A stretch of 63,784 bases of DNA, counting the filler, from Reticulomyxa filosa (Eukaryota; Protista; Foraminifera): NCBI GenBank assembly GCA_000512085.1. It is 20 parts of 20 records of this genome, joined end to end, with 100 filler letters (N's around TTAATTAATTAA, not from the genome) between each part and the next. Parts side by side here need not be neighbours in the genome. Positions count along the whole stretch, not along the records: positions 4,392 to 15,749 come from ASPP01014315.1; 19 more parts are not named here. The stretch is one strand, 5' to 3'. Within the stretch, counting starts at the first letter, position 1, and every line of letters starts with the position of its first letter. Under the pieces are notes generated by a model. That model was given only the letters and a program-made list of their open reading frames with translations, was not told where the DNA came from and ran no database searches. Shown in pieces: positions 1-63,784 of the stretch. Position numbers and translations under genes: made by a program.

Positions 1-332
1 CAGTTCTCCACAGTAGACTCCCCACATATACTGTAACAGAACAACATCAAAAGAGTTAACTGTACTACTGTAAAGAAGCTAAAGTTTTAGAAAGCATAGC
101 CTTTGAGAATGATTTTGTTAGAAAAAAGAACAAAATTGTATTAATAAAAAAAGGTTTAGAGTTAATTATGATTTTATAGCACGTAGTATTTGTACTTTCT
201 ACCATTACTAAACGCGTTGAAGTTTTATACATAGTCAGCAAGATAAATTACTTTTTCCAACTTTAATTGTTAGACAAAAAAGGGAGAGGAGAGAATTGTA
301 ATTATTCGATTACGATTGCAGATATTTTCCTC

Positions 333-2448
333 ATGTCCAAAAATGAAACCCAGCAAATAAGTGTATAAAGCTCTGTCTTCAAAAATGTTTCTAACCTGAA
401 AGGAAATGAACACATTAAATCTACTGGCTGTGTGAATAGCTGGAAAAATTCAGACTATTCTTGAATGAAGTTTCACAGATAGCGTCTCAACAAGAAGCAA
501 CAGATGTTGCGATCACTGTTATCGATGAAACTTGTAAAGTCCTTTCATGTGATCGTACATCATTTTTTTTTGTAGATGGCAACTTCTTGGACCTTGTGGT
601 TACGTTTGTTTCTCCCTCCGTCTCATCTTTTTTTGTTATTGCTTTTTTTTTCTGGCCCTTTTTTTTTAAAGGAGGGGAACCGCTAATATAAATACTCAAA
701 TAATCTAAGACAGAAAAACAAACTAAAATAAATAGATTGCAAAAGGCGCCAATAACATTCGAATGCCCAAATCGACTGGATTTGCAGGAGACTGTGCGAC
801 CACAGGGAACATTGTGAACATACCAAACGCCTATAAAGGTGATCATGTGTATATACGTAATTCAAAAAATTTTTTAAAATCTCCCCTTTTTAAAAATCAA
901 ATTAAAAAAAAGGAAGGTTGAATCATTTCATAAAAATAACGTACAACACGCATATGCAAACTATATGCATATAGATCATCAATTTTTACAAAAAAAAAAA
1001 ATTTTTTTTTTTTTTTGGATTGATGTAATTTTGGTCACACATCCATATACATGCCCTCACTAAACAAAAAACAACACAAATAGACGAGAGATTTAACCCA
1101 GAGTTTGACAAGAAGTCAGGTTACCAGACAAAGCAGATATTGTGTGTACCAGTGCGAGATAACCAAGACAAGAGTATGTGGGAGTACTGCAGGCAATAAA
1201 CAAAAAAGACGACACACCATTTGACGCAATCGACGAGCAGTTGTTGCAATCGATTGCATTGCAAGTCGGTGTTGCGCTGCGTTTCGCACAAAAACAAGAA
1301 GAAGCACGTCGAGCCATTGACCAAAAAAATGCCCTCATGCAGTATATCACAGTTTCACCTCCCTTTTATATACATATATATATGTGTGTATATAAAAGGT
1401 TCAACTAAATTTTAAAAAATTGGGGTTTTGTGTTGGACACAGAGTATGAATAGCTCACCAACGGTTGCATCGATCTTGTTCAACCTGAACAAGGCGGCAC
1501 ATGAATTGATAGATAGTGATCGCTGCACAGTGTATATAGTGGATCAACAAGCACATTCGATGCATATTGCATCGGCTGATGCTTCCATCGACATTGTTCT
1601 TCCATTGAACAAAGGCATTGCTGGGTATGTCGCCTCGACCGGGAAAACTTTGAACATCGAAGATGCGTACTTGGATGACCGCTTTGACCAAACATGGGAT
1701 AAAAAAACCGGCTATCGAACCAAGTCGATGTTGGTCGTGGCCGTGTGGCCCGAAACAAGAGAGGAAGAAAAAGAACGGAAAAAAGCCCATTGCCGTCGTC
1801 CAAGTTTCGTTCCATTTTTTTGTGTTTTTTCGCAAGCACTTGCATACATATACACATCGCATCGATATTTCATTTATTACTTTTTTTCCAAAAGTGCAAT
1901 TTATCTATAAACAAAAAATTACAAACTGGGCGAATTTTTAAAAATTATAATAACTTTGTGTCACTTTCCAAATTTGTTGCACGTGATCTGATATATTTCA
2001 TATGTGTATGTATACATATATATATATGCTGTGAACTTGCAATGGGTTGTGATTGGATAATAGTTGATAAATAAGATGGATGAAAAAGGATCATTTACAA
2101 AAGAGGACGAACAATTATTGTCGGTTTTATTGCGTTTCTTATCACCACAACTGTCGAACAATTCGCTTTTTGCTCGCAAAAAAAAGAAAACTGAGTTTGA
2201 AAAAATGAACGATTTTCGTGTGCAAGACTTACCGAGACAACCTTCTCGTGAATTACCATCTCCGCAAGTTATTGGAGAGATCATGGAAGGAGTTGAAGAG
2301 GTATGGAAATGGGAGGGGGAGAAAAAATCAGCTTTTTTTTTTTGAAAAAAAAGAAGTTACAGCCTAAAAAATACACATCGCTTGTATTTTTGTCAATTTC
2401 TCGTTTTTTCAACAGAATGGTGACGCGGAAGAAGAGGACGGGTTTTGA
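333..2448 (+). CDS. Tandem GAF-domain protein (PDE-type cyclic-nucleotide-binding GAFs), 7 exons
   Basis: GT-AG exons approx 333-362, 440-598, 736-838, 1084-1351, 1443-1803, 2064-2300, 2416-2448. Motifs CDRTSFFFVD, GFAGDCATTGNIVNIPNAYKDERFNPEFDKKSGYQTKQILCVPV and GIAGYVASTGKTLNIEDAYLDDRFDQTWDKKTGYRTKSML; two NKFDE motifs (INKKDDTPFDAIDE, INKMDEKGSFTKEDE). The model needs two single-base indel corrections (~1170 and ~1770-1785). Confidence 0.85.
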
Positions 2449-2949
2449 GAATATATATCGTTTGCTCATCACAATTGCTAATTGTTGTTGAGGGGTGCCT
2501 TTGTTGGTTTTATATGGTTTTTTAAGGTTTGCGAATGTGTATGATGAGCAACCTCCAGTTTTCAATCTTCATTGCAATGTTTGTTTGGGGAATTTATTTT
2601 GACGCCTCTTTTCCAATCCTTGTGCTCGCTTTTATTCAGGTCTTTTTGACTTTGAAACTGTTTTTGTCCTGCAAAAAGATCAACCAATCCATTAGTTGTC
2701 CGAACAATGCCTTCTTCTGCAAAACTATATCCTAGCAGTGCAAAATAAGAGATGGAGCAAGCTTCAAAAAAAACTGTCTAAAAACACTGTGAACTTACAA
2801 AAGATCTTGTTCTTTTACTGTGTATAAAAGAGCTGTTCGAATCGGCTTGTTGTGACGACATTTTCTTTTCGTTTTAGTTTTCTTTAATAAAATATATTTT
2901 ACTTAAACTAGTACTAATAAAGTTGATAATAATCCAACAGTCAACAGTA

Positions 2950-4200
2950 ACATGCAAAAACAAAATGGGTCTAATGATATGGCAGCTGTAAATGTTGACA
3001 AATATTATGTGTTGTCAGAAAACGAATTCGGAAGACTGAATGAGGTAGTCGCACGTAGATGACACTGGAATAAGTTTGAGATTAAGTGATAACGCCAAAC
3101 CTTTTGAACCAAAATTGCATTGTAATAACATCAATATGAAGCGTTCTGATAGTGAACAGAATCAAGTCAATAAATAATAATTCTTCCAAATTAGCATTGC
3201 ATGTATGGAAATGTTATGAATAGTAGTTTGGATGATATTGACTTTGGAGTCAGCAAACAGATTTTGACATATTTTTATATAGTCTCGTGATGAATTTCCT
3301 AAATTGAGAAGACAATTGTTAACTTGGAAAGACATATTAACTATCAGATACATTCTTCTCACGATATGTAATAACATAATTCTTGAGTAATGATATGCAT
3401 GCGATAGTCGCTGCTAACATAATAAATTCATAATTTAACAGTTTAATGTAATTACTTTGTGAAATATTTGGAGACAATCATCCAGTATCTGAATGCAAAT
3501 AGTAAATTATATATTTTTCACCATGTGGTAGTGAAGCACTAGATGAAATTTTGCTATAATAGCACAAAGCAAAATTTGATATGACAACAAAATTGGATTA
3601 TGCTGAAGAATGCAACAATATGTCATTGAAAAGATTAAAACTTTAAGACGACACATTAATGCAAATGTTACTATACTCATTAATAGGAATATTGCGCAAA
3701 TTAGTATTAAATAAAGAATATCTTTGCAAGAGACTGAAAATGCACTTCATATTGCTCATAACTAATACTAAATATAAATTATTTACTCAAGAAATTATCA
3801 AAAAAAAGTTTTTTCAAAACGCTATATCCGTTCAAGATATTATCATGTACTAATTAGTGATTTTGATCGTCACAAGACTGCATTTGTCATACTTAATGGA
3901 CTATAAGAATATAATCTTATGGTTTTTGCTTTTTCAAATGACAAACAACATTTCAACTAGATATGACATCAATTTTCGTCGACATATATGAAATTGAAGT
4001 CTACATTGACAATCTAGTAATAGAAAATGAAACAAAACAAATGCATACCGATATTTTAAAAGCATTGTTCCAACGTTTAAAGTCATACAATATGAAATTG
4101 GTGATTGAAAAATTATTTCAAACATTGCGGAATTTACTGCAAAATTATCAAAATTACTACAGAAAAATGCAACATGGAAATTTGATAGTGCACTGAAAAT
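2950..4200 (+). pseudogene. Degenerate coding-like region, family not identified
   Basis: Short protein-like frames (MQKQNGSNDMAAVNVDKYYVLSENEFG..., VDDTGISLRLSDNAKPFEPK...) broken by stops and frameshifts; no recognisable motif. Confidence 0.25.
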
Positions 4201-4291
4201 ACTTTTTTAAAACTGAAAAAGTCAATTGAAAATACTCATCTAATGCAGAATGAATCATTTATTGTTAATTGTGATTAATCTGATGTTGCAG

Positions 4292-4391
4292 NNNNNNNNN
4301 NNNNNNNNNNNNNNNNNNNNNNNNNNNNNNNNNNNTTAATTAATTAANNNNNNNNNNNNNNNNNNNNNNNNNNNNNNNNNNNNNNNNNNNN
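4292..4391. other. Artificial contig spacer N44-TTAATTAATTAA-N44 (first of 19)
   Basis: Identical 100-bp spacers with stops in all six frames start at 4292, 15750, 19483, 27206, 35781, 38607, 40120, 41274, 44005, 46398, 47699, 49075, 51597, 54391, 56249, 57349, 60026, 61271, 62371. Confidence 0.99.
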
Positions 4392-4406
4392 GGGGGGGGG
4401 AGGAGA

Positions 4407-7163
4407 TTGACATATGCACTTAACGTTGTTTGTAATGTTGCTTGGGATGACATAGCTTGCAAAAACGCATTTTTAAAGAGTTGGTGGAATCGGTTGGATA
4501 TGCTCGTGGTAATTGTGGCAGTCTTTGGTTTGATATTCCCCGAAGTCACGTTTTTACGTGGACTGCGAGCAATTCGACCCATTCGTGTCGCCATTCGAGT
4601 GAAACAAGTCGGGTTGTCGTTAAAGCTCTTATCCATTCCTTGGTCAATGTCTTCAATGGAGTGATGTTTGGCCTGCTTATTCTCTTTGTTTTGGCCATCA
4701 TTGGCACGCAATTGTTTTCAGGAGGCATGGGAAGGTATTAACTTTTTTTTTTTTTTATTTATTAAAGTAGTGAAGGAAATATGTCACATTACAAAAAAAA
4801 TATATATAAATATATACATACGTATACATATATTTATATATAAATATGTAACTTGCAAATGTTTTTTAAACAGATGTGTTGCGATTGGAGAACCATTTGT
4901 TCTACAAGATCCAAACCAATACCCCGACAAAGAGTCTTGTAAAAATGGCGTAGTGTGGGTTAACGCCGGATTTAATTTTGATAATGTGTTCAGCTCATTA
5001 TTGACAATTTTTAAAGTCACAAACTTTGCTCATTGGTTTGAAGAACTGTTACGTTTATTTATTATATACGCACGTACACATATATAAATATATACATATA
5101 TGTACATATATATACATATACATATATATATATGTATACGTATGTATATAAAATTGTGTTTTTTGATAACGTGTAATGCACATTGAAGAGCGTCAAGCAT
5201 GGCAACAGTGTCCGATTTTAAACAGGCAGTCCCGTTTCATCGCCCAGAGGCAGCAGTGTATTTTGTGTGTGTGGCATTGATCGGCGGATTTTTCCTGTGG
5301 AACATATTGGTCTCTGTCGTCGTGGACTCGTTCATGCGAATTAAGAAAGAAGAGGAAACCACTGGATTGGTGACGCAGGACCAAGCCATTTGGATCCAGA
5401 CGAGAAGATACGTCGAAAGGTTTCCCTTGCTCAATTCATTGAAAGAGCCACATGCAAAATGGAGACAGTTAATAACTACATTACTATTTGAAGAAGAAGA
5501 AGAAGAAGAAGAAGAAGCGTTCATATAAACTAATGTGAATATTTCATTTTTTTTTCCCCTTCTCTTCTTGAAATACTCAAATACGTATACAAACGTACAG
5601 AAAAGTATTTGCGTTAGTTACTAACGATTACTTTGAGTATTTCATTGTTGGCTGCATTGTCGTGAATGTGGTGTTCATGATGAGCTCGTATGAAAAGCAA
5701 CCGCAAAGTTGGGCGGTGACTCTTTGGGCAATTGATGTGGTATTTGTCACGATATATTGGATTGAAGCGATTTTGAAAATCGTAGGCCTAGGACTCCAAT
5801 ACTTCCAAAGTTGGTGGAACTTGTTTGACTTTGCAATCATCATTGCCTCGGTAGTAAGCATTGGACTGGGCTCACCTGGACAACACTACGCGGCTAATGG
5901 CATTCGATTGATTCGAGCCATTCGAATCGTGCGATTGCTTCGACGCGCGCCCGTTTTGCGAGCTCTTTTTATGACACTCATCTATGCCGCACCGTCCTTG
6001 CTCAATATCGGGCTCTTATTGTTCGTCGCATTCTTCATTTGGGGAATCTTTGGAATGGAATTATTTGGCACCGTCGTTCACAACGACGGATATGGAAATC
6101 ACATCCCCTATGGTTAGTACATACTTTTGTCAATAGCTAGTTTACTTATTTGTACATAACAAATAATAAGCCAATGATAATAAAAATAATAATATTAAAA
6201 AAAAAAAAAAAAAAAAACCAAGATAGCAACGATGGCATTAGCAAGTCGATCAATTTTGAATCGTTTGGTCACAGTTTGTTAGTGTTGTACCGAATTGCGA
6301 CAAATGATAATTGGGGATCAATCCTGCTGGCAACAGGTGCGGAAGGTGATCGCTGCCCTTCGAAACAGTATTTAACCAGATCGTCAGATAACGCCTTCAC
6401 ATATCATTGCGGAAATATGGGCTTGGCCATCACCTACTTTGTTTCATTCAGTATCTTTGGGACATTAGTCATGGTCAACTTGTTCATTGCCGTCATCTTG
6501 GACACTTATGTTGACAACATTGACTTTGAAAAGAGGATGGAAAAACTGGAAGTGGCCAAACAATGGGTTGAAAAATGGAAACTCAAAGACATTCAAGAAA
6601 ATGGCCATGTGCGAGGACGATTGGGAATTGCGACCTTTATTACGACTCTCAAAGTTTGAACCTACTTTTGTGTGTGTGTTGTTAGGTGTATATTATGACA
6701 TATTCAACACTCTGTTTTGATTGATTGGTTGTTCAAAAAGGAATCGCCGGTCTTGATCGGATTAATGATGGAGTCGTTGAATTTACGATTAAATATTGAC
6801 CAAAATCGCGAGGAGTCAGATGTGGATTATGATAATGTTGAATTGTTAAAGGAGAAATCTGTTCATATGTACGGAAGGGTCGATTTCGTGGGCGTGCCGA
6901 ATTCGGCGGATGCAAATGTGATTGTGACCAATGATCACATCAATGCTATATTAACATCTCGTCGATTACACTTGTTATGTCGATTGGTACACAGGGGCAC
7001 ATTGGAAGAGAAATTGGTCGTTTATTATGATGAGACATTGTTTGCAATCGCTTCGCTCATTGTTGGCCCAGAATTCCCAATGCTGTCCTATCATACAGAT
7101 AAACATGTCCATGTATCGGATTGGTGGCAGGAAAAATTGGAAGAAATCAGTCCTACTTTTTAA
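4407..7163 (+). CDS. Four-domain voltage-gated Ca2+/Na+ channel alpha subunit, domains III-IV and C-terminus (5' partial)
   Basis: S4 helices FLRGLRAIRPIRVAIR and IRLIRAIRIVRLLRR; SWWNRLD and SWWNLFDFAII; pore loops NFDNVFSSLLTIFKVTNFAHW and NFESFGHSLLVLYRIATNDNW; S6 MVNLFIAVILD; III-IV linker LVTQDQAIW. Introns 4735-4873, 5048-5188, 5468-5600, 6113-6222, 6654-6740; one indel near 4610; 5' exon boundary approximate. Confidence 0.92.
5490..5517 (+). repeat. (GAA)n microsatellite inside a channel intron
   Basis: gaagaagaa... lies between donor 5468 and acceptor 5600; it produces the spurious poly-E in the ORF track. Confidence 0.85.
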
Positions 7164-8037
7164 CAAGTATTGTCAATCTTGTTTTTTTTTTCCCCCTCCA
7201 TTTATCGGCAGATCAGCAACTTTGTCATATTTGCGCCTTGCAATATGTGCTATTCTTTTTGAAGTGTACATCGTCTTTTGTTTTGTTTTGTTGTTTGTTT
7301 TGCGTTTTTTTTTTTGAAACATTTTGTCCATCTTTCACAACAAATGTGTTTATTTCACTCCAAAACGTTTTCAAATTTTCAAACAGTACGTTTGTGTATA
7401 CTTGAGCTCTGGATTTTTGATTTGAAATTATTTCTTTTGTATTTGATATTCGACATAACATAAGTATTTATTGTTAAAAAAAAACAGCCCATAGATCACT
7501 TTCGACAGAATTTAGCATTATAATTTAGTACAAATGCTAGGTGTAAAAAAAAACATACTTGGAGAACGAACTAAGATGAGAAAACAGCGTAGATTATGTA
7601 AAAACTAGCGCACTGGCTTGCATTGCAAGAAATCAACAAATATAAAACAATGACTTGATAATCTCAGATCATATCAACTTCCTCAATTTTTGAGTATTTT
7701 TTTCATGTAATATTTCAGACAAATTGCACTATTATTTGAATAGGAGCAATAGATGACCCTGGACATGTCTTGTGTAGGAAAAAAAGCATGTTTATTGAAT
7801 TGAGAAAAGGTCAGGTTTTGTGGTATTTCTGCTAAAATAAATTCAAATATCTTTCTTTATTGGCGAATATACTGGGCCGAAATAGCATTTTTCTTGGCAA
7901 AGAATGTAACATTTGAACCTTTTGTTACAAAGAATAGGTTAGCCCTCAGTTTAAAAATAGAAAGTCGCAAAGTCAGTCTCGCTTTGACAAATTTAACTTT
8001 ATATACTCCAACTTTTCGATTATATCTCTGTACGCTT

Positions 8038-10378
8038 TCACAACACTCCCCACAATCGGATTGTTCCGTCTTTAGAAAATGACACAATTGTATTACCGTC
8101 TGGAGAAATATCCACTCCTATCAATTCTCTCAAGCTCCCTTCTAATTTTTGTATTTCAACTCCTAATTTTACATCCCACAATCGAAGTGTTTTGTCCAAT
8201 GAACATGATACAATGGTGTGAGCATCTGGAAAGAATTTCACATCTCTCACTGAACGTGAATGTTCTGTGAATGTTTCCACTTCTTTTCCTGTTGACGTAT
8301 CCCATATTCGGATTGTTTCATCAACCGAACAGGAAACAATAAAACATCCATCAGGAGAAAATTGCGCTTTGAATATATTGTCCTTATGTCCTTGGAATTG
8401 TTTTGTCCTCTCACCTAATATTACATCCCAAAGTGCAATTGTCATGTCATTTGAGGCAGACACAATTTGTCGGCCATTGGGTGAAAATTGGACTTCGTTG
8501 ATCGACATGGAATGTCCAATCATTCTTTTTATCTCTTGTCCAGATCTTACATCCCATAATCGAATAATTTTATCTTCTGCACTTGACACAATCGTCTTTC
8601 CATCGGGTGAAAACTGTGCACATATTACACAGCTAGAATTCGTTAATGTTTTGATCTCTGTCCACGATTTTACATCCCAAAGTCGAAGAGTTTTGTCGTT
8701 TGAACACGATACAATCATATTACCTTCCGGTGAAAATTGCGCATCATTAACAGCATCTGTATGTCCGTTCAGCACGTGGGTTTCTTTTCTCGATGCAATA
8801 GCACATACTCGAACTGTTTTATCTCCAAAAGAACAAACAACAGCCGTACTGTCAGGTGAAAATCTTACACTGTTTAAGTTGTTGGGAGATCGTTGAAGAA
8901 TTTTTAATGGTTTGAAATATTTCATCTGTCACACGTTCAAATTTTTGGCACATATAATTCAAAGCAAAAATGAAGCAAAGAACACAAATATATTTATTAC
9001 CAAAATATATCTCGAAACCATTGTAGTAATGTCATCAACCCATCTAATCTGGACTAAGGACGAGCGAAGCCAATGTTCAATTATTGTTTGAATTTCTTTC
9101 TTTTTCTTTTTTTTTTTTTTTTTTTTTAAAAAAAAGTATTTCAATATCACAGAATAAGTAAGCAAAGAAAAATTTCAATTTAACTTTTAAAAGTTTGCCA
9201 GAATTCTTTTTAATCTTTTTTAAATCTATCTTGATTTCTTCTATCCATCTAATTTCCTCTTCTTCTATAAACCACTCTTTCTCTTTTTCTGTCTCTTCTT
9301 TCATTAAATCTTCCACTTTCACTTTCATATGTGTTGTTAGCATTCTCTGTCCGGAATATCCTCCAATAATGTGTATATATGACTTATCTTCATCTACAAT
9401 GCCAATGCAATTATCCAATGGAATTGGTAAGGCTTGTTCAAGATGAAGCCATTTATTTGCTTCCATTGAATATCTGTGTATGTTGTCCGAAATGTCAAAT
9501 CCAGAATCAATGTTCCCACCAAAAAATAGGATGGTGTCATCGACACAAGCATATCCATAGCAAGAAAGTTGTCTAATGCTTGTACAAACTCGTACGTCCT
9601 CAAATTTGATTGTATTTCTTTTTTCATTGTACATAAGCAACAATCCCGTATCTTTGGAAAATAACATTAGCTCATACATATCTGCACTTGCATTCAATTT
9701 CGTGATTGGCAATTCCTTTTGCTTCTTTGATACGAAGCAATGATATCCCAATACAATACGAATTGGCAAAGTACTGCGCTTCACAACTTGAAATGTAGTT
9801 AAATCAATTATATCAAGATTATTTACAGGATAAGTAATAAACAATAAATGACTGCCACTGCCGCCAATTACTGCCCGAACTCCTTGATAATCATCTTCAT
9901 CTCTGCCAATAGTAATTGGCTTATTTTCATTGTTGGTGAAAGGAATCCATTGGTTACAAGGCTTTGTGCTGACATTTTCACGCTTAACCTCATCTACATC
10001 ATCCCAAACACTTGTATATCTCATTACCAATGTATGCTTTTTTTTATTGTCTGGCCCACCAAAAGATAACAATGTAATTCCGTTTGGATTGCTACTGTTG
10101 ATACGCTTTATCACACAATGCCCATTCAATTTAACATCATCTGGATAAGAGCAGATATACTTGTATTGATTTCGTAGTGAATGATAGGAATAACAATCTC
10201 TTTTAGAATTACCTCCACAAATGAGAATCTCTTGTTTATAGGATACACACTGAATACGATAATTTGGACTTGGCAAAGGAGCCAAAGACTCAAAGGGTGG
10301 CAAAATACACATGTCTGCCATCAGCTCAGCTATTGTGCCATCTAATTGTGTTGTGGTCGGAACCGACTGTGCTTGCAT
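8038..10378 (-). CDS. Kelch-like beta-propeller plus WD40-repeat protein (3 exons)
   Basis: Exon 10378-9185 has kelch-type GG motifs (ILICGG, LLSFGG, ILFFGG, IHIIGG). A 99-nt exon at 9099-9001 is followed by exon 8925-8038 with about 7 WD40 repeats (GH...FSPDG..IVSCS.DKT.RLWD). Confidence 0.85.
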
Positions 10379-10707
10379 TTATTCTATAAGGACAATGTGA
10401 TAGAGAGTTTAATTGATTAAACTCGACTAAAAAAAATTAGCCCGAACAATTCCCCAAGTTTTTTCCACGTTTCTTGTGGTTCACTGTTTTTTTTTAAGTT
10501 TTGTAAATTAGGAAAAAATTGTAAATATTTTTTAACTAAAATTAGGGCCGTAGTGTTGTTGTCTTGCAAATTTAAAATCTCTCCACATTACCATTTTTAA
10601 AAGTATCATTTCAAAAAAAAGACTTTTCAGTGTAACAAGGATGGTTGTAGTTCCAATCATCAAATTTAACAGCTTTTTTTTTATTTCAAAAAAAAAAAGT
10701 AATTTGT

Positions 10708-11942
10708 TTATATGTTGTATAAGTTGTGCCATCCCCAGACACGCAATGTCTCATCTCCTGAACATGTTACAATCATATCTCCACGTGCTGTGATATCTAC
10801 TCCTAGCACAAAATCAGAATGTCCTTCCAGTTTCTGAATTTCAACTCCTGATCTTATATCCCACAATCGAACTGTTCTGTCTTCAGAACATGAGACAAGA
10901 GTTTGACCATCAGGAAAATATTGTACATCTCTTACTGACTCAGTATGTGCATTGAATGTTTTTATCTCTTTCTCTGATTTTACATCCCATATGCGAATTG
11001 TGGTATCAGTTGAACAAGAAACAATGAAACAATCATCCAGAAAAAATTTTGCTTTCATTACAGAATCTGAATGTCCGGACAATCTCTTGACTATTTCATT
11101 TGACTTTACATCACATATGAAAATTAGTCTGCCAAATGATGCTGATACAATCATTTGCCCATCTGATGAAAGTTGAGAATTATATATCGCATCATGATAT
11201 TTTGCCAATGTTTTCATCTCTTTTCTAGATTTCACATCCCATATTCGAATAGTTTTGTCCCATGATGATATAATATTTCCATCAGGCAAAAATTGAGACC
11301 TTGATATTACGTTTGTGTGCCCTTCAAATCTTTTTATTTCATGTCCTGATTTTGTTTCCCATATCCGAATGGTTCTATCAGCTGATGATGATATAATAAG
11401 AGTTTCATCTGGTGAAAATTCTGCATCATTGACGGTATCTGAATGCCCTCTGAAAAGTTGAATTTCTTTTTCTGCTATAATATGTAACATTTGAATTGCT
11501 AAGCCACTTGTTATAAGGATTATATTATTATCATATTTTGAAATCCTTACACTTGTCACTGCGGATTGATATCCTCGTACAATTTTCAACAATGTAAAAA
11601 ATTTGGCCTATTTGAGTGTGGCTCGACAATACAAAATAATTCAAATATTACAAAAGCAGTATATTAACGTATTGTGCAACAATTTTATCAAAATCATTAA
11701 TCCATCCCAACTTGACATCCAGTACTCGAATCCAATTTTGGATAATTATTCTTATAATTTTTTCTATCTTTTTTAAATGTAGATGCAAAAATATATGTAC
11801 AATATACATATGTATATGTTATAAACCTATTTACAGAATGGCTTGTTGATTTTGCGTTTGTGTTTACCTCTGTGTCCTTTGTTCGTCCATCTAGCTTGGT
11901 CTTTTCTAAAGGAGTATCGTCAACATTTTCAGTTGTATTCAT
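10708..11942 (-). CDS. WD40-repeat protein (3 exons)
   Basis: Short disordered first exon, 99-nt exon 11767-11669 (IIIQNWIRVLDVKLGWINDFDKIVAQY), then about 7 WD40 repeats (GHSDTVNDAEFSPD...DRTIRIWE). Tandem paralogue of the neighbouring gene. Confidence 0.85.
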
Positions 11943-12208
11943 CACTGGCTTTTGTTTGTCAGAATATTGTCAATAACTGCAAATGATAATAATCTATCTC
12001 AAAAACATTGACTAACTCAAAGTTCAGGTCTCCTTTATTTTATGATATACGTATCAAAAATTCTGAAAAATATTTTACATTCTTTTATTTAATTTGACTT
12101 GAAAAATTTTTTTGATTGATTAAACGAAAAATTGTTGTGAGTAACAGAAACAAAAATGGAGCTGGCTCAAAGGGAAAGAAACTTCTTAGAATTTTGTACT
12201 GCTACGAA

Positions 12209-14744
12209 ATGTCCTTCAAAGCGTATTTAAATGAAGAAGCAAAAGCACATAAGATAATATTGACGGAATTGACGATTGAAAGTTTAAGACGTGAAATTAT
12301 CCAAGTTACAAAACTGGTACATGCAGACGACGTACTAACAACAATTACAAATAAGAATGGTCGCAATGTTGAAACTGACAGAGATGTGGTTGACGTGTTT
12401 AAAGATGACCCCGCCGTTTTTACTGTCCAATTTCAACAAAGTTTCTTTTTATTAAAAAAATTATTTTTCTTTGGTTAATGAATTTTGCTTTTTAGTTAAA
12501 ATGACCACATAATATAACAAATAGAAGAAATCACAGCAACATTACAAAGCAAAATAACATCAACCTATAAAATAAAATGTCCATTGGTGTTATTGACAGG
12601 AGCGATCAAACATGAGCAGTACCCAAACCTGGAAAATGTCAAACAAGATCTCATTTTATTGAAGACTCTATTTGAACAAAGATTTGGTTATCAAGTATTC
12701 AGTACATATGATCCACAAATTTCCACCACGGAATCTCTCACTGCGGATGAGCTAAGCAAATTAATTTTAACATATTGTTTGGATTTGGAAGATGCCACTG
12801 AGCACAACGACAAAAAAACCGCTTATGATGGTTTGATCTTTGTGTGGCGTGGATATGGAATATGCGGTACCAGTGAAAATACTTTGATCACAAGTGATAA
12901 CAGCATCAAACATTTCAAAGATATCCAAGATATTTTTATAAAGCAAATGCAATATTTTGTGGAAAAGCCAAAGATATTTATCATAATTGCAAACAAGATA
13001 CAAGACAAAACCAATCAAATCGCAGGCTATCAAGAATACGACAATACAAAAAACGACATATGGTACAATCAAGATGGAGATTTGTTCACATTGTTTGTAA
13101 CTACATCAGCGAAATTGAAAATTGAAAGTAGAGATTATTTTGTAGAGGCTTTTTGTCAGATCGCGGAGAGTAATGTCAATCAAGGTTTGGACTTTATCAT
13201 GAAACAGCTTATCAAGCTTGTCGGCAATCCAGTTTCAGATGGAGATGCCGTCCGACCTATTTCCAATATTCGTTCTGATATCTTTTTAAGTGTGAGGTCA
13301 AGTAATTATCAAATGCAAAATTATGATTGTGATAACGATGAGGATGAAATCAAGCACGACATATCCACAAGTATGGACAATAAAATTCCGGAAATATTGG
13401 ACTTCAAATATCACTGGAACAAAAATTGGAGACAAGCAAATGCTGAAGCTGTGAAAATAGTTGAACATATGATACATGCAAATGAACAAGGATTGATTAT
13501 TGTTGCCTGCAATGCCTCTGAATGGAAACATATGGATAATAATTCTTCTTTATTCATTTCATTAATAAACAAGGAGGAAATGAAAAAAGAAATATTTGGG
13601 GATTATTGTTTGTATGTGGTTAAAAAAGAATTAATAATAGTCGATGAAGTAAAGATTGATGGAAATGTATATGCTATTGATTGTGAAATTCAATGGAAAG
13701 GAAATGTAAATATTACAGCACAGTTATTTGTTACAAAGAAGGTTACAATGAATCAGCAATTAAAACAATCTATTTCATCGATTCAATGGAATACTAAAAT
13801 ACATCATGATATTCCAGTACGACTTTATGGTCTAGAATATAAAGAAGAACAATGTTTAGAAAAAAAATGTTTTGACGATGCAATTGTTCATTTGCAAGAG
13901 CATTTGCAACTTTCAACTAATGCTTTCGGTTTAAATAATCCTTATGCAGCAATTGCATACAACAAAATCGGATGTGCATATGACGATAAAGGCGATTATG
14001 ACAAAGCAATCGAATTTTACGAAAAAGCTTTGAAAGTTATATTTGAAATGTTCGGATATAATTACAATATTGTTGCACAATTGTATTATAATCTTGGAAT
14101 TACTTATAAAAATAAAAAGAATTATGACAAAGCGATGGAATGTTATAAAAAATCTTTGGATATCAGAACAAGCATTTTTGGATCCAAAAATTCTCAAATT
14201 GCCGATTCGTACAGTAGTTTAGGGAATATATTTTTTAAGCAACAACAGAATGAAAAAGCAATAGAACATTACAACAAATCATTGGAAATCAGATTAAATA
14301 TTTTTGGATTTAATCACAGTGATGTCGCTTGGCTATATTATAAATTAGGAAAAGTGTATAGTAGAGAAGGACAAGACGATAAAGCAATTGATTGCTATAA
14401 TAATTCATTGCAAATTCGAATACATTTATTTGGAACAAACAATAACGACGTTATTAACTCATATCATAGCTTAGGATATGTCTATGTTAGCATAGGAGAA
14501 TGTAAACAAGCAATTGATTGTTATGAAAAGGAATTGAAGATAAAAAGAGAAATATTTGGAAATAAAAGTAAAGAAGTCGGAGATTCTTGTCGCCATTTAG
14601 GAAATATATTTAAAGTAATAGGAAAAAAGAAAATAGCATATAAATATTTTAAAGAGTCTTGGATGGTATACAGTATTGCACTAGGAGAATGGAACAAAAT
14701 AACTATGAACGCAAAAAAAAAAGATTAAGACATTGCATAAATGA
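12209..14744 (+). CDS. PB1-like domain + caspase-like (peptidase C14 fold, catalytic dyad substituted) + TPR-repeat protein
   Basis: Exon 12209-12440, intron 12441-12524, long exon 2. Caspase-fold motifs PLVLLTGAIKHEQYPNLENVKQDLILLKTLFEQRFGYQV, YDGLIFVWRGYG, KPKIFIIIANK. About 7 TPRs of 42 aa (AYNKIGCAYDDKGDYDKAIEFYEKAL). Stop at 14728 as assembled, or ~14744 if the A-run is one base too long. Confidence 0.85.
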
Positions 14745-16199
14745 TATTGTGACAATTTTATAATTTGTTATAAGTTTTCACGATCAGAAGTCACAAGTAA
14801 TCTACTTCATACATTTGTATTTTCAAATATTAAACTGATAAAACAGCGCATCAATACAAGCGATGCAGTTTCTTTTTGATATTCGCTAATATAACCTTTC
14901 AAACTATGTCTAGTATAATTTTTTGAAAATAATGTTTTATATAATCAACCTAAAAAAGAAAGAATAAGATTTAGTTCGATCTTTTTGCCTTTTGAAAAAT
15001 GAAAATTTATTTGGAAAAATATTACTTTTAATTACAAAATACATAGCATCAATCAATCTGGACCTGATCCAATGATATCACAACTGGAACAGGTTGTTCT
15101 ATTTTAAAGTGAATTGGGATTTTACATTTGATCAATTCACCTTCGATAAGTTTTATAGTTGGTATAACTTGCCAATATGATTGTGCTTTTATTTTTTGAA
15201 TATTTACTTGAGTGTATAACAACAGCAATACGATTGTGTCAATCAGTTATTGCACCAAAACGAATATGACACTAACATCTTAAACTAAATACTTGTATCC
15301 ATATGATAAATCTGTTGCAGCATAACCATTTAGTCTATCTTTATTTTTATTTTATATGTCAATCAAAAAACACTTTGCATGTACATATACACATTTATAC
15401 ATGCATATATGCATGCTCATTAAAACGTACAAACATATATCATGTATGTCACTTTGGACGAAATGTACGCTACAAAGTTATTATATTGTTCCCAGATGCA
15501 TTCATGTCATAGTGCTTATGATAAATCACCGATTTGCAATATCAATAATAAATTTGGCCAAATTCTATGCTAAATGCGAATACTAGAAGTTGATTTGTTA
15601 GAATTGCCTTTGTTAGTGCCTCACAATTTTCATCTTTTTATAGTAGAAAACCCAACTAATACAAGTGTCTTTTATACTTTGTTATTGATATTTCTTGTTT
15701 ACTAAATACAGTAGATTGCAAAAAAAACTGCCATATCTAAATGGCACTANNNNNNNNNNNNNNNNNNNNNNNNNNNNNNNNNNNNNNNNNNNNTTAATTA
15801 ATTAANNNNNNNNNNNNNNNNNNNNNNNNNNNNNNNNNNNNNNNNNNNNCCATTTTCCATTCCATAACATACACACTTTTGGTGGAATAAAATGTCTTGT
15901 TCTATATCTATTTAAAATGATTTATTATATCATTTATATATTTATATATTTATATCATTTGTTTTATTAACAACAAAATAGATACATACATGATTCCACC
16001 ATTAATAATATTTCCACAGATGTAATAATTTAATATGTGATATTGATAATATTTTGTCATCATATCAATAATATTGCAACTGATTTTACTTTTTATTTTG
16101 ATCACTTTGTATTAATTTTTTCTTAGAACTAGTTTTAGACATTTCAAAATTATTTTTGCATTTTCTTCAAAATTTTGATTTCTTATAATATATTTTATT

Positions 16200-17520
16200 T
16201 TCCAATTTGAAAATTATTGGCATCATTTAATGTTAAAATAAACCAAACAACAGCATTGAGAAACTTTTTAGGTTTGCTGTAATTTCAAACAGATATCAAA
16301 CAATCCAGTTGAACTATACTGTTCTAAATACAAACATATTAGTCAGCAGTTACTGTATCTTTTCCTTGTCAGTCAATCTTTTAAAAAAAACAAATTTATG
16401 CGAACGCACAGATTTTGAATAACAATAATTTGTCCATATTTCATTGGACTTGGTGCCAATGCCATAATTACACATGCTTCACGAGAGCTTCCTAAAATCA
16501 TTTCTTCTTGTGTTCCAGAAATTCCAAATCCAACATAAGAATTTGCAAAATTAACCACAAATTCAATTGTTGTGATTCATTATAATCAAATAACATATTA
16601 TTTGCATGATCATATAAATGTATCATTATTATTACAATCAATTATATTTTCAAAATTAAAATTATCATCTTTCCAAGTAATTTTTCAAAATGACATTATA
16701 TTTTGCATTTCATTATCATTCAATGACATATGTACAAAATAATGAAATAAGCAAATACACAATTGTTTGATTCTTTACAATGATACCATATATCAAAATT
16801 ATTCCAATATTTATTTGTTAATTCATTGATTGTTGTAAAAAACATATATGTCAATAAACACCAAATTTGTTTTTGATTTAATTTTATTCTTTGTTTTATT
16901 ATTCTTTTTTTCTTCTTTTTTTTCTTCTTCTTTTTCATTTATTTTTCCCTCTTCCTTCTTCCATTCTACAATGTAAGATTTCTCAAATAATTCTTTCATC
17001 TCCAATGCTACATTTTTATTATTATTATTTTATCATTTGTCTGTTTTAACATACAATACATAAAAAAATATGAATTTATATTAATTGATAGTGGCAATGC
17101 AACATAAAATAATGATGTGCACAGACAATTCAGTGTAGATTTCAATGATTCAAATGGTGAACTTTTCATTAGCTTGTTTTCATTTGTTTTTTTATCATTG
17201 TTCAATGAACTTTGAATCACATTTATTCTGTCTGTTATCACTGTTTCAATACTTTGTGTCACATAAATCTCCAATGGCCATTCTTTTTTCGATAATTTTG
17301 ACAATAATATTTCATGACATTGGGATAATACTTTTTTTTTTTCACTCATTCCATATCTCATTATAGTTTGTTAATGTATTTGATTTTTGCTTGTTGAAAG
17401 AAACTCCCATTTTGGTACTTCCAACGAGTCATAGTTTCCTGTCAAACGTAGAGGATCGTTATAAGTTTGTGAATCATGACAAGGTAATATCAATACATCA
17501 GTAGTTGTTGAAAAATCTTC
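16200..17520 (-). pseudogene. PARG-like (poly(ADP-ribose) glycohydrolase) pseudogene
   Basis: VVNFANSYVGFGISGTQEEMILGSSREACVIMAL...PM..GQIIVIQ matches PARG VDFAN..GGG...QEEI.F...PE. Downstream IVQLDCL resembles the PARG iAiDAl motif. Multiple stops and frameshifts; limits approximate. Confidence 0.65.
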
Positions 17521-19582
17521 CATTATTATAGGAGTGAAACCTTTGCGTCTTTTTACAATAAAAACATTAAATCAATTTTAGAAGAGTTTCCTATGGGTGG
17601 AGGTGAATAAAATTATATGCTGAAATGTGAAGTTGTAAAAGAAGCAAAGCTTGATTATTTTGAAGAAATAATCTGATATTAAATAATTGGATTTGATCTT
17701 TGTTAATCAAAAAAGGATTATTGATGGATTTAACAAAATTATTGGAAATATATACACAAACAAACATTTTATGTATTAAAAATATTTCATAATTGATTAT
17801 TTATATCATTCTTTTCATTGAATTTTTATCATTTGTTAAATGAACAAGAAATCTATATAAGAGTAAAGGATGTCAATGTCATCTTACAAATACCAACCAT
17901 AAATGGATGACAAGTAAAGGCTTTAATTTTTTTAAAAAGGATCCCTATAATGCAATTTTAAGTAATAAGGGAACGATGGGTTAAAACCGTCTTTAAGCAC
18001 AACTTGCTTTTGTCTTATTGTTTTTACTCATTTTCCTTAATTGTGTTGTAATTTGTTGTTAATTTATTCCTTTTTACTGAAATTGATTTTTGGAACTAAA
18101 TTCCTTTCGTATTACACTTAGTCCACCTCACTATCCCTACAGGATTAAGAAAGTATAACAGTAAAAATTGCTTATGTTCAAGACAATTCTTTTCAAAAAA
18201 TCTGTAAATAGTCTATTATCATGTCACAGAGTAATTGAAACTGAACACACAAGAGCATTATTGGAGGTATTTCCAACAGTGAAAGGGCACTGCTTGTTAA
18301 GCAATGAAAGTAAATGTATCATATAATAATGGCAGAGTTTAAAAGAAATAGATTCCAAGGAATTTGATCTTTCAAAACAATGACCACGAACAAAGAAGCT
18401 TCTGAGATTCTTACTGTCATGGAATCATTTATTGAGCAAGAAAATAGTCCAACTACTTTCTTCTGTTTATACAAACATATAAGAAAAATTTTCTTTTTTC
18501 AATTCATATTTTATTAAAAAAAAATCATTTCAAAGCATTTCTAGCACGCTTTATATTAAGAATAAATCGGAACACAAAAGTTAATTTTTTACTGACAAAT
18601 AACATTGTACTTACTATCTTGTTTATCATCTAATGATAAATTAAATATTATTGAAAGTCTGCTGAATAATATTAAACAAAAAAAATATATATGTGACAAT
18701 ACAAATAATTTTTATGATATTAATCTCTTTGACGTTTATTAATCAAAATTTTTGTCGTGCAAACATATTTTTCATTGAGAAATTGTTCTGTGCATTTTTG
18801 TCTACAATAATTTCAATAAATGACTTTATAAATTTTAAAATGGTAATTCATTTCCTTATTGTGACTATTATAACAAAAAATGATATAAATGGTATCCCCT
18901 TTTAAGATAAGCAATGATTTTTTCTAAACTTTACTTGATTTCTGTATTTGAAGTTTAAAAAATGTTTTTTTTTGTTTTTTTTTTCATTGACAAAAATTCA
19001 AAACTTTAATAAGTAACTTATATTATTTTAATTAAAAGAAGACAGTAGACATTTGGAATTCATTGAAACAAAACTCTGTTTGATCTCTTTTCTTATACTT
19101 TCTTCTTCAAAGAAAAGAGTTTTTTTACAAACTAGGTCATTGCATATCGACACTTTTAGATAATTTTAGATTGTATTCATATCTTTCAACTTTTTATAAA
19201 GATAATATTATTATGTTTAATTTAAATACATTTCAATTTATTAAACATTGATATTGTACCAACTAAAGATTTTATCAATTATCATTGCTTTGTATCAAAA
19301 GTTAGAAAATAGACAAGAAATGGAAAAAAAATAAACAAAATTATCAGATGCAATTGATGAAATTGAAAAGTGTTGGTATCTTTATCATATTATATTGATA
19401 ATCTTGTCTTTCCACAAAACAATAGCATTATTTCTTTTTATATATATATATATATTGTCAGAGGGATGGAATGAGATGAACGNNNNNNNNNNNNNNNNNN
19501 NNNNNNNNNNNNNNNNNNNNNNNNNNTTAATTAATTAANNNNNNNNNNNNNNNNNNNNNNNNNNNNNNNNNNNNNNNNNNNN

Positions 19583-19994
19583 GCGTTTTCTTTTTTTTCA
19601 TTTTTCTCTTGTTGTTGTTGTTGTTGTTGTTGTTGTGGTTGTTGCAATCCTTCGTTCATAAGAACCATCACTTCTGGCGATGCGTGGTACGATTCTGGGG
19701 TTGTAAATTCTTCATTGTCTATGCTCGTTTGCTGAAATATTTCTTTGTTAGAGGTATTCTCCTCTATCTTCGTGCTATTCTCTTGTTGGCTTGTCTGTGT
19801 TTGATTGCCTTGGTTGTCCTTTGTCTTGTCCACCTATTATTGTTATCACTGTGCCTCTCCATACTCTTGCAGGTTATGCATTTTTTTTTTTGCTTTATCC
19901 CTTGCTCTTTCTCAACAACTCCAAACCCAAACGATTACAAGTTCTCAACTCGACTAAAGTCAAAATCATCCATTAAAGATGCAAACGGATCCAT
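19583..19994 (-). CDS. 5' fragment of a hypothetical Q/E-rich protein (runs off contig)
   Basis: Possible exon MDPFASLMDDFDFSR, an intron, then VDKTKDNQ...QQQQQQQQEK up to the spacer. Confidence 0.4.
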
Positions 19995-20622
19995 GACTAT
20001 ATCCAAGGCTTCCACTAGGAATTCCCTACTTCAAAAGTATCACTTTCTTTTAATTTCTAAAAAACTTCAGTTGCTCTTTAAGTTTCAATTTTTAAGCTTG
20101 CGGTCAAAAACAACCGAAAAAGAGCCAGAAGCAACTTGCCTTTGCAAATTACATTGATAAATTTTTTAGCATGAGACAATTTCTCTTCCTTCTTTTTTAT
20201 TATTTTTATTCAATTGGAAAACAATTTAGGCTTGAGAAAATTGTTTTGGATTCTTCTTGATCCGACACTTGAGTTTATTCCACAAATGATTGATCGGGTT
20301 CATGTCTGATGATTATACCGGCAACAGACATTAAGGTTGTCATACTAGAAGATAATTTCAGTTTTTTTCGTGTTATACTATTTCAAAGTTTCATTTATTT
20401 AAAATAGTCGAAAAATTCAGAGCCAAGTGTTTTATAAATTCAATTCATACATGAATGCCACCTTGTGAATTTCTCCCATAAAAAAACACCTAAATATAAC
20501 ACACTACACAAAATTTTTTGAAATTTTTTGTATTTTAATTTTATTACTTGATTCAAAACACACAACAGGTTTTTTGGTGGTAATCTGCTGTCTCTTGGAA
20601 CAACAGCAGGGCCCCTTTTCGC

Positions 20623-21028
20623 TCACATGGATGCCATGTTGGAAGGCAACGTCCCAAATTCGGTTGTGTCCAGGTCGTTGTCGCTGTTGGTGTCCGCCTG
20701 CTTGAAGGCAATCTTCAAGATCTTGTTTATCTTTTGGAGCATTTCCACACACTTTTGGTCCTTGTCCTCTTTGATATTGCAAATCGACTTTCTCTTTATC
20801 TTCGAATTCGACGTCATCGTCAGTGTTGTTCTCAGCGTTGTCGCAGTCGTACGAGTTATTTTTCATATGCGCCCACATTGTCCAGCTCACCCGAATTCGA
20901 TCTTTCTTCAATGCCCATTGTCTTTTCTTTTGATCAAGTTTCGTCTTCTCTTTGCAATTGTTATTATCACTGTCGGTCTCGTGATATGATGTCATCTTTC
21001 TGGATTTCGTATTTTTAGTGGGTGTCAC
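20623..21028 (-). pseudogene. EF-hand-containing gene remnant
   Basis: LKIAFKQADTNSDNDLDTTEF is a canonical EF-hand loop. It lies in a different frame from the acidic upstream segment; locally higher GC. Confidence 0.45.
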
Positions 21029-21855
21029 ACTAACACTTCTGGAGTTGTCTAAATTTTAGCATTTAAAAAAAACAAAGACATACACAATGCGTAGGTGATT
21101 GTGAATATATGTGTATTGAAAAGGTGCAGATTGTGACAATATATTTATGTGTGAAAGGAATATTTCTGAAGAAACTGCAGTTTGCACACATAATAACCAT
21201 ATACCAACTGTGGACGGATCGATATTATTGTTGTAAAATTACTACAACGTCGACTTACTGATCTTGGTTCACACTAGATAAGTTTGAAAGAAAAACATTT
21301 TTCTTAAAAACTTGTTAAATTGGAAAAATTGATGCGTTCATATATTACTGCATAAAAATAGTTGGATGTATTTAGTACAATACATGTAAAGAATATTATA
21401 TCAAAAATCGAATTTTTATCATTCTTTTAATTATTTGAAAATTGATATCTTTAACAAGCGATAAATATTATTGGACTTCAATTTAATGTCAACAACAATT
21501 TTTTTTACGTTATGATAACATTTAAAAGAGATACATTGAAACATGAATTTAAAAATAGAATACTTCAATTCGTTTGGAACAAGATCAATGAAGCATTGTG
21601 GTGTTTGAATCAAGATGCATATCAATGCTTTTTAAAATAGTTCCTCCTGGTGAATGTTGTTTGAAGTGACAGCGAAACAAAAACTAAAACAAAATGTCAG
21701 TTGTTTTGATTGAAAATTATTAACACGTATTTTTTATTGAATTATTAAAGTTTTATATGTGCAAAATGATTATCTTCAGCATGTGAAGATGATTTTAACT
21801 CACCGGGGGTCCCATTGTTCCATTAGTATTTGAGATTATACAATATGGACTTACC

Positions 21856-21897
21856 CTACATAGTCTTAATTTTGATATCAAAATTAAGACTATGTAG
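21856..21897. repeat. Perfect 42-bp palindrome (no spacer)
   Basis: ctacatagtcttaattttgat|atcaaaattaagactatgtag: the right arm is the exact reverse complement of the left. Confidence 0.97.
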
Positions 21898-22275
21898 TTT
21901 TTTTGTTAAAGAAAAAAATGCGGGATTTGCGAGTACTTTCGTAAATAATCTTGATATCATACACTATCGAGGTAATAATTAAAATAAAGCAATATTTGAA
22001 AAAAAAATCACATTGTATTTAATATATATCAAACTAAAGATATCAGTACTTAAGATCATCATAAAGAAACACAATAGTACAGTGACGCTATGTCTCTGAA
22101 ACGTTAGAAAGCGCTAAATTCCTTCGTTTAAAATATTTCATCTTACATTATCTCACAACGATATCATGAGAAAAACAATAAAAGTTGAAAGAATGAATAC
22201 ACGTACTAATGAAAAAAATTTTTAATGTCTTTAAGCTTTCTTTATATTTATGTTATTTTATTTTTGATTGAAATA

Positions 22276-23313
22276 GTCAGAAAAAGAATAGCTTCAAGCC
22301 ATTCATTATTAAACATTAAATTATGATGAATTAATGATTTTGACAAACTTATTGCCAATTATGTTATGTTTTTTTTTTATTCGATTACAATCAAAATACA
22401 ATATTTACTTGTAATTGCTACTTAATACATGCAATTAATATTTTCATGTTTGATATATTTCATTAGCCATCTAAATTACTCAAAACATTGCGTGGACATA
22501 CTAATTGTGTATGCAGTATTGACTATACAACATTTTATGGTATACAATTTATTTGTTCTGCATCACACAATTGAGCAGTTCGTGTATGGAATGCAGATAC
22601 AAATAAATAAATTCAATTATTTGACCATTCAATCTCTGTGATATGACAAAACAGTTCGCTTATGGGATGTTGAAACATCCAAAACATTTCATGTTTTTAA
22701 TGGACACACAAATATTGTCTGTTGTGTCGATTTTTCAATATTGTAATGCAATATCAATAAAAGTAGCGGTATTGTCATTAGTTTGATTGATAATAATAGA
22801 TATACAATTTGTTCAGGATCATATGATAACACAATTCGTATATGGGATATTGAAACAACCAAACAATTTATTATCTTCAAAGGAAATGAAAATGCATTGC
22901 AAAGTGTAAAATATGAACCAAATGAATTAGGGATTAATGGTGGTTCAAATACAATATTATCTGGATCGAATGATAGAAGTATTCGTTTGTGGGATCAAGT
23001 TTTTAATGGGTATACAATAGAAGTATGGTCTGCTGAATATTCACTATTTGTAGTAAATAATATGAAATTTAGTGTTAGTCCAAATGTAATATGCTCTGGA
23101 TCAGTTGATAATACAATTCGTTTTTGGGATATTCGATCAAATAATGATGAATTATATATTATCAAAGGAAATACCAAAGAAGATAGTGGAATATTGTGTC
23201 TTAAATTTTTATTGAAAAAAAAAGAAAAAAGTACAATCAAAAGGCAAATAGTGGTGCTAATTTATATTATGGTACAAGAAAAGGTCTTATTCGAGTTTGG
23301 GGATAAATTTTAA
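22276..23313 (+). pseudogene. WD40-repeat pseudogene
   Basis: Decayed KL**INDFDKLIANY exon; DKTVRLWDVET, CSGSYDNTIRIWDIET, CSGSVDNTIRFWDIRS; stops, deletions and frameshifts. Confidence 0.8.
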
Positions 23314-24080
23314 TGAAATATTTTTGAATTTACTAATCAATTTTAATGAATTTATTTTGTTTGTCAATTCACAATTTATTCGTTTCATATGAGTGCTGTT
23401 TATTTTTAAAACTTTATCTTTTAATGAACAAAAATTACTTGTGAAGCAACGTAGTGGAACATTTTGATGTTTTTTAATATTTGTATGAATAAAGTTCATT
23501 TTTAAGTATTCTTGTTAATACATTTCAATTTATTGAGCATATTTTGACGAAGAAAGAAAACGATCAGACAAACAATTTTGCAAAAGGACATCGATTTGAA
23601 TGAAGAAAGGATCGCAACAAAATATTGAGTATTTGGAAACCGATATGAAAATTCACATGACAAATTTTCGACTTAGTTCTGTAACAATAATTTAATATAT
23701 CATCGGCAAAAAAATATTTTAGAGTTGTTTTGATTATTTAGATTTTTCTCGCAAAAGTGAAATGTTTATGATATGACATTTAAAAAATGCGATTATTATC
23801 TGTAGTTTATTGTTCCTTTTTCAGCTGTACAAAATATTTTTAAAACTGACTCTATTCATATTGAAACTAATCATCGTCGACAAAAAAAAAAATTGCGTAA
23901 TTCATCTTCAATAAAACAGTAAAAAAATTAAAATATTCCTCCACGTTGTTCGATGTCAAGCCATTTGTATTTTTCCAAATACTATTTTTCATCGATAAAC
24001 CAAAATCTTGAACACCCACTTGCCAAATGCATTTTATTAAACCAACATCAGCGGCATGATCCGCCTCATTATTCATACCC

Positions 24081-27000
24081 CTATAAACGGATAGTTCTGT
24101 CATCTGAGCATGATACAATTTTTGAGCTGTCTGGTGATAATTCCATTCCAAATATAGATCCAGTATGTCCTTCTAAGGATTGGATTTGTCGCCCTGAAGA
24201 TGCATCCCATATTCGAATAGTCTTATCGTCTGAGTATGAGATAATTTTAGAAGCATCAAGTGAAAAGTGTACTTTTCTGATATAGTCCGTATGTTCCTCT
24301 AATATTTGAAGTTGCTTTCCAGATGATGCATCCCATATTCGAATTGTATTGTCAAATGAACATGATACTATTTTGGAGCCATTCGGCGAAAATTGAACCC
24401 CTTTTACGGCCTCTGAATGTCCTTCCAATAATAGGAGCTGCTTTCCAGATTGTCTCATCATTTGAACAGGTTATAATTTTTTATCATTTGGTGAAAATCG
24501 TGAGGTGTTCATATAATCGACAAAATTTTGGAACCATCAGGTGAAAATTGAATGTCCACTCAACAATAAAAGTGGCTCTCCAGATGATACATCCCATATC
24601 TGAATAAACTTATCCCGATGACATGATACAACTTTCGATCCATCAGGCGAAAATTGTATCTCCTGCACCAATTACTTGAAGTTGTTTTCCAGACAATACG
24701 TCCCATATTCGAATCGTTTTGTCGACCGAATATGAAGCAATGCAGGTACCGTCTGATGAAAATTGGACTCGATATACACCGTGTGAATGCCCGTCTAATA
24801 ATTGGACCTGTCTTCCAGATACCACATCCCACAATCGAATATTTATCCCAAGAACCACCAGGCGAAAAATGTACTTTATTTACACTGTCCAAGTATCCTT
24901 CTATTAGTTGCATTTTTCGTCCCAATGCTACATCCCATATTCGAATAGTTTTATCGCCTGAGCATGATAAAACTTTCGAGCCATTTGAAAAAAATTGAAC
25001 TCCAGTTACATGTCCTAAATGCCCTTCTAATATTTGAAGCTGATTTCCGGATAATACATCCCAGATTCGAATTGTTCTGTCATCCGAGCCAGATAAACTT
25101 TAGAGCCATCAGGAGAAAACCGAGCTTCCTCCACATAATCTGAATGACCTTCTAAGACTTGGAATTATTTTCCAGACATTATATCCCATATTTGGATTGT
25201 TGTATCTGCTGAATAAGACAAAAGTTTTAGGTTATCAGATGAAAAGTGAGCACCATTTACATTCTTTAAATGTCCTTCGAATATTTTAATTTGTCGGCCT
25301 GATGACAAATCCCATATTCGAATAGTCTTATCATCGGAACAGGATACAAGTTCCGATCCATCTGCTGAAAATTGCACCACATTTATAGGTTGTGTGTGTA
25401 CCCTTTAAATATTTAAATTTATTCTCTGGATGACACATCCCATATTCGAATATTTTTGTCCCAAGAACACGAGACAGACTTTGATCCATCCGGAGAAAAT
25501 TGCACTCTGCTTACAACATCAGAATGTCCATCTAGAATTTGACAAATCCCATATGCGAACACTTCTATCCCATGAGCCTGAAACAACTTTTAATCCGTCT
25601 GGGGAAAATCGTGCTTCGAGGATCCATCTTCCATGTCCTTCTAATGATTGAATTTATTTTCCGGATAGTACAATCATTTGAACATGACACAATTTTAGAG
25701 CCATCTCGTGAAAATTGCACTCGATTTACGCTCTCTGTATGTCCTTTTAAGTAGGCATACTCACCAAAGTAAATGCCATTCATCAATGCATTTGTAAAAT
25801 TTGCCTTGTTCAAGAAAGATCGATAAAAACTAACATAGTCTAAATTTGCATTTTGGAAGTCGGTTCCTTTGAGGAATGCATTGTCCAGAGTCGCATGTGG
25901 TATTTTTATACCATTCCAATCTCGATAATGCATATTAACATTTGCTGAATTGAGTATAGTAATTGCGTTTGCTGCTGCGACACTAACTTTTTCATTTTAT
26001 TTTTTTTATGCTTCAATGATTCTGAATAATCTCGGCTTTAAACTTGAGAACATTGGATCAGTGTAATATTTTTTATTTTTGGATTTCATTTTTGCAAATT
26101 TTTCAATGTAATTGTGCATTTGTTGTTTTGTGAATGGTCATAAATATATGATGGATGTTATAATTTGATTTTGGTTTTCACTTATTAAAATGATTTTGAT
26201 ATCATCTTCATTCAATATACCACTTCGACAAGTCACAATAACTTTCGCATCTCATTGACTCAAGTTGAAGCGATCACTTTTGCTATAGACATCAAATATT
26301 TCATCAAACCCATCCATGATAAATATAAAAGTCATTTTTTCATGAATTACATCCATAATTTCCTTGCTAATATTTTTACCTTGTAATGCTTGAAAAAATG
26401 ATATCTTGTTCATTTTGTTTGTTATAAACCTTTGGAAATGAAATGTAAATAGGAACCAGTTTTTTTTTAATTCAATGTATACGACAAAATATACTTTTTC
26501 TTGACCCTGATCTTCCCTGGATTATCATTACTTTTTTTTTTCGTCTTCTCTTAAAAATTCAATGACACATTGATGACAATTGAATGTTTCATCACCATCT
26601 ACATGTGGATAGTTATTCGCTTGCAACGGAATATATGTTTCAAGCGCTTGTGTTAGCGTGATATCTTCTTTCATTTCTAATTTTCTTGCTTCTTGTAACA
26701 ATAATGTAAAATCCGCACAGCTTGCAGGATTCTTGTCTCCGATAATATATTTTTTGTAATACTCGTACAAAACCACATAGATTGCTTTACCTTTTATTTT
26801 CTCTGAAGTGAAATTGCAAAGCTGGTCATATGTAAATTTTGCCATTTTTAATGGCATGTTGCTATTTATTTCTGTTTCAGTTTTCTTGGACAATTGTGGT
26901 GGTTTCAATACAACAATATCTGAATGCGCTTTGTAACGGTCTGTGATTTTTTGTATGGTCTTATCATCAATCCACTCACAGATGATATCATTGATCTTGG

Positions 27001-27205
27001 CTGTTTTAATTCTTCTTCTGTCCCCGAATTCTTTGGCTTCCACGTTCGGAAAAGTTCATAAAGAGAGTGATTCAAGGTTGCTTGCATCTCCACATACACG
27101 CCATGTTTGGGTACATATAATTTAATGTTGTGAATTCGATGATGGGGTTTTGGATTGCTTTTCAAAGAGATCTTTGTCTTTGGACACAATCAAATTAAAC
27201 TTGTG
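24081..27205 (-). pseudogene. NLR-like STAND gene (putative RelA/SpoT-type NTase + NACHT + pentapeptide repeats + WD40 repeats), pseudogenised, 5' truncated
   Basis: Walker A remnant IIQGRSGSRKSIFCR (~26480-26527), LVPIYISF, Walker B FIFIMDGFDEI, sensor KVIVTCR, then AAANAITILN, pentapeptide-like ATLDNAFLKGTDFQNANLD..LNKANFTNA and more than 10 WD40 units. Many stops, frameshifts and deletions. Confidence 0.85.
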
Positions 27206-27343
27206 NNNNNNNNNNNNNNNNNNNNNNNNNNNNNNNNNNNNNNNNNNNNTTAATTAATTAANNNNNNNNNNNNNNNNNNNNNNNNNNNNNNNNNNNNNNN
27301 NNNNNTTTTTTTTTTTTTGTTTAAAAAAAAAAAAAATTTGAAG

Positions 27344-29699
27344 AGACTAAACGCCTACGAATCTTGGCTGGCAGAATTAGTAGGAGAAAAAAAAGTATTT
27401 AGCCCAAGCATAACGGATTTTCTGATAAGCTTTCCTTCTCATCCAAAAGCGAAGAAACTGTATCGCAGCAAGCATTTGTTTTCATTTTGTTTGAATGTCA
27501 CACACAACGACCTGCTGAGGGTGCAACAGTTCAGTGATGTGACAGTCATTCCGCCAAATGATACTGACGACAGTGCGGAAGGTGAGTTTAGGTTGGGTCC
27601 GGATCGACAGCCGACTCTTGACGAGAGCGATAAAAGTAATGATCATGATAGCGATACGAAGCATCCCATTTTGAAAAAAGTGACACAAGCTTTGGCCTTG
27701 GGCTCCCAAACGAAACATGCCAATGGCGATGAAAAGCGAAGTGCTTCCGCCCCTGCTCCTCCTGTTGGCGTGTTGAATGGTCAGTCTGACAACGTTAGCA
27801 ATGACACCAACACAGCTACAACCAAACAACAAAAACACAGTCAAGAAAGGGAAAGTGGCGGCGCTATTGAAATGACCAATCGCAGTTATCTTCCAAACTT
27901 ATTGGAGGTACCTTCTCGCGATCCCAATGCGACCACTCACAATGCGGATGGCGGCCATGCCGCAAGTGAGGACATAACAATAGACCGTACTAATAGACCG
28001 ATATGGACGACATTAACGTTTGACAGCTTCTTCAAAGAGGCAAAACTCAAAAACAAAGGCAACAGAAATAAGAGAGGTCCAGATGGAAAAAATGTCAAGT
28101 ACTTGCAGTCGTGGATGAATCATTGTGAGGCCGTGGACCCATTATGGAAAAAACTACGAATGCTTGGAAGAAAAACCAACGATCCGCAGTTTATGCAAAA
28201 TCATATCACACTGTGGGCGTTTGATATCAACAAAGGGAAGCCCACAGTCATGGATGACAAATCACTGAAGCAACTCTCCAAAATTCTTGCCGCTTATGTG
28301 ATGAGATATGTGCTATCCAAAACTGCATTGCAAGATGAATCAAACAGTGAAAATGATAATGAAAATGATAATGATAATGGTAATGATAATAATAATGATG
28401 ATGATGACGATGATCATGACCATGATGACCGTATTCAACCGATCCATGATGATAATAATAATAATAATAACAATAATAATGATGGTGATAATGCGCGTCT
28501 CTACATTGATGGAGACAACGAAGAAAAAAAAAATGAGAAATATAACTCGTCTGAAAAAAGGTGATCAAAAGCAAGAACATGAATACAAAACTGTTATGTC
28601 CATCAGCGTCTTGTCATCCCATTCAACAACGGAAAACAAAGGCAATGATGCACGCCATCAACATCCTCACATGGGAGATGACAAAATAAAAAGTGGTAAA
28701 CGCGTTCGTGGCTACTTGATCGAGAAAGATTTTTGTAAGTTGTTTGGACGTGGAAGAAGATTTGAAGCGCGTCATGCCTTTCGAAGATTTGATGGTGGAC
28801 AAAGAGGAAGGATCACTTATGCGAATTTACATCGGCGCCTCTATCGCTTCTTAGCGGATACCATCAACGCTAGACAAACTGTTTTGAATTCTTTGTTTTT
28901 ATTTGTATTTGTGAACTTTAAAAAATATATATGTATATGTATATTTATTTATTTTACCATAATATATACCCTGCGTTTGTTTGTTATGTTCAAGTATAAT
29001 TCATATCAAGACATTCTCGAAAATTTGGATGCAATTGTCAGCCTTTTGGTCTTTTTTGTCTCGTGCTTTGTGTTTTTGTTGATATTCCGTTATGATGTTG
29101 CCACTGCGATTTCAATGTATGCATCAGTACTTGCATTGATGTTGATATTTGGAAGCAGCGCTTTAACTAGTGTTATCAACGGTGTGATTTTAATCTATTT
29201 AATTCAGCCATTCAGTGTTGGAGATGTTGTTAATTTAAATAACAATCGCTACACTGTGAAACAAATGGGATTGACATCCACATTCTTTGAAACAAGTTGG
29301 GGCACTCCTGCAATTTGGTCCAACACCCAGATATTAAATTACTTGCAAGGAATGCTCAATTTCTCTAAAAGTCGAAGTGAAACTCATAACATTGAGTTTT
29401 ATGTTTCACAAGAAACTACCAATAAACAATTGGAATCATTCAAAAAACTCTTTATGATTTACATTAAACGTGTTATGCCAATGGTTTCTAACGACAATGT
29501 CAAGATCGTATTTTTTGAGTTGGATAACATGGGAAGGACTCGTGTTTGCTTGTGGATTGAGAGTTTGTTTTCCTTTTCTAATGGCAGAGCACGTTGGTCA
29601 CAACATAGTGAAATCATATTTGGAGTTCGCAAAATTTTGGAAGATCTAAATATCAAAATGTATTGGCCATTACCGTCAAATTTTCCTGCCACATCTTGA
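27344..29699 (+). CDS. MscS-like (MSL) mechanosensitive channel, 5' partial
   Basis: PFSVGDVVNLNNNRYTVKQMGLTSTFF...IWSNTQI..NFSKS MscS core, TM helices, and an EF-hand-like EARHAFRRFDGGQRGRITY as in eukaryotic MSLs. One indel at ~28555; probable intron 28881-28994. Confidence 0.88.
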
Positions 29700-30186
29700 A
29701 TTTCAACATAATTGGACTCATTTTATGTTCCATCTTACTGAAGAGATACAACAAAAATAATTTTTATCTCATAATTTGTAAAAAATTAAATACTTTGTGA
29801 CCATCTTTTGAGTATAATGGCTTATATGATTTTTTTCGATACAAATTATTTTGCTTGACGAATATTTGAACAAAAAACAAATCAGAAAAGACATTGGAAT
29901 ATGCCAAGGTTCTGAAAAGAATCACACCATACTTAATAAGCACATTATTTTTTTAAAAGTCGATTGATATGTCAAATAGAATATAAATCCACAAAATTGA
30001 ATTAAAATCTTTTTCGTGAATCATCGCTAAATCTTTCCCAAAAAAGCATTGTTGTTGATAAACAAGATCCAGAAATCAACTTTAAGTAATTTTTTGAGAA
30101 CGAACGGAAATCAGCAACACTAATATCATATAATTTTCAAAAGACAATTGCAAAGATTTGATAAAAAATGAAAACTGATAGCCAGA

Positions 30187-30670
30187 TTATCTACCTTCCA
30201 ATTCACTTTCATGGCAGCAATTTAATGCTGCAATACTCTTAAGAAACTCTTTGATATGTCCACGTTTTACTTTGAGCTCTTTCAAATCATCGCTATCCAT
30301 ATTTTTGATTATATCCATTCGATCAAATCCACCATCAATAAATACATCGAGATATTCCATTTGTTTTATTGAATATAGCCAATCTTTGACTTCTTTTAAC
30401 CATAAATCTTTCATACGTTTTGTTTCATTTTCATGTGTCGAATCTGTTTTTCTATTTCCACTTTTTTTTTTGCAATCTAATTTTTCTTTTTCTTTGACCT
30501 TTGTTTTGCCTTTTTTATCTTCTTTATTATCATCACTTTTTTCTTTCTTCGATTTAGATTTTTTCTTTGATGTTCTTTCACTCGTATGTGAAGATGTACT
30601 GTTTTCTTCTTTTTTTCCTTCTTTATCTAATCCTTCAGTACTTGATTGTGTCTGCGTCAAACTCTATTTA
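30187..30670 (-). CDS. C-terminal exon with SAM domain
   Basis: EVKDWLYSIKQMEYLDVFIDGGFDRMDIIKNMDSDDLKELKVKRGHIKEFLKSIAAL after a K/E-rich linker. Confidence 0.78.
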
Positions 30671-30759
30671 GTTTAAGGCATTTATCTAATTTCAATTTCT
30701 TTAGAAATTAAATAATTATTTTTTATTTTGTTAAATATTTTGTTATATGTATTTTCTTT

Positions 30760-32911
30760 AAATTAAATTATTATTGGATTAACAACATACAGAAGTAAAT
30801 TCAAAATAAACATTCCCGTTCTTGTCAACACATCGAATTTGGTCCGTCTCAATATGCAAGAATGGATCAACCATACAAATATTCTTCCATTATATTTTAT
30901 TTCAAATTGTGTGTATGAAAATTTTCTCCATTTTGCAATTGTATGCAAATATTAGAAATCTAACAAAAATATACACAAATACATGAATATTGTGATTGTG
31001 AGATAATTCCGAATCTAATAACATTTTACAGTTCAACATTCCATTTGTCCATGGCAGCTTATCTCTGTTAACTATGCAATCGGCAAGTATAGCTTTTGCG
31101 TCATGTGCTTGGTAGTTGTTTGCAAAAAATAATACTTTGAAAGTTTTTTCATCATGATCACGTTTGACATATTTGGATAAGTCAAAATGGAGATATTTCA
31201 CAAGTGATCTATATTGTTCAACGCATTCCAGACCACTCCGTTGAATTATTGCTTCAAAAATGTGTTCTTTGTGACATTTATGTGAAAATCCATTCATTGT
31301 CAAATAATTCTATAGTTCAAATTTTAGTTTAAACAATTTAAAGAAATGCGATTGTCGATATCGAAATTTTTCATATTGATGTAATTTTTTTCTTAACTTC
31401 ATAAACAGTAACCGATACAACTCTGTTCTGAAAAAAACGATTATGGAAAGTATTTGCGATATGAACCAACAATTTCTTGCACATTTCACGTTTTTGATGA
31501 AAATTTCATTAGTCGAGTCAAATCCAATTTCAAATTCACGGATTACATTTGGTTCAAAAATATCCACCAATTCAAGACCTAACCCAAATAAGTAAAGTCA
31601 AATATTTGCCTACAATAAAAATATTTTTCATAAACACAACTGTGCTTCTTCAATGTTTTCCGAATAGCTTTCATGTCCACACAGCTTTCCAGATTTGTTA
31701 ATGTCATTCCTGGATAACGTCCATGAGGAGATGTAATAGTCTATTGTGATTTCATTAAATTTTTGTGAAATACATTATGTTGTTAATCTTTCATCAACTG
31801 GTAGCACAACAATATGCACGAATCAAGATTATTAATCCACAAAAATATAACTGCTTGTAAGTCTGATATGTAATGAGCGTAAACATTTGGCAATACATGG
31901 CATCTGTCGCAAGTTCCATCATTAAATTCTAAATGTTGACGAATCCAGCACAATTCATTCTAAGATAATTATAAAGGGAAAAATAAAGAATTCAAATCTA
32001 TGCACCATATGATAAGAAAGCAAAAACAAACCAGCAAAGCACTAAGCATGTTGGAAGGTACACAATAAGTTTCTTGGTCATCCCATCGTCTAGGTTTTTT
32101 AAAATCTACATTAGAGTAACGCGATCTTAAAATTGAAGTTCCAGAAATTCTTCGTTGTTTAATAGTTGTCATTGCAAAATTTCCTTGGCCAAATACTTCG
32201 CCTAATGCTTCAAATATTTGATCAAGAGAAAGTCCATTCTCAGGAAATCGGTGCCACATGAATACATTCAGGATTCGATCTTTTACACTCTATGATATGC
32301 ACAAAAACTAAACTAAAATCCTTAATGATAAAACAAAGTTTATATAGGATCACATAAGACAAAGGTCGAACCATTGGCGGCAAAAGGTTCTATTCACAAA
32401 AAACAAAATTATCATAGCTTCAATTGATTTAAGGAACATAAACAAACACAATGAGGTATCAACTTGCACTTTTTGAACTGGAATCTTGAGCCTTGAACAA
32501 CAGCAATTTTGAATATTTTGATGAGGGCAAATGTCACCGATCTGAATTGCACGTTGCGTTTTTCGTAAAGTATTGCCACAAGAACAAAAATAAAATAAAA
32601 AGAATTCATTAACATCTAATGTCAGCTTCACATTCCGATTTTCAACCTGTTCAAAGTAGAAGGCAATTTTTTTTTTTTTTACTTCATTGATCACCCAACG
32701 CCAACAAAAAAAATTTAACTGAATAGGTAAAGTAAGGGAGATATTTGAGTTCATTTAGATTGGGAGAGTTTTCTTGAAATTTTGTCTCCCAAATTCTTCG
32801 AAAGTTTTGCAAGCTCAACGCAGGAACATCAAAAGGATCAAATTCTTTTTCAAGAAATACTTCAACTAATTTCTCCCCAATGTAAAGAGTGTTAGGAATG
32901 GTTGCTGACAT
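30760..32911 (-). pseudogene. Disrupted coding segments, possibly upstream exons of the SAM-domain gene
   Basis: Several protein-like frames on the same strand starting MSATIPNTLYIGEKL (32911), broken by stops; family not recognised. Confidence 0.35.
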
Positions 32912-33265
32912 CGCAGGATTCTATCTGCAATATGAATTTTTGATCAAAAATCGAGGACGAAAAACCCTTTGGTTCAGCCGAACCAAAAAACCATGTAAAT
33001 TTTGAATTTCAGTTCTACAGAAACATCTTTTATTATATGAATATTAATGTGAGAAATTTCGGTTGGATGAACTATATGACCTCGAAAATTTTTTAAAAAA
33101 ATATATGAAAAAAAATGGAGTTGTAGTAAAAAAAAAGGTTCAATGTCAATTATTCGATAGGTTGCTTGTGATGAAAATCGCGTCCATTCACAACTGTGTG
33201 AAGATAAACGACAACAATAAAAAAAACACAAGAACAAAAACCAAATGAACAAAGAAACAATCCCA

Positions 33266-35780
33266 TCACTTTGCCTCAGCAACTAATTCGCTCAAGGACA
33301 TTGGTTTCCAGTTATTATGTTTCTTGTCTTTGACAAACACACATTCGTCGGACAAATAAATAGTAGCGTTGCCAAATGTATATACTTGCTTCCCATCGAC
33401 ACCTGAAGAGCACAAAAGAGAATAGCAGTTAAAACAAGAAGAGCAAAGAAATAACAAATTGTAAATGAAAGAAGTTTCATAGAGAATGTATAAACTTTGA
33501 AAAGATTTAGGTTGAAACAATAGATGATGGCTTTCAGCAAATTCTTCAATTGTCTCTTTAAATGTGCGTTTGATATCAATTGTGTCTGTGTCCATTTTTG
33601 TGTCTGTTTTCGAAGAAAAAGCCACTGGAGGGGATTTGTTCTTCGTCTTTGGGACTTGTGTGTCCTGCGTATCAATGCTCATTGTCTCCAAAATCAGTTC
33701 TAACCGCGGCAATTCCTCGTGTTCAATGCAACAGTTGAACATGTCCAATGCTGTTGCAAACTTTGTTTTAATTAAAAAAACAAACCAAAGCAAATAACAA
33801 TAATAATAATAATAATAATTTATTGTCCTTTTTTTTTTTTTTTTTCAAACAAGCAAATAAAAAATGTAACATATTCTTCCACAGTTGGATCAATAGGATT
33901 TGGGATGGTGTCAACAATTTTCTTTCTCCAGACTTCATAAATATTGTTCCAAACGTGTTCAATTCTGCCCTCGTTATTTTCATTCAACCGCTTGTATATT
34001 AGTTCCAACCACATTGGCAACAGACCACTGAGACAATCAAAACAAAAAACACAGCATTTAGAATAATATAAGCATGCATGTACACATATGCATGTTGATA
34101 TTGAAATGACGTATAAATAAAAAAGATGAATTGTATGGCCATGAAAAGGTTTTTTTTTTTTTTTTTTATACCTTTCCAAAACAGAAATGAATTGCGGCAT
34201 AGTCAGCAAATGTTGTTGTGTCCATAAGACAACCTTATCAAACTTTTTCATTGGTTCAGTTTGATTGAGAGCGAGCGACCAAACTTGTTGAGTGCCAATG
34301 ACCGATTCCATTTGAATGGCACAGTATTTTAAGAAGTTGGAAGATTTCGGCATGACACAGTTTTTGATGATCCATTCGAATTCCTCCATATTATCATAGT
34401 ATAATCCTGGTTTCTTCCATTCCGTCAATGTTATCAGCCCTGCGTCACACAATTCGTCGTGCGTGGGTTTCCAACGTTGCACAAAGTATTGTTTTAATTT
34501 CGACCGAACCTTTGAACAGCACCAGTAGTATATATATATATATTATTACATGTTGAGGAGGGAGGAAGAAGAAGAAGAAGAAGAAGAAGAAGAAGAAAAC
34601 AAACAAAGAAAAGTAAAAAAAAAAAAAAAAAAATAGGAAAATGTACCAAAGATAAGACAGGTTGAATAATGTCTCGCGGAACCAGAAGAGGGTCCATCCA
34701 TAGACACAAACAGCGGACTTGTTCGACAGTGTGTTCGGGGTTCCAATGCTCTTGCACAAAGAGCTTAACGTAATGGACGACATATTTCTGCAGCATATCT
34801 CGATACAAGGAGCCAGGCAAGAGCGGCCGTAACTTTTGAAAGAACGTGGCATACAGTTGTGGTTGGGCGAATAGCGGATGCGAAGACAAGTGTTTGGAGA
34901 TGTAAACGGGATCTTGGTCGTCGATATCGAATATGTGTCTTTTCAACCACCACCCAAAGTAAATGTGTTCCACAAATTGGCGAAACAAGTCTTTCTTGTG
35001 TCGTCGGAAAGAGTGAAAATCATCATTGCTATCACTTATTCTTCTTCTTATTATTATTCTTCTTCTTCTTTTTTTTTTTTGTTGACTGGAAACGGAAGTT
35101 GGAGATATTGAAGAAAATGAGGAGGAAAGAAATGGTGGTGAATGAGATCTACTAATATCGTTGTCATCGTCCTCTTCTTCCTCCTCTTCTTTTTCTTCTT
35201 CATTTTCTATATTGTTGCTCATCGGCGTCATTGTCAGCAAAGGTTTCCATTCTTTTAAATACGATAGACCAAAGTCCGGGTCATGCAAAACGTCTTTCCA
35301 ATACATTTCAAACTCCCATTGGATTCGAGGAAATACAATCGTTGGGATCAACTTCCACAAGTCAAGTCGAATATACTCGCTCGAGTACTGCGTCTGTAGC
35401 TCAAGGAACTTGGACGCCAAGTCCTTGCTTGAGCAACTGGAAACATTCACGCTCGTATTGACATTCTCATTTCCATTATCATTATTATTGTCATTGTCAT
35501 TGTCATTATCATTGTCATTGTCATTGCCATTGCTATTGCCTTGAGATGGTGATTGATATAGTTTTGGTGTTCCAAATTTTTTTTGATTGGATGACGATGC
35601 ACGACGAAAATGATGACGTTTTGATGGTCGTTGAAATGAACTGTCAGCCATTGGATGAGCATCTTCATCCACATCATTTTCATGTTCATTTTCATTGATA
35701 TAAATAGTTTCACTTTCATTCTTATCACCATTTTTTTTATCCTTTGCTTTGATTTTTTCTTGTTGTTGTTGTTGTTGTTG
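33266..35780 (-). CDS. TFIP11: Tuftelin-interacting protein 11 / Ntr1-like spliceosome disassembly factor, 5' partial, multi-exon
   Basis: GCFC-like segment LWKLIPTIVFPRI...W..DPDFGLSYLKEWKPLL and C-terminal FKETIEEFAESHHLLFQPK...DGKQVYTFGNATIYLSDECVFV...WKPMSLSELVAEAK. Confidence 0.8.
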
Positions 35781-35880
35781 NNNNNNNNNNNNNNNNNNNN
35801 NNNNNNNNNNNNNNNNNNNNNNNNTTAATTAATTAANNNNNNNNNNNNNNNNNNNNNNNNNNNNNNNNNNNNNNNNNNNN

Positions 35881-38606
35881 TTCAATGCAATAGCGAGCAA
35901 TATCCCAATGTTGATTGTTGATTGCCAAATGCAATGGAGTTTGTCGGTGTTCATTATATGAATCATTTATATCAATGCCAGGATGATTTTGCAATGCCAA
36001 TTTGAATTGTGACAAGTTACCTGATCTTGCTGCTTCATGAACAATAGTGTAACATCCTTTGCATATATTGCCATCATTACAAACTTCTTCAATTTGATTA
36101 TCCAAATAAGGGTATGGAATATCATTGTAATTGTTATCATCAATCCATTTTGATTGATGAATTGGAAAACCCCATTCAATAGCTTGTTCATTACAATATC
36201 TGATTAATTCGTTCAAAGTATCAAAACAGATATTACAATCATTGCAACTCAATTGAATACGAGGATTGAATGTCATCAAACCCACAGCTAGTAATTTCAT
36301 TTCTTCTCTCAAGTCTCTTTTATTACTAACCAATCTTTCCCAAATATATTCTTCTTTAGTCGCTTCCACGTGCGCCTGCATATTCTCTTTTAATCTCTCA
36401 ATTGTCACACGTTTCCACATATCTTCGGATATTTTTGACAATGTATATTGCATATGCAGTGTACATCTCTTTTTCGCTCGTTTCAACAAATATATCACTA
36501 ATGAATACAACTGACTGTCATTTAATCTCTTTGCTATCCTTTGAAGTAATATCACAAATAATATACTATTACCTATGTCGATTGTTTTCATTAAACGTTT
36601 GGAAACTATCATCAAAGCATTGAAAAACTTATTCGATTGTTCTTCATTTGATTTCGTTGAAATTCCTTCAAATGCTCTATTATATGATATAAAATAATAT
36701 AGACTTTCTTCATCTTTCAAAGCATTGACAACCCGTTTCAGTTGTCTATCATCTAATTCTGTTGAAATTGCTCCAAGCGATCCTGCACATAACATACGAA
36801 TAAAATCATCTTCATCGTTTAAACCAGTTATCAAAGCATTGAAAACCTTCCATGATCGCTTTACATTCACTTTTGTTGCAATTATTCCAAGTGACCCTAC
36901 ACATGATTTACGAACATTTTTATTTTGATCTTTTAGTCCATGAATAAAAGCATTGAAAACTTTCTCCAATTGTTTATCATTCAATTTTGTTGAAATTGTT
37001 TCAAGTGATTTTTCACATAAAACACGAATGTACATATCTTCATATTTTAATCCATTCAAACATTTCAAAGCATCATCCCATTGTTGTTTATTTAATTTCA
37101 TTGAAATATGTCCAATAGACCGTGCATACAAATAGTGATTACATTTAAAATTTTTGAATCCATTGATCAAACACGTGAAAAGACCATTGACTTGGGTTTC
37201 ATTCAATTGCATTACAATTTCTTTAAGTAAACCACTAGATATGTCACAATGATATCCATTTATATTTTTAAATCCGTCCATCAAACATTGAAAAGTAATA
37301 GCCAATTGTTCTTCATTCCATTTCTTTGAAAATATCATAAGTAAATTTATACATGACACTCGAACAAAATAGTCACTATCTTTTAATCCATTTATCAAGC
37401 AGTGAAAGGCATCACTGAAATAGTTTCTGTCCAATTTCACTGCAATTGTTCCAAGTAATTCTACACATTCCTTACGCACATCTACATTATCATTTCCATC
37501 ATTGAATATATCCATTGAAAAATTAAAAGCTTTATCCAATTGTTTTTCATTGCATTTATTTAAAATTTCTTTAAGTAATTGTATGCACTTGATACGAGTA
37601 TTTTGCGTTCCTTTTTATCATTTAACCTATCCATAAAACAATCCAATGCAATGTTGATTTGTTTTTCGTTCAATCTCTGCACAATTTCTTCAAATAAATT
37701 AGGGAAGAGAGAAATATAAATCGTGATAGATACGCCATTTGATCTAATGATTAAACAATCAAAAGTATTATCAAATTGTTTTTCAGAGAATGTCATTGTA
37801 ATTGCCTTACGTACATCTTCAGGCGCCCAATTATATTTATCTATATCATTGAATATACCTATTAAAAAACTGAAAATATCATTTAATTGTTTTTCTTTAA
37901 ATTTCATTATAAATCGGGTTGCATCTATATCATTTAGGATATCTTTTTCGTTGCGAAAATATGAAGGAAATCTATGGATCAAACATTGAAATGCATCATC
38001 CAACTGTTTTCCTTCCAATTGTAATGAAATCATTACAAGTGCATGTGCGCATTTATCACAAATTGTAATTTTTCCACTCTCAAAGGCATTCATCAAAAAT
38101 TCGAACACTTTATTCAATTGTCTCCCATTCAAGTGCAATGCTACTTTTGAAAGCGAACATGCACATTCTTCATGAATATAGTTAGCTTTATCACCAAGTC
38201 TATCCATGAAAAATTCGATAATATCATCCAATTGTTGTTCATTCAATTTCACTGCTATGTCACAAAGTAAGCCTGCACATATAGTAGCGCGTCTCTTAAA
38301 AACTTGTTTGTAACATTGGACAATAATATCTGAAGTCTCTGTTGAAATACACAAACACTGTAATAAAAGTAATGGATTAAATTTGAGCAATTGTGTTAGA
38401 AACTTGACGATATTCCAGCTATTAAGTGCATTCAATTGAGATTGAATTATCTTAATGTGATCAACAATACACACGTGGATATCTGGATGATGGAGGACAT
38501 ATTGAAAATTGGGTAAATTCAATTTCATCACTTCATTCAATGGTCTGTCAAAGACCCTTTCATCATAAAAAATAATAGGATAATTTTTGTCCTTGTCAAA
38601 ACAGAT
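35881..38606 (-). CDS. HEAT/ARM-repeat protein with C-terminal ankyrin repeats (both ends off contig)
   Basis: About 40-aa repeats LNEKQLDxxFxCLxxGLKD..VRxSCxxxLG, then IVHEAARSGNL...QTPLHLAINNQHWDIARY. The two ORFs join with a 1-nt indel at the T-run 37601-37604. Confidence 0.85.
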
Positions 38607-38706
38607 NNNNNNNNNNNNNNNNNNNNNNNNNNNNNNNNNNNNNNNNNNNNTTAATTAATTAANNNNNNNNNNNNNNNNNNNNNNNNNNNNNNNNNNNNNN
38701 NNNNNN

Positions 38707-38747
<41 letters not shown>

Positions 38748-39239
38748 GCAACTTTTGCTCGACCCTCCAGCAAAAGCTATACTGCCAATGGTAGTGTCCA
38801 TGTGTACAGTGTTAATTGGCAACGACTGGAGTGGTGGACGACGAGAGCGGAGGGGTGGCGATAGTGTGCGAAGAGATGCCGTTTTGGAGTACGGGTGGAC
38901 GAGGCTCACCTCTCTTGTAGTACTTACCGCCACTCTGCAAAGCGATGCTGCTGCTCGTGGAAAGGTCGCTTTCATTGCGCTGGTGTTTTTTGATCAAGCT
39001 GGAAAAGTCCGGAGTTTGCGAGGGACGCTCTTCGCGTTGATGCAAATGGAGGCCATGATCCATCACTGGTGAAGATGCATCCTCACCACGACGAAAATAT
39101 TGAGTCGTTGCTGTTGCTGCTGTTGTTGCTGTTGCTACTGTTGCTACTGTTGCTACTGTTGCTACTGTTGTGTCATGAGTGACTTTAGTCATTCGACTTG
39201 GACTATTTTTATACTTTTGAGAATTTGCAATCGAGTTGA

Positions 39240-39270
<31 letters not shown>

Positions 39271-40119
39271 GCTACTATTAATATGACTAAAATTAATATT
39301 ATAATTACTATAGTGCGTCGCAAGCGGAGGCTGTGAAATACCTTTCTCCTCTTCATCATCAATATCCACATTCGTTCGGACAGGGGCCAAGGAGTTGCAT
39401 GTGTCTTGATATTCCTTCCGCTTTCTGCGCTGGGCTTCTCTCTCTGCTATTGTACTGGCATTTTGCATGCGATATGTCAACATGGTGTTGATGCGGGCCA
39501 ATCTTCCAATCGATGTCTTTGCACCTTCCAATTCCGTGGTCAGTTCTTGAATGGTCCCCGACAATTCCAACACCTCCAGCTGGTGGTTGCTTTGGCTTGT
39601 CCGCATCTCCTTTTTCAAGTCTTCCGCTTGCTTCCAAAATTTGTCGCGCACGTCCGAAAGTGTTTCCACCAATTCGTGAATCTCTTTTTTGTACGTTTCA
39701 TCTTTGCTTTTCTATTGCAACACAATTATGCAAATGATTTCAACTTTTTTTTTTTCCAACATTAAAAAAAAAAAAAAAAGGGGAGGGGAAAAATATATAT
39801 AGATAAATAACACAAAGATATAACAATGAATAATAATAATAATTAAAAAAAAAAAAAATACTTTTAAATTGATGAATTCTTTTTCATACATCAATTTCAA
39901 ATCTTGGACTTGCTTTTGATGACTGCTCGTTTGTTGTAACATTTGCTCATTCAACTCTTTGATTTGAGTATTACTAATGTTAATTTTTTGACTATATTCA
40001 GTTAACACAGATTGCAATGTGTTTTGCAATTCTTCGTTTTTTTTATTTGTTCTTTCAATAGTACCGTTTGTTCGCCTAACAATGCCTGCAATTGCTCTGT
40101 TTCTTCGGCGTCGTTGTCA
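38707..40119 (-). CDS. Hypothetical coiled-coil / low-complexity protein, internal exons
   Basis: Coiled-coil exons (LQNTLQSVLTEYSQKI..., VETLSDVRDKFWKQAEDLKK...) followed by poly-N and ATV repeats. Confidence 0.55.
39105..39172. repeat. 9-bp tandem repeat (gctactgtt)n encoding ATV repeats
   Basis: gttgctact units seen directly; translates on the minus strand as TVATVATVATVATATT. Confidence 0.8.
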
Positions 40120-40256
40120 NNNNNNNNNNNNNNNNNNNNNNNNNNNNNNNNNNNNNNNNNNNNTTAATTAATTAANNNNNNNNNNNNNNNNNNNNNNNNN
40201 NNNNNNNNNNNNNNNNNNNTTTTTTTTTTTTTGTATACGTCGTCGTAATAATTAGC

Positions 40257-40888
40257 TTGGAAAGACAAACAGATGCTATTGGTTGTGTTGTTTCAGTGGG
40301 GAACAAAGGCACAAAACGGCGGGGGAAAAAAAACAACTCGAAAAATGGGTCCAGCAAAAAAAAAGGGCGAGCAACCAGTCATTGACTGGCAGGCTTTCGA
40401 ACTGGTTTAACTGGAACCTCTTTTCGAGCAATAGTACAGATGCCAATGTGTATACAAAAATGGAACAACCAAAGGGCAACGATGACAACAGTAATTTGTT
40501 TGGCAATCCCAATGAAAAGCTGCATCAGCGAGAATTGAAACGAAGAGTGGAGAAAACACGAAGCAATTTACTGCTCGAACAACAAATCCAACAATCCAAA
40601 AAATCCACACATGATTCAGATGGTGTGTTGTTGCTTTGGCATTCTCTTTATATACACATACATGTTTATGCTTATGTGCGTGTATTCTCTCTTGTCTTCT
40701 CCTATGAATGAATGTAACTTTTTTAAATCACAGACGAAGAAGATTTCCCAGAACAATCAGTACTGAGTGAACATGAAACAAAACCAGCACACATTGAAAT
40801 GACTTCCAACGAACAACAATCAAATGTTCCATACTACCTAGTCAAAGATGAAAATGGCGATTATTTGGAAGTTGAAGCCGAGAATTAA
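40257..40888 (+). CDS. 3' exons of a hypothetical protein
   Basis: Open frame to ...HDSD(G) with a GT donor at ~40623, acceptor cag at ~40733, acidic last exon ending EVEAEN*. Confidence 0.45.
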
Positions 40889-41373
40889 AATTAAGTACAC
40901 TTACTCTCTCTTGCTCTTCAACTAATTTTAATACAATATTGAACTGGTGTATTTTTTGGTTGATAATTCATATCAGCGTTCATTCATTTTTTTTTCTTGT
41001 GGTAATACTCTCTCTTCTGTGTCCTGCTCACTTCCATAATTCTGCACATTATAAAAATTTTTTTTACACGTTAAAAATAGAATAATATAAAAACATTAAT
41101 TGGCAATCTTCATGTAACTCCAAGGTTAATTTCTAATTTCCAAAAAATACACGCTTAAATTGAAATTTTGGACAAAACTGTGAAGAACAAAGGAACCGAA
41201 ATTTAACGAAAATTCTAGTTTAAGTAAAAAAAAGGGGTACAAAATATTAATACAACTTCATTTAAAGAAACTCNNNNNNNNNNNNNNNNNNNNNNNNNNN
41301 NNNNNNNNNNNNNNNNNTTAATTAATTAANNNNNNNNNNNNNNNNNNNNNNNNNNNNNNNNNNNNNNNNNNNN

Positions 41374-42013
41374 GATGTTGCTCGGGTTTCTTTTGTATTG
41401 CTTTGAATAATAAATCCAAATGCTCTTTCATCTGCTCTTGCATGTGTTGTTCAAAATTATAATTAAATAACACATCATTACAACCAAATTCTTTAAATTT
41501 ACATTCCACGGGTTGTAATGAACATGAATTCCCTTCTAAATGCTCTTTTACATCTTTTATTTTTCCTTTAAATTTACAACAATACTGTGTCTCTTTGTTT
41601 ACTATTCCTTCTTTTGTTTGGTCTTGTTGACATACATTTAATTGACTCATGAATTGTCGGGGACAGATCACCATCAAATCATCAATGCAATTTCGTGCTG
41701 TTTTTCCTTTCACATAATTACAACCGTCATGACTTTTAGTAGGGCATTGGTTATTATGATCTTTTAAATGTTTTAGCAAACATTGCTCTCCAACAACTAA
41801 TCCCTCTTTCATATCTTCGTGTTCATTACAAATCAATTCCATTGCATTGTTTGCGATTTCTTCGCACAACAAACAGTAAAAATTTTTCAGCTTTTTTCGC
41901 TTGTTCAAAAGCAGCACCCATTCTTCGTTATAACATTCGTCAAGTGACACTTTTTTTGTCTTCTTTCTTTTCTCTTTTTTATCTTCTTCTTTTTCCAAGC
42001 GTAATAGTAACAT
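41374..42013 (-). CDS. TRAF-like protein: variant RING + TRAF/SIAH-type zinc finger (3' partial)
   Basis: CLLCEEIANNAMELICNEH..VGEQCL..QCP..HDGC, DLMVICP, CKFKGKIKDVKEHL..C..QPVECKFKEFGC..FEQHMQEQMKEHLDLL. Start codon uncertain. Confidence 0.8.
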
Positions 42014-42609
42014 TAGCTTATTCTTTTTTTTATTGTCTTCCCTTTTTTTTTTGGTCACAAACAGTAGACAATCAAATGAACGTAATATCCAAATAATCTT
42101 ACAAAAAACACAAATATGGATCCACTCCAATTTTATTAGTTTTTTGGAATTATTTCACGTCGTGAATAAAATTTCTAAAGAATTTGGAGTCACAGCAATA
42201 TTTACAATGGCATACAAATCCTTACTTTTTTTTACAACACTCATAACAAAAAGTTACCACAAATGTAAGCGTATTTTTTATTTAATTTCAAAAATTAGAA
42301 TTGAATAGAATGTGGACAAAAACAAAACAAAAATATAGTTTCATTTTATCATCGTTTTTATCAACTCAATAGATATAAATTTCATCACGATAGTCCAGTG
42401 CAACTTCAAAAATATTTTCGTGGATTTAGTATAAAAAGCACATGAAATTGTACACTCTTTCTTTTTAACGAATTACTGTAATGACATCAAAATTAATTTC
42501 TGAAAGCTAGAAATTTAAAATAAACAACCAAAACAAACTTTACAACATATTTCAAAAATAAAATTCACTTTCATTTCTTTTCTGTATCTAAAACTTATTT
42601 CAAATATAC

Positions 42610-44004
42610 TTACAAATTCTTCAATTTTAATTTGATTGCTTCTGTACCTTGATGATTTTTACCCAATTTTTGAGTATAAATCGATAATGCATTTTCATAA
42701 CACTTCCTTGCCTCCTCTTTGTTCCCTTTTTTATAATTGATATCTCCTAAAATACTGTATGAATTACCAACACTTGGGTGGTCAGAATCAAACTTATTCA
42801 ATTTCAATTCCAATGATTTTTTTCCAAATTCCATTGCTTTGCCATATTCTTTTTTATTAAAATAGATATATGCCAAATTGTTGTATGAAGTAGCAACGTC
42901 AGGATGGTCATGTCCTAATTTATCCAATTTAATTCTCAATGATTTTTTATAATATTTAATTGCTGTATCGTATTCTCCTTTCTTCCGATAAACACTTCCC
43001 AAATTATTGTATGAAGTAGCAACATCAAAATGATCATGCCCCAATTTATCCAATCTAATTTCCAATGATTTTTCATAATATCCAATTGCTTTGTCATGTT
43101 TTTCTTTGCTTTCATAAACACTTCCCAAATTGTTGTATGAAGTAGCAACGTCAGGATGATCATTTCCCAATTTATCCAATCTAATTTTCAATGATTTTTC
43201 ATAATATTCAATTGCTTTGCGGTATTCTCCTTTGTTATTATAAACATTTCCCAAATTGTTGTATGAAGTAGCGACTTCAGGATGATCGGGTCCTAATTTA
43301 CTTAATCGAATTGTTAATGCCTTTTTGCAATATTCAATTGCTTTGCTATATTCTCCTTTTTTGCGATAAAATTTTCCCAAATTCTCATATGTAACAGCGA
43401 CATCAGGATGACCACGTCCCAATTTATTCAATTGAATTTCCAATGATTTTTCATAATATCCAATTGCTTTGTCATATTTTCCTTTGTTTTCATAAACATT
43501 TCCCAAATTGTTGTATGAAGTAGCAACATCAGGGTGATCATATCCCAATTTATTCAATTGAATTTCCAATGATTTTTCATAATATCCAATTGCTTTGTCA
43601 TATTCTCCTTTGTTGTAATAAGCAAGTCCCAAATTGTTGTATGAAATAGCAACATCAGGATGATCATGTCCCAATTTATCCAATCTAATTTTCAAATCTT
43701 TTTCATAATGTTCAATGGCTTTGTCATATTCTCCTTTGCCATTATATGCACTGCCTAACCAGGCATAAGAATAAGCAACATCAATATGAGATCATGTAAT
43801 GTTTGCAGTCTAACACAAAGTGCGAAACGAAATAACTGAATTGCCTTATTAAATTTTGAGATATTTAATGAATTTTCTCCCAACTTAATTAAATCTTTTG
43901 TTTCAATAGGCCAAAGGCAAGTGAAAACATGAGAAGGGAAATGGTAACGAATAACAGATCGATTTGTGTGAATAAGTTGTTGAGTAATATGACAATTTCC
44001 AATT
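42610..44004 (-). CDS. TPR protein with highly conserved 42-aa (126-bp) tandem repeats (5' partial)
   Basis: Consensus IRLDKLGHDHPDVATSYNNLGxVYxxKGEYDKAIxYYEKSL repeated about 9 times (kinesin-light-chain-like TPR). The frame continues upstream to the contig end after a 1-nt indel at ~43790. Confidence 0.92.
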
Positions 44005-44652
44005 NNNNNNNNNNNNNNNNNNNNNNNNNNNNNNNNNNNNNNNNNNNNTTAATTAATTAANNNNNNNNNNNNNNNNNNNNNNNNNNNNNNNNNNNNNNNN
44101 NNNNAATTGGAGGAGAATTCCGCATGAGGATACACAACAAAAAAAAAATCGTGGGTCCCTTGTTCACTTTTTGGCTCTGTGTAATAAAACACTGAAACTC
44201 TCAACGTCTTCATTTTGGTGGTCTTTGCAAAAAAAAGGGACAGCGTTTTCAGTTGTTCTTGGGGTTTTGTGTTAATTTTTTTCTGATCAATGAACACAGC
44301 AATATACCTCTTTTTCAGAATAGAAAAAAGGCCTTACAACAATAACAACATAAATAACATCAAGGATGTAGAAACAAGGCATGATACTTTTTAAATGCCT
44401 ATGAACACAATAACAACCAATGGAAAAGAAATTTGGAGTGTTTTAAGGATTCTCAACAACTGACAAAGAAGGCATTATTACTTCAGGTTACACAAAGGAG
44501 ATGCCACCAAAAGATGTTTATTAAAAAATCTCACTATTTTTTTTCTCAGTAACTTTTAAAAAATAAAACCTATTTATGGCAAGTTTTTAAAATGAAAAAA
44601 TGCAAATCATTGCAAAGCACACCAAAAAAGAGATTGGTTGATATGTGCAACA

Positions 44653-46134
44653 TCAACGTAAGCAATCACTTCCTGGAGGCACAGTTTGAAAAAACAGATT
44701 GACATCAGTTTGATCCAAAGAAATTATATTTGGAACAGATTGTTCTATTTTCAAGCGAATTGGGACTTTCCATTTGGCCAATTCATTTTGGATAAGTCCC
44801 TGAAAAGGTGTATCACAGAGTATTTTGATTGCATCGTCTTTGAATTTCTCTTTGAGCTCATTCCTTTGGAAGGTCATCAAATACCGTAAAAGGAAGATTG
44901 TCGCTCGATCTGAAATAACATGAAATAGCAGATATACTTTCTCATCAGGAAGTGCAAGATAATCCCAAAAGTGAAATTTATGTTTGTAATTGGGTTCATA
45001 AAACAGCGTTCTTTCAATATCTTGGACAGCATTCATCCAATTGTTTTTGTTTGATAGTATATTGAATTCCATCAAATATTTCATATATGAATCACTAATG
45101 CGAATACGATTTTGTTTGGCAGATGGATATTTCGAGTCGAAACATTGCAAAACCATTCCTTGATGAAAGGCAAATGTCTCAGTGTCACTTTCATCCAATA
45201 TTTCCATCATTTTCAAGTGACCAGTTATTTTCCATTTTTCCCTTATGCGTTTCTCTTCTACTTTGGATAAGCCCAGTTGTGGCAATTTGTTGTCGATAAA
45301 ATCGATCAGTTCTTCAAATTTTTTGTGTGTCAACAATCCCTTTGCAACAATCCAACACGTGTGTTCACTGATAGGGATTTTGTGCTGTTGTGCATACTCC
45401 AATAAATTCATTACTTTTGGAACATTCCCTGAACAACTATACACATACAATATATGATGGAATAGCTTAGCATCTATTATGATTGAGGGATCATGTAGGA
45501 TTGCTTCCCAAATCAATTCAGCACTTTCTACATCATGTGCTATTGAACACGCCAATAACATCAATTCACAAGTATTATGGTCCGGTGTTAGCTCATATTT
45601 TGAAATCAACAATCGAAAGTAATTCAATGCCTGTCCAACATTACCTTCCTTTGCATATCCCTCAATCATTGTATTCATTATTGAGACATTGGGTTTCAAC
45701 AAAAGATCTTCTTCTTTGCTCATAAACCATTCGTCAAATATCTTCTCACGCGACGCTAGATCTAATTTAGTCAACACTTTGTCGAATAACTTCATACGAA
45801 ATACAATCTTTTGCTCGCGTGCCATTTGAAAGATCTCAGGAATCACTTCATAGCTTTTTATATCCAAACATTTGTCAATGGCCTGATGGTATAGTCCTTT
45901 ATGGGAAGGATGGGCATTTTTGAGAAAAATTAGAATGTCCTGACCACTTTGCTTGGCTTCAAGCACTCTAGAACATTTCTGCGGCCTTGTGTAAAAAGAG
46001 TCTTGCTTACGTGAAGATGATGGCCTTTGCAAGATACTGTCATGTTTACAGAACTGTTGAACAAATGCGATACGAAAAACAAGCGATCTGGAATAGATCG
46101 GTTTGAAGAAGCTTGTAATGGATGTTGCCAGCAT
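44653..46134 (-). CDS. Pentatricopeptide-repeat (PPR) protein with degenerate SMR-like C-terminus, probable mitochondrial presequence
   Basis: Single 493-aa ORF. PPR motifs PNVSIMNTMIEGYAKEGNVGQALNYFRLL..LTPDHNTCELMLLACS and LFHHILYVYSCSGNVPKVMNLL; N-terminus rich in S/T/R/K and poor in acidic residues. Confidence 0.82.
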   Translation of the reverse strand: MLATSITSFFKPIYSRSLVFRIAFVQQFCKHDSILQRPSSSRKQDSFYTRPQKCSRVLEAKQSGQDILIFLKNAHPSHKGLYHQAIDKCLDIKSYEVIPEIFQMAREQKIVFRMKLFDKVLTKLDLASREKIFDEWFMSKEEDLLLKPNVSIMNTMIEGYAKEGNVGQALNYFRLLISKYELTPDHNTCELMLLACSIAHDVESAELIWEAILHDPSIIIDAKLFHHILYVYSCSGNVPKVMNLLEYAQQHKIPISEHTCWIVAKGLLTHKKFEELIDFIDNKLPQLGLSKVEEKRIREKWKITGHLKMMEILDESDTETFAFHQGMVLQCFDSKYPSAKQNRIRISDSYMKYLMEFNILSNKNNWMNAVQDIERTLFYEPNYKHKFHFWDYLALPDEKVYLLFHVISDRATIFLLRYLMTFQRNELKEKFKDDAIKILCDTPFQGLIQNELAKWKVPIRLKIEQSVPNIISLDQTDVNLFFQTVPPGSDCLR

Positions 46135-47531
46135 AGAGATTTATGTGTTTTAAAAAAAAGGAAAACGTTCAATAAACGTTTTCTTACAAGATTCTCAATT
46201 TCACGTACGTTGATAACGAGTAAATGCCCAAGAATGTTGAACAAAGCGAAGTGGATGGCCAAAGTCTTGGAAACGGCTTTTTTATTGCGACTCTAAAACT
46301 TTTTTACGGCAACGTTTGAACGTCGACTTTGATGCAATTGTAAATAAGTCCCAAAAAAAAGAGATGTTCTCCATTTTTTAAAAAAACATTCTTACAANNN
46401 NNNNNNNNNNNNNNNNNNNNNNNNNNNNNNNNNNNNNNNNNTTAATTAATTAANNNNNNNNNNNNNNNNNNNNNNNNNNNNNNNNNNNNNNNNNNNNTTT
46501 TTTTTTTTTTTTGTTTAAATTCAAATGCTAAGTTAACGTTAACGTTACTTTGGCATCATACGTTTTCTTATTTTGTTGTTTGTGAGTATTTTACTTTTGT
46601 AAATTTTGTTACTTTTTTTTTTTTTTGGCTACCTGAAAAATTTGTCATAAGTTTAATACAATTTTGATGACAACTATAAAGTACCTCTCAATCAAAGAAA
46701 AATATTTCGGCAAAGTGCTTTGAACATTTTCCAATACTTTTTTTTATCATTTTTAAAAACTGCTCAGAATGTTGACAAAAAAAAAAAAAAAAAATGAGGC
46801 CATCCTAATGGAATAGTCTTTGAAAAATGGTGCCTTTTTTTTCTTTTTTTTTTTAAAAAAAAAAGTAAATTGATTTTTAAGTATTAGCGACGCTTCTTGT
46901 GTTTATATCTTGATAATTTTTTTTTTTTTTACTTCAATTTTGTCCAAATGTTTTCTTTCAATAGATGCACTGTCAATACCATGCATTTTGATCACAACGA
47001 CAGGAAAGACGACATCTTCAACTACGAGAATGTCGTACACACGCAAGACACTTTCATCATCATGGTGAGGACATTCTTCACGTATACTTATCTGTTCTCG
47101 TTACGAAACACCAACGATTCGGAGGTGCATGCCGAAATGGAGCCACTTACCAGTTCTGCTATCAACAATCTGTATTCATATTCTGTTGAGATGCTATTTA
47201 AGGAAAATATTACAAGTGTTACTCGCGGATATTGTCGAAGAGATAGCAAATTCAGTTGGAGTTGGACTTGCTGTCGTTTTTGAAAGCGCAAATGTAATGG
47301 CTAAAATGCGACGTCGTATGTCAGGTTTATTCTGGCCCCACGTTATGTAGTTATGTCGCAATGCACATGCAGAATCGATTCAAGCTCTCCTATATCTTTG
47401 GTTTTCATACCACATACCTTCGCAGAGTTTTCTTTACATAACGTAGATATGGCACATTTGTTGGTTGCTTTGAACTCCAAACTTCGAATGTGCAAAGAAA
47501 AAATACTTTGGAGCGCAAAGACAATGCAAAA

Positions 47532-47698
47532 ATGGATTTGAAGTCAACTACTGAACAGCAGTTTTGCTTTGACAAAAATTGGATTTTACAATTAAACCAG
47601 CAGGAAGATATTCGCGATGTTATTTGTTTGGTGTGCAAACAAGTCGCCAACAACCCAATGGAAATCAATTGCACTCAACATAAAAACATGGATGAATC
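47532..47698 (+). CDS. 5' fragment of a TRAF-like variant RING protein
   Basis: CFDKNWILQLN...CLVCKQVANNPMEINCTQH is clearly homologous to CYNEEWVLLLN...CLLCEEIANNAMELICNEH at 41374-42013. Confidence 0.75.
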
Positions 47699-49267
47699 NN
47701 NNNNNNNNNNNNNNNNNNNNNNNNNNNNNNNNNNNNNNNNNNTTAATTAATTAANNNNNNNNNNNNNNNNNNNNNNNNNNNNNNNNNNNNNNNNNNNNAA
47801 AAAAAAATACCATTCTTCAATTTTATCTTTCAATGGATACACGTTAATCTATTCAATAATTTTTTGTTAACAAGGTTTGAAAATTATTCCCAGAAAACTC
47901 CAGAGGTTTGGTGAACAAATGAAACAATGCCAGTGTATACGTATAACGGGGAAGAAAGGAGGAAGAATAACGAGTAAAAAAAGGAAACACAAACAAAAAG
48001 ATTTGTTAAAAAGACTTTTGCAAATAAATGCTCATTCGGTGCTTTTCTTAACATTCAAATCAGAGTCTTGCAAGTGCGAATGAAAAATACTTAAACTTTC
48101 TTCGATTCTTTTCTTTGCGCTTTCTTCCACATTTCGTCGTGTCTGGTCATGAAACATTGTTGCCAGATTGGCACGGAAGTTTTCAACAAATTCCAAATGC
48201 TTCTTGTTTCTTTCTTAGTCTTTTGTTAGGTTTGCTGTTTTTGTTTTAACCGGCGAAAATCTCAAATCAACGCTTCCGCGAAACAATGAGATGGGCAACA
48301 AGAAAATGACAATAATGATGTATGAGATCAGATAGATGATAATACACAATAATCAAATCACCAAACTCCTCAATAAAACAAAGGGTATAAGGAAAATTTG
48401 TTGGTGGGGTCAGGCGTTTTTTGAAACTATCAAAACTTTCGAAGACAGTTTCAGTTTGTAATATTGGACGCTAGGAGATAATTTTAAAAAATTTTGTGCC
48501 ACAAATTAACAGGAGACTCATGTCTTTATTTTATCAATTTAAAAGAGTTTAAATTAAAGATATCCAAAATGATACACTTATTACACTTCATTTTCCTTTT
48601 CAAACGTCTTTTTTTTACTTAACGATCCAACTTTTTCATTTTTTTTTTACTGTTTTGCTTATATTTGTTTAGCTTTCTTTTTCCGGCTCTTCTTTTTATC
48701 TCGTTAACAGATTTTCAAATTGACTGAATATTATTTACAAATATCTTATCGATCAAAAGTATATTTTGTCTTTTATCAAAATTGTTTGCCAAGAGATTTC
48801 ATAATTGTGTCTATTTTAGATTGAAACCAATCGCCAATATTTTAAAGGGTTTCTAGTTGTCTTTCTGACTATTAATTCATGTGTGGTGAGTTTGCACTAA
48901 CAAACAAATTTAAATTAAAAGTACTGAAAACAATTCTAAAAATTTGAAAATAGAAATTTAGTTCTTAATAGCAATAATTTATTTTACAAACATTTTTTTG
49001 TTTGAAGAAAAAGATTTGATTTTTATTGATCCATGATTCCTCGTGTCTTTTTTTTTAAAAAAAGAATTGTCCCANNNNNNNNNNNNNNNNNNNNNNNNNN
49101 NNNNNNNNNNNNNNNNNNTTAATTAATTAANNNNNNNNNNNNNNNNNNNNNNNNNNNNNNNNNNNNNNNNNNNNTTTTTTTTTTTTTCCCCTTTTTTTTT
49201 TTTTTTTTTTTTTTTTAAGAAACCCCTATGTGTATGTACACACCCAAAAAATTAAAAAAAAAGTTAC

Positions 49268-49764
49268 CATAAAAATCCAAGCGCACCCAAACGGTAATTA
49301 ATGGAGACCATAACGACATTGGTCAGATTGACCAAATCAGTGCCATTGTACACCAAGCCACCGCCGTAGCCTACTTCAAAGGAGCCTCCGTGAATAAATA
49401 CCATCACAGAGTACTTCTCATCGGTGCTGTTTGGATGGTACGGTGTGAATACGTTCAAATACAAGCAATCTTCTTGCGCTACCGTGGGACAAGCGAACCA
49501 TGGCAAATTACAATTTTGCACACATCCCGGTGGGTCCGCTTGTGTCACTAACACACCATTCCATGGATCTGGACGTGCTGGGTTCTCCCAACGTAAGGCA
49601 CCCACTGGGGGTTTCGCGTATGGAATTTTCGTAAACGCCCTTGCAAGTGTGCTCACTTTGCCCTGAATCGTTCCGTAGTTGGTTTGCACTATGGATGGGT
49701 CAGCACCATACTTCCCATAACAAATTGCTGCCGTCAAACTTATGGATAACCAAAGTAAAGACAT
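49268..49764 (-). CDS. Type-B carboxylesterase/cholinesterase family, first exon with signal peptide
   Basis: IPYAKPPVGALRW, EDCLYLNVFTP, VMVFIHGGSF, INYRLGALGFL; GT donor at 49267. Confidence 0.93.
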
Positions 49765-50198
49765 CTTTTTTTTCTTTCACAAAAAAAAAAAAAAAAACGG
49801 ATGGTCACTAAGTACTAAATTTTTTTTTACTTTCAGAAAGAATAGCCTTGGTCAAAAGACGGCATCTTTGTGTTTGTGACATCTTTTTTTTTTTTTGCAA
49901 AGATAAGCATTATTGTTTGAGATTATAAAACTCTGAAACAGAGACATTGCAAAACTTTTTAAAAAAGATTAAAAAAAAAAACGATCAAGTCAAATTTTTC
50001 ACAATAAATCAATAATCATTGAATAAAACACCATTATTGCATTTTTCACGTAAGCTTTGCCCCGACTCACGTGTCAAAAAGAAAGAGACAGGTATATCAA
50101 CAAAAGAGAAACAGGCTTTATTATTATTATTATTTTTATATAATGTAAATGTGCACTTGATAGAGCAAACAAAAGAGAATGTATTCCTTCGGCAATGA

Positions 50199-51596
50199 CT
50201 ATAGTTTCATTTGCAAGAGTTTGGCTCTCTTTTTGGTAGGCACAGAGAGGTCATTAGCACCATCGACATCTTGCACTCCTCGCTTTTTTGCCGCGAAGAC
50301 AGCAGGATTGGCAGAGTTGGCAGACTCTTGTATTTTGGAAAACATTTGTTTGCTGCTTGTGTATTTGGTCTCATCCGTGTTCATTTTGCTTTTGGTTCTG
50401 TCAATAACAGCCATGGCATGAGTGCGAATTTCATTGAGAGCATCTTGTCGTTTCAAGTGATTTTTGAACTGTTCGTCATATTTGCTTCTCATTTCATCCT
50501 TGGCATGTTGCAAAATATTTTTCAATTGTCCTTTTTTTTGTTATTACTTCTTTTTTTTTTCAATTGATCGGAGGTCATTTCGCTTTTTCCGGTCATGACT
50601 TGGTTCATTTTTTTGCCTAATTTTTTATAAATCTCTTCGGGGGCCAGCGTATTTTGCGTCGGATCAGTTACCATTGAGCTAGGGAGCATCTCTTCCAAAA
50701 ACAGCGCATTGGTATGTGTTTTCACCTTGACATTGTCTTGCAGCACGCTAGGTTTCGGAGTGTAATGAAACCGACAAAGTTGGTCTAAGGAATAGAATAA
50801 ATCAGCTTTCAAGCGACTGATTACTTCATGTTTCCTAATATGTTACAAGAGTGTATATATATATATATATGGATTGAAATAAATTTTTCAACTTGAACCG
50901 ACTTGATGAGTTCCTTGTCTACATTTTGCTCGGTATCGGCAGTCTGCGCTTGATTTTGCTCTTGCACTTGTTGCAGATACTGACGCTCATACATTTCAGC
51001 CAAGCCCATGGAGGACTTGGTGTCGGCGACTTCGACGAGTTTGCGCTTGGATTGCATGGGCAACTTGCTCCAATCGATTTTATCTTCCAACGTCACGTCG
51101 TCAAACTTTTCCTCTTGAATCCGCTCGATGACCAGTTGCTCGATTTGCGCGGTGACCTCGTCGGTGACTGTCGGCTTCAGCTTGTCCGAGTTGTCAAACT
51201 CCAAGTACATTTCCAACAGACTGTTCTTTGGACGTTTACCGACCTTGCTGTCATTGTCGCCTCCCTTTTTCGACATCTTGTCATTGCCCTTCAAGTGTCT
51301 GGCCGTCAAATACTTGCCAATCTCGCCCATCATCTCCCAGCTGCGGTCTTTCAAATTCTCTTCCTCCAACGCCGCGATTCGAGCGTTTATCAATTCCTGT
51401 TCCTGTTCAAACGTCGACATTTGTGACTCATCTGTTTCCTTCTTCTTCTTCTTCTTCTTCTTCTTTTTATCATCATTATCATCCTCATCATCTTCATCGT
51501 CTTTGTTGTTTTCTTTGGCTTTTTCATTGGCCATTTTCGGTAGTCCAAACCAATCTTCGGGTTTGTCCTTGTCTTTCAGCTTTTGCTTTTGCTTTT
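50199..51596 (-). CDS. MPP10: U3 snoRNP protein Mpp10, 5' partial
   Basis: LEEENL..RSWEMMGEI, RPKNSLLE..LEFD, PTVTDEVT..IEQLVIERI.EEKFDDV, KSSMGLAEMYE, LF..LD.L..FHYTPKP, EEMLP..LAPEEIY, C-terminal KL. One intron and one indel at the T-run ~50532-50539. Confidence 0.93.
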
Positions 51597-52849
51597 NNNN
51601 NNNNNNNNNNNNNNNNNNNNNNNNNNNNNNNNNNNNNNNNTTAATTAATTAANNNNNNNNNNNNNNNNNNNNNNNNNNNNNNNNNNNNNNNNNNNNTTTT
51701 TTTTTTGATTGAATGTAAACAATGAAGGGTTTATTGGGTACCTGTTCAATTTGTTAATTTAAGATTTGTTCCTGTTGATTATGAGGTTCTTTTTCTAAAT
51801 GTTGCTGCTATTCCTTGGTATGGAAGCTCTTTTTTTTTTTTCTGTCCACTGATTCCCTTGTTATTTATCTTTCTTTGCCCCCCCTCCGATCTTTATTCTC
51901 TTTTCTTCAATGTACTCTTTTGGGGGCTTGCAACTCGGACTCCATTCTGAGAACTTCTTTCTCTTGCCTTTGCAAATCTTCCTTTTTTTGTTTGTTTGTT
52001 TGGGGGCTTGTTGAAATAGGGCTATGTTTATCGCGTGGACAATAGCATCTATTAAAGACAATGACAATGAAAAAACAAACATCCAAACAACGCAACTGAA
52101 AGCACAATGAAACAAAAACAACTAAAATCTCGTCATTATTTCATGTTGTTTATTATCTTGCCCTTCCTTTGCTTGTCTTTTTAGTTACTTCCTATTTTGT
52201 AACCTTCGCCAAATTGTTTTGAGGTTCCACCCATGTGATTGTTTTGTTTTTTCTTTCTTTTCTTTTTTTTTTATTCGACTTTGAAAGTTGAAGCACAACG
52301 CATGGATGTCCTCGCTGTTTTATGAACTATATAAACCTTGGAGGAGCTTCCACTTTTGACGGGTCTGGAAATTGTCAATAAAAAAAGCAAAACTATTCAA
52401 AAACAAAAAGAAAGTCTCGACTGACCAACTGATCGTTGCAGCTTAAAAATTGTCATGAGGATTGTATTTCGAATTTTTCTCTTTTTTTTAAATATTTGAC
52501 ATATTCCCTTCTGTTTATGGTTTTCTATTTTTACATTTTCTTTTTATCACTGAGGACGTCAAAGCAATTGATGTACAAACCGCAGTTTTCTCCATTCCAT
52601 TTTTACTTAAATTTAAACCAAAAATGTTGAGATCTGATATTTTGGTCCTTTCATAGTTCCGTTGCAACCAGAACTTTTGTTCTAGTTCCCTTGTAAGTCC
52701 AACTCTTATCAATATCAATATTCAACCTTTTTAATGTGCCCTAAGAAACTGTAGTGCATTTATTTCAACTCCAACAAGAAACACGAGGAAAAAATTTGTG
52801 CTATTCCTCGAACCACTAAAGCTTGTGTCCCGACATGAGACACACCCAA

Positions 52850-53325
52850 CTAGAAGATCAAGCTTTTTCAAAGAAGGGCAGTTTGCAATGTATTGTGACT
52901 GTTGGAAAAAGAAAATCCGAAGGTTAACAGTGCAAAGAGGGGGAGGAGGGGAAAAAAAGAAAAGTATTTTAGTTTTCTCAACAATATGCAAAGCACCCTC
53001 ATTACCAATACCAGCCCTCCAAAAGCAATACGTGTGCAGCTTATCATACTTACTTTTAACGATAGCATCGCATAAAGCAGCACAGACCTGTGAGCTGATA
53101 TCTCCATCAATACAAAGTTGTTTTAATGGTCTTTTTTCTTCTTCGTTTTCGATAAAATCTTTTAAAAGATTGTATATGCACTGCATCTGAATGGCTGAAA
53201 TGTTTCTATTTTTGCATTCTTTTCGAAAAGCTTGCTGTAACTGCTCAACATCTATTTTCTCTTTATTGTGTTTAGCCACGTTCAGATGAACAACTAGTCT
53301 GGCTCTTTTTCTTTTTTTTGGTGCT
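52850..53325 (-). CDS. RNI-like leucine-rich-repeat protein fragment (possibly pseudogene)
   Basis: LKQLCIDG.ISSQVCAALCDAI..YDKLHTYCFWRAGIGNEGALHI / SQYIANCPSLKKLDL; no clear start codon or intact 3' part. Confidence 0.55.
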
Positions 53326-54490
53326 AAGGTCTAAGGTCTCGATCACAAAGTTGATCGATAAAAAAAGTGATCATTACTTTATTGAAAAAAAAAAGACATT
53401 GATTTGTTCGATTGTGGACAGGAGACACATATTTCCTTTGTGTTGTACAAATTGGCCACATGACATCAAAGGATCCACATACACGTTATTTGCAAGGAGA
53501 CAAAAAACAAACAATTTTTTAAAAAAATGAACAAATACACGAATCTCTAAATATCAATATCATCCATATTCATGACAACAACGAAACAACACAAAAACGA
53601 ATGGAAGAATAAAAGAGCCCATTAGTTCAATGCATATCAAAAATCAATGGAAATATTGTCGTAGCTGCTGTAACGTGAAAACGCGCAGTTTGTGACATTG
53701 AAAACCGTACATTAGATTTTTATCCAACGCGCAAAATGGATGCGTAACAAATTGGCTTACATTTTTTTTTGGACAACTACGAAAAGCTAAAGAAAACAAA
53801 TCAATGCATATTAACACATGAAGGTAGTCCCTTTTCAAATACTAACACGTATTTGAATAAAGAAAAGTTAATTGTAATGAGTTCCTTCCCCTCAGATTAT
53901 GGCCACTTTATGTATGGCTAAAAAAGGTTGGACATGTTCAACTATCGAACCAAAGCCAGTGGGCATTCACCGATCTCGAAGACAGAAAAAAACCAAACAT
54001 GTATCTGCACAACAACATGTCATTGATGACAACAAATTTTCAGTTGACTTTCAACGTGTTTGTTGAATGAATTTAGGCTATAACTGCCTTTGGTTGAAAT
54101 AACTTTAGTGTTGCAATAACGCAAATGTCTATTGACACAATTCATTGTTTAAAGAATTTTATTTAATAAACTGATTTTTCACTTTTTTTTAAGTAAAAAA
54201 AAGAGTTGAAGAAAAAACAAAATCCTTTAAAAAAATCATTTGGGTAATGCAAAAAAAATATAACACAAAACGTTAATAATATTTTATTGTTAAAGTCAAT
54301 GTTCAGTTGAAAGTCTTATAATGAAAAGTAATAATTAATGAAAATATTTGTAAAAGACGAAAAGCTGTTTTCATTACCAAGAAGTTAAAANNNNNNNNNN
54401 NNNNNNNNNNNNNNNNNNNNNNNNNNNNNNNNNNTTAATTAATTAANNNNNNNNNNNNNNNNNNNNNNNNNNNNNNNNNNNNNNNNNNNN

Positions 54491-54536
<46 letters not shown>

Positions 54537-56196
54537 TGATATAAGAATAAGAAAAGAGACCACAGTAGTAAATGATGTCTGCTGTGTGCGAATGCAATTT
54601 TGGCATCGATTCAGCGAGCTGCTAATGCTACTCGTAAGCATTGGGTTTTTGGTGCAACTGTTCTTTGTGCACAGGGTGCTTGTGAAACTGTTCATCGACG
54701 GGATGAAACGCCAGTTCATCATAACCAAAGACATGCAAGTGGACGACGAGGAGACCTTTGATCACTGGGTTGTCAACAACTGCTCCAAGTACTGTGGCAT
54801 CGAACAGTTTTCGTATTACATCTTTAACATCACCAATCCCGTCCAAGTCACTGACAACGGCAGCTTCCCGCGCTTGCAAGAGATTGGACCTTTTGTCTTT
54901 TTTCGCACTGAGGTTCGACGTGATCCTATCTTCAACAACGACTCCACTGTTGTCAACTATACCTATCACTATCGCTACATCTATTCATCTGAGTACAGCA
55001 CCACCTTATACAACTTGAGTGACATGGTCTATGTCATTTCACCCTTCTGGCTCTATTTTACTAACCAGTATCGTCTCACTCAGAGCCACGTTTCTTTGGA
55101 CTATCTCCAATCTTTGTTCTCTTGGGACATGTACTTGTATTACAACATCTCACAAATCTTATTCGACGCTCCTTACAATCTTCTACCCTATATGAACAAA
55201 TCCTTCTCTTTGATCAACACCACAGAATGTCGTGTCAGCGAATATACTGGCCGTCATTCCACAGCTTTAATGCGACAGCTTATCCAAATTTATGGTTCAA
55301 TATATAACATATACACTCATATCATGATTTCAATACTTTATCCAAATTTTACAACCATTATATTTTATTCACTTATTCTTATGGCACTTTTTTTTTTTTT
55401 TTTTTTCTTTCCTATCTCTCTCTTCTCTCAAAGAAGTTAAAAAAAAAAAAAAAAAATTGAACAGGGCAAAGTTCATTGAACTTTTGGGCAGAACCAGAGA
55501 TAATCGCCGGAAGTCGTGAAACGAAACAATTCGCATGGAGCAACATATGGCATGCCACTTCTTTATCTGTCTATTCCTTTGACAAATCCCGGGTGATTGA
55601 CTATATCCGGCAGGGGACGACCCAATACGAAGGCGTGAGCGTCTACAAATTTATTCGTTAAGCGGGTCTATCTTTGCTAAGCCTTTGTGAATATCCAATG
55701 TTTTCTTATTTGTGTTTTATCTGACAAAAAAAAAAAAAAGTTTAAAATGTAACAAAAAACACTCCCCAAAAAGCTGACCCAACCGTGTACATGTCTGCAA
55801 GCAACTACTCCTATAATGAAAAGTATTACTCCTTTGGCAAAGATGGATTGCTAAATCTCACACCTGTCAGTGGTTCTTCGGTCCTCACATATACTAGCAA
55901 GCCATACTTTCTTGGTATGAACTTATTTGTTTGTTGAATAGAATACTAAAATGCTTGACTTCAAATAACAATAATGCTATAATAAATAATAATAATAATA
56001 ATAATAAGATGGCGACTATTATGTCACTACGGTGAATGAACCAATGGGATTGCGAAACCCCGACCCCAATGTCGATGACACCTTCATGCTAGTGGAACCA
56101 TACACCGGCACGGTGTTTCGAAGCTACGTCGGTTATATGTTGAGCTTTCAAGTGTTCCCCGTTCCGACCCCTTCTTTTTCAAAGTTGCAAGACATG
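54491..56196 (+). CDS. CD36 / scavenger receptor class B (LIMP-2-like), partial, 4 exons
   Basis: N-terminal TM helix, YYIFNITNP..LQEIGPFVF, GLLNLT..SKPYFLDGD, VEPYTG. Exons 54491-55294, 55465-55656, 55774-55914, 56009-56196, all in phase. Confidence 0.9.
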
Positions 56197-56348
56197 GTAA
56201 TCGCCTTGTGTGTTTGTGTACAAATAATATAACATCTCCCCCCCCCCCNNNNNNNNNNNNNNNNNNNNNNNNNNNNNNNNNNNNNNNNNNNNTTAATTAA
56301 TTAANNNNNNNNNNNNNNNNNNNNNNNNNNNNNNNNNNNNNNNNNNNN

Positions 56349-56979
56349 TTCTTCAAATGACAAAACAATTCGTTTTTGGGATGTTACAGATAACCAACAA
56401 TTGAAAATGTTTTATGAACATACACGTTGTATTCGTACAATTGAATTCTCAGCATTTAGTGGTGGTCGATATTTGTGTTCTGGTTCATATGATAAAACTA
56501 TTCGTATATGGGATATCGAAAAAACTAAACAATTAATTGAATTTAAAGGACATGACAATACAGTAATCAGTGTAAAATATGGACCAAATAAATCAGGGAA
56601 TAGTGGTACTTCAAATACGATATTATCTGGATCATGGGACAAAAGTGTTCGTTTGTGGGATATTCGATCTAGCCGACAAATTCAAGTGTTTAATGGACAT
56701 AACAGTCATTTAAATGTTGTCGAGTATTCACCGTTTGTATTAGATAATATGGAAGTTCATGAAATTTCAAATGTCATATGTTCTGGATCATGGGATAATA
56801 CACTCCGTTTTTGGGATATTCGATCAAGTAAGAAAGAATCGCACGTAATGAAAGAAAATAATAATTAAAATAATGGAATACTATGCATTAAATTTATAAA
56901 ATTTAAAAATAAAAGTAATAATTTTGGCGTTTATTTATATTATGGTACTTGCCAAGGTATCATTCGTATTTAAGGATGA
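56349..56979 (+). pseudogene. WD40-repeat gene 3' part with premature stops
   Basis: CSGSYDKTIRIWDIE, LSGSWDKSVRLWDIRS, CSGSWDNTLRFWDIRS. TAA at 56866 and IRI*G where IRIWG is expected; same subfamily as 22276-23313. Confidence 0.75.
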
Positions 56980-57448
56980 ATATTTTTTTGGATTTAAACA
57001 ACAGAAAAGATACTCAAAAGGGGTGGTGATTATATTTTTTAAATTTATTTTATCTATAATCTTTTTTTGCCGTCTTCTCTAGGTTTGAACAACAAATAGC
57101 AAACCAACTTCTCACACTCTTTCCTCTTTCATCATTTAAATCAAACCTGATATCCGTTGTAGTCCTTGTTTTGCTCGGCCATTTGTTTGTTTGCTACGTT
57201 GATTGCGTTTTTGTGAAAATTGAATTGAAACAATAAGGTGACCTTTGTTTGATTTGATTATCAGAACAACTCTGCAAAATATATTGAACTTCTGTTGGCT
57301 CAATGCACAAAAATAAAAACAAAAAAAATGATAAAAATAAAGAATTTTNNNNNNNNNNNNNNNNNNNNNNNNNNNNNNNNNNNNNNNNNNNNTTAATTAA
57401 TTAANNNNNNNNNNNNNNNNNNNNNNNNNNNNNNNNNNNNNNNNNNNN

Positions 57449-58656
57449 TTTTTTTTTTTTTTTGGAAAAAAAAAAAAAAAAAAAAAAAAGGGGATGAGAC
57501 AAAACTTAAATCCCAACAAAAGGAACCATTTCCAGGAAAGGTCAACGCATTCTTTGAACGGAAATTGTAACCATCTCAAAACGGGGAAAAACAGTTCACC
57601 GCAATCGCTTTCGGTGAAACGCAAGACTTGCTTGATCTTTAACAGGGCGTGATACTTGGCAAGTGCTTGGCGAAATTGATAAATGCAACAGGAGATGTGG
57701 GCAACGGAGAGCATCATAGCGCACACGAACAAGTAGTACCACTGGATGACGTGTTCATATAAGTAGCGCTTGGACAGCGATGTGAACCAAGAATTATTGT
57801 TTTCATCATAAGGGATGATATTTATCAATAGCAGAAATTCTCCGACCAATGTCAGCAGCCATGGCAATATGCTCGGCACGACCGTGGATTGTGTGTCGAT
57901 ATAGTCTTTCAATTTCTTGCAGATATATAGCGTCACTGTATCATAGCTCAACTCGTAGGACATTATCAATGTGTACAAGTCATTGGGTAAATAATAATTC
58001 TCGCATTCTTTTATCTTTTTGTATTTGTAGTCATTATTATCATCATTGTTATTGGTATTGTCATTATTATTGTTATCATTATTATTATTATTATTACTAT
58101 TATTATTATTATTATTGTTATTATTATTATTATAGTGATTAGATTCGTTTGGAATCGAAACAAGAGTTGGATAGGATATACTTAAACGATTGGACACGAC
58201 TGTGGTTGGGATGGATTCATCATTGACATAACCATGTGAGTGGTCATGTTCATGGACGTCGATAATGTGCGGGGATACGTCAGCATTCACTTTAAGCAGT
58301 GGCGTGTGAGTGGCTTCGGCAACCGCATTGGGCGAACGGAATTTGGATTGGTAATTGAGGTGGCTTTCATGATTATGTTTCGTCTTCTTTTTACTCGCTG
58401 CTGGCTGCGGCTGTTGGTCGGAAATGAACGGCTCGAATATGCTTTGCAATTGCGACTGACGATATCTGCGGACAAAATATTGCAAGGCATGCAAACATTG
58501 CTCATTCCCCATATTCGGCTGGATTTTGGATAATATGCTGTCCAATGTATTTTCGTCCTTGTACTGCTCGTTGCTACTGCAATCCACAAAACTGTCCATT
58601 GGTAATCTCTCTTTGCTTGATTTGTGTTTTTGCTCTTTCATTGATGACGGGTTCAT
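57449..58656 (-). CDS. Hypothetical protein with poly-N tract, F-box-like LPNDLYTLIMSY motif and two predicted TM helices
   Basis: About 400-aa ORF from ATG 58656; hydrophobic ILPWLLTLVGEFLLLINII and YYLFVCAMMLSVAHISCCIY; the 3' end runs into a probable intron and the spacer. Confidence 0.6.
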
Positions 58657-59720
58657 TGGGTGCTAACAATAAATTTTTTTATGTGCCACAGTTTTTGTAA
58701 TAGTTGCGGCACATTTTTTCGTAACTTTCCTTTTTTTTAAACAAGATTTCACAAGAGTGAAAATATAAAATATGCATATATCAATTTTCGGTTGAACACA
58801 AACTACTGTAGTGTTGTAGTGAAAAATACCCAGAAATGCACAGCATTATAGTGACAAGCATCAACTTATTGTAATATTCTGTTTTTTTAAAACTTAAAAA
58901 GACAAAGAATGAAACGAAAAGAAAAATGTTGACAACGACAACGACGACAAAGTGATGATATCAATGACAAATACATTTTTTGTGTGTCGAGTGGATGATA
59001 TTGTGAAAATTTCTACAATTAAAAAATGATAATTGTTGTGATGTTAATTTTTATGGTTCAAAAGATCAAATTAATATTTAGTTATATTTCAAAATATTAC
59101 ACACCATGTCGCAAGGTAAGTTTTTCTGCCAATAAATATCTATGACTGGTGTGTGATAACATATGATCTGTCTACTTGTTTAATATGTAAGTTTGTAGTT
59201 GCTGTGTGTAGAATGTGAGCATTGATTGTAATCTATTGAAAGCTAGATTGAGAAAATAGTGTTAGTGCACAAAACTTATGCATATACTAAAAAAAATATA
59301 TATACACATATATATGTATATATATATATACTTGTATTGTATACTTGACATTCTTTTTCTGACAATATTAGATAGTATTCACTTTTGCTTTATATCGCTT
59401 TGTACTGCAACAGTTGTGTCATAAAATATGCATTATTTGTTTATGATTGCATGTAATAAAGAGTTCATCGCACAACAGTAGCGAGATTGTGATTGTGATT
59501 GTTGCTGCTGTTTGACTTGTAACAACTATTTCCATTCGTTCACTATCAACTGATCTGTTTTTTCATATTTCTGATCCTGCTCGTCTATGTCATACTAATC
59601 TTCATCTGCTGTTTCGTGCTAGGCACTATCATCCGTTGAGTATACATACAATTCGGGAAGTTCGCTATCCTCGTCTTCGTCGTGTGGACTCGACTCTTTC
59701 TCTTATTTCGGTTTGACTGT

Positions 59721-60025
59721 CTATGTTGTCTCCGGTCTTTGATCCGTCCTATCAACTTCTCCACTTGCGCGTGCAGGGTGCGCTTTTTGCATTGACGATA
59801 TAAATAGCGTGATTAGAAATCGATTCAATTGATGTGCTTTGCTGTCCATAAAATGCTTTATCCCTTCGTCACTTGCTTGACACATCATTGTAAACAATTC
59901 CGTCTGGAACTTGTCCAATAATGGTTTTTGTCTCTTCTTGCTTTGGCGACGTCCTAGTAACACTCCAAGCGAAGACTCAAACAAGCCTTTCAAAGACTCG
60001 TCCACATTTTGTGTTTTTGAAGAGA
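59721..60025 (-). CDS. Hypothetical coding fragment
   Basis: GC-richer open frame from the contig end (VDESLKGLFESSLGVLLG...); no motif recognised. Confidence 0.3.
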
Positions 60026-61799
60026 NNNNNNNNNNNNNNNNNNNNNNNNNNNNNNNNNNNNNNNNNNNNTTAATTAATTAANNNNNNNNNNNNNNNNNNN
60101 NNNNNNNNNNNNNNNNNNNNNNNNNTTTTTTTTTTTTGTTGTTATTTCCACATTCTTGAATAATGTTGGAAGAAAAAAAAAAAATTTTGTAACTGTCCCA
60201 ATAATTTTTGTGTCTTTTCGAGAGCCCTAAAAAAAAAACAGAGTAAAACTACAAATCACTCCATCAATGCAAATGTTTTCAAGAAAAGTGTCCCTCGATT
60301 TTCAAAACTGTTTCCACTGTTCAATTTTATTTCGAAAACTATTTTCTTGTCTGTGCAATCAAAAATTGTTGTCAATTGTAAAAATACGCATGTATAATTT
60401 TTTCCCATCATTTGTGTATTGCAAAAGAAAAAAACAATAACGATGAACTTTGCCCATTCTTTTTGCAGATGTATACGTCGATGTTTAGTTCTATAGTTTC
60501 CACAAACCCCATTGTTATGTTGTGTTATTTTTGTATCTCTTCTGCCTCGCTCTACTTTCAAATGCTCTGTTTTGTTGTTTTTTTTCTTTATAACACTTCA
60601 TTTTCTTGTTGTAAGGATCGGAGTTGTCTATTCCAAACATAGCACAATGATTTTTGATGGATTGATTACAATGGAATATAATGCACATTTTGTAAATATA
60701 CAACTCTACGTGCAAAAGATGTAAAACAAAGGCAAAAGAAAAATAAGAACAATCTAATTCACATATAACTCATTAGTGCTGGCGAAAAACTCAGAAAGGC
60801 GTCTATTGTATGCGTATATATGTATACGTGCCGTGTAGAAACAAAGAATTATACTTTTTTTTTTTTTTAAAAAAAAAAATTAAATATTTAGTGAAGAATA
60901 CAAGCATGTTCCAAGTTTAATTGTGGTGTCTCATTTTGCTTAACTCGTCATATATGCGTTCCTTCTCTTGCACTTTTCTATGTGATATTGTATGATCCGA
61001 AACTAAGTTAAGAATGTGTTAAATAAAATATAAATAAAAGACAGTACAGGAGGAGCATCTCTTTCAATTCCTTTTTCAATATTTTGCGTTTTCCCACTTC
61101 TTCGTCAAAGCTCTTCTCTATTCATCATTTGTTTGCCTTTTTTTTTTTTTTTTACACTTTGTATCTAATAATAATCACAGTAAAGAAGAGAGCAGGGACT
61201 CTATATTGTAACTCAACACAGCATATTCTTTTTTCACTGATTTCAATTCTCTGTATTTTTTATTTTGTATNNNNNNNNNNNNNNNNNNNNNNNNNNNNNN
61301 NNNNNNNNNNNNNNTTAATTAATTAANNNNNNNNNNNNNNNNNNNNNNNNNNNNNNNNNNNNNNNNNNNNGAGAAAAAGACTATCACAAATGGTGCACTA
61401 TTCTGTTTTTTTACGAAATTTTTCAAAATTATCACAAAATGCAATCGAATAGAATTCTTTACTCTCTTGTTGCAAAATTAGTATTTCGGTATTACGATAC
61501 AAACTTAATCCCTGAGCAACAAAACATGGACTATCCCTTCGAACTTATATTGAGTAATCACAGAGAAACAATAGCTTTGCGAGCTAGGAACAAATTGAGT
61601 GACAATGGATTCGACATATTTTGTTTTTTCGTCTTTTGTAATTGCCTCTGAACTGCATTTTATAACTAATCTTATCAATACCTTCATAAGGAGAACTCCA
61701 GCATATCCACTGGAGATGTTTTCTTGTCCTCATTATGACGAAATAATCGACTGTTCATTGGTGGAACCAGAATCAAATTCGTTCGCCTGAGTATGTATC

Positions 61800-61930
61800 C
61801 ATCGCACATTTTTGAACACAAGCGGCCAGCTTTCCTTTGTTTCCTCTTTGTGTCAATTTACTGCAGATATTGTCACAAAGTATTCGTGTCGAGGTTTCAA
61901 GTTATCCAAAAATCCACATCGTACCCTCTT
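61800..61930 (-). pseudogene. Fibronectin type III domain remnant
   Basis: LDNLKPRHEYFVTISAVN* matches the FN3 LxP.txY.v.VxAvN signature; surrounded by stops. Confidence 0.45.
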
Positions 61931-63784
61931 TGATAGTAGCAACAACAGCTCCTTAATGATGAATGCGATAAGTGATGTCTTCCGAATCATTTTTGGAAAA
62001 ATTTGGCAGGCATGTAACTTTCTGATTGATATTTTTGAAATTGGGCCAGTCGATACACATTCGCACTGAAATCTCATAATTGCTGTTTTCTTTCAAGTCT
62101 TTCATGTCCATCATTAATCAATACCAAATCTTGCAAAAAGATTCCGATATGCGGAATTGTCATAAATTGCGATGTTTAAAATCACGAGAAATTGTTCAAA
62201 CTATTGTTTCTGTTTTTCAGGAACTTTCTGAGAACAAACAAACAAATAAATAAATAAAAAAGAATGAATGATTAAAAAAAAAATTAAATGACAATAATAA
62301 TAATAATTAGAATTAACTTCACAAGCCAATTTTAATCTATGAATAGCAGCAGAATTCAAAACATTGAAAANNNNNNNNNNNNNNNNNNNNNNNNNNNNNN
62401 NNNNNNNNNNNNNNTTAATTAATTAANNNNNNNNNNNNNNNNNNNNNNNNNNNNNNNNNNNNNNNNNNNNAATGCTAACATGTTTGTTTGTGTTGTGTGT
62501 TTGCATATACATATACATTATGTTAAAAAAAGATCATGTCAATTAATTAATTTCAAAGTATATTTTATTAGAATATTATTTTAATGTTTTTATATCATAG
62601 TTGATAGCCTTTTTTCATTTCCTTCAAAAACTTTAATACATACACTACGATGATGCTTGACATATTGCACCAATCGATTTCAACATTTTTCGATCTTGAA
62701 AAAACTGAGCAAATAGAATGATAAGAATTGATACTATGTTTCAAGCTTTGATTGAGTTTTTATTTTTCTTATCTTCCACGCCAATGAACAATTCATCACA
62801 TGGTATTGTATCACATGGAGTCGGTATACATAGCTCGATGTGATCTATCACTCAAATTTTGAAATGAGAGTCATACATGCCATGTGTGCTCACAAATAAC
62901 AATTATATTCACTTATCCAATTTCGACAATATTTTTCAGTTCAACACAAATAATACTGAAAATTCTTTGTGTTTGTACATTATGCTGGCCTCTTTTACAT
63001 TTAGTCATACACAAGCAAAACAAAAGATTTATACGTTGTGATTACAACACAGCAAAAAAAAAAAAGAATAATACATGAAAATAAAACAATGCTACATTTG
63101 TGAGGAATTGTTTAATTGAGCAACTCATTGTGGCAATCTTTTTATAAGCATGTTGTGGTGGATGTTGCAAATAATTTGCAATACCAGTTATAACGGATCG
63201 GCCATCATGAAATGAGTAGCTCTTTTGTGGAGGCATTTGGATTCATTCTGTCAATAAATGTTTCAACGGATAATCCGGATATTCTATCAATGACAAGTCG
63301 CCACTTAGTAGAGAAACGCACTTAGGTACTCGTATTGTAGACGAGTGGCAACGTATTTTCTGAAGGGGCTGTTTGCGTGTTCTTTTTTTTTGTTATGTAA
63401 AATGGTTGCACTCGAGGTACATCAAATAACACTGTTTCCGCCTATGCTTCCATCTTTTGCATTTACGTCCTGGTTGCTATATGGTTAATGATTTCCACAA
63501 TTTCGGATAGCTTTGCAAAATACCCGCGATCGTCAGCGACGGTAAAAAAAAAAAAAAAAAGACCATTGAGATTCCATGAGTCCATTTCAATACCAATTAT
63601 TTCAAGATTCGTCGCTCGCATTAATTTCACATGATCGTCGACTTTTACATATTTCACAGCAATCTTGTTGCAAATGATGTCTGATGTTTGTTCCAAGTTT
63701 TGCTTCACGTCGGCCAGTTTTTATTGGATTGAGTTTTTTCTCTTCTTTTTCTTTGAACAATGACTCATTGGCCGAAAAGTCATT

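What the first reader, a model, noticed from the sequence alone, without database searches (positions are those of the whole stretch)
12560..13290. Pseudo-caspase: caspase-fold domain with both catalytic residues replaced, fused to a PB1-like head and a TPR array
Seen: the translation has caspase p20 landmarks in order. These are a first strand plus L.nv..D...L..LF..fGYqV, then YDGLIFVWRGYG and KPKIFIIIANK, followed by a p10-like DLFTLFVTT...YFVEAFCQ. Known: clan CD C14 proteases use a His in (S/G)HG and a Cys in (Q/D)ACR, and KPK.FII.ACR is typical of true caspases. Here His is Tyr (codon 12854) and Cys is Asn (codon 12992), yet the ORF stays open for more than 700 codons. Inference: a retained non-catalytic scaffold, decoy or regulator (cFLIP-like) coupled to a polymerising PB1-like domain and a TPR sensor in a unicellular eukaryote. 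I recall caspase-like genes being noted in Reticulomyxa, but I do not know of this architecture being characterised.
Basis: partly seen in the sequence, partly recalled or inferred. Interest (0 to 1): 0.8.

Follow-up and report, generated by a model that had tools for sequence, protein, structure and literature searches.

The report
Dead caspase with PB1-like head
This Reticulomyxa filosa gene encodes a protein with a genuine caspase fold that has lost both catalytic residues yet is kept by selection, and it belongs to a large family, seen so far only in this species, in which most caspase-like domains are dead or missing.

Summary
The window is Reticulomyxa filosa and the gene is RFI_18387.

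- **Catalytic residues.** TAT at 12854 is Tyr199. It sits where paralogues and outgroup relatives carry the G-H-G histidine. AAC at 12992 is Asn245, which aligns with caspase-3 Cys163.
- **Fold.** Pfam does not detect a caspase domain in this protein. An AlphaFold model of residues 97-347 matches procaspase-8, caspase-9, CED-3 and c-FLIP at Z 22-23.
- **Head.** The N-terminal head is a beta-grasp domain. Its closest matches are PB1 domains (Bem1 PB1, E 0.0014).
- **C-terminus.** This is a TPR_12-type array.
- **Middle domain.** It has no detectable known fold.
- **Family.** The gene is one of more than 100 representative R. filosa paralogues built as head, then a caspase-like domain or none, then the middle domain, then TPR.
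- **Dyad status.** In its 41-member subclade only two members keep His and Cys. 27 representatives have no caspase domain at all.
- **Selection.** Dead caspase domains are under purifying selection (dN/dS about 0.2-0.35). Linkers evolve nearly neutrally.
- **Function.** A cFLIP-like, non-catalytic assembly or regulatory role is the best reading, but it is inferred. No RNA data were available.

This is a new variant of a known kind.

The parts
12209..12440 (+). Exon 1: start ATG at 12209 and the PB1-like beta-grasp head (residues 1-77). The public model extends the exon to 12473.
   Evidence: The exon maps to P0001 residues 1-88. The AF2 model shows strand-strand-helix-strand-helix-strand with pLDDT about 90. 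ESM Atlas structure matches to PB1-containing proteins give TM 0.69-0.77. The head profile hits Bem1 PB1 at E 0.0014-0.002.
12441..12524 (+). Probable intron (84 nt, GT...AG, phase 1). The public model uses a later donor at 12474 and so translates 33 nt as an F/L-rich insert.
   Evidence: Paralogues have a phase-1 donor A|GTTTTG directly after the head. The window has A|GTTTCT at 12440|12441. The F/L-rich insert is absent from most paralogues and is modelled at pLDDT about 40. There is no RNA evidence.
12557..13294 (+). Caspase-like (pseudo-caspase) domain, residues 100-345 of RFI_18387, with p20 and p10 parts.
   Evidence: VIA-align gives Z 22.9 to procaspase-8 and caspase-9, and Z 21.7 to c-FLIP. 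Foldseek hits are all caspases. Paralogues pass PF00656.
12854..12856 (+). TAT, Tyr199, at the catalytic His position.
   Evidence: Sequence. In alignments A1/A5 and the census, P0016 and the outgroups have G-H-G here.
12992..12994 (+). AAC, Asn245, at the catalytic Cys position. The caspase S1-pocket Gln two residues upstream is Ile243.
   Evidence: Sequence. The profile alignment to caspase-3 Q-A-C-R-G. The census.
13385..13912 (+). Conserved middle domain (residues 376-551): one long helix followed by about eight beta strands. Fold not recognised.
   Evidence: Alignment A2 has 45% mean column identity. The AF2 core has pLDDT 87-93. There is no significant match in PDB or ESM Atlas: Foldseek E>0.6, VIA Z<=4.8, TM<0.45.
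13868..14704 (+). TPR array of TPR_12 / TPR_10 type, six to seven 42-residue units.
   Evidence: Pfam TPR_12 at E 7.5e-48, plus TPR_1, TPR_2, TPR_8 and TPR_10.
14726..14728 (+). Stop codon of the gene.
   Evidence: ORF list.

Best explanation
RFI_18387 is a selected, non-proteolytic caspase homologue (a pseudo-caspase).

**Shown**
- It has a complete caspase fold.
- Tyr replaces the catalytic His, Asn replaces the catalytic Cys, and Ile replaces the S1-pocket Gln.
- The substrate-groove (L3) loop is short and varies in length across the family.
- The fold-forming core is strongly conserved and under purifying selection.
- The domain lies between a PB1-like beta-grasp head and a module of an unknown middle domain plus a TPR array.
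- The same genome holds paralogues with an intact dyad, many with a dead dyad, and many with no caspase domain at all.
- More distant, catalytically intact R. filosa caspases also carry the head.

**Inferred**
- The head is the homotypic recruitment domain of Reticulomyxa caspases, playing the part that CARD or DED plays in animals.
- The TPR and middle module binds a ligand or partner and drives assembly.
- The dead caspase domain acts as a dimerisation partner or scaffold. In mixed oligomers it would modulate the few active paralogues, as cFLIP-L does, rather than cutting anything itself.
For: **Fold.** Z 22-23 with rmsd 2.3-3.1 A over 190-209 residues to procaspase-8, caspase-9, CED-3, caspase-7 and c-FLIP. 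All top 50 hits are animal caspases or c-FLIP (Foldseek).

**Dead site.** In P0001 even the family's conserved Cys two residues before the His position is Arg.

**Groove not conserved.** The beta5-to-alpha4 loop varies from 7 to 21 residues.

**Constraint.**
- dN/dS of the caspase domain is 0.21-0.27 for P0001 against P0004 and P0005, against 0.83-0.92 in the linker.
- In an unsaturated trio (P0016 HC, P0039 HY, P0036 YY) it is 0.26-0.36, including 0.26 between the two dead copies.
- The chance of an ORF this long is about 10^-29.5.

**Family logic** (genes checked).
- 34 head-caspase-middle representatives.
- 27 head-middle representatives.
- 18 head-caspase representatives, among them the intact 'caspase 8-like' P0143.

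**Active partners exist.** P0016, P0034, P0038, P0041, P0057, P0079 and P0082 keep His and Cys.

**Head.**

**Precedent.** cFLIP has Arg and Tyr in place of His and Cys and works by heterodimerising with caspase-8 (PMC7586951).
Against: - No protein-protein interaction, oligomerisation or ligand binding was tested, and none can be tested with these tools.
- No RNA run was listed, so expression is unproven.
- dS between P0001 and its nearest paralogues is near saturation (about 1.6), so its own dN/dS is rough.
- Dead copies greatly outnumber active ones (about 39 to 2 in its subclade). That fits a pure one-to-one regulator model poorly and suggests an independent function for the dead domain.
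- PB1 membership is only borderline by sequence (E about 1e-3), and Pfam PB1 is not matched.
- The middle domain's role is unknown.
Confidence: 0.55

Rival explanations
1. NLR-like sensor without protease logic. The family is a diversifying set of TPR-based receptors for immunity, self/non-self recognition or symbiont control. The caspase-like domain would be an integrated decoy or a merely structural spacer. Signalling would run through the middle domain or the head, independently of any active caspase.
For: - The family is very large and, in everything looked up, confined to R. filosa: 466 representatives at E<=1e-3, and all looked-up head or middle proteins are R. filosa.
- The caspase domain is dispensable in 27 head-middle representatives.
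- Dead copies far outnumber live ones.
- Related intact caspase domains in metagenomes are fused to ankyrin, WD40, NACHT or TPR, which is the usual effector-sensor layout.
- Some members lie in tandem. RFI_05612 and RFI_05613 share one contig.
Against: - There is no NTPase switch domain: no NACHT or NB-ARC hit and no Walker A motif.
- The dead caspase domain is the most constrained part of the protein rather than a drifting spacer.
- No sign of positive selection in the TPRs was looked for or found; pairwise dN/dS there is 0.24-0.45.
Confidence: 0.3
2. The protein is still a protease that uses non-canonical residues, with an alternative nucleophile or base near the old active site.
For: - The fold and the strands that carry the active site are strongly conserved. 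D-x-L-I-F-V-W-x-G and K-P-K-x-F are invariant.
- Most family members have a Cys two residues before the His position.
Against: - In RFI_18387 that Cys is Arg, the His position is Tyr and the Cys position is Asn.
- Across the family the Cys position takes at least ten different residues (Y, W, N, T, H, E, S, F, I, C). That is the signature of a site with no chemical role.
- The S1 Gln is Ile, and the L3 substrate loop varies in length.
Confidence: 0.05
3. The gene is a decaying pseudogene or an annotation artefact with no function.
For: - Pfam does not recognise the caspase domain.
- The catalytic residues are lost.
- No RNA run was available.
- The public model probably contains a piece of intron.
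Against: - The frame is open for 736 codons in a 31% G+C sequence (chance about 10^-29.5), while the other frames hold 51 and 72 stops.
- Differences by codon position follow 2nd < 1st < 3rd, and dN/dS is 0.2-0.3 in domains against about 0.9 in linkers.
- All four domains are intact and fold confidently.
Confidence: 0.03

Closest known systems
c-FLIP long form (CFLAR), the human pseudo-caspase
   Same: - Complete caspase fold (Z 21.7, rmsd 2.6 A over 193 residues, 21% identity, the highest identity among the top hits).
- Both dyad residues replaced. Cys to Tyr is the commonest change in this family and is also the cFLIP change (Y360; PMC7586951).
- Active paralogues coexist in the same genome.
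- Caspase-less short relatives exist, comparable to FLIP-S.
   Different: - The recruitment domain is a PB1-like beta-grasp head, not tandem DEDs.
- It carries a C-terminal middle domain and a TPR array that cFLIP lacks.
- His is replaced by Tyr, not Arg.
- Dead copies are many here, against a single one in humans.
- Heterodimerisation is untested.
Bacterial pseudo-orthocaspases (YS, YN and FS variants; Klemencic et al. 2019, PMC6426788)
   Same: - p20-type domains with His replaced by Tyr (or Phe) and Cys replaced by Ser or Asn.
- A YN variant exists.
- The FS variants are fused to TPRs.
   Different: - Those are orthocaspases without a p10 part, and they are prokaryotic. This domain has p20 plus p10 and is closest to animal caspases.
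- The extra domains and their order differ: head, caspase, middle, TPR.
Reticulomyxa filosa caspase-like proteins noted by Klim et al. 2018 (PMC5982838) and used as outgroup in metazoan caspase trees (PMC10959488)
   Same: Same organism and same wider caspase clade. Those papers report that the R. filosa proteins group with animal caspases.
   Different: The papers do not mention catalytic residues, TPRs or the domain architecture. RFI_18387 does not pass PF00656, so it is unlikely to have been in their Pfam-based set.
PB1 domains (Bem1, p62/NBR1, Par6 type)
   Same: - Beta-grasp topology and size.
- Best PDB sequence hit is Bem1 PB1 (E 0.0014).
- ESM Atlas structure matches to NBR1-like, NLP and PB1-TPR proteins.
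- There is a Lys on strand 1 in this protein and in 8 of the 14 aligned heads.
   Different: - Pfam PF00564 is not matched.
- No clear acidic OPCA motif.
- Other beta-grasp families (GRHL1_C, TDP-43_N, CIDE-N, ANKRD40_UBL) score similarly by sequence features.

Membership tests
Caspases, MEROPS C14A / Pfam PF00656 | Caspase-hemoglobinase fold with p20 and p10 parts. | tested here: met
   Z 22.9 to procaspase-8 and caspase-9, covering model residues 97-347. Foldseek gives probability 1.0.
Caspases, MEROPS C14A / Pfam PF00656 | Sequence score above the Pfam gathering threshold. | tested here: not met
   There is no PF00656 hit for this protein, even at E<=10. Paralogues P0004, P0007, P0016 and P0018 pass. 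The family profile hits caspase-3 at E 8e-4.
Caspases, MEROPS C14A / Pfam PF00656 | Catalytic His-Cys dyad. | tested here: not met
   Tyr199 (TAT at 12854) and Asn245 (AAC at 12992) occupy the two positions.
Caspases, MEROPS C14A / Pfam PF00656 | S1 pocket for Asp (Arg, Gln, Arg). | tested here: inconclusive
   The Gln of Q-A-C-R-G is Ile243 (plus the sequence). The L3 loop that carries the second Arg is shortened and varies in length. The first Arg could not be placed without a residue-level structural alignment.
Pseudo-caspase (cFLIP-like regulator) | Caspase fold without catalytic residues, kept by selection. | tested here: met
   Fold. Dyad. Selection: dN/dS 0.21-0.36 in dead domains.
Pseudo-caspase (cFLIP-like regulator) | Heterodimerises with and modulates an active paralogue. 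| not testable with these tools
   Only the existence of dyad-intact paralogues with the same architecture is shown (P0016 and six others).
Pseudo-caspase (cFLIP-like regulator) | Death-fold (DED) recruitment domain. | tested here: not met
   The N-terminus is a beta-grasp domain, not a six-helix death fold.
PB1 domain (PF00564) | Ubiquitin-like beta-grasp of about 80 residues. | tested here: met
   The secondary-structure order is strand, strand, helix, strand, helix, strand, at pLDDT about 90. TM is 0.69-0.77 to PB1-containing models.
PB1 domain (PF00564) | Significant sequence match to PB1 profiles or solved PB1 domains. | tested here: inconclusive
   There is no PF00564 hit. The head profile hits Bem1 PB1 at E 0.0014-0.002 over 58 of 82 positions.
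PB1 domain (PF00564) | Basic Lys on strand 1 (type B) and/or acidic OPCA motif (type A). | tested here: inconclusive
   Lys4 is present here and in 8 of 14 heads; the others have E, N or R. The D-x-x-G-x-x-I-x-T-D stretch resembles Bem1's, but it is not an acidic cluster in this protein.
TPR (PF13424 TPR_12) | Repeated 34/42-residue helix pairs above the Pfam threshold. | tested here: met
   TPR_12 at E 7.5e-48 and 161 bits, against a cut-off of 30.1.
STAND / NLR-type receptors | P-loop NTPase (NACHT or NB-ARC) between effector and repeats. | tested here: not met
   There is no NTPase family hit and no Walker A motif. The middle domain has no NTPase-like fold match.

The most novel reading that the evidence does not exclude
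Reticulomyxa has built a caspase-activation platform of its own, independent of death-fold domains.

- A PB1-like head would serve as the homotypic recruitment domain for all its caspases.
- A new middle domain plus a TPR array would act as the sensing and assembly module.
- A graded set of paralogues would tune the output: active, half-dead (His or Cys kept), fully dead such as RFI_18387, and caspase-less.

This would be a convergent counterpart of the animal DISC or apoptosome with its cFLIP-L and cFLIP-S regulators.
Probability: 0.25. Interest if true: 0.8.

Novelty: new variant of a known kind. Interest (0 to 1): 0.55.

Why it matters
- **Link to animal caspases.** Caspases of the animal type are almost unknown outside Metazoa. 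The R. filosa proteins are the usual outgroup for metazoan caspase trees.
- **What this changes.** Most of them turn out to be selected pseudo-enzymes. They sit in a head / caspase-or-none / middle / TPR frame. This alters how that outgroup should be read.
- **A natural series.** The family runs from active through half-dead and dead to absent. It could be used to ask what a caspase fold does when it does not cut.
- **Recruitment domains.** The family suggests that regulated caspase assembly can be built on a PB1-like domain in place of CARD or DED.
- **A new domain.** The family also contains a conserved 170-residue domain with no recognisable fold.

Tried and rejected
- **Pfam.** Scans of the whole protein and of the isolated N-terminal parts gave no caspase and no PB1 hit.
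- **PDB sequence search.** phmmer of the single sequence against PDB sequences found nothing.
- **Own genome.** The genome search 'own' is unavailable for this eukaryote.
- **RNA support.** No run was listed.
- **Middle domain.** Foldseek PDB, VIA-align wide, ESM Atlas by shape and ESM Atlas by features all failed to give a significant match. The weak hits at Z 3-4 for residues 59-135 of the domain model include several beta-helix-type proteins (LpxA, GlmU, IcsA, TibA, tail fibre). This is a lead only.
- **Genome paper.** The Reticulomyxa genome paper (Curr Biol 2014) is not held.
- **dN/dS for this gene.** It is limited by near-saturated dS, so a closer trio of paralogues was used for the family-level test.
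- **Rejected readings.** A STAND/NLR reading in the strict sense was rejected because there is no NTPase. A pseudogene reading was rejected because of the ORF length and the codon-position pattern.
Full report
**Identity and gene model**

The piece 4392-15749 is Reticulomyxa filosa. The ORF 12584-14728 (+) is the main exon of RFI_18387 (P0001, 822 aa, 100% identity).

The start ATG is at 12209, and exon 1 encodes the first 77-88 residues. The public model splices 12473|12525.

In four paralogues the homologous intron has a phase-1 donor directly after the head: A|GTTTTG in three and A|GTAACA in one. The window has A|GTTTCT at 12440|12441.

The 11 residues between the two candidate donors are F/L-rich. 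They are absent from most paralogues and are modelled at pLDDT about 40.

I therefore think the intron is 12441-12524 (84 nt) and the product is 811 aa. Only RNA data can settle this, and none was listed.

**The observation**

TAT at 12854 and AAC at 12992 are in frame, inside V-W-R-G-Y-G and K-P-K-I-F-I-I-I-A-N-K.

Pfam reports only TPR families for this protein and no PF00656, even at E<=10. phmmer against PDB sequences finds nothing.

The word-based protein search returned 17 R. filosa paralogues at 35-46% identity. In my own Pfam scan of ten of them, P0004, P0007, P0016 and P0018 passed PF00656, at E 1e-8 to 6e-19.

In alignment A1, paralogue P0016 (RFI_27043) has G-H-G and N-A-C-R-G exactly where RFI_18387 has G-Y-G and I-A-N-K.

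A profile of the 18 domains hits caspase-3 (E 8e-4). It aligns the family's K-P-K-i-F-i-k-i-a-Y with G-K-P-K-L-F-I-I-Q-A-C-R-G, and the family's s-y-f-t-e-i-F-c-q with G-S-W-F-I-Q-S-L-C-A. This gives three equivalences:
- Asn245 corresponds to Cys163.
- Ile243 corresponds to the S1 Gln161.

**Fold**

An AlphaFold2 model of residues 1-400, built with the paralogue alignment (mean pLDDT 67, core 70-90), shows the caspase strand and helix order from 108 to 335.

In Foldseek against the PDB the highest-ranked hits are caspases and c-FLIP (Dronc, caspase-11, -9, -1; E 3e-9 and up, probability 1.0). MALT1 appears lower down, from rank 27.

The VIA-align second look gives these scores over model residues 97-347. 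All 50 top rows are animal caspases or c-FLIP.

| Target | Z | Other |
|---|---|---|
| Procaspase-8 | 22.9 | rmsd 2.3 A over 191 aligned residues |
| Caspase-9 | 22.9 | - |
| CED-3 | 22.2 | - |
| Caspase-7 | 22.0 | - |
| c-FLIP | 21.7 | 21% identity, the highest |

**The other domains**

*Head.* Residues 1-77 fold as strand-strand-helix-strand-helix-strand with pLDDT about 90. The ESM Atlas's own model of this stretch matches PB1-containing proteins (NBR1-like, NLP, PB1-TPR) at TM 0.69-0.77.

The feature search lists GRHL1_C, TDP-43_N, PB1, CIDE-N and Par3-N. From my own knowledge these are ubiquitin-like domains, and several of them self-associate. All these feature scores are below the level the tool treats as more than a lead.

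A profile of 14 heads hits the two solved Bem1 PB1 structures at E 0.0014-0.002 over 58 of 82 positions.

'PB1-like' is therefore fair at the level of fold and borderline at the level of sequence. Polymerisation is untested.

*C-terminus.* This is a TPR_12-type array (E 7.5e-48).

It is well conserved (45% mean column identity) and confidently modelled in its core (pLDDT 87-93).

It has no significant match anywhere: Foldseek E>0.6, VIA-align best Z 4.8, ESM Atlas TM<0.45. There is no NTPase domain and no Walker A motif.

**Family context**

A profile of head, caspase and middle domains, searched against 1.84 billion representative proteins, found the following:
- 466 proteins at E<=1e-3.
- 118 proteins at E<=1e-30.

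I scanned the 150 listed hits, plus cluster members fetched later, with HMMs for each of the three domains. The commonest domain orders were:

| Domain order | Representatives |
|---|---|
| head-caspase-middle | 34 |
| caspase only | 31 |
| middle only | 29 |
| head-middle | 27 |
| head-caspase | 18 |
| caspase-middle | 11 |

Many of the shorter orders come from truncated gene models.

The head-middle class is real. The gene spans of P0046 and P0059 exceed their coding length by only 122 and 84 nt, which leaves no room for a hidden caspase exon.

All 22 looked-up proteins that carry a head or a middle domain are R. filosa.

The 'caspase only' relatives that I looked up come from unnamed metagenomic contigs. 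They keep His and Cys. Of the ten I scanned, several are fused to ankyrin repeats, WD40 repeats or NACHT, and others show no second domain.

More distant, dyad-intact R. filosa caspases also have the head directly in front of the caspase domain. One example is P0143, which the source names 'caspase 8-like'. The head is therefore the general prodomain of this organism's caspases.

**Dyad census and tree**

Of the aligned representatives, the dyad states were as follows:

| State (His position / Cys position) | Count |
|---|---|
| H/C | 25 |
| Y/Y | 15 |
| H/Y | 13 |
| Y/C | 5 |
| Y/W | 3 |
| Y/N | 2 |

The Y/N state is RFI_18387 and P0029. The remainder are singletons with N, G, T, H, E, S, F or I.

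In a quick maximum-likelihood tree of 64 domains:
- The metagenomic and 'caspase 8-like' proteins form an almost entirely H/C group. The one exception is P0153 (H/Y).
- The R. filosa V-W-C-G clade (48 rows, SH-aLRT 96) splits into a 7-row group that contains P0016 and a 41-row group (SH-aLRT 95).
- In the 41-row group only P0034 and P0038 keep both residues.
- RFI_18387 sits in that group, next to P0004 (Y/Y), with weak support (SH-aLRT 86).

The tree is poorly resolved inside the clade. Parsimony needs 10-13 changes per site, but well-supported branches force only about 3-4. I do not claim a number of independent losses.

The Cys position takes at least ten different residues while its neighbours K-P-K-x-F are invariant. 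That pattern suits a site that no longer has a chemical role.

[quoted passage not shown] That fits (inference) an A+T-rich genome once constraint is lifted. AAC (Asn) is one step from TAC (Tyr).

**Selection**

Nei-Gojobori estimates on codon alignments built from the genomic loci:

| Comparison | Region | dN/dS | dS |
|---|---|---|---|
| RFI_18387 vs P0004 | caspase domain | 0.27 | about 1.6 (near saturation) |
| RFI_18387 vs P0005 | caspase domain | 0.21 | about 1.6 (near saturation) |
| RFI_18387 vs P0004 | head | 0.13 | - |
| RFI_18387 vs P0004, P0005 | TPR | 0.24-0.30 | - |
| RFI_18387 vs P0004, P0005 | middle domain | 0.42-0.57 | - |
| RFI_18387 vs P0004, P0016 | caspase-to-middle linker | 0.83-0.92 | - |
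| Trio P0016 (H/C), P0039 (H/Y), P0036 (Y/Y) | caspase domain | 0.26-0.36 | 0.4-0.57 |
| P0039 vs P0036 (both dead) | caspase domain | 0.26 | within the trio's range |

In the trio the caspase domain is the most constrained part of the protein.

Together with the ORF statistics, this rejects neutral decay for the family. Less precisely, it also rejects it for this gene.

**What the dead domain probably does not do**

The loop between strand 5 and helix 4 corresponds to the caspase L3 loop that forms the substrate groove. It ranges from 7 to 21 residues across paralogues and is short and poorly modelled here.

The conserved residues are those of the central sheet, the hairpin after the His loop, and the C-terminal strand. 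This points to conservation of the fold and possibly of the dimer interface. It argues against conservation of a peptide-binding groove.

**Mechanism**

*Shown:* a selected, non-catalytic caspase fold embedded in a head / middle / TPR frame. The same genome also supplies versions with live, half-dead and absent caspase domains.

*Inferred:* the head mediates homotypic recruitment. The TPR and middle module mediates partner or ligand binding and assembly. The dead domain pairs with other caspase domains, or scaffolds, and so tunes the few active paralogues.

The closest precedent is c-FLIP-L with caspase-8 (PMC7586951). Bacterial pseudo-orthocaspases show that Tyr/Ser, Tyr/Asn and TPR-fused dead variants recur elsewhere (PMC6426788).

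The main rival is an NLR-like receptor family in which the caspase-like domain is a decoy or structural element that acts independently of active caspases. The great excess of dead over live copies favours that rival somewhat. I give the cFLIP-like assembly reading 0.55 and the rival 0.3.

**Literature and novelty**

R. filosa 'caspase-like proteins' are known to group with animal caspases (PMC5982838) and serve as outgroup in metazoan caspase trees (PMC10959488).

The first of those papers does not mention catalytic residues, TPRs or architecture. My searches found no description of this family.

Pseudo-caspases as a kind are known. This architecture and the scale of the family appear undescribed. 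I therefore class it as a new variant of a known kind.

**Limits**

- No expression data.
- No interaction data.
- The AlphaFold models come from shallow alignments of 16-18 paralogues.
- The tree is quick and poorly resolved.
- dS is near saturation for this gene's own comparisons.
- The taxonomic range is judged from 30 looked-up proteins only.

Noticed in passing
window 13385-13912 (residues 376-551 of RFI_18387): A conserved domain of about 170 residues, made of a long helix followed by about eight strands, with no significant match in PDB or ESM Atlas. It also occurs in many R. filosa proteins that lack the caspase domain. Every protein carrying it that I looked up is from R. filosa. The weak hits at Z 3-4 include several beta-helix-type proteins.
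   Followed up: partly
window 12441-12473: The public model of RFI_18387 probably translates 33 nt of intron as an F/L-rich insert. Paralogues use a phase-1 donor A|GTTTTG right after the head, and the window has A|GTTTCT at 12440|12441. Similar F/L-rich inserts appear in the models of P0003 and P0009.
   Followed up: partly
L002:1301-1830: The separate 125-aa gene call just upstream of RFI_07370 (P0005) encodes the PB1-like head (E 1.9e-33 to the head profile). The public model of that paralogue is therefore split in two.
   Followed up: yes
L006:1927-3512 and L007:2001-3596: These are caspase-less paralogues (head-middle-TPR). Their gene spans are only 122 and 84 nt longer than their coding length, so the caspase domain is truly absent and not mis-spliced.
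   Followed up: yes
window 8038-8925 (-) and 10708-11592 (-): Two seven-blade-type WD40 ORFs, 45% identical to each other, flank a Kelch-repeat ORF (9077-10378, -). All three are on the strand opposite to the pseudo-caspase gene. The nearer WD40 gene is divergently oriented, with about 260-600 nt between the two starts.
   Followed up: partly
window 4392-7163 (+): Several exons of an Ion_trans-type (voltage-gated-like or polycystin-like) cation channel gene, cut off by the left edge of the piece.
   Followed up: partly
proteins P0117, P0122-P0126, P0132, P0133, P0148 (metagenomic contigs): The nearest relatives of the caspase domain outside R. filosa come from unnamed metagenomic contigs. All keep His and Cys, and several are fused to ankyrin repeats, WD40 repeats or a NACHT NTPase. 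Their organisms are unknown.
   Followed up: partly
P0008 (RFI_05612) and P0055 (RFI_05613), same 14,990-bp contig: Family members occur as neighbours on one contig, which suggests expansion by tandem duplication.
   Followed up: no
L003:5420-8122 (-): Next to paralogue RFI_12347 lies a gene whose product hits both HSP70 and PARP catalytic families, an unusual combination.
   Followed up: no
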